DNA of 32,000 bases from Phycisphaera mikurensis NBRC 102666. GTDB lineage: Bacteria; Planctomycetota; Phycisphaerae; Phycisphaerales; Phycisphaeraceae. Below, in pieces: positions 1 to 32,000 of this stretch (its first letter is position 1; every line of letters starts with the position of its first letter). A program made the translations under genes and the position numbers. Location: assembly GCF_000284115.1 (NCBI RefSeq), contig NC_017080.1, forward strand, positions 1,590,001 through 1,622,000, in the 5' to 3' direction. A model generated the notes under the pieces. That model was not told where the DNA came from, did not search any database, and worked only from the letters and a program-made list of their open reading frames with translations.

Positions 1-130
1 GCTGGTCGATCAGCGACGCCGGCAGCGCCGACCGGCCCATCGCGTGCGTCACGAACGCCCCGTGCACGAAGACGACGGGGCGCCCGGAAGAGGCGGCGCC
101 GAAGCGGTCGGAGGCGAGCGTGTGCCGCAT
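1..130 (-). CDS. alpha/beta-hydrolase-like protein, N-terminal fragment (gene runs off the left edge)
   Basis: Not in the ORF track because it is too short. The reverse complement of 1-130 reads MRHTLASDRFGAASSGRPVVFVHGAFVTHAMGRSALPASLIDQ. The PVVFVHG stretch resembles the first strand/oxyanion region of alpha/beta hydrolases. An in-frame GTG at 148 is an alternative start. Only 43 codons are visible, so the call is weak. Confidence 0.3.
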   Translation of the reverse strand, partial: MRHTLASDRFGAASSGRPVVFVHGAFVTHAMGRSALPASLIDQ

Positions 131-222
131 GCCCGCGTTGTAGCCCACTGTGCGCCGGCTCCTGGTCCCTTGGCCTCGCGGGCCGGGCCGAGCGTGGCGC
201 ACGATGCTCTAGCGTCGGCCGC

Positions 223-1257
223 GTGGACGGCTCGTCGTCAACGCGAGAGGTGAGGGCGGCGCTCGCGGCGTCGCTGACCGCAACCGGGCTCGCCGGGAGC
301 GGCACGCTCTTGATCGCGTGCTCGGGCGGCGGCGACTCGGTGGCTCTGCTGCGTGCGCTGCTGGATCTCCGCGGCAAGCGCGGCTTCGCGTACGCCCTCC
401 GCGTGGCCCACGTCGACCACGGCTTGCGCTCGGAGAGCGGGCGGGACGCCGCGTGGGTCGCCGCTCTCGCCGCGTCTTTGGGCGTGGCCGCGGCCACGCT
501 GCGGATCGACTGCGACGGCTTGGGGAACCCGGAGGCGCGGGCACGCGTGCGTCGCTACGCGGCGCTCGCCGACGCGGCGGCGGCCGCGGGCGCCGCCGCC
601 GTGCTGACCGCCCACTCCGCGGACGACCAGCTCGAGACGCTGCTGATGCGGCTGATCCGCGGCGCCGGGACCCGCGGCATGTCGGGGATCCCGGCCGAGC
701 GCCCGCTCGCTCCCGGCGTCCGCCTCGTCCGCCCGCTGCTGCGCGTCCCCCGCGACACGCTCCGGGCCTTCCTCGCCGAGCGGGAGCAGCCCTTCCTGCA
801 CGACCCGACCAACGACGATCCCTCCCGCCTCCGCGCCCGCCTCCGGCGCGACGTGCTGCCCGTGCTCGCCGACGTGCGGCCCGGCGTCGCCGGGAACGCC
901 GTCGCGCTCGCGGAGGACCTGCGCGACGCCGACCACGCCCTCGCCTGGGCCGCACGCGGCGTCGTCTTCCCGCTCTCCCGCGGGGATGCGCGGGCGCTGC
1001 CGGCGGCCGTGCTGCACGCCGCGCTTCGTCGCGAGCTCGACGCCGCCGGCGTGCCCGCCGATCGGCGGAACCGGGACCGACGCCGCGCGATGGTCCGCGC
1101 CTGCCGCGACGGGAGCGGGGCGGTGCGGGTCTTCGAGCTGGCGCCGCTGCAGCTGCGCGTCGAGCGGGACCGCGTGCGTCTGATCCGCGGCGACGGTCGC
1201 GGGGCCCAGGAGCAGCCGCCGCGGCCCCGTCGCCGCTCCCGCCCCCGCTCCGCGTGA
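223..1257 (+). CDS. tilS: tRNA(Ile)-lysidine synthetase
   Basis: 344-aa ORF with a GTG start. It has the PP-loop motif [14 protein letters not shown] near the N-terminus and the TilS-type block [28 protein letters not shown]. Confidence 0.85.
617..662. repeat. BP46 bipartite palindrome, degenerate copy inside tilS
   Basis: CCGCGGACGA (617-626), a 26-nt spacer, then TGATCCGCGG (653-662). The arms match the consensus 8/10 and 8/10. The 7-bp core CCGCGGA/TCCGCGG is perfectly complementary and the spacing is identical to the perfect copies. Confidence 0.4.
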
Positions 1258-1332
1258 TCCTGCCGGATGCCATCGACGGCGCCGACGGCGCCGACGAGGC
1301 CGCTGGCCGCGCCCGCGGACGGGCGGAGGGGA

Positions 1333-3237
1333 TCAACCCCCCGCCAGAGCGGCCTCTTCGACGCCGCCGGACTCCAGCTGCACCCGGATCATGCCCCGGT
1401 ACACCCCGCCGGCCTCCATCAGCTCCGCGTGCGTCCCGCGCTCGAGCACCTCGCCGCGGTCGATCACCACGATCTGGTCCGCCCCGGTGATCGTCGACAG
1501 CCGGTGGGCGATGACGAAGCTGGTCCGGTCCTCCATCAGCCGCGCGAGCGAGCCCTGGATCAGCCGCTCGCTCTCGGTGTCCAGCGCCGAGGTCGCCTCG
1601 TCGAGGATCAGCACCCGCGGGTCCGCGAGCACCGCGCGGGCGATCGCGAGGCGCTGGCGCTGCCCGCCGGAGAGCTTCACGCCGCGCTCGCCGATCTTCG
1701 TGTCGTAGCCGTGCTCGAGGTCGAGGATGAAGCCGTGCGCGTTCGCGTCGCGGGCCGCGGCCTCGATCATCTGCGGCGTCGCGTCGCGGCGGCCGTAGGC
1801 AATGTTGTCGCGGATCGTCCCGTCGAAGAGGAACACGTCCTGCTCGACGATGCCCAGCAACCGCCGGTAGCTGTCGACGTCGACGTCCCGCAGGTCGCGG
1901 CCGTCGAGCGTGATGCTCCCGCTGGTGACGTCGTAGAAGCGGGCGATGAGGTTGCAGAGCGTCGTCTTGCCGGCGCCGGAGGGGCCCACGAAGGCGGTGG
2001 TCGTGCCCGGCTCGGCCAGGAGGCTGACGTCGCTGAGCACCGCCTTCCCGCTCTTGGGGTAGCGGAACCCGACGTGCTTGAGCTCGACCCGCCCGAGCAC
2101 CACGTCCCGGTCGAGCTTCGCCGGCGGCGTGTCGCCGCGCCGGGCCGCGACGTCCGCGAACTCCCGCGGCTCGTCCATCACGTCCAGCACGCGCTCCATC
2201 GCGGCGAGCCCGTTCTGCAGCTGCGTCGCGGTCGCGGCGAGCGTGGAGATCGGACCCAGCAGCATGCCCAGGTACAGAAGGAAGATCGTCAGCTCGCCGA
2301 TCGTGAGCGCCTGCCCCGCCGCGAGGGCACCGGCCGCGACGGCCTCGCGGTCGCCGAGGATGCGGTACGCCCCGTACAGCAGCAGCAGCGAGCTCGCCAG
2401 CGGGATCAGCACCGCCCAGGCGGTGTCCACGCCGCGCATCCACCACCAGCCGTGCAGCTCCTGGCGGATCATGTAGTCGTTGCCACGCACGAAGGCGTTG
2501 GTCTCGGTGCGGGCCCGCCCGAAGCCGCGGACGATCCGCATGCCGCCGAAGGTCTCGGTCGCGTCGCCGTCGATCTCCCGCCGCGTGCCGCGGATGCTCC
2601 GCCAGATCGGGCGGATCCGGCTGATCCACGTCCGGTGGGTGATCCACACCAGCGGCAGCACGGCGAGCCCGAGCGCCAGCAGGCGCCAATCGATGAAGGC
2701 GAGGACGGCCAGCGATCCGCACAGCTGGACGACCGCCTTCCACGGGTTGTAGATCATGTTGAAGAGCAGCTCGCCGATCGCGCCCGCGTCGTCGCGGAGC
2801 AGGCTGCTCACGCCGCCGGACTTCAGCTCCTGGACCCGGTGCAGGGGCAGGCGCGAGGCGTGCTCGAACAGGTCCGTCCGCGCGTCCACCTGCACCCGCT
2901 TGCTGATGCGGGTGGCCTGCCAGCGCGACCAGAGGCCCAGCAGCACCGCCGCGAGGCTGAGGACCACCGCCGCGACGACGACCGCGAGGGCGAGACTCCG
3001 CGTGCCCAGCCCGCCGAACCAACTCCGGGCCGGGCCCGGCAGCGGGACGTCGCCGAGCACCGAATCGAAGACGATCTTCACCGCGTACGGCGGTGCCAGC
3101 GCCAGAAGCGTCGCCACCGAGAGCACCGCCAGCGAGGCGGCCATCATCCACCGGTGGTGCCCGAGGATCCGCCAGAACGCCCCGATCATCTCCAGGATCC
3201 CGCGGTTGCGATCGCGGGAGACGGCCGAGCCGTCCAT
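1333..3237 (-). CDS. ABC transporter, fused permease/ATP-binding protein (type I exporter, MsbA/MdlB-like)
   Basis: Walker [13 protein letters not shown] signature [14 protein letters not shown], Walker [14 protein letters not shown]-loop IAHRLSTI, and an N-terminal six-helix-type membrane domain. I prefer the ATG at 3237 because GAGGA lies 7 nt upstream (CGAGGACACGCAGATG). In-frame ATGs at 3324 and 3543 are less likely. Confidence 0.88.
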
Positions 3238-3322
3238 CTGCGTGTCCTCGTTGTTCTCCCGCCGCGCCCTCGCGGTCACCTTCCACTGCTCGAATCGCGT
3301 GGATGACGCTTGCGTCCTGCTC

Positions 3323-6205
<2,883 letters not shown>

Positions 6206-6249
6206 GGGACGCCCGCCGCTCCCGCTCCGCCGCGACCCGCCCCCCTGGC

Positions 6250-6990
6250 CGGGCAGCCCGACGCTCGCTCCAGGTCCTTCGCGACAAGCAGACAGAGCGG
6301 CGTCGCCGCTCAGCCTGGCCGCGCTAGCTGCGTGGCGACGCCACGCTGTCCGAGCCGCGGTCCGGCTCCTTCGCGCACAAGGCAGACAGAGCGGCGTCGC
6401 CGCTCAGCTCTCGGAGCCAGCCTGGCCGCGTTAGCTGCCTGGCGACGCCACGCTGTCCGCGTCGCCGATCCAGCTTCTTCGCGCACAAGCAGACAGAGCG
6501 GCGTCGCCGCTCAGCTCTCCCCGCCAGCCTGGCCGCGCTAGCTGCGTGGCGACGCCACGCTGTCCGAGCCCCGATCCAGCTCCCTCGCGCACAAGCAGAC
6601 AGAGCGGCATCGCCGCTCAGCTCTCGCCGCCAGCTTGGCCGCGGTCGCTGCGTGGCGACGCCACGCTGTCCGGGCCCCGATCCAGCTCCCTCGCGCACAA
6701 GCAGACAGAGCGGCATCGCCGCTCAGCTCTCGGAGCCAGCTTGGCCGCGCTAGCTGCGTGGCGACGCCACGCTGTCCGGGCCCCGATCCAGCTCCCTCGC
6801 GCACAAGCAGACAGAGCGGCATCGCCGCTCAGCTCTCCCCGCCACCCTGGCCGCGCTAGCTGCGTGGCGACGCCACGCTGTCCGAGCCGCCGATCCAGCT
6901 CCTTCGCGCACAAGCCAGACAGAGCGGCGTCGCCGCTCCGCTCTCGATGCCACCCTGGCCGCGATAGCTGCGTCGCGACTCGCTCGCGCC
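6250..6990. repeat. Non-coding tandem array, 106-107-bp unit x ~7, two palindromes per unit
   Basis: The landmark CTAGCTGCGTGGCGACGCCACGCTGTCC recurs at 6324, 6431, 6538, 6644, 6750 and 6856 (periods 107, 107, 106, 106, 106). A degenerate 7th start is at 6964 and a half-unit lies upstream (~6262-6323). Each unit holds GCGTGGCG-A-CGCCACGC (centres 6338, 6445, 6552, 6658, 6764, 6870) and GAGCGGC-NTC-GCCGCTC (centres 6303, 6397, 6504, 6610, 6716, 6822, 6930). The period is not divisible by 3. The ORF-track peptides here are frame-shifted Arg/Ala/Pro-rich versions of each other. Confidence 0.9.
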
Positions 6991-7049
6991 CTGCGTTTGG
7001 GGCTCGTTTCCACCAGCCCGGCCGCGGCGCGCGGAGAGGATCCGCGACC

Positions 7050-7514
7050 TCAGACCGACGAGGACTCGAGCTGCTTGATCAGCTCGTACATCTCCTCGCC
7101 GTTCGTGCAGGCTTTCATCTGCCCGCGCACGGCGACATCGATGAGCATCTGGCTGATCTTGGAGAGGGCGGTGATGTGCGGGCCGGTCTGGTCGATCGGG
7201 CTCGCGAGCAAGATGATGAGCTCGACGGGCTTGCCATCGATGCTGCCAAAGTCCAGCGGCTCCTTCGTGCGGCCGATCGCCATCCGGAGGCTGTCCACGC
7301 CATCCGTCTTGCCGTGGGGCACCGCGATGCCGCCGCCGATGCCGGTGGTGCGGGTGGTCTCCCGCTTCCAGATCGCAGCCTTGAGCTCTTCGGGATCCTC
7401 GACGCCGGTCTGCTCGACGAGCAGGTCGGCGAGCTCGAAGATGGCGTCCTGCTTGTCCGTCGAAGACAGCGGGATGCGGATGCACGCGGGGGTCAGCAGG
7501 GAGGTCAGCTTCAT
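7050..7514 (-). CDS. ptsN: PTS EIIA(Ntr)-type regulatory protein (fructose/mannitol-family EIIA domain only)
   Basis: 154 aa from the internal ATG at 7514 (MKLTSLLTPACIRIPL...). It has the phosphorylatable-His block GIGGGIAVPHGKTDGV and ends LIILLASP...HITALSKISQML. The upstream part of ORF 7050..7673 is Pro/Arg-rich and looks non-coding. Confidence 0.75.
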   Translation of the reverse strand: MKLTSLLTPACIRIPLSSTDKQDAIFELADLLVEQTGVEDPEELKAAIWKRETTRTTGIGGGIAVPHGKTDGVDSLRMAIGRTKEPLDFGSIDGKPVELIILLASPIDQTGPHITALSKISQMLIDVAVRGQMKACTNGEEMYELIKQLESSSV

Positions 7515-7647
7515 CGTCGCTTCGGGGGCGGCACGGTTGGGCGGAGAGGGTAAAGCCGTACGCATCCCCGTGTGGCGGTGCCGGGCCCGCTCGCCGGGCG
7601 GGAGAGGGCGGCGCGGGCAACGGAGCGGCCCGGGGTAGCCTCGCGGC

Positions 7648-9681
7648 GTGAGCGCCACCTCCGAGCCCGTCACCCCGCCCGACCGAACGGCTTGCGATCA
7701 GGAGGCCGTGCCGCCGTCGGCTCCGGCGGCTCTGCTCGCCCCGCTGAAGCGGGCCTTCGGGCATGGCGGGTTCCGGCCGATGCAGCAGCGGATCGTCGAG
7801 GACGCCGTCGCCGGGCGGGACGTGCTGGTCATCCTGCCCACCGGCGGCGGCAAGAGCCTGTGCTATCAGCTGCCGGCCGTGGCCGAAGCGGAGGCCTGGG
7901 AGCAGCGGCGGGAGGGCCCGCGGCCGATGACGGTGGTGGTGTCCCCGCTGATCGCCCTCATGCAGAACCAGGTGGAGGCGCTCCGCGCCAACGGCGTCAA
8001 GGCAGGCTACCTCAACTCGTCCATGGACTTCGAGGAGGCCCGCCGCGTGCAGCACGAGGCCGAAACCGGCGGGCTGGACCTGGTCTACCTCGCTCCCGAG
8101 CGGATGATGAGCGAGCACGGCCGCGCGTGGCTGTCGCGGCTGCACGTCACCCGCTTCGCCATCGACGAGGCGCACTGCATCAGCGCGTGGGGGCACGACT
8201 TCCGCCCCGAGTACCGCATGCTCGGCGAGCTGCGGACCGGCTTCGGCGACCGCTTCCGGGGCGTGCCGATGATGGCGCTCACCGCGACCGCCACGCCCCG
8301 CGTCGCCGACGACGTGGTGGCGCAGCTGGGCCTCGGCGGCGACGCGAAGCCCGGCGAGGCCGGCGCGGTCGCGGTCCACCGCGGCGGGTTCGAGCGGCCC
8401 AACCTCTTCTACGAGGTGCGCCCCAAGCGGAAGGTGGTCGAGCAGATCGCCGCGATGCTCGAGGCCGACGACACCGCCGAGGGCATCGTCTACTGCGGCA
8501 GCCGCAAGAAGTGCGAGGAGATCGCCGAGCAGCTGCAGGCCGCCGGCCTGCCGGCGCTCCCGTACCACGCCGGGCTCGACGCGGAGACCCGCGCGGAGAA
8601 CCAGCACGGCTTCATCTACGGCGACTGCCGGCTCGTCGCCGCGACGATCGCTTTCGGCATGGGGGTGGACAAGCCGGACGTCCGCTTCGTGGTGCACGCC
8701 GACCTGCCGCAGAACCTCGAGGGCTACTACCAGGAAACCGGCCGCGCCGGCCGCGACGGCCTGCCCGGCAAGTGCGTGCTCTTCTACTCCGGCGGCGACC
8801 GGGCCCGCGTGGAGTTCTTCATTAACAAGAAGGAGGACCCCCAGGAGCGTGAGCACGCCCAGGAGCAGCTCGAGAAGATGATCAAGTACTGCCACACGAC
8901 GGGGTGCCGCACGGCCTTCGTCCTGCGGCACTTCGGCGACGAGCTGGCCCGGGTCGCGCCCGCGACCGGTGCCCACGCCGGCGGCGAGGCCGGCGTGGAG
9001 CGACCGCCGGGCCGGTGCGGCCACTGCGACAACTGCGTGAACCCGCCGAAGACCAGGGACGTGACCCAGGACGCGCGGAAGCTGCTCTCGGCCATCGCCC
9101 GGACCGGCCAGCGTTACGGCCTTTCCTACGTCTTCGACGTGCTGCGGGGATCGCGGGCGGCCAAGGTGCTCGAACGCGAGCACGACGGCCTCTCGGTGCA
9201 CGGGATCGGCAAAGACCAGCCTGTCGGCCACTGGCGGGCGCTGGCCGAGCACCTGGTGCAGGAGGGCCACCTCGCCTTCACCCACGACGGCTTCCGGGTC
9301 GCGCTGCTGACGGCGACGAGCAAGGACGTCATGCGGGGCGAGGTCCCGGTGGAGCTTGCGGTGAGTCGCGCCGTCGACCCCCGCGCGGGCGGGCCCGAAA
9401 GCGAGCGGATGGCGCAGGGCAAGCGGCGCCGCGCCGCCGCCGCGCAAGCCGAGCTCTCCCCCGACGCGGCGGACCTCTTCGAGAAGCTGCGGGCGCTGCG
9501 GGCCGAGCTCGCCGAGGAGCAGGGCGTGCCGCCCTACATCGTCTTCGGCGACGCGACGCTGCTGGAGATGGCGACGCGTCGGCCGCAGAGCGACCACGAG
9601 CTGCTGGCGATCTCAGGCGTCGGGCAGACGAAGCTGCAGCGCTACGGGGACCCATTCCGCCAGGCGATCCGGGAGGCTTGA
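7648..9681 (+). CDS. recQ: ATP-dependent DNA helicase RecQ
   Basis: 677 aa with a GTG start. Motif 0/I FGHGGFRPMQQRIV...LPTGGGKSLCYQLPA, DEAH box AIDEAHCISAWGHDFRPEY, a Cys cluster CHTTGC...CGHCDNC, and a C-terminal HRDC-like block LFEKLRALRAELAEEQGVPPYIVFGDATLLEMA. Confidence 0.92.
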   Translation: MSATSEPVTPPDRTACDQEAVPPSAPAALLAPLKRAFGHGGFRPMQQRIVEDAVAGRDVLVILPTGGGKSLCYQLPAVAEAEAWEQRREGPRPMTVVVSPLIALMQNQVEALRANGVKAGYLNSSMDFEEARRVQHEAETGGLDLVYLAPERMMSEHGRAWLSRLHVTRFAIDEAHCISAWGHDFRPEYRMLGELRTGFGDRFRGVPMMALTATATPRVADDVVAQLGLGGDAKPGEAGAVAVHRGGFERPNLFYEVRPKRKVVEQIAAMLEADDTAEGIVYCGSRKKCEEIAEQLQAAGLPALPYHAGLDAETRAENQHGFIYGDCRLVAATIAFGMGVDKPDVRFVVHADLPQNLEGYYQETGRAGRDGLPGKCVLFYSGGDRARVEFFINKKEDPQEREHAQEQLEKMIKYCHTTGCRTAFVLRHFGDELARVAPATGAHAGGEAGVERPPGRCGHCDNCVNPPKTRDVTQDARKLLSAIARTGQRYGLSYVFDVLRGSRAAKVLEREHDGLSVHGIGKDQPVGHWRALAEHLVQEGHLAFTHDGFRVALLTATSKDVMRGEVPVELAVSRAVDPRAGGPESERMAQGKRRRAAAAQAELSPDAADLFEKLRALRAELAEEQGVPPYIVFGDATLLEMATRRPQSDHELLAISGVGQTKLQRYGDPFRQAIREA

Positions 9682-9685
9682 CCGG

Positions 9686-9750
9686 CCGCGGACCCCGCGG
9701 ACCCCGCGGACCGTCGGCGTTTCGACACGGTTTCGATCACGGTCCGCGGG
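9686..9750. repeat. BP46 bipartite palindrome, perfect intergenic copy with triplicated left arm (possible recQ terminator hairpin)
   Basis: CCGCGGACC occurs three times in tandem (9686-9712). CCGCGGACCG (9704-9713), a 26-nt spacer, then CGGTCCGCGG (9740-9749). Complementarity extends to 12 bp (9703-9714 / 9739-9750). The copy lies between the recQ stop (9681) and the apgM start (9861). Confidence 0.85.
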
Positions 9751-9860
9751 ATCGCTCCGCCGGCGATCCCCCGGCTCCGGACGTCTCCAGCCGGATCGCG
9801 ATCCTCTGCCGCCGCGGGGCCGCGTCGGGGGGAGGCCCCCCCCGTCCGTAGGCTGGCCGC

Positions 9861-11099
9861 ATGAAGAACGTGCTGATCATCCCGGACGGCGCGGCGGACG
9901 CGCCGCTGGAGCAGCTCGACGGGCGGACCGCGTTCGAGGCGGCGAAAACGCCGAACCTCGACGCGCTCTCGGGGCGGGGGAGGCTCGGCACGGCGAGGAC
10001 GACGCCCCGGGGCATGCCCTGCGGGAGCGACGTGTGCACGATGTCGCTGCTGGGCTACGACCCGGCGAGGTACCACACGGGCCGGGCTCCGCTGGAGGCG
10101 GCGGCCGGGGGCGTCGCGATGGGTCCGCAGGACTGGGTCTTCCGCGTCAATCTGGTCCACATCGCGGACCAGCGGATGCGGGATCACTCCGCGGGGCACA
10201 TCTCCTCCGGCGAGGGGGCGCGGCTGATGGCCGACTTCGCGGAGCGCTTCGACCGGCCCGGTTTCCGCTTCCACCCCGGCGTCAGCTACCGCAACCTGAT
10301 GACCGACGTGAGCGAGCGTGGCCGGGCGGAGGGGGAGGTGATCGAGTCGTGGGACCGGGTGAAGACGACGCCGCCGCACGACATCCTCGAAGCGCCGATC
10401 CGCAGGCACCTGCCCGTGGGCGGCCCGCTGGCGGAGGATCTCACGCGCCTGATCGCCGAGAGCGAGGTGTTCCTGCGCGACCACGAGGTCAACCGGACGC
10501 GCCGGGAGAACGGCGAGCTCCCGGCGACGCACCTGTGGCCCTGGGGGCAGGGCCGCAAGCCGGCGATGCCCACCTTCGAGCAGCGCTTCGGCAAGAGAGG
10601 GGCGATGATCACCGCGGTGGACCTGCTGGCGGGCATCGGGAGCTTCCTCGGGCTCGACCGGCTCGACGTGCCGGGGCAGACCAGCTACCACGACAACGAC
10701 TACGCGGCGACCGGGCGGCACGCCGCCGAGGCCATCGCCGGCTACGACTTCCTGGTGGTGCACGTGGAAGCGCCCGACGAGGCGAGCCACGCCGGCGACG
10801 CGGCGACGAAGGTGAAGGCGATCGAGGCGATCGACCGGCACGTCGTCGGGCCGGTGGTGGACGCGTTGAAGGCGGCCCGCGGCGACGACGGCGAGTGGCG
10901 GGTCCTGGTGATGCCGGATCACCACACCCGCGTGAGCACGCGGATGCACGACCCCACGCCGGTGCCCTTCCTGCTGGCGGGCTACAAGGTCGGCGGCGTC
11001 GTGCGGCGGACGCTGACGGAGAAGAACGCGGAGGCGAGCGACCTGCACGTGCAGCACGGGCACGAGCTGATGGAGCTGTTCCTCCGCCGGCCGAAGTGA
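9861..11099 (+). CDS. apgM: cofactor-independent phosphoglycerate mutase, archaeal type (ApgM family)
   Basis: 412 aa. The N-terminus MKNVLIIPDGAADAPLEQLDGRTAFEAAKTPNLDAL...GSDVCTMSLLGYDP..YHTGRAPLEAA is the characteristic ApgM/metalloenzyme-superfamily signature. A later block is VHVEAPDEASHAGD. Confidence 0.82.
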   Translation: MKNVLIIPDGAADAPLEQLDGRTAFEAAKTPNLDALSGRGRLGTARTTPRGMPCGSDVCTMSLLGYDPARYHTGRAPLEAAAGGVAMGPQDWVFRVNLVHIADQRMRDHSAGHISSGEGARLMADFAERFDRPGFRFHPGVSYRNLMTDVSERGRAEGEVIESWDRVKTTPPHDILEAPIRRHLPVGGPLAEDLTRLIAESEVFLRDHEVNRTRRENGELPATHLWPWGQGRKPAMPTFEQRFGKRGAMITAVDLLAGIGSFLGLDRLDVPGQTSYHDNDYAATGRHAAEAIAGYDFLVVHVEAPDEASHAGDAATKVKAIEAIDRHVVGPVVDALKAARGDDGEWRVLVMPDHHTRVSTRMHDPTPVPFLLAGYKVGGVVRRTLTEKNAEASDLHVQHGHELMELFLRRPK

Positions 11100-11154
11100 C
11101 GCCCCTCGCGCGGAATTGCCGTCGCCGCGCCAGCCGGAGCACGAGGCCGGGCCT

Positions 11155-12267
11155 TCAGCGCTTGCGGCGGGCGGTCATCGCCGCCCGCAGCAGCTTCAGG
11201 GCGGCCACGTCGTACGGCTTGCTTGCCAGGCACCGCTTCGCGTACCACGCCGCCGTCGCGTGCTCGCCGGCACCCAGGGCCCACCAGCCGCACTTGAGCC
11301 GGCCGCGCCGGCGGGCGTCGCGGTCGTCGGCTTCGCGCCAAGGGGGCTTGCCCTCCCAGCGGGAAGCGATGCCGCGCCGGGTCGCGGCATCCCGCGAAGC
11401 CTTCTCGCACAGCGCCGCCTGCTCGATGCGGCGCTGTCCGCTGACCGATCCGCCGTAGAAGCGGTAACGCTGGAGCACCTCCTGCTGGTTGGCGAGGCGG
11501 CCGATCTCGGCGAGGCGGAGCCAGAGCTCCACGTCGACCGCGGAGGCGTAGCCGGGGTTGTAGCCGCCGACCCTCCGCAGCGCCGCCGCGTCGATCATCG
11601 AGCTGGTGTGCCAGAGCGTGCAGTGCCCGCGCAGCAGGCCGTCCTCGATGGCCGCGTGGTCGGTGGGGTTGTGGACGCTGTGCAGCCGGCGGCCGCGGGC
11701 GTCGATGAAGTCGACCATCGAGCCGGCGGCGGCGGCGCGGCTCCGCTCGAAGAAGCGCAGCTGCCGGACCAGCCGATCGGGGGCCATGACGTCGTCGGCG
11801 TCCATCCGGGCGATCCGACGCCCGCGGCAGGCGGCGATGCCGGCGTTGGCGGCGTGGGAGATGCCGACGTTCTCGTCGAAGCGGAGCAGGCGGACCCGGG
11901 GGTCGGCCGCCGCGAGCGACGCGAGCAGGGCCGGCGTCGCGTCGGTCGATCCGTCGTCGACGAGCACGTACTCGAGGGTGAGGCCACGCTGGCCCAGCAC
12001 GCTGGCCGCGGCCTCCATCAGGTGCCGCTTGCCGTTGCGGACCGTGGTGAGCACCGACACGGCGGGCCGCGTCGCGGTGGCGGGCGGGGGCGGCGTCAGC
12101 TCGCGAGCCGCCACCGGGGGCATGGGGAAGCGGGTCCGCGACGCCGGCGGGGGCGGCGGCAAGACGCGGGGGGGAACCTGCACCACCGGCCGGCGCCGCG
12201 GCACCAGCAGGATCTCCCGCGGGTGGCGGGCCGGGAGCGGTGCGGGCGGCGGCGCTAGGGCACTCAT
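11155..12267 (-). CDS. family 2 glycosyltransferase
   Basis: GT2 core VSVLTTVRNG...YVLVDDGSTDAT...ARMDADDVMAPDRL (DxD). The C-terminal helical tail (AKRCLASKPYDVAALKLLRAA) is paralogous to the tail of the fused GT2-GT2 at 14644-16638. An alternative start is the ATG at 12123. Confidence 0.8.
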   Translation of the reverse strand: MSALAPPPAPLPARHPREILLVPRRRPVVQVPPRVLPPPPPASRTRFPMPPVAARELTPPPPATATRPAVSVLTTVRNGKRHLMEAAASVLGQRGLTLEYVLVDDGSTDATPALLASLAAADPRVRLLRFDENVGISHAANAGIAACRGRRIARMDADDVMAPDRLVRQLRFFERSRAAAAGSMVDFIDARGRRLHSVHNPTDHAAIEDGLLRGHCTLWHTSSMIDAAALRRVGGYNPGYASAVDVELWLRLAEIGRLANQQEVLQRYRFYGGSVSGQRRIEQAALCEKASRDAATRRGIASRWEGKPPWREADDRDARRRGRLKCGWWALGAGEHATAAWYAKRCLASKPYDVAALKLLRAAMTARRKR

Positions 12268-12471
12268 GTGGGCTTCTCGGGGATCTCCTGCTGCCCCCTC
12301 CCCCTAGAGGGTAAGATCGTACACTTTCCTGGGTAGGAAGCGAGCCGAAGGTCGCCGGTCGTCGGGGTTATGCGGGTGGCGCGGGCCCGCCGGCCCCGCT
12401 CCCGCCCGTCGGGCGCGACGGGTCGGGTTCCCGCGGTGGGGCGGCAGAGCCTCCGCGCTACGGTCCCGCCG

Positions 12472-13482
12472 ATGGAGCCTGCCCGACTCGGCGGATCGAC
12501 GGCGGCCGGGGCGACGCTCTACCTGCACCTTGGCCTGCCCAAGACCGCGAGCACGCACCTGCAGCGGGAGGTCTTCCCGCGCCTCACGCACGTGGGCGTG
12601 CGGTCGATGCCCCGGACCGGCCTCTTCACCACGCCGGCCGACGCCGCCCGCGACGCCCGCCTGATGGCCGCGTGCTTCTGCCGCTCGGTGGAGGTCTGGG
12701 CGGCGCGGGGCGACGAGGTGTTCGCCGAGCTGCTGGGGGAGGCGACGCCGCCGGCGGAGCCCCGCACGCGCGGGCTGCTCGTCTCCGACGAGGCGATGGG
12801 GCGGACGGGGAGCCGGCCCCGGCAGCTCGGCGGGCACCTCGCGGCGATGGCCGAGCGGGCGGCGGCTTGGGGCTTCCCGCGGGTCCGCGTGCTCTGCGTC
12901 GTCCGGCGGCAGGACCACTGGCTGGCCTCGCACTACGCCCAGGGCGCCGACCGGCGGCCGGCGGCGTCGCAGGCGGACTTCGAGGCGATGGTGGCGGAGG
13001 CCCTGGCGCCGGAGGGCGAGCGTTACGGCTTCGGGATGCTGCTCGATTACGCCGTGCTCCACCGGGCGCTCGCGGATGCGGTGGGCGGCGACCGCGTGAC
13101 GATGCTGCCGTACGAGTGGCTGACCCGCGAACCGCAGCGCTTCCTCGGCGGGGTGCTCGCGGCGCTGGACACCCCGCCGGCCGACCGGGAGCGGCTGCTC
13201 GCGGAGGCCCCGGGCGGCGGTCGGACCAACGTCAAGGGCGCCGGCGGCGGGGCCTGGACGCTCAGCCGCCGCCCGGTGCTGCCGGCGGCGGCGCGGCGCG
13301 TGCTGCCGCGGGCGCTCGCGGGACGCCTGGAGTGGCGGCTGCGGCGGCGCTTCGAAAAGCAGATCGTGCTCCGGCCGGACGCCTCGGAGCGGATCCTCAC
13401 CGCCTACCGCGCCTCCAACGAGGAGCTGGCGCGGGCGATCGGCGTCGACCTCATCGCGCTGGGCTACGGCCCGGCCGGCTGA
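12472..13482 (+). CDS. sulfotransferase-like protein (putative glycan sulfotransferase)
   Basis: 336 aa from the ATG at 12472. LYLHLGLPKTASTHLQ resembles the 5'-PSB loop (PKxGTTxL) and VVRRQDHWLASHY resembles the 3'-PB motif (RxxxDxxxSxY) of PAPS-dependent sulfotransferases. The opposite-strand ORF (12304..13596) is Arg-rich nonsense. The family call rests on motifs only. Confidence 0.55.
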   Translation: MEPARLGGSTAAGATLYLHLGLPKTASTHLQREVFPRLTHVGVRSMPRTGLFTTPADAARDARLMAACFCRSVEVWAARGDEVFAELLGEATPPAEPRTRGLLVSDEAMGRTGSRPRQLGGHLAAMAERAAAWGFPRVRVLCVVRRQDHWLASHYAQGADRRPAASQADFEAMVAEALAPEGERYGFGMLLDYAVLHRALADAVGGDRVTMLPYEWLTREPQRFLGGVLAALDTPPADRERLLAEAPGGGRTNVKGAGGGAWTLSRRPVLPAAARRVLPRALAGRLEWRLRRRFEKQIVLRPDASERILTAYRASNEELARAIGVDLIALGYGPAG

Positions 13483-14647
13483 GCGCGGCTTCCTCGAGCA
13501 CCTCGGCGTGGCGGAGGTCGGCCGCGGCGGCGGAGAAGGCGGCCGCACGCCGGACCGCCGCGGCGGCGAGGGCCGCCCGCGCGGCCGGATCGGCAAGCAG
13601 GGCCGCGAGGGACGCCGCGAGGGCGGCGGGGTCTTCCGGTGCGACGATCCGGCCGGCCGGCGGCTCCCCCAGCGCGTCGGGCATCCCGCCGACGCGGGTC
13701 ACCACCGGCGGGAGGCCGGCGGCCATCGCCTCGAGCAGCGCCAGCGGGAGGCCTTCGCTGCGGGAGGGCATCACCGCCACCGAGGACGCGTGCAGCAGCG
13801 CGGCGGTGGCGGCGGGATCGAGGCGGCCCGCGAAGCGGACGGCGTCGCCGAGGCCGAGCTCCGCCGCGAGCGACCGCAGGGCCGGCGCCTCGGGGCCGTC
13901 GCCCACCAGCGTGAGGCGGGCGGCGGGCACGGACGCCCGGAGGCGGGCGAGCGCCCGAAGCAGCACGTCGTGGCCCTTGACCCGCTCCAGACGCCCGACG
14001 CAGGCCAGGGCGGCCGGCGCCGCCGCCGCGTCGTCGGGCCTCCGCCAGAAGGCCAAGTCGACGCCGTTGGGGATCACCTCGACCGGCGCCCGGGGAAACG
14101 CCGGGCGGTGTCCGCCCGCCCGCAGCGTCTCCGCCCGCTCGGCGAGCCCGGCGGAGACGGCGATGATCCGGTCGGCCCGGCGGAGCAGCGCCCGGAGGCG
14201 GGCCGCGTCGGCGGGCAGCGGCTGCAGCAGGTCGCTGCCGTGGCAGGTCAGCACCAGCGCCGCGCGGCGCCGGGAGGAGGCGAACCAGCGGGTGCCGCCC
14301 CGCGGGAAGTGCACGTCGACCACCCGGGGCCGGAACCCGCGCAGCGTCGAGCGGAGGCGGCGGAGCGGGTCGGCCGCGTGAAGCAGGCCGCGGGGCGTGG
14401 GCCGCGGGCGGCCCAGCGGGAGCCGCCGATCCTCGAGGCGCGGGAGCCGCAGCGTGAGAACCTCGCCGGGCGAGGGCCAGCGGCGCGGTCGGGGCTCCGG
14501 GGCGGCCGGGTCGTCGATCGGCCAGGCGCGGACCACCGCGTGCCCGCGAGCGGCGAGGAAGGCGGCCGTCCGGCGGTAGACCGCCTGCACGCCCCCGGCT
14601 TCGGTGGGGACGACGGGCGTGTAGAGCAGGACGCGGAGCGGGGTCAC
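13451..14647 (-). CDS. family 4 (GT-B) glycosyltransferase
   Basis: 398 aa from the GTG at 14647 (VTPLRVLLYTPVVPTEAGGVQ...). The C-terminal half carries the GT4 signature FAGRLD...VAVMPSRSEGLPLALLEAMAAGLPPVVTRVGGMPD. The start overlaps the upstream stop as GTGA. Confidence 0.85.
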   Translation of the reverse strand: MTPLRVLLYTPVVPTEAGGVQAVYRRTAAFLAARGHAVVRAWPIDDPAAPEPRPRRWPSPGEVLTLRLPRLEDRRLPLGRPRPTPRGLLHAADPLRRLRSTLRGFRPRVVDVHFPRGGTRWFASSRRRAALVLTCHGSDLLQPLPADAARLRALLRRADRIIAVSAGLAERAETLRAGGHRPAFPRAPVEVIPNGVDLAFWRRPDDAAAAPAALACVGRLERVKGHDVLLRALARLRASVPAARLTLVGDGPEAPALRSLAAELGLGDAVRFAGRLDPAATAALLHASSVAVMPSRSEGLPLALLEAMAAGLPPVVTRVGGMPDALGEPPAGRIVAPEDPAALAASLAALLADPAARAALAAAAVRRAAAFSAAAADLRHAEVLEEAALSRPGRSPAR

Positions 14648-16638
14648 TCCGCCGGCCTTCCCGGCGCCGCCGGCGCCGCGTTGCGGCTTCGGCCCCGGGC
14701 CCAGCGCAGCAGCCGCAGCGCGGCGAGCGAGTGCGGCCGCAGCGCCAGCGCCCGGCGGGCGAGCGCGGCGGCGGCGGCGGGATCGGGCGGGTGCTCGCTC
14801 CCGGGCGCGCGGGCGAGGTGGCGGCGGGCGGTCTCGAGCAGGTAGGCGGCGGCCACGGCGCGGCCGGCCCGCCGCATCGCGGGGCCGTGGATCGCGTACA
14901 GCTGCTCCCGGGCGCGGAGGTTCCGCTCCAGCGCGCGGGAGCGGCGGGGGGTGGCGGCGGCGTCGTCCCGGTAGCGGGCGGTCACCCGCGGGATGACCGC
15001 GATGCGGTGCTGCTTCGCCAGGCGGATGCAGAACTCCCAGTCCTCGATCGCTTCGAGGGTTTCGTCGAAGAAGCCCGCGGTCGCGACCGCCTCGCGCCGC
15101 ATCAGCCCGTTGACGGTGAAGCCGAAGGCGCCGTTCTCCAGGAACAAGGCCGGGAGCGCGGCCGCGCCGGCTGCGGGCCGGTGCGTCGCCGTCCGCTTCC
15201 CATCGAGGCGCTGGATGCCCGAGCACAGCGCCGCCGTCGCCGCGGGCTCGGCGTCGAGCGCCCGCAGCCGGGGGCGGAGCGTGCCCGGCAGCCACGCGTC
15301 GTCGGAGTCCAGGAAGGCGACGACGCGGCCGCGGGCCTCGCGGAGGCCGCGGTTGCGGGCCGCGGCGACGCCGCCGTTCTCCCGCTGGCGGAGCAGGCGG
15401 AGCCGCGGGTCGTCGACGGCCTCCACGGCCTCGGGCGTGCCGTCGGTGGAGGCGTCGTCGACGACGAGCAGCTCCAGCGTGACGTCCGTCTGCGCGAGCA
15501 CGCTGCGGATCGCCCGCACGACGTCGGCGGGGCGGTTGAAGACGGGGATGATCGCCGAGACCTCGGGGAGGCGGAGCTCTTCGGGCGTCACCGCGGGGGC
15601 GGGGGCCGGGGTGGGGGCGGGGGCCGCGCCGCGGACCGCGGCGGGAATCGGCCTCGGCGGCCGGCAGTCCGCGGCGGAGGGCGGCGGACCGTTGGGATCG
15701 GCCGCCGGCGCCGGCGGCGACGCCGGGAAGAGCCGCCGCTTCAGGCGGGCCGCGGCGGGCGCGCGGAAGCGGCGGACGAGGCGGGCGACCCGGTCGGCGC
15801 TCGCCGCGTCGCCCGCCGCCGCGGCATCGAGCCGCACGTTGTGGAGAGCCGTCAGCAGCGCCGCCCGGTGGATGCCGAGCCGGCCGCTCTCCTCGAGCCG
15901 GTGGCCGATCTTCTCGAAGACATGCAGCCGGCTCGCCAGACCCTCCGGCGTCGCGCGCCGCCCGCTGAGCGTGGTCGCCCCGCCGGCGGGCCGGCGGTAG
16001 TAGGCGAGCCCGCGCGTGGAGAACGCGACGCCGGCGTCGCCGGTGCGCAGGAGGTGCCGCATCGCGAGGTCGCCGTCGTCCATCACGCTGGCTTGGGGGT
16101 CCCAGCCGCCGGTGCGCAGGCACGCCTCCCGGTCCCAGAGCATCGCGCACGTCGGGTGGTACCAGCCGCGCAGCCAGGCCGAGAGCAGCGGCTCGCCGGC
16201 GTGGCGGGGCCGGCAGGAGGCCAGCGCGGTCCGCCACGCCCCGTCTCCGCGGTCGGGGTCGGTCTCCAGCCGGCGCCAGCGGCACAGCGCGAGGCCGGCG
16301 TCGGGCGCGGCGTCGAGCGCCTCGTTCGAGCCCGCGAGCGCCTCGGGGCCGAGCACGTCGTCCGCGTCGAGGAAGAGCAGCCGGTCGCTCCGGGCCGCCA
16401 GCAGGCCAAGGTTCCGCGCACGGCCGGCGTTGCCGGCGTCGGAGGCGAGGAAGCGAACGCGGAAGGGCGCTCCCGCCAGGGCCGCGGCGGCGGCCGCGAA
16501 GCCGCCGTCGGTGGAGCGGTCGTCGACGACGATCACCTCCCACGGCGGGGCGGTCTGAGCCCGCAGCGAGAGCAGCGTCTCGCCGATCGTGTCGGCGCCC
16601 TGGTGCAGCGGGATGACGGCGGACACGCGGGCCTTCAC
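14644..16638 (-). CDS. fused bifunctional glycosyltransferase (two GT2 domains joined by a Pro/Ala-rich linker)
   Basis: 664 aa from the GTG at 16638. Domain 1 is VSAVIPLHQG...VIVVDDRSTDGG...LFLDADDVL. The linker is PASPPAPAADPNGPPPSAADCRPPRPIPAAVRGAAPAPTPAPAPA. Domain 2 is VSAIIPVFNR...LLVVDDASTDGT...AFLDSDDAW. There are GTGA overlaps at both ends. Confidence 0.8.
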   Translation of the reverse strand: MKARVSAVIPLHQGADTIGETLLSLRAQTAPPWEVIVVDDRSTDGGFAAAAAALAGAPFRVRFLASDAGNAGRARNLGLLAARSDRLLFLDADDVLGPEALAGSNEALDAAPDAGLALCRWRRLETDPDRGDGAWRTALASCRPRHAGEPLLSAWLRGWYHPTCAMLWDREACLRTGGWDPQASVMDDGDLAMRHLLRTGDAGVAFSTRGLAYYRRPAGGATTLSGRRATPEGLASRLHVFEKIGHRLEESGRLGIHRAALLTALHNVRLDAAAAGDAASADRVARLVRRFRAPAAARLKRRLFPASPPAPAADPNGPPPSAADCRPPRPIPAAVRGAAPAPTPAPAPAVTPEELRLPEVSAIIPVFNRPADVVRAIRSVLAQTDVTLELLVVDDASTDGTPEAVEAVDDPRLRLLRQRENGGVAAARNRGLREARGRVVAFLDSDDAWLPGTLRPRLRALDAEPAATAALCSGIQRLDGKRTATHRPAAGAAALPALFLENGAFGFTVNGLMRREAVATAGFFDETLEAIEDWEFCIRLAKQHRIAVIPRVTARYRDDAAATPRRSRALERNLRAREQLYAIHGPAMRRAGRAVAAAYLLETARRHLARAPGSEHPPDPAAAAALARRALALRPHSLAALRLLRWARGRSRNAAPAAPGRPAE
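15629..15674. repeat. BP46 bipartite palindrome, near-perfect copy inside the GT2-GT2 linker
   Basis: CCGCGGACCG (15629-15638), a 26-nt spacer, then CAGTCCGCGG (15665-15674). 19 of 20 arm positions match the consensus. The flanking G...C at 15628/15675 also pairs. Confidence 0.75.
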
Positions 16639-17807
16639 GCGGGGGCCTCCTCCAGCGTGGCGAGCGCGGCGGCGAGCGCCCCGGGCTCGACCGCGAGGTC
16701 CTGCTCCACCGGCGGCCGATCGCCCACCGGGCGGGCCGGCACGAAGCGGTGCCGGTGGCCCAGCGCCGCCCCGAGCGCGTAAAAGTTGGGGTTCGGGAAG
16801 CCGGGGTCGGCGAGCTCGACGACCTCGAGGCCACGCGGGGCGAAGAGCATGTTCGTGAGCCCGGCTCCGTGCGGGCCGGCGAGCACGCCGGTCTCCCGCA
16901 TCAGCGCCGCCTGCGCCGGGAGGTCCAATTCCTCGAAGACGACCCGCTCGAAGCCGTGGTCGTCGAGCACCCGGTGCAGCGCCGCGACGCCGAGCAGGCG
17001 GCGCCGGGTCGCCCGCTCGCGGCTCACCCACACGCGTCGCGTGGGCGCCGGCGCGTCGGCCAGCGCAAGCGCCCGGGGGATGAGGCCGACCAGCTCGGGG
17101 GCGAAGCGGTCGGTCGACAGCGCCGTCAGGCGGCCGACGCGCAGCGGCCGGTCCTCGTCGAAGCGGAGGAAGGCCGACTCCGGGAGCCCGAGCAGCCGCA
17201 GGCTCGCCTCGTGGGCCGGCGGCATCCGCGCCGGCAGCAGCACGTTCTTCAACCGGCCGAGCCCGCGGAGCAGCAGCAGCTTGGGCAGGTGCGCCGCGAG
17301 CCAGTGGCTGTGGTTGTGCCAGACCCGCTCCAGGAACCAGACCGCCTCGGGCACCTCGCGCGGCGCGGGGAGGCCGTTGCCCATCAGCAGCCGCTCGTGC
17401 CGCGGACGGAAGCGGACTTCCCGCATCCGAAGCTTCGATCCGCGGCCGGCCACGATCGCGGGGAAGAAGTCGTCGTTCTGCTCGGGGTCCCGGTACCAGA
17501 GGATCTCGGCGGGGCCGAGCTCGGCGACCTGCGTCGCCTCCGCGGCGCGGGCGGGCACGTCGGCCATCGCGTAGCCCCACCAGCCGGCGTCCGCCGGCAG
17601 CTCCGAGGCGGAGCCGACCCCGCGGGGCAGCGGGTTCGCGTGCACCCGGGGCGGGTGCACCTCCTCGAGGCGGGCGCCGGGGAGGGCCGCCGCGGCCTCC
17701 GCGAGCGAGCGGTCGCGGAGCCCGCGCCACCCGACGGCGCGGGCGGGGAGCCCGGCGCCCACGGCGCATCGCAGCCCGGCCCGGATCGCGCGGCGCAGCG
17801 GGCTCAC
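16635..17807 (-). CDS. GT61 / DUF563-like glycosyltransferase
   Basis: 390 aa from the GTG at 17807 (VSPLRRAIRAG...). Blocks HNHSHWLAAHLPKLLLL and FEELDLPAQAALMRETGVLAGPHGAGLTNMLFAP are typical of the DUF563/GT61 capsular-polysaccharide family. There are GTGA overlaps with both neighbours. Confidence 0.7.
   Translation of the reverse strand: MSPLRRAIRAGLRCAVGAGLPARAVGWRGLRDRSLAEAAAALPGARLEEVHPPRVHANPLPRGVGSASELPADAGWWGYAMADVPARAAEATQVAELGPAEILWYRDPEQNDDFFPAIVAGRGSKLRMREVRFRPRHERLLMGNGLPAPREVPEAVWFLERVWHNHSHWLAAHLPKLLLLRGLGRLKNVLLPARMPPAHEASLRLLGLPESAFLRFDEDRPLRVGRLTALSTDRFAPELVGLIPRALALADAPAPTRRVWVSRERATRRRLLGVAALHRVLDDHGFERVVFEELDLPAQAALMRETGVLAGPHGAGLTNMLFAPRGLEVVELADPGFPNPNFYALGAALGHRHRFVPARPVGDRPPVEQDLAVEPGALAAALATLEEAPA
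17400..17445. repeat. BP46 bipartite palindrome, degenerate copy inside the GT61-like gene
   Basis: CCGCGGACGG (17400-17409), a 26-nt spacer, then CGATCCGCGG (17436-17445). The arms match 9/10 and 9/10. The outer 7 bp are perfectly complementary. It is read in a different codon frame from the other coding copies. Confidence 0.55.
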
Positions 17808-19114
17808 GGGCCCGGCCTCAGCTCGTCCGTCCGCTGCGCGATGGCCGCGTGAACCGGCTCCCAGTCGCCGGCGTGCCGCGCACGCAGGCCGTCGAAGGCC
17901 GCGCGGATCCGCCCGCGGACCGCCGCGTCCGCGAGGTCCGCGGCGACCCGGTCCGCGGCTTCCGCCGCGGCGAAGGCGTCGGGCCGCAGGATCCGCTCCC
18001 CGAAGCCGGGCCCCAGCGAGGCGAGGAAGGCGTCGCACTTGGGGTCGTAGCTCACCAGGTGGCAGGGCACCCCCTGCGCCAGCGCGAAGATCACCGGGTG
18101 CAGCCGCAGGCTCACGACCGCGTCGAAGAGCCCGTAGAGGTGCTTGAGCGCCGCGGGATCCTCCACCGGCTCGTCGAGGACGACCGAGCCGGGCACCGCC
18201 ATCCGCGCCCGCACGCCCCGGGCGGTCGCCACGTCGTCGGGCTTGCCGGCGCTGGCTTCCCGCTGCCGGTCGGTGCCCAGGAAGAAGACGTCCGCGTGGT
18301 CACGCTGGACGCGGTCGAGCGTCGCGGCGAGCTCCGCGAAGACCTTCTCCCGGCGGGCGAGCGCGTCGGGGTAGTTCGCCTGGTAGTCGCGAACGCAGAC
18401 GCCGACCCGCGGCCGCTGGCCCGCCGCGATGCGGGCGGCGAGCGGCGCGGCGGCGGGGTCTTCACGCGGCCGGAGGAAGACCGCGGCGTCGGTCGACTCC
18501 ACCACCTGCGCGCGGACGCCCAGGCGCCGCAGCGCCGGCCCCGAGGCGTCGTCGCGCACGAGGATCCCGGTGTGCAGGTCCAGCGTGGAGCGCAGCAGCG
18601 GTCGGAGCAGGACCCCCCGCGGGCCCGCGAGGTCGAAGGGACCGCAGCCGACGCCGAGCTGGAAGGCCGGCACGCGGTAAAAGCGGGCGGCGGAGAGGAG
18701 CAGCCGGTTCTGCAGCACCATCCGCGGCTTCAACCAGCGGTCGTTCCAGGTCGGCCCGCCCTGGAAGACGAGCCCCGCGGCCCCCTCGAAGACGCCGCGG
18801 ACGCGGGCAAACGCCTCCGCGTCCAGCACCGCGCGCCCGCCGTCGCGGGCGAGCGCGCGGGCGAGCCGCAGCGTGCGCGGGTAGGTCTTTCTGCCGCCCA
18901 CCGCGGGCACCGCCCAGACGAGCCGCTCGTGCACCGCGTCGCCGGGGCCCGCCAGCTCCGGCAGCGCCCGGAAGACGCCGGGCCGATCGACGTAGGCGTG
19001 CACCGGCAGGTCGCTCCGCCGCCGCAGGCCCTGCAGGATGGCCAGCCCGATGCCGGTGTCGCCGACGGTCGGCGAGATCCCCGAGAACAGGATGCGCGGC
19101 GTCGGCGTCTTCAT
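17804..19114 (-). CDS. polysaccharide pyruvyl transferase (CsaB/WcaK family)
   Basis: 436 aa from the ATG at 19114 (MKTPTPRILFSGISPTVGDTGIGLAILQGL). The C-terminal block LYGLFDAVVSLRLHPVIFALAQGVPCHLVSYDPKCDAF is typical of PS_pyruv_trans proteins. The start shares one base with the wzt stop (TGATG). Confidence 0.72.
   Translation of the reverse strand: MKTPTPRILFSGISPTVGDTGIGLAILQGLRRRSDLPVHAYVDRPGVFRALPELAGPGDAVHERLVWAVPAVGGRKTYPRTLRLARALARDGGRAVLDAEAFARVRGVFEGAAGLVFQGGPTWNDRWLKPRMVLQNRLLLSAARFYRVPAFQLGVGCGPFDLAGPRGVLLRPLLRSTLDLHTGILVRDDASGPALRRLGVRAQVVESTDAAVFLRPREDPAAAPLAARIAAGQRPRVGVCVRDYQANYPDALARREKVFAELAATLDRVQRDHADVFFLGTDRQREASAGKPDDVATARGVRARMAVPGSVVLDEPVEDPAALKHLYGLFDAVVSLRLHPVIFALAQGVPCHLVSYDPKCDAFLASLGPGFGERILRPDAFAAAEAADRVAADLADAAVRGRIRAAFDGLRARHAGDWEPVHAAIAQRTDELRPGP
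17913..17958. repeat. BP46 bipartite palindrome, perfect copy inside the pyruvyl-transferase gene
   Basis: CCGCGGACCG (17913-17922), a 26-nt spacer, then CGGTCCGCGG (17949-17958). An extra right-arm-like AGGTCCGCGG sits in the spacer at 17934-17943. The copy encodes AADRVAADLADAAVRG. Confidence 0.85.
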
Positions 19115-20403
19115 CACGCCGGACCGTTGGGCACCGCCCACGCGTGCCGCGGGGCGATCGGGCACTCCAGCTGCGGCGTGGCGAGGGCCCGGCCGGCCAT
19201 CAGCCCCTGCTCGATGGTCAATTCCGCGGCCTGCTGGATCGCGTCGGCGAGGCCGTCGCGGTCGTGCAGCGTCGCGTTGAGGTGGTAGCCGCCGGGGGTC
19301 AGCGGCAGCTCCGGCACCTCGCAGAGGAACGCCGGCTCGTCCGTCGTCGTGTCGGTCGCCGCGGCGGCTTTGCTGGCGAAGCGGCACACCGGCCGGTTGT
19401 AGCCGTCGTACACCGCGAGGATGCACGAGAGCCCGCGGGTCACGCCGGAGAGGCCGACGCGGATCGTCGCGGGCTCGCCGTAGAGCAGGTAGCCCGGGGC
19501 GTCGGCGTTGTCACCTGACCAGGCCCGCAGCGAGGTGACCCGTGCCCGCTGGTGCCCCTCCCGGTCGGTCCGATCCGCGAGGTCGGCGGCCTCGACCGCG
19601 TTCTCCGCGAGGTACATCCGGACGGCCTCCGCGGGCGTGCCGCCGCCGATCAGCCGCCCCCGCTGCAGCACCACGGCCCGGTCGCACAGGCTCTGGATGC
19701 TGCCCATGTTGTGGCTGACGAAGAGGATCGTCCGCCCCTCGTCCGCGAAGGAGCGCATCTTGGCGACGCACTTCTTCTGGAACGCGGCGTCGCCCACGGC
19801 GAGAACCTCGTCGACGACGAGGATCTCCGGCTCGAGGTTGGAGGCCACCGCGAAAGCGAGCCGCACGTACATGCCGCTGGAGTAGCGCTTCACCGGGGTG
19901 TCGATGAAGCGGCCGATCTCCGAGAACGCCACGATCTCGTCGAACTTGTCGGCCACCTCGCGCCGCGACATCCCCAGCACCGCCCCGTTGAGGAAGACGT
20001 TCTCGCGGCCGGTGAGCTCGGGGTGGAAGCCGGTGCCCACCTCCAGCAGGCTGCCCATCCGGCCGTGGATGAAGGCTTCGCCCGCGGTGGGGTCGGTGAT
20101 GCGGGAGAGGATCTTCAGCAGCGTGGACTTGCCGGCCCCGTTGTGGCCGATCAGGCCGAGCACCTCGCCCCGCTGGACGTCGAAGCCGACGTCTCTGAGG
20201 GCCCAGAGGTCGCGCTCAGAGGATTGCGCCTCGTCCCCGCCGCCCGCGTCGCCGGTGGCGGCCGGGGTGCGGCCGCGGACGCGGTTACGCAGGCGGGCCG
20301 CGGCGGCGGCGACGGTGTCGCGCAGGTCGCCCCTGCCCTGCGGGCCCGTGCCCAGGCGGTAGTGCTTGGAGAGCCCCCTCACTTCGATCGCGGCTTGGGT
20401 CAT
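19114..20403 (-). CDS. wzt: polysaccharide/O-antigen ABC exporter ATP-binding protein with C-terminal extension (Wzt-type)
   Basis: 429 aa from the ATG at 20403, preceded by GAGGA 5 nt upstream. Walker A GHNGAGKSTLLK, signature YSSGMYVRLAFA, Walker B ILVVDEVLAVGD. About 170 further residues (RVTSLRAWSGD...YHLNATLHD...) sit where the Wzt glycan-binding beta-sandwich domain would be. Confidence 0.88.
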   Translation of the reverse strand: MTQAAIEVRGLSKHYRLGTGPQGRGDLRDTVAAAAARLRNRVRGRTPAATGDAGGGDEAQSSERDLWALRDVGFDVQRGEVLGLIGHNGAGKSTLLKILSRITDPTAGEAFIHGRMGSLLEVGTGFHPELTGRENVFLNGAVLGMSRREVADKFDEIVAFSEIGRFIDTPVKRYSSGMYVRLAFAVASNLEPEILVVDEVLAVGDAAFQKKCVAKMRSFADEGRTILFVSHNMGSIQSLCDRAVVLQRGRLIGGGTPAEAVRMYLAENAVEAADLADRTDREGHQRARVTSLRAWSGDNADAPGYLLYGEPATIRVGLSGVTRGLSCILAVYDGYNRPVCRFASKAAAATDTTTDEPAFLCEVPELPLTPGGYHLNATLHDRDGLADAIQQAAELTIEQGLMAGRALATPQLECPIAPRHAWAVPNGPA

Positions 20404-20411
20404 CGGGGTCC

Positions 20412-21287
20412 TCAGGCGACGTCGGCGAAGACCCGCTCGGCGCGGGCGAACCAGGCGACGCCGACGATCACCAGCACCGCCGACACCGCCAGCGAGATCA
20501 GCAGCCCCGGAACCCACAGCGGCAGGCCCAGCACCGCCCACTGGCCGAGCTTGACGAAGCCGACCGCGGGGTTCAGGTACGCGAGCGTCTGGAGGTGCTC
20601 GGGCAGCACCTCCAGCGGGTAGATCACCGCGCTCACGTAGAAGAGGATCTGCAGCCCCAGCGGGAGCACGTACTGCAGGTCGCGGAAGTTGACGGTCAGC
20701 GAGGCGCTGATGAGCCCGATGCCCAGCGCCGGCAGAGCGACGCCGACGAGGGCGAGCGGGGCGAGCACGACCCTCCACGAGAGCCCGACGTCCCACGCGG
20801 AGTCGGCGGCGTACCAGAGCGTCGCACCCAGCAGCAGGAGCAGCACCACCGCCGCGTCGGCGAGCGGCTTCCCGATCGAGGCGATCGGCAGCACCAGCCG
20901 CGGCACGTAGACCTTCCGCACGATGTGCCCGTTGTTGATGAGGCTGCCCGAGGCACCGTCGACCCCGGTCTTGAAGAAGTTCCAAACCAGCTGGCCGGCG
21001 AGGGCGAAGAGCGGGTAAGGCAGGTCGCGTCCGAAGCTCTCCTTGAGCATCTTCTCGACTCCCAGCGCCTTGCCGAAGACGATCGTGAAGACCAGCACCT
21101 GGGCCGCCGGGACCAGCAGCGCCCACGCGTAGCCGAAGAAGGTCTGCTTGTAGCGGACCTTCACGTCCCGCAGCGCGAACAGCCAGATGAGATCGCGGGC
21201 GCGCCAGAGCTCCGGCAGGTCCACCGCCTGCCAGCCGGCACGCGGCCGCAGGTGGATCGTCGGGTGCTCGGGGGCGGTGGCGGGCAT
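20412..21287 (-). CDS. wzm: ABC-2 type polysaccharide exporter permease (Wzm/KpsM/TagG family)
   Basis: 291 aa. The N-terminal block LWRARDLIWLFALRDVKVRYKQTFFGYAWALLVP is the ABC-2 signature. It has six predicted hydrophobic helices and lies directly upstream of wzt. Confidence 0.88.
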   Translation of the reverse strand: MPATAPEHPTIHLRPRAGWQAVDLPELWRARDLIWLFALRDVKVRYKQTFFGYAWALLVPAAQVLVFTIVFGKALGVEKMLKESFGRDLPYPLFALAGQLVWNFFKTGVDGASGSLINNGHIVRKVYVPRLVLPIASIGKPLADAAVVLLLLLGATLWYAADSAWDVGLSWRVVLAPLALVGVALPALGIGLISASLTVNFRDLQYVLPLGLQILFYVSAVIYPLEVLPEHLQTLAYLNPAVGFVKLGQWAVLGLPLWVPGLLISLAVSAVLVIVGVAWFARAERVFADVA

Positions 21288-21322
21288 GCTCGGGCGGGGC
21301 GGCGGCGGGGTGGTCGCCGGTT

Positions 21323-21368
21323 CCGCGGACCGTGGGGCGTCGATGCTCCTGCGCCTCGCGGTCCGCGG
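21323..21368. repeat. BP46 bipartite palindrome, perfect intergenic copy between nnrD and wzm
   Basis: CCGCGGACCG (21323-21332), a 26-nt spacer, then CGGTCCGCGG (21359-21368). The spacer ends can extend the stem by about 8 pairs if G-U wobbles are allowed on the plus-strand RNA. Confidence 0.85.
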
Positions 21369-21381
21369 CGCGGGCGGGAAA

Positions 21382-22227
21382 TTAGCGGACCGGCCTCAAC
21401 GCGGCCGGCAGTCGATCCGCCAGATCGCGGGCCTTGAGCCCGGCGGGGCCGTGCCCGGCCGCCCAGGCGTCGGCGGCGGCGCCGTGCGCGTGCGCGGCCA
21501 GGCGGGCGGCTTCGAACGTCGCCATCCCCTGGGCGAGCAGGCCCGCGAGCAGGCCCGTGAGCACGTCGCCGGTCCCGGCGGTGGCGAGGGCGGGGTTGCC
21601 GGTGGTGTTGGTCGCCTCCCGCTCGCCGTCAGAGATCCGGGTTTCGCGGCCTTTGAGCACGACGGTGCAGCCGTGGGCGCGGGCGAGCTCCGCGGCGGCT
21701 GCACCGCGGCGGTCGGGGTGGATGGGGTCGGCGTCGAGCCCGAGTGCCCGGGCGAGGCGGCGGAACTCGCCGGGGTGGGGCGTGAGCACGCGGCGGCCGG
21801 GCCCGGCGCCGCGGCGGCCCGAGGCGGCGAGGGCGTTGAGGCCGTCGGCGTCGAGCACGAGCGGACGGGGGCCGTCGAGGAGGCCGTCGAGGGCGGGCAG
21901 GAGGCGGTCGCCATCGCCGAGGCCCGGCCCCACCGCCAGGACCGCCCCGCCGTCGGGATCGGCCGCGTCCAGCGCCGCGGGCCAGTGAGAAGCATCGGCG
22001 GGCAGCGGGACGCCCGTGGCCGAGGGCTCGATCCCCAACGCGTGCGGCAGGACCGCGGCGGGCACGGCGAGCTTCACGAGCCCGGCGCCGCCGCGGAGGG
22101 CGGCGCCGGCGGCCAGCGCCGGGGCCCCGATCATCGCCTCGCTCCCGCCGAGGACGATCACCGTGCCGAAGGTGCCCTTGTGCCCGTCGGCCGGCCGGTC
22201 CGGCGGGTCGGGGAGCGGCGGGCTCAC
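21382..22227 (-). CDS. nnrD: ADP-dependent NAD(P)H-hydrate dehydratase (YjeF C-terminal domain only)
   Basis: 281 aa from the GTG at 22227. Blocks HKGTFGTVIVLGGS, AVGPGLG, TPHPGEF, VVLKG and GNPALATAGTGDVLTGLLAGLLAQG. There is no N-terminal epimerase (YjeF_N) domain. Confidence 0.85.
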   Translation of the reverse strand: MSPPLPDPPDRPADGHKGTFGTVIVLGGSEAMIGAPALAAGAALRGGAGLVKLAVPAAVLPHALGIEPSATGVPLPADASHWPAALDAADPDGGAVLAVGPGLGDGDRLLPALDGLLDGPRPLVLDADGLNALAASGRRGAGPGRRVLTPHPGEFRRLARALGLDADPIHPDRRGAAAAELARAHGCTVVLKGRETRISDGEREATNTTGNPALATAGTGDVLTGLLAGLLAQGMATFEAARLAAHAHGAAADAWAAGHGPAGLKARDLADRLPAALRPVR

Positions 22228-22511
22228 GGCGCGAGAACTTCGAAGAGGCGGGGCGGCCGGGGGGAGGCCCAGGCGAACACGGGAGCGTCGGCGTCGGCCG
22301 CGGGGGGCTGGGCCCGCGACGCCGCCGCCTGCCGCGGCCGGAGCGGGTCGGCGGGCCGCGCCCCGTCCCGCGCCAGCGACCAGCTTGGCGCAATCAGATC
22401 CGGCGTCCAGCCGGCGGAGCCGGGCGCAGCGCACCCGCCCGCGAGGGCGCAGGCGGCGAGGGCGACGCCGGCGAGGGCGGGCGTTGCGGCGGGGCGTCGG
22501 GCGGCGTGCAT
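22224..22511 (-). CDS. small putative lipoprotein
   Basis: 95 aa from the ATG at 22511. MHAARRPAATPALAGVALAACALAGGCAAP has a signal peptide plus lipobox-like LAGGC. The stop overlaps the nnrD GTG start (GTGA). I recognise no homology. Confidence 0.45.
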   Translation of the reverse strand: MHAARRPAATPALAGVALAACALAGGCAAPGSAGWTPDLIAPSWSLARDGARPADPLRPRQAAASRAQPPAADADAPVFAWASPRPPRLFEVLAP

Positions 22512-22746
22512 GGCGAGGCGGAAGCAAGCGGCGGGGCGGCGGACCGGTGCGAACCGGGGCGGGGGGCACGGCCGCGGGAAGGCGGCTTCGTCCATCGGCT
22601 TCTTGCGGCAATCGGCTTCCGAATCCGGCCCGGGCGAGCAGCCACGCGGCTCCGCCGACCGCCCGGCACGGGCCGCCGGCGTGCCGCAAGCCCGGGTCCC
22701 GAGGCCGCTTGCAATCGCTTGGCTCCGGCTCTGTTAGCGTCCGCGC

Positions 22747-24054
22747 ATGCACGACGCGGACGCTGAGCCGATCCGGGGCACGGCGGAGCCCATGGAAGCC
22801 CGGCTCGCCCGGCTCGAGCGGGCGCAGTCGGAGCTCGCCGCGCGGGTGGCCGCGCGGGATGCCGCCGCCTCGCTGCGGGCGGACGTCAGCCGACGCCGGC
22901 TCCGCAAGCGCGAGGCGGACCTGGAAGCCGCCGGCGGCGGCAGCTGGTCGTGGCGGCCGCAGACCGGCGACCCCCGCTTCAGCCCGGCCTGCCGCCGCGT
23001 GCTGGGCCCGGGGCGGCGTGGGCTCGCCGCGGGCCGCGGGCCCATCCTGGCGGATCCCGACGCCTCGCCGCCGCGGGTGCGCGACACCCGCGAGCTCTGC
23101 CTCGCCCGGCTCCATCCCCTCGACGTCGAGGCCTTCGAGACCGAGCTCAACGCCTTCCTCCTCGGCGGCGGCGACCGCTTCCACCGCTGCGTGCGGGTGC
23201 GCAACCACAACGGGCGCTGGATCCGCGTGATCGTCGCCGCGGGAGCGACCGCCGCGAGCAGCGACGGGCGGGTGAGCCGCGTCGCCGGGCTCATCCTGCT
23301 CTTGCCGGTCTCGCCTGAAGCCGCCCGCGGCAGCGGCGGCGCCGACGCCGATCGGGAGCCCGAAGCCCTCGCAGCGCTCTCCAGCCTCGCCGAGCACGAC
23401 CTCCGCTCGCCGCTGCGGACGATCATCGGCTTTTCCGAGCACCTCGACGGCCTGGTCGTGGGCGACTCCGACGCCGCCGACGCCGTCGCCCGCATCCGCC
23501 GGGCGGGCGCCCGGATGGCCACGCTGGTCGATCGGGTGGACGTGTTCGCGAGCCTGGCGCGGGGGCGGCGTCGCGACGGCGTGGTCGACCTGGCGGAGGT
23601 TGCCGCCGAGGCCGTGCTCCGCTTGGAGAACGAGGCGGAGGCCGCGGGGGCAGAGGTTCACGTCCACGAACTCCCGATCGTCTGCGGCGACCGCGTGATG
23701 CTCCTCCACGTCTTCGAGCAGCTCATCGACAACGCCATCCGCCACGGCAAGCACGAGCCCGCGGTGGTCAACATCGACGCCGAGTCCGCGGGCGAGAGCG
23801 TCCGGATCCACGTCACCGACAGCGGCGCCGGCTTCGACCCCGCGATGGCGGAGGCGATGTTCGAGCCCTTCGTGAGCCTCCGCGCGCGGGAGGGCGTCGG
23901 GCCCGGGGGCGGCCTGGGCCTGTCGATCGCCCGCCGCGCGGTCGAACGCCACGGCGGGACGATCGTTGCCGAGCCCGCCCCGGCGGGCACCGGCAGCCGC
24001 TTCGTGATCACGCTGCCGATCCGACCCGCCGCGGCGGCCGCCGACGCGGGCTGA
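22747..24054 (+). CDS. soluble PAS-domain sensor histidine kinase
   Basis: 435 aa. It has an N-terminal coiled-coil-like segment and a PAS-like core (WSWRPQTGDPRFSPA...LHPLDVEAF...RVRNHNGRWIRV). H-box LAEHDLRSPLRTIIGF, N-box LIDNAIRHG, G1 DSGAGFDP, G2 GGGLGLSIARRAVERHGG. I saw no transmembrane segment and there is no adjacent response regulator. Confidence 0.85.
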   Translation: MHDADAEPIRGTAEPMEARLARLERAQSELAARVAARDAAASLRADVSRRRLRKREADLEAAGGGSWSWRPQTGDPRFSPACRRVLGPGRRGLAAGRGPILADPDASPPRVRDTRELCLARLHPLDVEAFETELNAFLLGGGDRFHRCVRVRNHNGRWIRVIVAAGATAASSDGRVSRVAGLILLLPVSPEAARGSGGADADREPEALAALSSLAEHDLRSPLRTIIGFSEHLDGLVVGDSDAADAVARIRRAGARMATLVDRVDVFASLARGRRRDGVVDLAEVAAEAVLRLENEAEAAGAEVHVHELPIVCGDRVMLLHVFEQLIDNAIRHGKHEPAVVNIDAESAGESVRIHVTDSGAGFDPAMAEAMFEPFVSLRAREGVGPGGGLGLSIARRAVERHGGTIVAEPAPAGTGSRFVITLPIRPAAAAADAG

Positions 24055-24123
24055 CGCGGGCCGACGCACATCCCGGAGCGGCCGCGAGCGACCCGCCGCC
24101 GGGCCGCGCTATGCTCGCCGCCG

Positions 24124-25092
24124 ATGCACATCGCCGATCTCCTTGACCGCGGCCGGCCGAGCTTCTCCTTCGAGTTCTTCCCGCCGAAGACCGCCGAGGC
24201 GAGCGACGAACTCTTCGCCACCATCCTCGAGCTCCGCGAGCTCGGACCCGACTTCGTCGACGTGACCTACGGCGCCGGCGGCTCGACCCGCGACCTCACC
24301 GCCGAGCTGGTCGCCCGCATCCGCCGCGAGGCGGAGCTGGAGACGATCCCGCACCTCACCTGCGTGTGCCACAGCCGCGAGGATCTCGAGGCCATCCTGG
24401 AGGGCTGGGCCGCGGACGGCGTGAGCAACGTGCTGGCCCTCGGCGGCGACCTCCCGCGCGACAAGCCCGACTGGGACCGGAGCCGAGACGCCTGCCGCCA
24501 CGCCGCCGACCTGGTGGCGCTCATCAAGCAAATCGGCGAGAGCGGCCACGCGGAAGCCCGCGGCTTCGGCGTCGGCGTCGCCGGCTTCCCCGAGGGCCAC
24601 CCCGGCACGCCCAACCGCATGGAGGAGATGGACCACCTCAAGGCCAAGGTCGACGCCGGCGCCGACTACATCTGCACGCAGATGTTTTTCGACAACCACG
24701 ACTTCTACGACTTCCGCGAGCGCTGCGAGCTCGCAGGCGTGGGTGTCCCGATCGTCGCCGGCATCATGCCCATCACCTCGGCCAAAGGGATGCGCCGCAT
24801 GGCCGAGCTCGCCGCGGGCAGCCGCTACCCCGCCTCTCTGCTCAAGAGCGTGAAGCGGGCCGTCGACGCCGCGTCGCCCGCGGGCGAGCGGGCCGTCGAC
24901 GACGCCGTGAGCGACATCGGCGTCCACTGGGCGACCGAGCAGTCGCGCGACCTGCTCGACCACGGCGTCGCCGGCCTCCACTACTACACGCTCAACCGCA
25001 GCGACGCGACGCGGAAGGTCTACAAGTCGCTGGGCATCACGCCCCGGCTGGCCGGAGCCGAGGCGGCGCGGGAGGCGGCCCCGTCCAGCTGA
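24124..25092 (+). CDS. metF: 5,10-methylenetetrahydrofolate reductase
   Basis: 322 aa. Blocks [29 protein letters not shown] and [10 protein letters not shown]. Confidence 0.92.
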
Positions 25093-25112
25093 GGCGGAGC
25101 GCACGCTCCGCC
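25093..25112 (+). terminator. candidate hairpin immediately after the metF stop
   Basis: GGCGGAGC-GCAC-GCTCCGCC, an 8-bp GC stem with a 4-nt loop, starts at the base after the TGA. No U-tract follows, so it is not a canonical intrinsic terminator. Confidence 0.35.
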
Positions 25113-25152
25113 GACGGCCTCGGGCGGCTTCGGGCTCCCGCGGCGGACCCGA

Positions 25153-25169
25153 CGCTCTTTCGAAGAGCG
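25153..25169 (-). terminator. candidate hairpin downstream of the lipoprotein gene
   Basis: CGCTCTT-TCG-AAGAGCG, a 7-bp stem, lies 15 nt beyond the stop at 25184 in a convergent junction. It is short and has no U-tract. Confidence 0.25.
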
Positions 25170-25183
25170 GTCGCGCCCCTCCG

Positions 25184-26158
25184 TCAGGCCGGCCCGACGA
25201 TCAGCAGGATCTGCGGTTCCCCGCGCGGGTGGGCCCGGCCGGTGAAGAGCGCCCGGCCCAGGTGGGCCGGCAGCGGCGCCGGAGCCTCCAGGACGCGGGT
25301 CGGGGGGAGCACGCCCCCGCCGGCGGGAGCCTCCGCGGGGGCCTCCGCTCCGGCCTCGGCTCGCCGCGGGTCGGCCGTCGCCAGCCCCGTCGCCTCGCGT
25401 GCGAGCCCGATCACGGCGTAGCCGCCGGCCGGAACCCCGACGCGGAGCGACAGCGTGTCGAAGCGGCGGCCCTGGCGTTCCTTCTCCTGTGCCGTTCGTG
25501 CTTCGAGGCTCGCCGTCGGCTTCTGGTGCAGCGGCGTGAGGCGCAAGCCCAGCGACCGCCCGGCGGGCAGCAGCTCCATCAGCAGCGCGGCGCGGCCGCC
25601 GAGCATCTGCGCCCGGCGGGGCGCCCACGGCGGCACCGTCAGGTCCACCGCCACCGGCAGCACCAGCGGCGGGGACCGCCGGATCAGCACCGGCCCGTCG
25701 GGCCGCTCGATGCGAAACGCCCGGTCCGACCACGCCGCCGGCAGCGCCGCGAGGAAGGGTTCCAGGCGATCGGGGGGCAGCACACCGACGCGCAGCCCGT
25801 TCGCCCGCCAGACGCCGCGTGCCAGCGGCGGCGCCGCGTCCTCGTCCACCAGCGCCCACGCCGGCTCGAGCGAGACGTCCAGCGGCAGCAACGCCCGCGT
25901 CAGCCGCACCGACACCGCCGGTGCGCCGGCCCCCGGCTGCGGCGGGAGCGCCAGCGGCTCCGCCGGCGCGAGCTCGCCGAAGGTGGGGAAGGCGGCGGAG
26001 GAGCCGGCCGGCGCCGGCGCGACGCACCCGCCCGCGAGCAGGCAAGCGGCCGCGGCGGCCGCGAGCCGCCGCCGGACGCCCGCCGGTGGAGACCGGTGCC
26101 ACCCGGGCGGACGCCGCCGCGCGGCCGGCCCGCAACGCCTGTTCCTTCGATTTGCCAC
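25184..26158 (-). CDS. putative lipoprotein, function unknown
   Basis: The frame of ORF 25184..26317 contains [20 protein letters not shown] (h-region plus lipobox-like LAGGC). A signal peptide must be N-terminal, so the GTG at 26158 is the nearest usable start (324 aa). ATG 26317 would bury the signal about 80 residues in. Confidence 0.55.
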
Positions 26159-26173
26159 AGCCGGCAGGCTACC

Positions 26174-26221
26174 GCCGCGGACCGCGGCCCGATCCCGCCG
26201 AAACGCCCGACGGTCCGCGGC
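26174..26221. repeat. BP46 bipartite palindrome, perfect intergenic copy downstream of the HU gene
   Basis: GCCGCGGACCG (26174-26184), a 26-nt spacer, then CGGTCCGCGGC (26211-26221). The arms are 11 bp. Read on the minus strand, the spacer begins TCGGGCGTTTCG, like the copy at 9704 (TCGGCGTTTCG). Confidence 0.85.
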
Positions 26222-26353
26222 CCTCGGCGTCGCGGCGGGGTCCCGACGCGCACGCCCAAGCCCTTCGGCCGCGGCCGGGAGAGCGTCGTCCGCACCGGTC
26301 GCGTTGGGTCGCCGCACCCGGCTTCGGGAAACCGGGCACGGGCCCGAGCGGCC

Positions 26354-26923
26354 TTAGTTCACGTACTCCTTGAGGTTCTTGAGTGCCCGGACCTTCACCG
26401 CCTTCGAAGCGGGCTTGGCCTTGATCATGATGTCCTCGCCCGTGAAGGGGTTGCGGCCGGGCCGCGCCTTGGTGGCGGGCTTCTTCACGACGGTCAGCTT
26501 CGCGAGGCTGAGGAGGTTGAACTCGCCGTGCTTCTTGAGCGAGGCGGCCATCTCGGCCTCAAGCTGGTCGAGCACGTCGACGACCTGCTTGCGGGAGAGG
26601 TCGCACTTGTCGGCGAGCGTGCGGTACAGCTCCGCCTTCGTCGGCGGCTTCGTCCCGGCGCTGCCCTTGCGGGGGCCCGACGAGGCGGTCTTGCTGGCCG
26701 CGGCCTTCTTCGCGGTCTTCTTGGCCGGCGACTTCTTCGCCGGGGCTTTCTTTGCGGGCGCCTTCTTCGCCGCGCTCTTCTTCGCCGGAGCCTTCTTCGC
26801 CGCGGCCTTCTTGGCGGGGGCCTTCTTGGCAGGCGCCTTCTTCGCGGGCGCCTTCTTGGCCGGGCTCTTCTTGGCGGGCGCCTTCTTGGCGGGGCTCTTC
26901 TTGGCGGGGGTCTTCTTGGCCAT
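26354..26923 (-). CDS. HU/IHF-family DNA-binding protein with N-terminal Lys/Ala/Pro-rich (histone H1-like) tail
   Basis: 189 aa. Residues 1-~95 are [19 protein letters not shown]... (about 14 AKKxP/A pentapeptides). The C-terminal ~93 aa is an HU fold ([12 protein letters not shown]...[18 protein letters not shown]...[11 protein letters not shown]). Confidence 0.9.
26705..26920. repeat. 15-bp tandem periodicity inside the HU-tail coding region
   Basis: GCCTTCTTGGCGGGC-type units repeat about 14 times on the plus strand. They encode the AKKxP pentapeptide repeats. Confidence 0.85.
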
Positions 26924-27297
26924 GGGGGTCTTCAGCTCACGGAGAGGGAAAAGGATTGGGGCACCCGGCGGGTCCCCGGTTGATCGTTGTATCGGTTGAA
27001 GAGAGCGCCAACGTCTTCGAATGAAGCGTTTTCGGCAGAAACGGTGCGCGAACCGTCGGGCTCGGGTGGGATTGGGAGGGCCACCCCGGCGATCCGAGGA
27101 TCGCGGACGCGGCGGGATTCGCAGGGGAAACGACAGATGATGTGCGGAGCGTCGTGTTTTCCGCGGCGAACGTCAAATCGCGGAGCGCCGCACCGGTCCG
27201 CTCCGCGTGCGGCCGGCGCGGCCAACGCGTTCGATGCGGTTGACGCGGGCGACGCTTTACCCTCCGCCCGCCCGCCGCCTCCGAAGCGAGACCCGCC

Positions 27298-29016
27298 ATG
27301 CCCCACGAGATCTCCCGCACCGCTTACGCCGAGATGTTCGGCCCCACCACCGGCGATCTCGTCCGCCTCGGGGACACGCGGCTGCTCGCCCGCGTCGAGG
27401 CCGACTTCACCGTCTACGGCGACGAGTGCAAGTTCGGCGGTGGGAAAGTCCTGCGCGAGGGCATGGGGCAACGCGCCGGCGGCGATCCGGCGGACGCGCT
27501 GGATTACGTCATCACCAACGCGCTGGTCATCGACTGGACGGGCATCTACAAGGCCGACGTCGGGCTCAAAGGAGGCCGCATCGCCGGGATCGGCAAGGCC
27601 GGCAACCCCGACGTGATGGCCGGCGTCGACGATCGCCTCGTCATGGGCGTCACCACCGAGGTCATCGCCGGCGAGGGCCACGTGCTCACCGCCGGCGGCC
27701 TCGACACGCACGTCCACTTCATCTGCCCGCAGATCGTCGACGAAGCGATCGCCTCGGGCGTGACGACGCTCATCGGCGGCGGCACCGGCCCGGCCACCGG
27801 CACCTGCGCGACGACCTGCACGCCGGGCGCCGCCCACGTGGAGATGATGCTCCGGGCGACCGACGGCCTGCCGATCAACTTCGGCTTCCTCGGCAAGGGG
27901 AACACCAGCGACCCCGAGGGCCTCGCCGAGGTCGCCGCCGCCGGCGCCCTGGGCTTCAAGCTCCACGAAGACTGGGGCACCACGCCCGCCGCGATCGACT
28001 GCTGCCTGGGCGTCGCCGAAGACCTCGACGTGCAGGTGTGCATCCACACCGACACGCTCAACGAGAGCGGCTTCGTGGAGGCGAGCGTCGCCGCTTTCAA
28101 GGGCCGCACGATCCACACCTACCACACCGAGGGCGCCGGCGGCGGCCACGCCCCGGACATCATCAAAGTGTGCGGCGAGCCCAACGTGATCCCCTCGTCG
28201 ACCAACCCGACGCGGCCGTACACGGTGAACACGATCGACGAGCACCTGGACATGCTCATGGTCTGCCACCACCTCGATGCGAACCTCCCCGAGGACGTCG
28301 CCTTCGCCGAGTCACGCATCCGCGGCGAAACCATCATGGCCGAGGACGTGCTCCACGACCTGGGCGCCTTCTCGATCATGGGCTCCGACGCCCAGGCGAT
28401 GGGCCGCGTGGGCGAGGTGGTGACCCGCACCTGGCAGACCGCCTCGAAGATGCGCGACCAGCGCGGCGTGCTCGGCGGAGACCGCGAGGGCCGCGGCGAC
28501 AACGAGCGGATCAAGCGGTACGTCGCGAAGTACACCATCAACCCGGCGATCGCCCACGGCATCGGCCACGTCGTCGGCAGCGTGGAGGTGGGAAAGCTCG
28601 CCGACCTGGTCCTGTGGAAGCCCGCCTTCTTCGGCGTGAAGCCCGAGCTGGTGATCAAGGGCGGCCACATCGCCAGCGCCCAGATGGGCGACCCCAACGC
28701 CAGCATCCCCACGCCGCAGCCGGTGCACACGCGCCCGATGTTCGCCGCGATGGGCAAAGCGGTCGCCGGCACCTCGCTGGCCTTCGTCAGCCAGTCGGCG
28801 GTCGACGCCGGCGCCGCGGACCGCTGCGGTTTGGCGAAGAAAACCGAGGCGGTCCGCGGCTGCCGCAGCATCGGCAAGGCGGACATGAAGCTCAACGACG
28901 CGCTCCCGGTGATCGAGGTCGACCCCGAGACCTACCGGGTCGTCGCCGACGGCGTCGAGCTGCGGTGCGAGCCCGCGGAGACGCTGCCGCTGGCCCAGAA
29001 GTACTTCCTCTTCTGA
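27298..29016 (+). CDS. ureC: urease alpha (catalytic) subunit
   Basis: 572 aa. [27 protein letters not shown]..., Ni ligands and catalytic residues in [20 protein letters not shown] (the carbamylated Lys), [33 protein letters not shown] and [10 protein letters not shown], and a C-terminal [10 protein letters not shown]. Confidence 0.95.
28813..28860. repeat. BP46 bipartite palindrome, perfect copy inside ureC
   Basis: GCCGCGGACCG (28813-28823), a 26-nt spacer, then CGGTCCGCGGC (28850-28860). It encodes [16 protein letters not shown] within the conserved C-terminal region of UreC. Confidence 0.85.
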
Positions 29017-29118
29017 CCGGTTCCGCCGGGATCCGGAGCGGCCGGGCGTGGCGCGAGGCCGGGGGCCGCCCGGACGTAGGCTCGGCGGCACCCCTTCCTG
29101 GATCCCGGAGTCTCGCCC

Positions 29119-29907
29119 ATGCCACGATTGCTGCTCGCGTTCCTGTGCCTCCCGCTCGGCTTCGCGGTTTCGGCGGCCTCGGCGGAGCCCGCCGCCGCGG
29201 AGGCCTTCGTCGACCGGATCGAGGCGGCCCACGGCGTGGCCGCCTACCGGACGCACGCGGCGGTCGCCGCGGACTTCGAGATCGCGTACCCGGGCATGTT
29301 CGCGATGGCGGGTTCCATCGTGTTCGACACGCCGGTGGGCAGGAGCCGCATGGAGCTCGACGACGGCAGCGTTTGGGTCTTCGACGGGCGGACGGCCTGG
29401 GTCGCCGAGGGCAGCCCGACGACGCAGCGGGCCCGCTTCCACCTGCTGACGTGGCCGTACTTCTTCGCGGCGGCGACGAAGCTGCGGGACCCCGGCTCGC
29501 AACTCTCGGGCCCGGAGATGCTGGCGGTGAAGGACCCCGACGACGTCCGGCCCGCGGTCAAGCTGACCTTCGACGCCGGCGTCGGCGACTCGCCCGAGGA
29601 CTGGTACCACGCGTTCGCAGACGAGCAAGGCCGCCTCGACGCGCTCGGCTACATCGTCACCTACGGCAAGGGCCGGGCCGCCGCCGAGGAATCGCCCAGC
29701 ATCTGCATCTACGACGCCTTCGAGGAGATCGACGGCGTGACCGTGCCGGTCGCCTGGACCACCTGGCCCTGGCGGCCGACCGAGGGCATCGTCGGCGAGA
29801 CCCACAAGGGCAAGACCCGTTTCACGAACGTCCGCTTCGTCGAGCCCGAGCCGGGCACCTTCACGAAGCCCGACGGCGCGACCGAGCAAGCCGCCCCCGG
29901 CGGCTGA
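29119..29907 (+). CDS. secreted hypothetical protein
   Basis: 262 aa. Signal peptide MPRLLLAFLCLPLGFAVSAASA-EP. The composition and codon usage look coding. I recognise no family. Confidence 0.6.
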   Translation: MPRLLLAFLCLPLGFAVSAASAEPAAAEAFVDRIEAAHGVAAYRTHAAVAADFEIAYPGMFAMAGSIVFDTPVGRSRMELDDGSVWVFDGRTAWVAEGSPTTQRARFHLLTWPYFFAAATKLRDPGSQLSGPEMLAVKDPDDVRPAVKLTFDAGVGDSPEDWYHAFADEQGRLDALGYIVTYGKGRAAAEESPSICIYDAFEEIDGVTVPVAWTTWPWRPTEGIVGETHKGKTRFTNVRFVEPEPGTFTKPDGATEQAAPGG

Positions 29908-30002
29908 TGCGGCCGCTCGGCGCAGCCCGTGCGTCGAGGGTCCGGGAACCCGCGGCGGCACGACCCGCCCGCAGGGGCCGTCGGGAAGCCGCACACGGTG
30001 CT

Positions 30003-30650
30003 TCAGCCGGCGGCGTGGAGCGCCCGCTCGATGGCGTGCTCGAGCTCCTTGGCGTCCGAGGCGTCGCCGGGGGCGAGGAAGGTGAGCCCGGCGGGGCCGG
30101 TCTCGAGCATCGCGTCCTCGCCGGCGGCGTCCACCAGCGCGGGCTGGCTCGCCCACGCGGCGGCTTCCGCCGCGTCGTTGGCGCGGACCGTGCGCGGGGC
30201 GTCGACGCTCTGGTAGCCGAATCCGTCGAGCAGGCCCTCGGGCGCGCCGGCGGGCAGCGACACGGCGTGCAGGGGGTCGGTGCCGCTGCGGGGCTGGTGC
30301 ACGGCGATGAGCCGGCGGGTCGTCGGCGTGTGTCGGCCGCCGACCTGGTCGATGAGCCCGAAGGTCGTGAAGGCGTGGATGCCCCGCTCGCCGTGCGCGA
30401 CGGCGGTGACCCGGCGGGCACGGCCCGCGTTGAGGATCGCGACGCCGTCCAGGCCCGCGGGCAGCTCGTCGCTCCGCTCCTGGGTCTCCACCGAGAGGCC
30501 GGCGTCGCGGGCGGCGTCGCCGGCGGCCTCTGCGCGCGAGGCTTTCTTCTGGGTGAGCAGGATGCAGAGGACGACGACGCCGGCGATCACGGCGCCGACG
30601 ATCGAGGCGGTGACCCAGACGGCGGCGGCGAGGGAGGGAAGGAGGGTCAT
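30003..30650 (-). CDS. membrane-anchored hypothetical protein
   Basis: 215 aa from the ATG at 30650. One N-terminal TM helix (LLPSLAAAVWVTASIVGAVIAGVVVLCILL) is followed by KK and a soluble domain. I recognise no family. Confidence 0.55.
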   Translation of the reverse strand: MTLLPSLAAAVWVTASIVGAVIAGVVVLCILLTQKKASRAEAAGDAARDAGLSVETQERSDELPAGLDGVAILNAGRARRVTAVAHGERGIHAFTTFGLIDQVGGRHTPTTRRLIAVHQPRSGTDPLHAVSLPAGAPEGLLDGFGYQSVDAPRTVRANDAAEAAAWASQPALVDAAGEDAMLETGPAGLTFLAPGDASDAKELEHAIERALHAAG

Positions 30651-30681
30651 GGGCGTGGCGTCGTGGGGGTGGGAGGGTGAT

Positions 30682-30705
30682 TGCGTGCGTGCGTGCGTGC
30701 GTGCC
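30682..30705. repeat. tetranucleotide microsatellite (TGCG)5-TGCC
   Basis: TGCGTGCGTGCGTGCGTGCGTGCC lies in the 149-bp gap between the icd stop and the start of the membrane-protein gene. It forms a 23-nt strictly alternating pyrimidine/purine run. Confidence 0.9.
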
Positions 30706-30799
30706 GGCGCGGCGCGGCGATGGAACGTCGGGGCCGCCCGGGCTCGGGTCCACGCCTCGCCGGCCGACGGCCAGCGGGACGCTCGCCCGCCGGGCCGCT

Positions 30800-32000
<1,201 letters not shown>

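Follow-up and report, generated by a model that had tools for sequence, protein, structure and literature searches.

Copies in the window and in related genomes

The window, by which we mean the whole 32,000-nucleotide stretch of Phycisphaera mikurensis NBRC 102666 analyzed here (NC_017080.1:1590001-1622000; G+C 68–80%), contains recQ, apgM, several glycosyltransferase genes, nnrD, an HU gene and ureC, among others. Dispersed between and within these genes are five perfect copies of a bipartite motif of the form CCGCGGACCG-N26-CGGTCCGCGG (Table 1; copies are named by their first position). With up to three mismatches allowed, there are 8 matches in the window vs. 0.15 expected from dinucleotide shuffles (the 8 include position 26182, a shadow that overlaps copy 26175). 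This excess, together with the enrichment of the one- and two-mismatch classes reported below, bears out the five perfect copies of the original prediction as well as its near copies at 15629 and 17400. Each of the five perfect right arms follows a perfect left arm by exactly 26 nt, as had been claimed, and the sixth perfect left arm (copy 15629) is partnered by a right arm with one mismatch. The gene contexts that the original prediction gave for the intergenic copies (recQ/apgM, nnrD/ABC-2 permease and HU/hypothetical) were also right. Extension of the window by 17.7 kb of flanking DNA (9.8 kb on the left and 7.9 kb on the right, from JACHEL010000003.1, GCA_014207395.1, with 100% identity over the window) added four further perfect copies, at window coordinates -8676, -6116, 33094 and 37280, for a P. 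mikurensis total of 9 perfect copies in 49.7 kb. With these and more in related genomes, the pairs are found well beyond the stretch in which they were first noticed.

Table 1. Motif copies and other features of the window and its right flank (window coordinates)
Position	Feature	Arms	Location	Remarks
617..662	Match	4 mismatches	tilS-like gene (PF01171, ATP_bind_3)	Encoded segment presumably a conserved TilS motif
6303-6979	106-bp tandem repeat		Between GH63 and PTS-EIIA genes, filling ~850 bp without coding signal	6.3 copies, 91% matches, TRF score 1078; hairpins GCGTGGCG-a-CGCCACGC and GAGCGGCG-t-CGCCGCTC in each unit
9686..9712	Left arm tandem triplication	CCGCGGACC x3		Runs into copy 9704
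9704..9749	Copy	Perfect	Intergenic; recQ stop 23 nt before, apgM start 112 nt after	Spacer tcggcgtttcgacacggtttcgatca with two phased T-tracts
15629..15674	Near copy	1 mismatch; right arm CAGTCCGCGG	Double-GT2 glycosyltransferase gene 14644-16638, minus strand	Pro/Ala-rich inter-domain linker; AADC...AVRG
17400..17445	Near copy	2 non-compensatory mismatches	GT61 gene 16635-17807, minus strand	
17913..17958	Copy	Perfect	Polysaccharide pyruvyl transferase gene 17804-19117, minus strand	C-terminal tail past the Pfam domain; AADR...AVRG
17935-17943	Extra GGTCCGCGG		Spacer of copy 17913	Creates a nested right arm at shorter spacing
21323..21368	Copy	Perfect	Intergenic, co-directional minus-strand genes; nnrD (Carb_kinase) stop 14 nt before, ABC-2 permease start 36 nt after	
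26175..26220	Copy	Perfect	Intergenic; 134 nt past HU gene stop, upstream of hypothetical gene	Spacer on minus strand is the family consensus TCGGGCGTTTCGG...
26354-26923	HU gene, minus strand			189 aa; Lys/Ala/Pro-rich histone-H1-like HC2 N-terminal half plus HU fold (Bac_DNA_binding)
27451-27743	RF02514 (5_ureB_sRNA), minus strand		Antisense in ureC	96.7 bits; only Rfam match in the window, off the copies
28814..28859	Copy	Perfect	ureC 27298-29016, plus strand	Collinear with all ureases
30800-33199	Isocitrate dehydrogenase (IDH) gene, minus strand			~60-aa Pro/Arg-rich N-terminal extension before MPLIVYTLTDEAP
37270-37289	Left arm tandem duplication	CCGCGGACCG x2	Adjoins a copy (L030 18152-18171)	

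Tandem repeats of the left arm adjoin two of the copies; one of them is the triplication already noted in the original prediction, which we confirm, and both could reflect either slippage or additional half-sites. The RF02514 match most likely reflects conserved urease coding sequence and not an sRNA gene at this place. No Rfam or tRNA match was found in the 106-bp tandem repeat.

Class counts were taken over 106 kb from five genomes that had been picked for their homologous proteins, irrespective of the motif, with the mean over every other spacing from 12 to 60 serving as the control. At N26 they gave 19 perfect pairs vs. 0.04 expected, 4 vs. 0.06 with one mismatch, 4 vs. 0.38 with two (~10-fold), 1 vs. 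1.4 with three and 5 vs. 5.9 with four, so that the enrichment in this sample is confined to the classes with 0–2 mismatches. Since the 4-mismatch class stands at its expected level, the match at 617..662, which had been listed as a near copy, is probably not a member of the family and is best treated as background. A histogram of arm spacings (99 kb), a check proposed along with the original prediction, has a sharp spike of 24 pairs at N26 and one pair at N28; the remaining left-to-right-arm spacings have scattered counts, none above 2, and the 11 counts at -7 (overlapping arms) and the 4–5 counts at 23 in the same-arm histograms are geometric artefacts. The sub-palindromes CCGCGG and CGGWCCG are by themselves not over-represented (O/E 0.9–1.25), which, in combination with the spike at N26, identifies the pair as the unit. 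Indeed, the arms occur almost exclusively as inverted N26 pairs, unpaired arms being essentially absent. The density is ~1 per 5.6 kb, which extrapolates to ~700 copies per 3.9-Mb genome.

The same arms at the same spacing are present in four uncultured relatives, namely L084, L085 and L087 (ApgM identity 82–87%) and L088 (UreC identity 87%). No copy was found in L086 (68% ApgM identity) or in L089 (a UreC relative of 60% G+C), and a search of L086 for any other repeated inverted pair, as a possible "dialect," was likewise negative. In metagenome contigs, 53 stretches with the motif were found, ~33 of them from the ENA marine series ORXU/ORXM/ORXT, these ORX contigs being selected by the motif itself and in some cases chimeric. 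Two of the contigs (L065 and L054, ENA ORXU01) show G+C jumps between ~40–50% and ~70%, with the motif in the high-G+C end, and are probably chimeric low-coverage assemblies. An exact-pattern scan of 185,579 species-representative genomes (596 Gb) yielded 26 matches, one each in unrelated genomes, which corresponds to the chance level; the source genome is not among the matches, so this collection lacks or masks P. mikurensis. The same pattern had no match in viral contigs. Overall, the family is genome-wide and restricted to roughly one genus, and a chance product of codon or amino-acid bias is excluded by the shuffles, by the excess of perfect pairs and by the occurrence of singletons only across the 596 Gb.

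Three of the 9 perfect P. mikurensis copies lie within coding sequence (CDS) and six outside well-supported coding sequence; intergenic DNA makes up only about a tenth of the sequence, and the intergenic excess is therefore strong. Copy 33094 lies in the N-terminal extension with which the IDH gene is called; this extension is probably not translated and the start of the gene probably mis-called, which would place the copy in the 5' region rather than in the CDS. The intergenic copies are found between co-directional genes (9704, 21323, 26175, 33094), divergent genes (-6116, 37280, L085 7216, L087 2197) and convergent genes (L088 5080, L084 19437), while the copies in CDS occupy linkers, tails and variable loops. 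The motif is thus independent of transcription-unit layout. A terminator scan made no terminator-like call at any copy, and no T tail was seen; Rfam (at gathering score) and tRNA scans returned nothing at the copies. An intrinsic terminator is rejected on the grounds of the 26-nt loop, where such terminators have 3–8 nt, the lack of a terminator call and the presence of copies in CDS and between divergent genes. Literature searches on the 10-mers and on Phycisphaera repeats retrieved no description of the element, only primers and unrelated papers; these results and the Rfam negatives agree with the original view that the element is undescribed.

Origin and persistence of the copies

Copies within conserved genes provide a view of how the motif came into being. 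Alignment of the ureC copy with structurally characterised ureases from plants and bacteria needs no gap, and in the copy within folK (encoding HPPK) the PRT of PRTVDLDLL, a stretch that matches PRTLDLDIM of E. coli HPPK residue for residue, is encoded by the left arm. Coding copies mostly read xCC GCG GAC CGx ... xCG GTC CGC GGx, i.e., (A/S/P)-A-D-R ... x-V-R-G, with both arms in one reading frame because they are 36 nt (12 codons) apart. Among 120 UreC homologues, AADR..AVRG occurs in P. mikurensis and its 87% relative only, and many of the others resemble VG[DE]RYGLSKRVE[PA]VR[GN]. The remodelling of ureC includes replacement of a nearly invariant Tyr by Cys (TAC to TGC) as well as the rare codons TTG and AAA; the spacer codons TGC, TTG and AAA create a self-complementary CGGTTT...AAACCG. 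In both the ureC and folK copies the spacer still encodes the ancestral residues, and the remodelling is limited to the arms and two A/T tracts. The gap-free alignment and the ancestral spacer residues imply that the motif was written by substitution and not inserted. On the evidence of these alignments, the copies are shown to have arisen in situ via point changes in genes and spacers. The motif has been strong enough to alter conserved residues and the codon choice of urease.

This origin contradicts the link to RAYT/IS200-type proteins that had been suggested with the motif, as the copies carry no insertion signature. No RAYT (IS200-like) gene was seen among the called genes of the 106 kb, and no transposase or RAYT gene was found between the doubled copies in L047, L052 and L067.

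Comparison of orthologous positions addresses the persistence of the copies once formed. Between P. mikurensis and L088, the ureC copy has 0 changes in 20 arm positions vs. 29% third-position divergence, a score equalled by only 7.5% of same-phase windows. P. mikurensis, L084 and L087 all have a copy ~110 nt upstream of apgM, in which the arms do not vary while spacers, flanks and the remaining intergenic DNA are diverged or scrambled, and the gene upstream varies (recQ, a gene for IGPS or infC in divergent orientation). In L087 the spacer of this copy (2197-2244) is 28 nt long; the contig has ~4x coverage, to go by its name, and a frameshifted glycerate kinase gene, and the N28 spacer may be an indel or an assembly error. 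The glycerate kinase copy is found in L084, L085 and L087 (two perfect, one with 2 mismatches), and another, at the 5' end of a CTP_transf-like gene, is found in L084 and L085, with a left arm cut short by the contig end at the corresponding place in L087. At the aligned loci, the arms and their spacing are accordingly shown to be conserved, with the arms outlasting the synonymous and intergenic sites around them.

A candidate duplex recognition site and its alternatives

The original prediction described the spacers as free. Symmetrised position frequencies (52 copies for base identity, 54 for A/T content) revealed positional preferences instead: A is never found at position 0, A occurs in 54% at position -1 and G in 57% at -3; each arm is followed by Y-S-G (Y in 98% at position 11, S in 92% at 12, G in 75% at 13), and A/T content reaches 44–70% at positions 17–20 and the mirror positions 27–30 vs. 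a background of ~20–25%. The preferences at -4 to 0, 11–13 and 17–20 are symmetric, and the spacers are otherwise unrelated between loci. Of 13 spacer pairs, 12 show no covariation between the partner columns (z from -1.1 to 0.8), the exception being pair 11/36 (z 2.6). Like-with-like pairings of the A/T tracts (T/T plus A/A, 11) are about as frequent as T/A (10), and mismatches in near copies are non-compensatory. A polar GTTTC sub-motif as a mark of RNA orientation is rejected as well: in a manual tabulation, T- and A-tracts fell on the sense strand with no rule, and the T- or A-rich side had no fixed orientation to transcription. Spacers fold slightly better than shuffled ones (mean z -0.68, t -3.4), and among the copies there are a few long, nearly perfect palindromes; the spacers as an extension of the stem are nevertheless rejected, given the lack of covariation and a folding excess that is only weak. 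As the arms never vary, covariation neither supports nor excludes pairing of arm with arm, whereas symmetric preferences without covariation favor a duplex protein site over a stem-loop.

We therefore consider the 46-bp unit to be, with a probability of roughly 0.55, a dyad-symmetric site, made in situ and kept perfect, at which a dedicated protein, either a dimer or a tetramer, recognises duplex DNA. That a protein reads the motif, that it does so in duplex DNA and that the spacer is bent are all steps which we infer from the patterns described above. The putative reader would probably be a dimer or a dimer of dimers, and the site, including its weaker flanks, would span ~56 bp. Each half-site would take the form 5'-(C G R A B) CCGCGGACCG Y S G N3 W-tract, two of which would meet centrally with the arms 36 bp apart; the two A/T tracts, ~10 bp from each other in an otherwise 74% G+C genome, would render the spacer bendable. 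Copies are formed by point substitutions in sequence already close to the motif, coding or not, and not by transposition; they then stay perfect longer than neighbouring synonymous and intergenic sites, with dynamics known from DNA uptake sequences and HIP1. Chromosome organisation, global regulation and the marking of own DNA for uptake or recombination are candidate roles for the reader. Several features count against such a site, among them the high stability of a 10-bp G+C stem, the slight folding excess of the spacers and the few long palindromes. The centre-to-centre distance of 36 bp corresponds to ~3.4 helical turns, which puts the arms on nearly opposite faces of the helix and is awkward for a simple dimer without wrapping. 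Moreover, ~700 (extrapolated) near-perfect 20-nt sites are far more, in both stringency and number, than is known for regulator or partition sites.

Of the three readings offered originally, the dyad protein site and the selected oligomer pair are strengthened by the symmetry without covariation and by the in situ origin, respectively, while the stem-loop has become less favored. The selected pair can be framed as an uptake-signal-like drive, in which a surface or periplasmic receptor of a competence machine would prefer DNA with the motif and recombination of the imported DNA would spread mutations that improve proto-sites; this seems to us somewhat unlikely. As a special case of protein recognition, it would let the motif build up although it had no role within the cell. 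The origin by point mutation in coding and non-coding DNA, the non-coding excess, the use of unconstrained protein segments, the lack of strand or transcription polarity and the restriction to a genus all agree with such a drive, as does the perfect class outnumbering the classes with one or two mismatches. However, known signals of this kind are single asymmetric words and here the pairs are obligate, at a density ~5 times below that of DUS/USS; to our knowledge, natural competence has not been reported for Planctomycetota. The stem-loop reading, in RNA or single-stranded DNA, would make the motif a stabiliser of mRNA 3' ends, an unconventional terminator, a processing site or a HUH/RAYT-type hairpin of the REP/REPIN kind. 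With arms forming a 10-bp G+C stem, the predicted hairpins are indeed highly stable (-24 to -36 kcal/mol), a stop codon lies 3–37 nt ahead of about half of the intergenic copies, and the slight folding excess and the covariation at pair 11/36, weak as it is, point the same way. We still regard this reading as unlikely, since it is the sequence of the arms and not a structure that is conserved: near-copy changes are not compensated, the other spacer pairs do not covary and the A/T tracts pair like with like as often as T with A. In addition, a T tail, a terminator-like call, an Rfam match and a consistent orientation to transcription are all lacking, the loop length is strictly fixed although a hairpin does not need this, copies lie between divergent genes, where transcripts do not end, and the apgM copy survives when its upstream gene changes or is divergent.

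Biased repair might also account for an in situ origin and a mismatch spectrum heavy in perfect copies, if a methyltransferase with Vsr-like short-patch repair, or another nicking and repair system, perfected and protected near-sites. The over-representation of CCWGG in E. coli offers a precedent for Vsr, the reported recognition of HIP1 by two methylases also speaks for such a mechanism, and the CCGCGG and CGGWCCG within the arms are the SacII and RsrII sites; but neither word is over-represented alone, and we know of no repair system that reads two 10-mers 26 bp apart, which leaves this mechanism quite improbable. Scarcely credible, finally, are a small mobile element, be it a MITE or a REP that spreads by inserting itself, and a chance outcome of codon and amino-acid bias. 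The arms do resemble 10-bp terminal inverted repeats, and the frame xCC GCG GAC CGx consists of favored high-GC codons. Yet the ureC and folK copies show no indel relative to their homologues and keep ancestral residues in the spacer, spacers are unrelated, and the doubled copies have no transposase nearby; for the copies examined, the mobile-element reading is refuted by the lack of an insertion signature.

Extending the preferred protein-site reading, we tentatively put forward, as a possibility of low confidence, that the motif is a hitherto unseen kind of genome-wide signature of own DNA, an obligately bipartite dyad word of 46–56 bp, put into genes and spacers by substitution, with a dedicated dimeric reader that would mark DNA for uptake or recombination or organise the chromosome through ~700 anchors. 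Lineage-specific words spread by substitution are rare, and USS/DUS, HIP1, Chi and KOPS each exposed a DNA-handling machinery; the present motif would be the first such word with two obligate arms and a fixed spacer. We know of no earlier word of this kind in Planctomycetota, whose cell biology is unusual and for which genetic tools are scarce. Were it an uptake signal, it would have no forerunner outside Proteobacteria and none that is bipartite, and, if it serves in uptake or self-recognition, Phycisphaera could become genetically tractable. In practical terms, a 46–56-bp duplex offers a precise bait for the putative DNA-binding protein, and the phyletic pattern (presence in P. mikurensis and four relatives, absence at ~68% ApgM identity) offers a handle for finding the gene of the reader.

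Comparison with known repeats and recognition words

Among dispersed repeats, the motif shares with REP/BIME/REPIN elements the form of G+C-rich inverted repeats, a frequent location just 3' of genes and a preferred spacing. REP/BIME elements have been proposed to bind gyrase and proteins that bend DNA. Unlike them, the Phycisphaera copies bear no insertion signature or tag, their 26-nt spacers are unrelated, and a third of the perfect copies are collinear in CDS. REPs are described as imperfect palindromes of 20–40 nt with an 8–9-bp stem, a 4–5-nt loop and a GTAG or CGTC tag, and, to judge by shorter homologues, those within genes bring in extra residues (PMC3733652). Assignment to REP/REPIN is rejected, since copies are collinear with homologues, the arms measure 10 bp and GTAG is absent; CGTC occurs internally only, where a spacer starts with TC. 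A MITE is rejected on account of unrelated spacers and of symmetric flank preferences in place of direct target-site duplications, and a CRISPR array on account of inverted arms and single units per locus dispersed over at least 50 kb.

Sites of the dyad operator or partition type offer a closer match in shape. Two-fold symmetric half-sites without covariation, which characterise such sites, are what we find; like the sites of parS/ParB, NBS/Noc, matS/MatP and ram/RacA, the motif is a near-perfect duplex palindrome that is tolerated in genes and conserved in a lineage, the reader being in our case predicted. The parS, NBS, matS and ram sites are contiguous palindromes of 13–16 bp, with ~10–100 copies usually in one chromosomal domain. 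The Phycisphaera site differs from them in being bipartite, with a 26-bp gap, and in its ~700 copies (extrapolated).

In its dynamics, the motif comes closer to over-represented words. HIP1 (GCGATCGC, in cyanobacteria) is a single 8-bp palindrome found every few hundred bp, which spreads by substitution and not by insertion. The motif is likewise palindromic, hyper-abundant, present in genes and spacers and conserved beyond neutral expectation, but it is bipartite, 46–56 bp long and much rarer, and a short palindrome over-represented on its own, as in HIP1, was not found here (the sub-palindromes stay near background). Phased A/T tracts beside a strict core are known from the Haemophilus USS. 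According to a 2026 preprint, two methylases, DmtA and DmtC, recognise HIP1 (10.64898/2026.06.24.733823). DUS/USS are single, non-palindromic 9–12-mers, ~10% of which occur as inverted pairs; they originate by point mutation, are over-represented in non-coding DNA as well as in unconstrained stretches of protein, lack polarity, are lineage-specific and are attributed to molecular drive (PMC1939737). Over-representation of a word that arises by point mutation in coding and non-coding sequence is a property which the motif shares, as it does lineage specificity, occurrence on both strands, hundreds of copies per genome (extrapolated here), conservation at orthologous positions and a strict core. 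The form of a single asymmetric 9–12-mer it does not share, its arms being nearly always in N26 pairs; unlike DUS/USS, which occur ~1 per kb with pairs in the minority, the Phycisphaera unit is an obligate inverted pair. Overall, the motif combines dynamics like those of USS/DUS and HIP1 with a shape like that of REP/BIME pairs or partition-type palindromes, and its obligate two-arm, fixed-spacer design sets it apart from every known over-represented word.

Follow-up and report, generated by a model that had tools for sequence, protein, structure and literature searches.

A BP46 palindrome within ureC

The window, which is the whole 32-kb stretch of Phycisphaera mikurensis DNA analysed here, contains an ORF at 27298–29016 on the + strand whose 572-aa product matches the urease alpha subunit of P. 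mikurensis at 100% identity. The ORF, the urease alignments and an omega of approximately 0.2 against a relative (L027) mark it as ureC, an intact gene under purifying selection. Codons 506–521 of this gene (28813–28860, + strand) carry an in-frame copy of a palindromic family, BP46, with the structure GCCGCGGACCG-N26-CGGTCCGCGGC; the full 48 bases read GCCGCGGACCGCTGCGGTTTGGCGAAGAAAACCGAGGCGGTCCGCGGC. The 16 encoded residues sit between FVSQ and CRSIGKADM. The left arm, GCCGCGGACCG, lies at 28813–28823 (codons GCC GCG GAC CG-) and the right arm, CGGTCCGCGGC, at 28850–28860 (codons -CG GTC CGC GGC), both on the + strand. The arms are 11 bases each, perfectly complementary and 26 bases apart, confirming the initial annotation of a perfect palindrome inside the UreC coding sequence. 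The arm codons GCC GCG GAC CGC and GCG GTC CGC GGC are all preferred.

The complementarity of the ureC copy extends past the arms given in the initial annotation. Within the 26-base spacer (28824–28849, + strand), 28824–28832 pairs with 28841–28849, and the loop consists of the 8 bases at 28833–28840. Watson-Crick pairs are formed at 18 of 20 mirrored positions, and there is one G.T pair. The GGTTT/AAACC pairing of the spacer uses the rare codons GGT, TTG and AAA. The predicted RNA energy of the hairpin is −38.7 kcal/mol, and in a 108-nt context the hairpin is found within the minimum-energy fold (z-score −6.9). The full palindrome pattern occurs twice in the window, compared with 0.00 expected from 100 dinucleotide-preserving shuffles. 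This expectation and the rarity of the motif in 596 Gb of other genomes exclude chance for the ureC palindrome.

The idea of a tuning of the interior codons towards pairing was downgraded. When the codons of the whole hairpin were resampled, 19 pairs were reached by 0.02% of recodings, but this figure mostly reflects the arms, for which the search had selected. Keeping the arms constant left an interior pairing that was only moderately unusual (7 of 9 Watson-Crick, p = 0.03; energy p ~0.007). Ancestral-type interior peptides matched the RNA folding about as well in 13–36% of codon draws, and across the BP46 family the mean z of interior folding was only −0.7 to −0.8 against interior shuffles.

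Anatomy of the BP46 family in P. mikurensis

Family counts were made in approximately 39 kb of readable P. mikurensis sequence, which holds 8 good copies with 0–1 core mismatches and a spacer that is always 26 bases, and one further doubtful copy with 2 core mismatches. The density is thus about one copy per 4–5 kb. The search of the window permitted spacers of 15–40 bases, and all copies came out at 26. The spectrum of core mismatches is bimodal: the copies have 0, 0, 0, 0, 0, 0, 0, 1 and 2, and the background begins at 4 mismatches, whatever the spacer length. No single arms were found in the P. mikurensis sequence; each exact arm belongs to a pair. The consensus is CCGCGGACCG followed by CGGTCCGCGG after exactly 26 free bases, and this 46-base core occurs exactly five times in the 32-kb window. 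Weaker preferences are G-R-A-B just before the core and Y-S-G just inside it, the former being symmetric in the flank profile (n = 106). Positions 14/35 and the flanks have a sequence preference beyond pairing. The interior columns carry 0–0.6 bits, and the interiors are unrelated between copies apart from a loose GTTTCGG subfamily.

Most copies are intergenic and lie shortly past stop codons, many of them 1–25 bases after, and several of those in P. mikurensis 2–34 bases after. They occur in both orientations, and the neighbours are housekeeping genes of mixed orientation. The pattern search placed a copy with perfect arms at 26174–26221, 133 bases downstream of the stop codon of a histone-like HU gene (26354–26923, − strand). 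A second intergenic copy (21322–21369) lies 13 bases past the stop codon of a carbohydrate kinase gene, and a third (9703–9750) lies 22 bases past the stop codon of a gene ending at 9681, with partial tandem copies of the left arm just upstream, at 9685–9702. When the polarity of the interior T-run was compared with that of the upstream gene, 5 copies agreed and 4 disagreed, and a consistent polarity was rejected. A regular chromosomal spacing was also considered and rejected: the minimum gap of 2.3 kb (p ~0.015) disappears if the doubtful copy is counted, and gene lengths suffice to explain it.

Besides ureC, two genes carry good copies, both copies on the − strand. The copy at 17912–17959 lies in a polysaccharide pyruvyl transferase gene in the ureC-type reading frame (AADRVAADLADAAVRG), and its alignment is free of gaps against 11 homologues, e.g. 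ALDRLHRMLGTPGLRA. The pyruvyl transferase of the relative L087 was discarded as a comparison, being a distant paralogue. The copy at 15628–15675, with one core mismatch, lies in the linker of a two-domain GT2 glycosyltransferase, again in the ureC-type frame (AADCRPPRPIPAAVRG). Its alignment is free of gaps and there is no sign of an indel, although the linker itself is variable. All good in-gene copies share a single reading frame of preferred codons, Ala-Ala-Asp-Arg ... Ala-Val-Arg-Gly. The doubtful copy (17399–17446, − strand) has the spacing of 26 and one uncompensated mismatch per arm, and lies in a GT61 glycosyltransferase gene in a different frame.

The ureC palindrome was formed in place

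The ureC segment was compared with other ureases. It is gap-free against every solved urease (plant, Yersinia, Sporosarcina, Helicobacter and Klebsiella). For K. aerogenes (chains such as 1ejw_C), query residues 7–55 align with chain residues 486–534 in a single stretch of 49 versus 49, in agreement with the equal residue number that the initial annotation gave for this enzyme. The 120 closest UreC proteins were aligned with MAFFT; the columns of the palindrome are contiguous, and 118 of the 120 have no gap there. The interior retains the conserved G-L-x-K-x-x-E-x-V in register (G 100%, L 95%, K 100% and V 97% in the UreC family). It is nearer to orthologous ureC genes than to other BP46 copies; the ureC of L028, for example, shares T.C GG. 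... AAG ... ACC GAG ... GTC CG. with it. The conclusion that the palindrome is not a MITE-like mobile insertion, and that the constraint acts on nucleic acid, holds.

The initial annotation had also proposed that the ancestral codons themselves spell the arms. This is supported, and the agreement is sharper with closer relatives. The UreC of L085 is 82% identical and free of the motif, and its gene reads GTG GGC GAG CGC ... GCG GTG CGC GGC (VGER...AVRG) at this place, matching 16 of the 22 arm bases. AVRG is the commonest state in each of its four columns in the 120-protein alignment. The comparison shows that the starting segment, encoding (D/E)R ... (A/P)VR(G/N), was for that reason a partial palindrome from the outset. 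It also shows that the ureC copy was built by point substitutions on existing codons, some of them synonymous and some amino-acid-changing. At the palindrome, P. mikurensis UreC has rare residues: a C in a column that is 95% Y, a K in a column that is 67% R, and a T in a column with I, V or L in 89% of homologues.

Conservation between species

The ureC palindrome is common to P. mikurensis and L027, whose UreC is 87% identical (dS ~0.47). In L027, 45 of the 48 bases are kept; one of the three changes turns the C-G at position 12 into U.G, another lies in the loop and the third affects the terminal pair. Three differences per 48 bases place the palindrome in the lowest 13% of windows along ureC. 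The initial annotation had suggested a codon comparison to look for constraint on the arms. Between P. mikurensis and L027, 3 of the 16 palindrome codons and 124 of the 465 other ureC codons have changed synonymously, which is not a significant deficit (Fisher p = 0.35) in what is an underpowered comparison.

Orthologous sites elsewhere gave stronger evidence. Downstream of the carbohydrate kinase gene, L086 has 20 of 20 core bases and the spacing of 26, while only 13 of 26 interior bases are shared, and the distance from stop codon to element differs by an 11-base indel. The GT2 linker copy is also present in L086 and L087, and its six arm codons GCG GAC / GCG GTC CGC GGC are identical in three species, against a background fraction of identical codons of 0.63–0.70. 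In relatives, orthologous sites keep their arms and 26-base spacing, and the interiors and flanks have diverged. These alignments show arms and spacing unchanged from species to species alongside a drifting spacer sequence, and the family therefore has the look of a recognised signal. Independent insertions at a hotspot could in principle also account for identical sites in two species. The orthologous copies, together with the bimodal mismatch spectrum, provide the main support for the earlier proposal of selection or biased conversion acting on the DNA or RNA motif.

Distribution outside P. mikurensis

The BP46 family belongs to the Phycisphaera lineage alone. Other genomes, 596 Gb in total, gave 26 matches to the 46-base core, always single, and BP46 as a family was absent from the 185,579 species genomes scanned. 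It was likewise absent from 50 kb in total of L028, L084 and L085, whose UreC proteins are 81–83% identical. The viral contigs held no match, no Rfam family matched any copy at E ≤ 1, and the literature search found no description of a BP46 repeat in Phycisphaera. Marine metagenome contigs (ENA ORXU01 and others) carry further copies, none of the 30 classifiable ones within continuous coding sequence; these contigs are assigned solely by their carriage of BP46 and a mostly high G+C, and a comparison with Phycisphaera by shared genes gave no informative overlap.

Comparison with known systems

Gyrase, IHF and RAYT are among the proteins that bind REPs. Like REP/BIME, BP46 comprises dense GC-rich palindromes that are mostly intergenic at 3' ends, lie in either orientation and are species- or genus-specific (PMC3733652). 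BP46 has the general features of a REP (a short GC-rich palindrome in many copies at extragenic 3' ends), although its 46–48 bases exceed the usual 20–40. A REP has a short stem and a short loop, whereas BP46 has two 10–13 base arms and a spacer fixed in length and free in sequence. REPs include GTAG/CGTC-tagged superfamilies (PMC3733652), whereas the 106 flanks of BP46 have no unpaired tag. Moreover, intragenic REPs add 20–30 residues (PMC3733652), whereas the in-gene BP46 copies are not insertions.

Uptake sequences (USS in Pasteurellaceae, DUS in Neisseria) resemble BP46 in being motifs of about 10 bases substituted into coding sequence (PMC2817400). Their bias towards preferred-codon frames and poorly conserved residues (PMC2817400) was counted as a further similarity. 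The indel-free in-gene copies and the frame bias of BP46 fit such sequences; the absence of single arms does not. Uptake sequences also form inverted pairs downstream of genes. Their copies run to hundreds or thousands, and DNA that carries them is preferentially taken up. They are mainly single, with 35–65% in ORFs, whereas BP46 occurs only as pairs at 26 bases and is mostly intergenic.

HIP1 of cyanobacteria, like BP46, is an over-represented palindrome inside and between genes, with sites conserved beyond expectation (PMC5861425). Selection has been deduced from the conservation of HIP1 sites; what HIP1 does is unknown, a chromosomal role being one possibility (PMC5861425). HIP1 is a single 8-base palindrome with more than one copy per gene, whereas BP46 is a 46-base bipartite unit with about one copy per 4–5 kb. 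Rickettsia palindromic elements (RPE) measure roughly 100–150 bases. They share with BP46 the presence of a translated palindromic repeat in functional genes (named in PMC3733652), but RPE are insertions that add a peptide segment, and the ureC and pyruvyl transferase copies of BP46 add nothing. An integron attC site was rejected as well, since CCGCGGACCG lacks the GTT/AAC core of the R''/R' sites (RYYYAAC / GTTRRRY), which in attC flank the imperfect palindrome at the end of a cassette, and the neighbours are housekeeping genes of mixed orientation.

Alternative explanations and the level of action

A small mobile element of the MITE, REP or Rickettsia palindromic element type, inserted in frame into ureC, is very improbable. 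The 48 bases are a multiple of three, and cases of palindromic repeats inserted in frame within genes are known (PMC3733652). However, no urease differs in length here, the conserved UreC residues lie in register within the interior, and neither the ureC nor the pyruvyl transferase copy coincides with an insertion. Nor do the copies have the shared interior and target-site duplications of such elements; no flanking direct repeats and no GTAG/CGTC tag were seen. It is scarcely credible that the palindrome is a chance product of high-G+C codon usage, or that the AADR...AVRG peptide was selected in the protein, even though the arm codons are all preferred and the isolated matches in other high-GC genomes, where they lie in genes, mostly share this frame. 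The shuffle expectation of 0.00, the contrast between 26 matches in 596 Gb elsewhere and 5 in the window, the mostly intergenic location of the copies, where no peptide is involved, and the conservation of the arms at an orthologous intergenic site all stand against it. A drive that sustains itself and serves no function at the individual site, whether by biased uptake and recombination or by a repair or conversion bias to consensus, would leave the ureC copy as a tolerated by-product, and we regard this as unlikely. Copies in three unrelated genes at segments already near the motif, and the coincidence of the ureC copy with the rare residues C, K and T at conserved columns, are what such a drive would give, as is the single preferred-codon frame, a pattern also seen in uptake sequences (PMC2817400). 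The exclusive occurrence of pairs at exactly 26 bases, when uptake sequences are mostly single motifs, and the 0 of 30 marine copies in continuous coding sequence argue otherwise, and we know of no competence or conversion system in P. mikurensis.

It is also rather doubtful that BP46 is an RNA hairpin, in which a GC-rich stem ends transcripts or shields their 3' ends from exonucleases, and is bound by an RNA-binding protein, the ureC copy being an internal mRNA hairpin. Most copies do lie directly after stop codons, the hairpin dominates the local ureC RNA fold, and the sole stem change between P. mikurensis and L027 ureC is the C-G to U.G change on the sense strand. Pairing beyond the arms also covaries at 12:37 (U-A 17, C-G 16, U.G 14) and 13:36, with 103 cells changed on both sides versus 70 ± 7 in shuffles; this covariation beside the arms leaves room for an RNA or single-strand hairpin. 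However, the sense strand has no excess of G.U over A.C (18 versus 16), and the better-folding strand differs from copy to copy (copy 21322, antisense −39.6 versus −32.1 kcal/mol). An intrinsic (Rho-independent) terminator was rejected, with TTTT within 12 bases of the element in only 1 of 106 flanks; one copy (L030 19982) sits between divergent genes; and neither ending nor protecting a transcript needs a fixed 26-base spacer or an invariant stem sequence. The strand balance, the occurrence in both orientations, the varying fold strand and the preferences beyond pairing are signs of DNA-level symmetry.

We consider it probable that the ureC palindrome is a genuine, in-place member of a Phycisphaera-lineage bipartite family that is read by a sequence-specific factor. 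The arms would be the recognition sites of this candidate factor, and the fixed spacer would set the geometry. The most likely mode would be symmetric binding of the factor to duplex or extruded DNA, in the manner of gyrase, IHF or RAYT at REP, and the factor's usual place of action may be the 3' end of transcription units. New copies would arise where the sequence is already near the motif, with selection or a conversion-like drive then completing and maintaining them. We infer that BP46 is a functional signal, as the initial annotation proposed, although a self-sustaining drive without benefit to the host may be at work instead. More tentatively, BP46 could be an undescribed genome-wide bipartite signal, made of two invariant 10–13 base half-sites 26 bases apart and served by a putative dedicated protein of the Phycisphaera lineage, under a pressure that rewrites codons, including those of conserved residues of an essential-type enzyme. 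Such a signal would be neither a mobile repeat nor a single-motif sequence of the uptake or HIP type.

Significance

Palindromic repeats in bacterial genes are normally read as selfish insertions. In ureC, the assembly of the palindrome from the gene's own sequence can be traced codon by codon in a conserved enzyme. This in-place origin and the constant arms and spacing shift BP46 from 'parasite' towards 'recognised signal or drive target'. The ureC arms are a clean test bed, in which synonymous recoding would split the effects of the nucleic-acid motif from those of the protein, and the fixed 26-base geometry gives a direct handle on the candidate binding factor. Since the organisation of chromosomes and transcripts in Planctomycetes is poorly understood, an abundant, conserved and lineage-specific element such as BP46 is a useful entry point.

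The palindrome in ureC

The urease alpha subunit of Phycisphaera mikurensis is encoded with 100% identity by the ORF at 27298..29016 (+), in a window of 74% G+C. The BP46 copy in this gene (28813-28860, +; GCCGCGGACCGCTGCGGTTTGGCGAAGAAAACCGAGGCGGTCCGCGGC) has perfect 11-base arms around a 26-base spacer and lies in frame, as the initial annotation had described in sequence, arms and reading frame. The full pattern was observed twice, against 0.00 expected from window shuffles. Pairing continues inward past the arms: 18 of 20 mirrored positions are Watson-Crick, one further pair is G.T, and the loop has 8 bases. The predicted RNA energy of the hairpin is -38.7 kcal/mol, and the minimum-energy fold of a 108-nt context includes it (z-score -6.9).

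The inner stem, GGTTT/AAACC, draws on GGT, TTG and AAA, which make up 5% of Gly, 1.6% of Leu and 6% of Lys codons, respectively; the TTG is the sole one in ureC, and L027, the contig with the closest UreC, retains all three. When all 16 codons were resampled, at least 19 mirrored pairs appeared in 0.02% of draws, a figure owed mostly to the arms, on which the search itself had selected. With constant arms, Watson-Crick pairs in the real spacer number 7 of 9, where 5.1 +/- 0.8 were expected (p=0.03), and its energy gave p ~0.007. Interior peptides of ancestral type, set between these arms, reached equal RNA energy in 13-36% of codon draws, with fewer Watson-Crick pairs. The ureC spacer is only moderately tuned for pairing, and even before joining the BP46 family the segment was by nature a partial palindrome.

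The gene stands alone in P. mikurensis (26987-29016) and in L027 (1764-3745), with no ureAB, ureD, ureF or ureG adjoining; in the relatives of 81-83% identity (contigs L028, L084 and L085) it is preceded by ureD, a fused ureAB and a small ORF. The solitary ureC is intact and still under purifying selection (dN 0.096, dS 0.469, omega 0.2 vs L027). The Rfam family 5_ureB_sRNA (RF02514) matches its antisense strand at 27451-27743 (-) with 96.7 bits, a hit that most likely stems from the conserved coding sequence of urease and does not point to an sRNA here.

The palindrome arose without an insertion

We compared the ureC segment with ureases at increasing distance. HMMER alignments of plant ureases showed no gap across it, and the Yersinia, Sporosarcina, Helicobacter and Klebsiella ureases each matched in one equal-length stretch. 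The equal residue count that the initial annotation gave for K. aerogenes UreC proved correct (49 vs 49 residues). A MAFFT alignment of the 120 closest UreC proteins leaves the palindrome columns unbroken, and 118 of the sequences are ungapped there. The spacer encodes in register residues that vary little or not at all across the family (G 100%, L 95%, K 100%, V 97%), and at the DNA level its homology to ureC from relatives without the motif is plain to see. Insertion into ureC was rejected on the equal-length matches, the ungapped alignments and the conserved in-register residues, in agreement with the earlier proposal that the palindrome is not a mobile insertion.

The accompanying proposal, that ancestral codons spell the arms, was supported as well. 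The right-arm peptide AVRG is the commonest state in each of its four columns of the UreC alignment. In the UreC of L085 (82% identity), the codons GTG GGC GAG CGC ... GCG GTG CGC GGC already match 16 of 22 arm bases; therefore, about six arm substitutions completed a pre-existing partial palindrome. Several of these substitutions are non-synonymous (V to A, G to A and E to D). Inside the palindrome, conserved columns hold the rare residues C (Y in 95% of homologues), K (R in 67%) and T (I, V or L in 89%).

Anatomy of the BP46 family

The search of the window permitted spacers of 15-40 bases and two mismatches in each arm. Seven elements were found, starting at 9703, 15628, 17399, 17912, 21322, 26174 and 28813, and the spacer was exactly 26 bases in every one. 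Two additional copies lie in the adjacent 7 kb of the genome (L030). Core mismatches over the nine elements were 0, 0, 0, 0, 0, 0, 0, 1 and 2, and background matches begin at four mismatches, at any spacing. The resulting spectrum has two modes and lacks a tail of decaying copies. Exact arms were always paired; every one was part of a pair.

Spacer sequences are essentially unrelated among copies, except for a loose subfamily sharing ...YSG-SSG-TTTCGG... immediately interior to one arm, to which the ureC copy is partly similar (GCGGTTTGG). A symmetric G-R-A-B preference lies outside the core; neither a GTAG nor a CGTC tag is present in the flanks, and T-runs are all but absent. Across copies, the pair at positions 12:37 is U-A in 17, C-G in 16 and U.G in 14, and the count of cells changed on both sides exceeded all 500 shuffles. 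Positions 15-20 paired only slightly above slid controls. Pairing in BP46 does extend past the arms, though to a limited degree.

Partial tandem copies of the left arm occur directly upstream of two elements, at 9685-9713 in the window (GCCGCGGACCC-CGCGGACCC-CGCGGACCG) and at 19972-19992 in L030 (ACCGCGGACC-GCCGCGGACCG), which suggests slippage or extra half-sites. Elsewhere, a 106-base unit is repeated about seven times in tandem within the non-coding stretch 6284-7023; each unit has an inverted repeat (GACAGAGCGGCGTCGCCGCTCAGC ... GCTGCGTGGCGACGCCACGCTGTC) and bears no relation to the BP46 arms.

Copies after stop codons and within genes

Three intergenic copies in the window lie past stop codons: 22 bases past at 9703, 13 bases past the carbohydrate kinase stop at 21322, and 133 bases past the stop of a histone-like HU gene at 26174, the last being perfect. 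The product of this last gene (26354-26923, -) joins a Lys/Ala-rich repeat resembling histone H1 (AKKAPAKK...) to a DNA-binding domain of HU/IHF type (Pfam HC2 and Bac_DNA_binding). Of two further P. mikurensis copies, one lies 170 bases past an autotransporter gene stop and the other between divergent genes. In L027 and the marine metagenome contigs, many copies are 1-25 bases from a stop codon, in both orientations.

Good in-gene copies number three, in ureC, in a polysaccharide pyruvyl transferase gene (17912) and in the linker joining the two domains of a GT2 glycosyltransferase (15628), and all three are read in the frame AAD(R)...AVRG. When in-gene copies were checked for indels, the pyruvyl transferase copy (AADRVAADLADAAVRG) was ungapped against 11 homologues (e.g. 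ALDRLHRMLGTPGLRA), and it is a second independent case of a copy that is not an insertion. The GT2-GT2 gene (14644-16638, -) carries its copy in a Pro/Ala-rich inter-domain linker; this copy aligns gap-free too and may likewise have arisen without an insertion, but the linker is variable. Homologues of 620-690 aa with this two-domain architecture are widespread, so the linker did not come from a recent fusion of genes. An imperfect element inside a GT61 gene (17399-17446) keeps the 26-base spacing in a different reading frame, with one uncompensated mismatch per arm; it is a copy in decay or else a near-match that arose by chance.

Conservation between species

Between P. mikurensis and L027, the ureC palindrome differs at 3 of 48 bases, against a gene-wide mean of 7.35 per 48-base window (lowest 13%). 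The changes fall at position 12 (C-G to U.G), in the loop and in the terminal pair. Synonymous codon changes were 3/16 inside the palindrome and 124/465 outside (p=0.35); in ureC alone, the check on synonymous sites proposed in the initial annotation has little power. Orthologous copies elsewhere settle the question. At the carbohydrate kinase 3' site, P. mikurensis and L086, a contig syntenic with the polysaccharide gene cluster, share 20/20 core bases and the 26-base spacing, while only 13/26 spacer bases are common and there is an 11-base indel between stop codon and element. In the GT2 linker, the arm codons GCG GAC / GCG GTC CGC GGC are identical in three species while spacer and flanking residues differ; the gene-wide background is 0.63-0.70 identical codons among identical residues. 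The constraint is therefore at the nucleotide level, on arms and spacing and not on spacer sequence. These two orthologous copies support the initial annotation in its view that selection or biased conversion acts on the DNA or RNA motif.

Distribution in other genomes

The 46-base core gave 26 matches, each single, in 596 Gb from 185,579 species, a collection outside which the P. mikurensis genome falls, and was not found in viral contigs. It is present in 53 metagenome stretches, 33 of them from a few marine assemblies (ENA ORXU01, ORXM01 and ORXT01, and JGI Ga0115029), whose contigs of 1-2 kb hold up to two copies. On some of these the two copies are 130-530 bases apart (L047 789-968, L052 1428-1686, L067 166-738), so clustered copies exist. 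L027 (87% UreC identity, 69% G+C) has three copies over 7 kb, and one of them occupies the same codons of ureC. The syntenic contigs L086 (74% G+C) and L087 (75% G+C) have four good copies and one, respectively, and the UreC relatives of 81-83% identity (60-67% G+C, 50 kb in total) have zero.

A DNA or an RNA element

Given the symmetric features, the fixed spacer length, the occurrence in both orientations and the preferences beyond pairing, we favour a symmetric protein that would engage duplex or extruded DNA. A role as an RNA hairpin is kept alive by the location of copies after stop codons and by the covariation adjoining the arms, but G.U pairs on the sense strands are not in excess over A.C (18 vs 16), and the better-folding strand differs between copies, being the antisense for the copy at 21322. 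Both observations sit better with the DNA reading.

No Rfam family matches the BP46 copies, and no description of the repeat was found in the literature searched. REP elements are the closest working likeness, although BP46 lacks the GTAG/CGTC tag and is built differently, from two arms whose spacer is constant in length but free in sequence. Unlike the BP46 copies in ureC and the pyruvyl transferase gene, REPs within genes and Rickettsia palindromic elements are described as insertions (PMC3733652). DNA uptake sequences are likewise written into codons, with a reading-frame bias to preferred codons and variable residues (PMC2817400), and the conservation of HIP1 between genomes parallels that of BP46 (PMC5861425); however, both are single short motifs, whereas BP46 is bipartite.

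The ureC palindrome belongs to a conserved family of bipartite palindromes that is specific to one lineage and constrained at the nucleic-acid level; this intragenic member formed in place. Either host-level selection or a drive process may maintain BP46.
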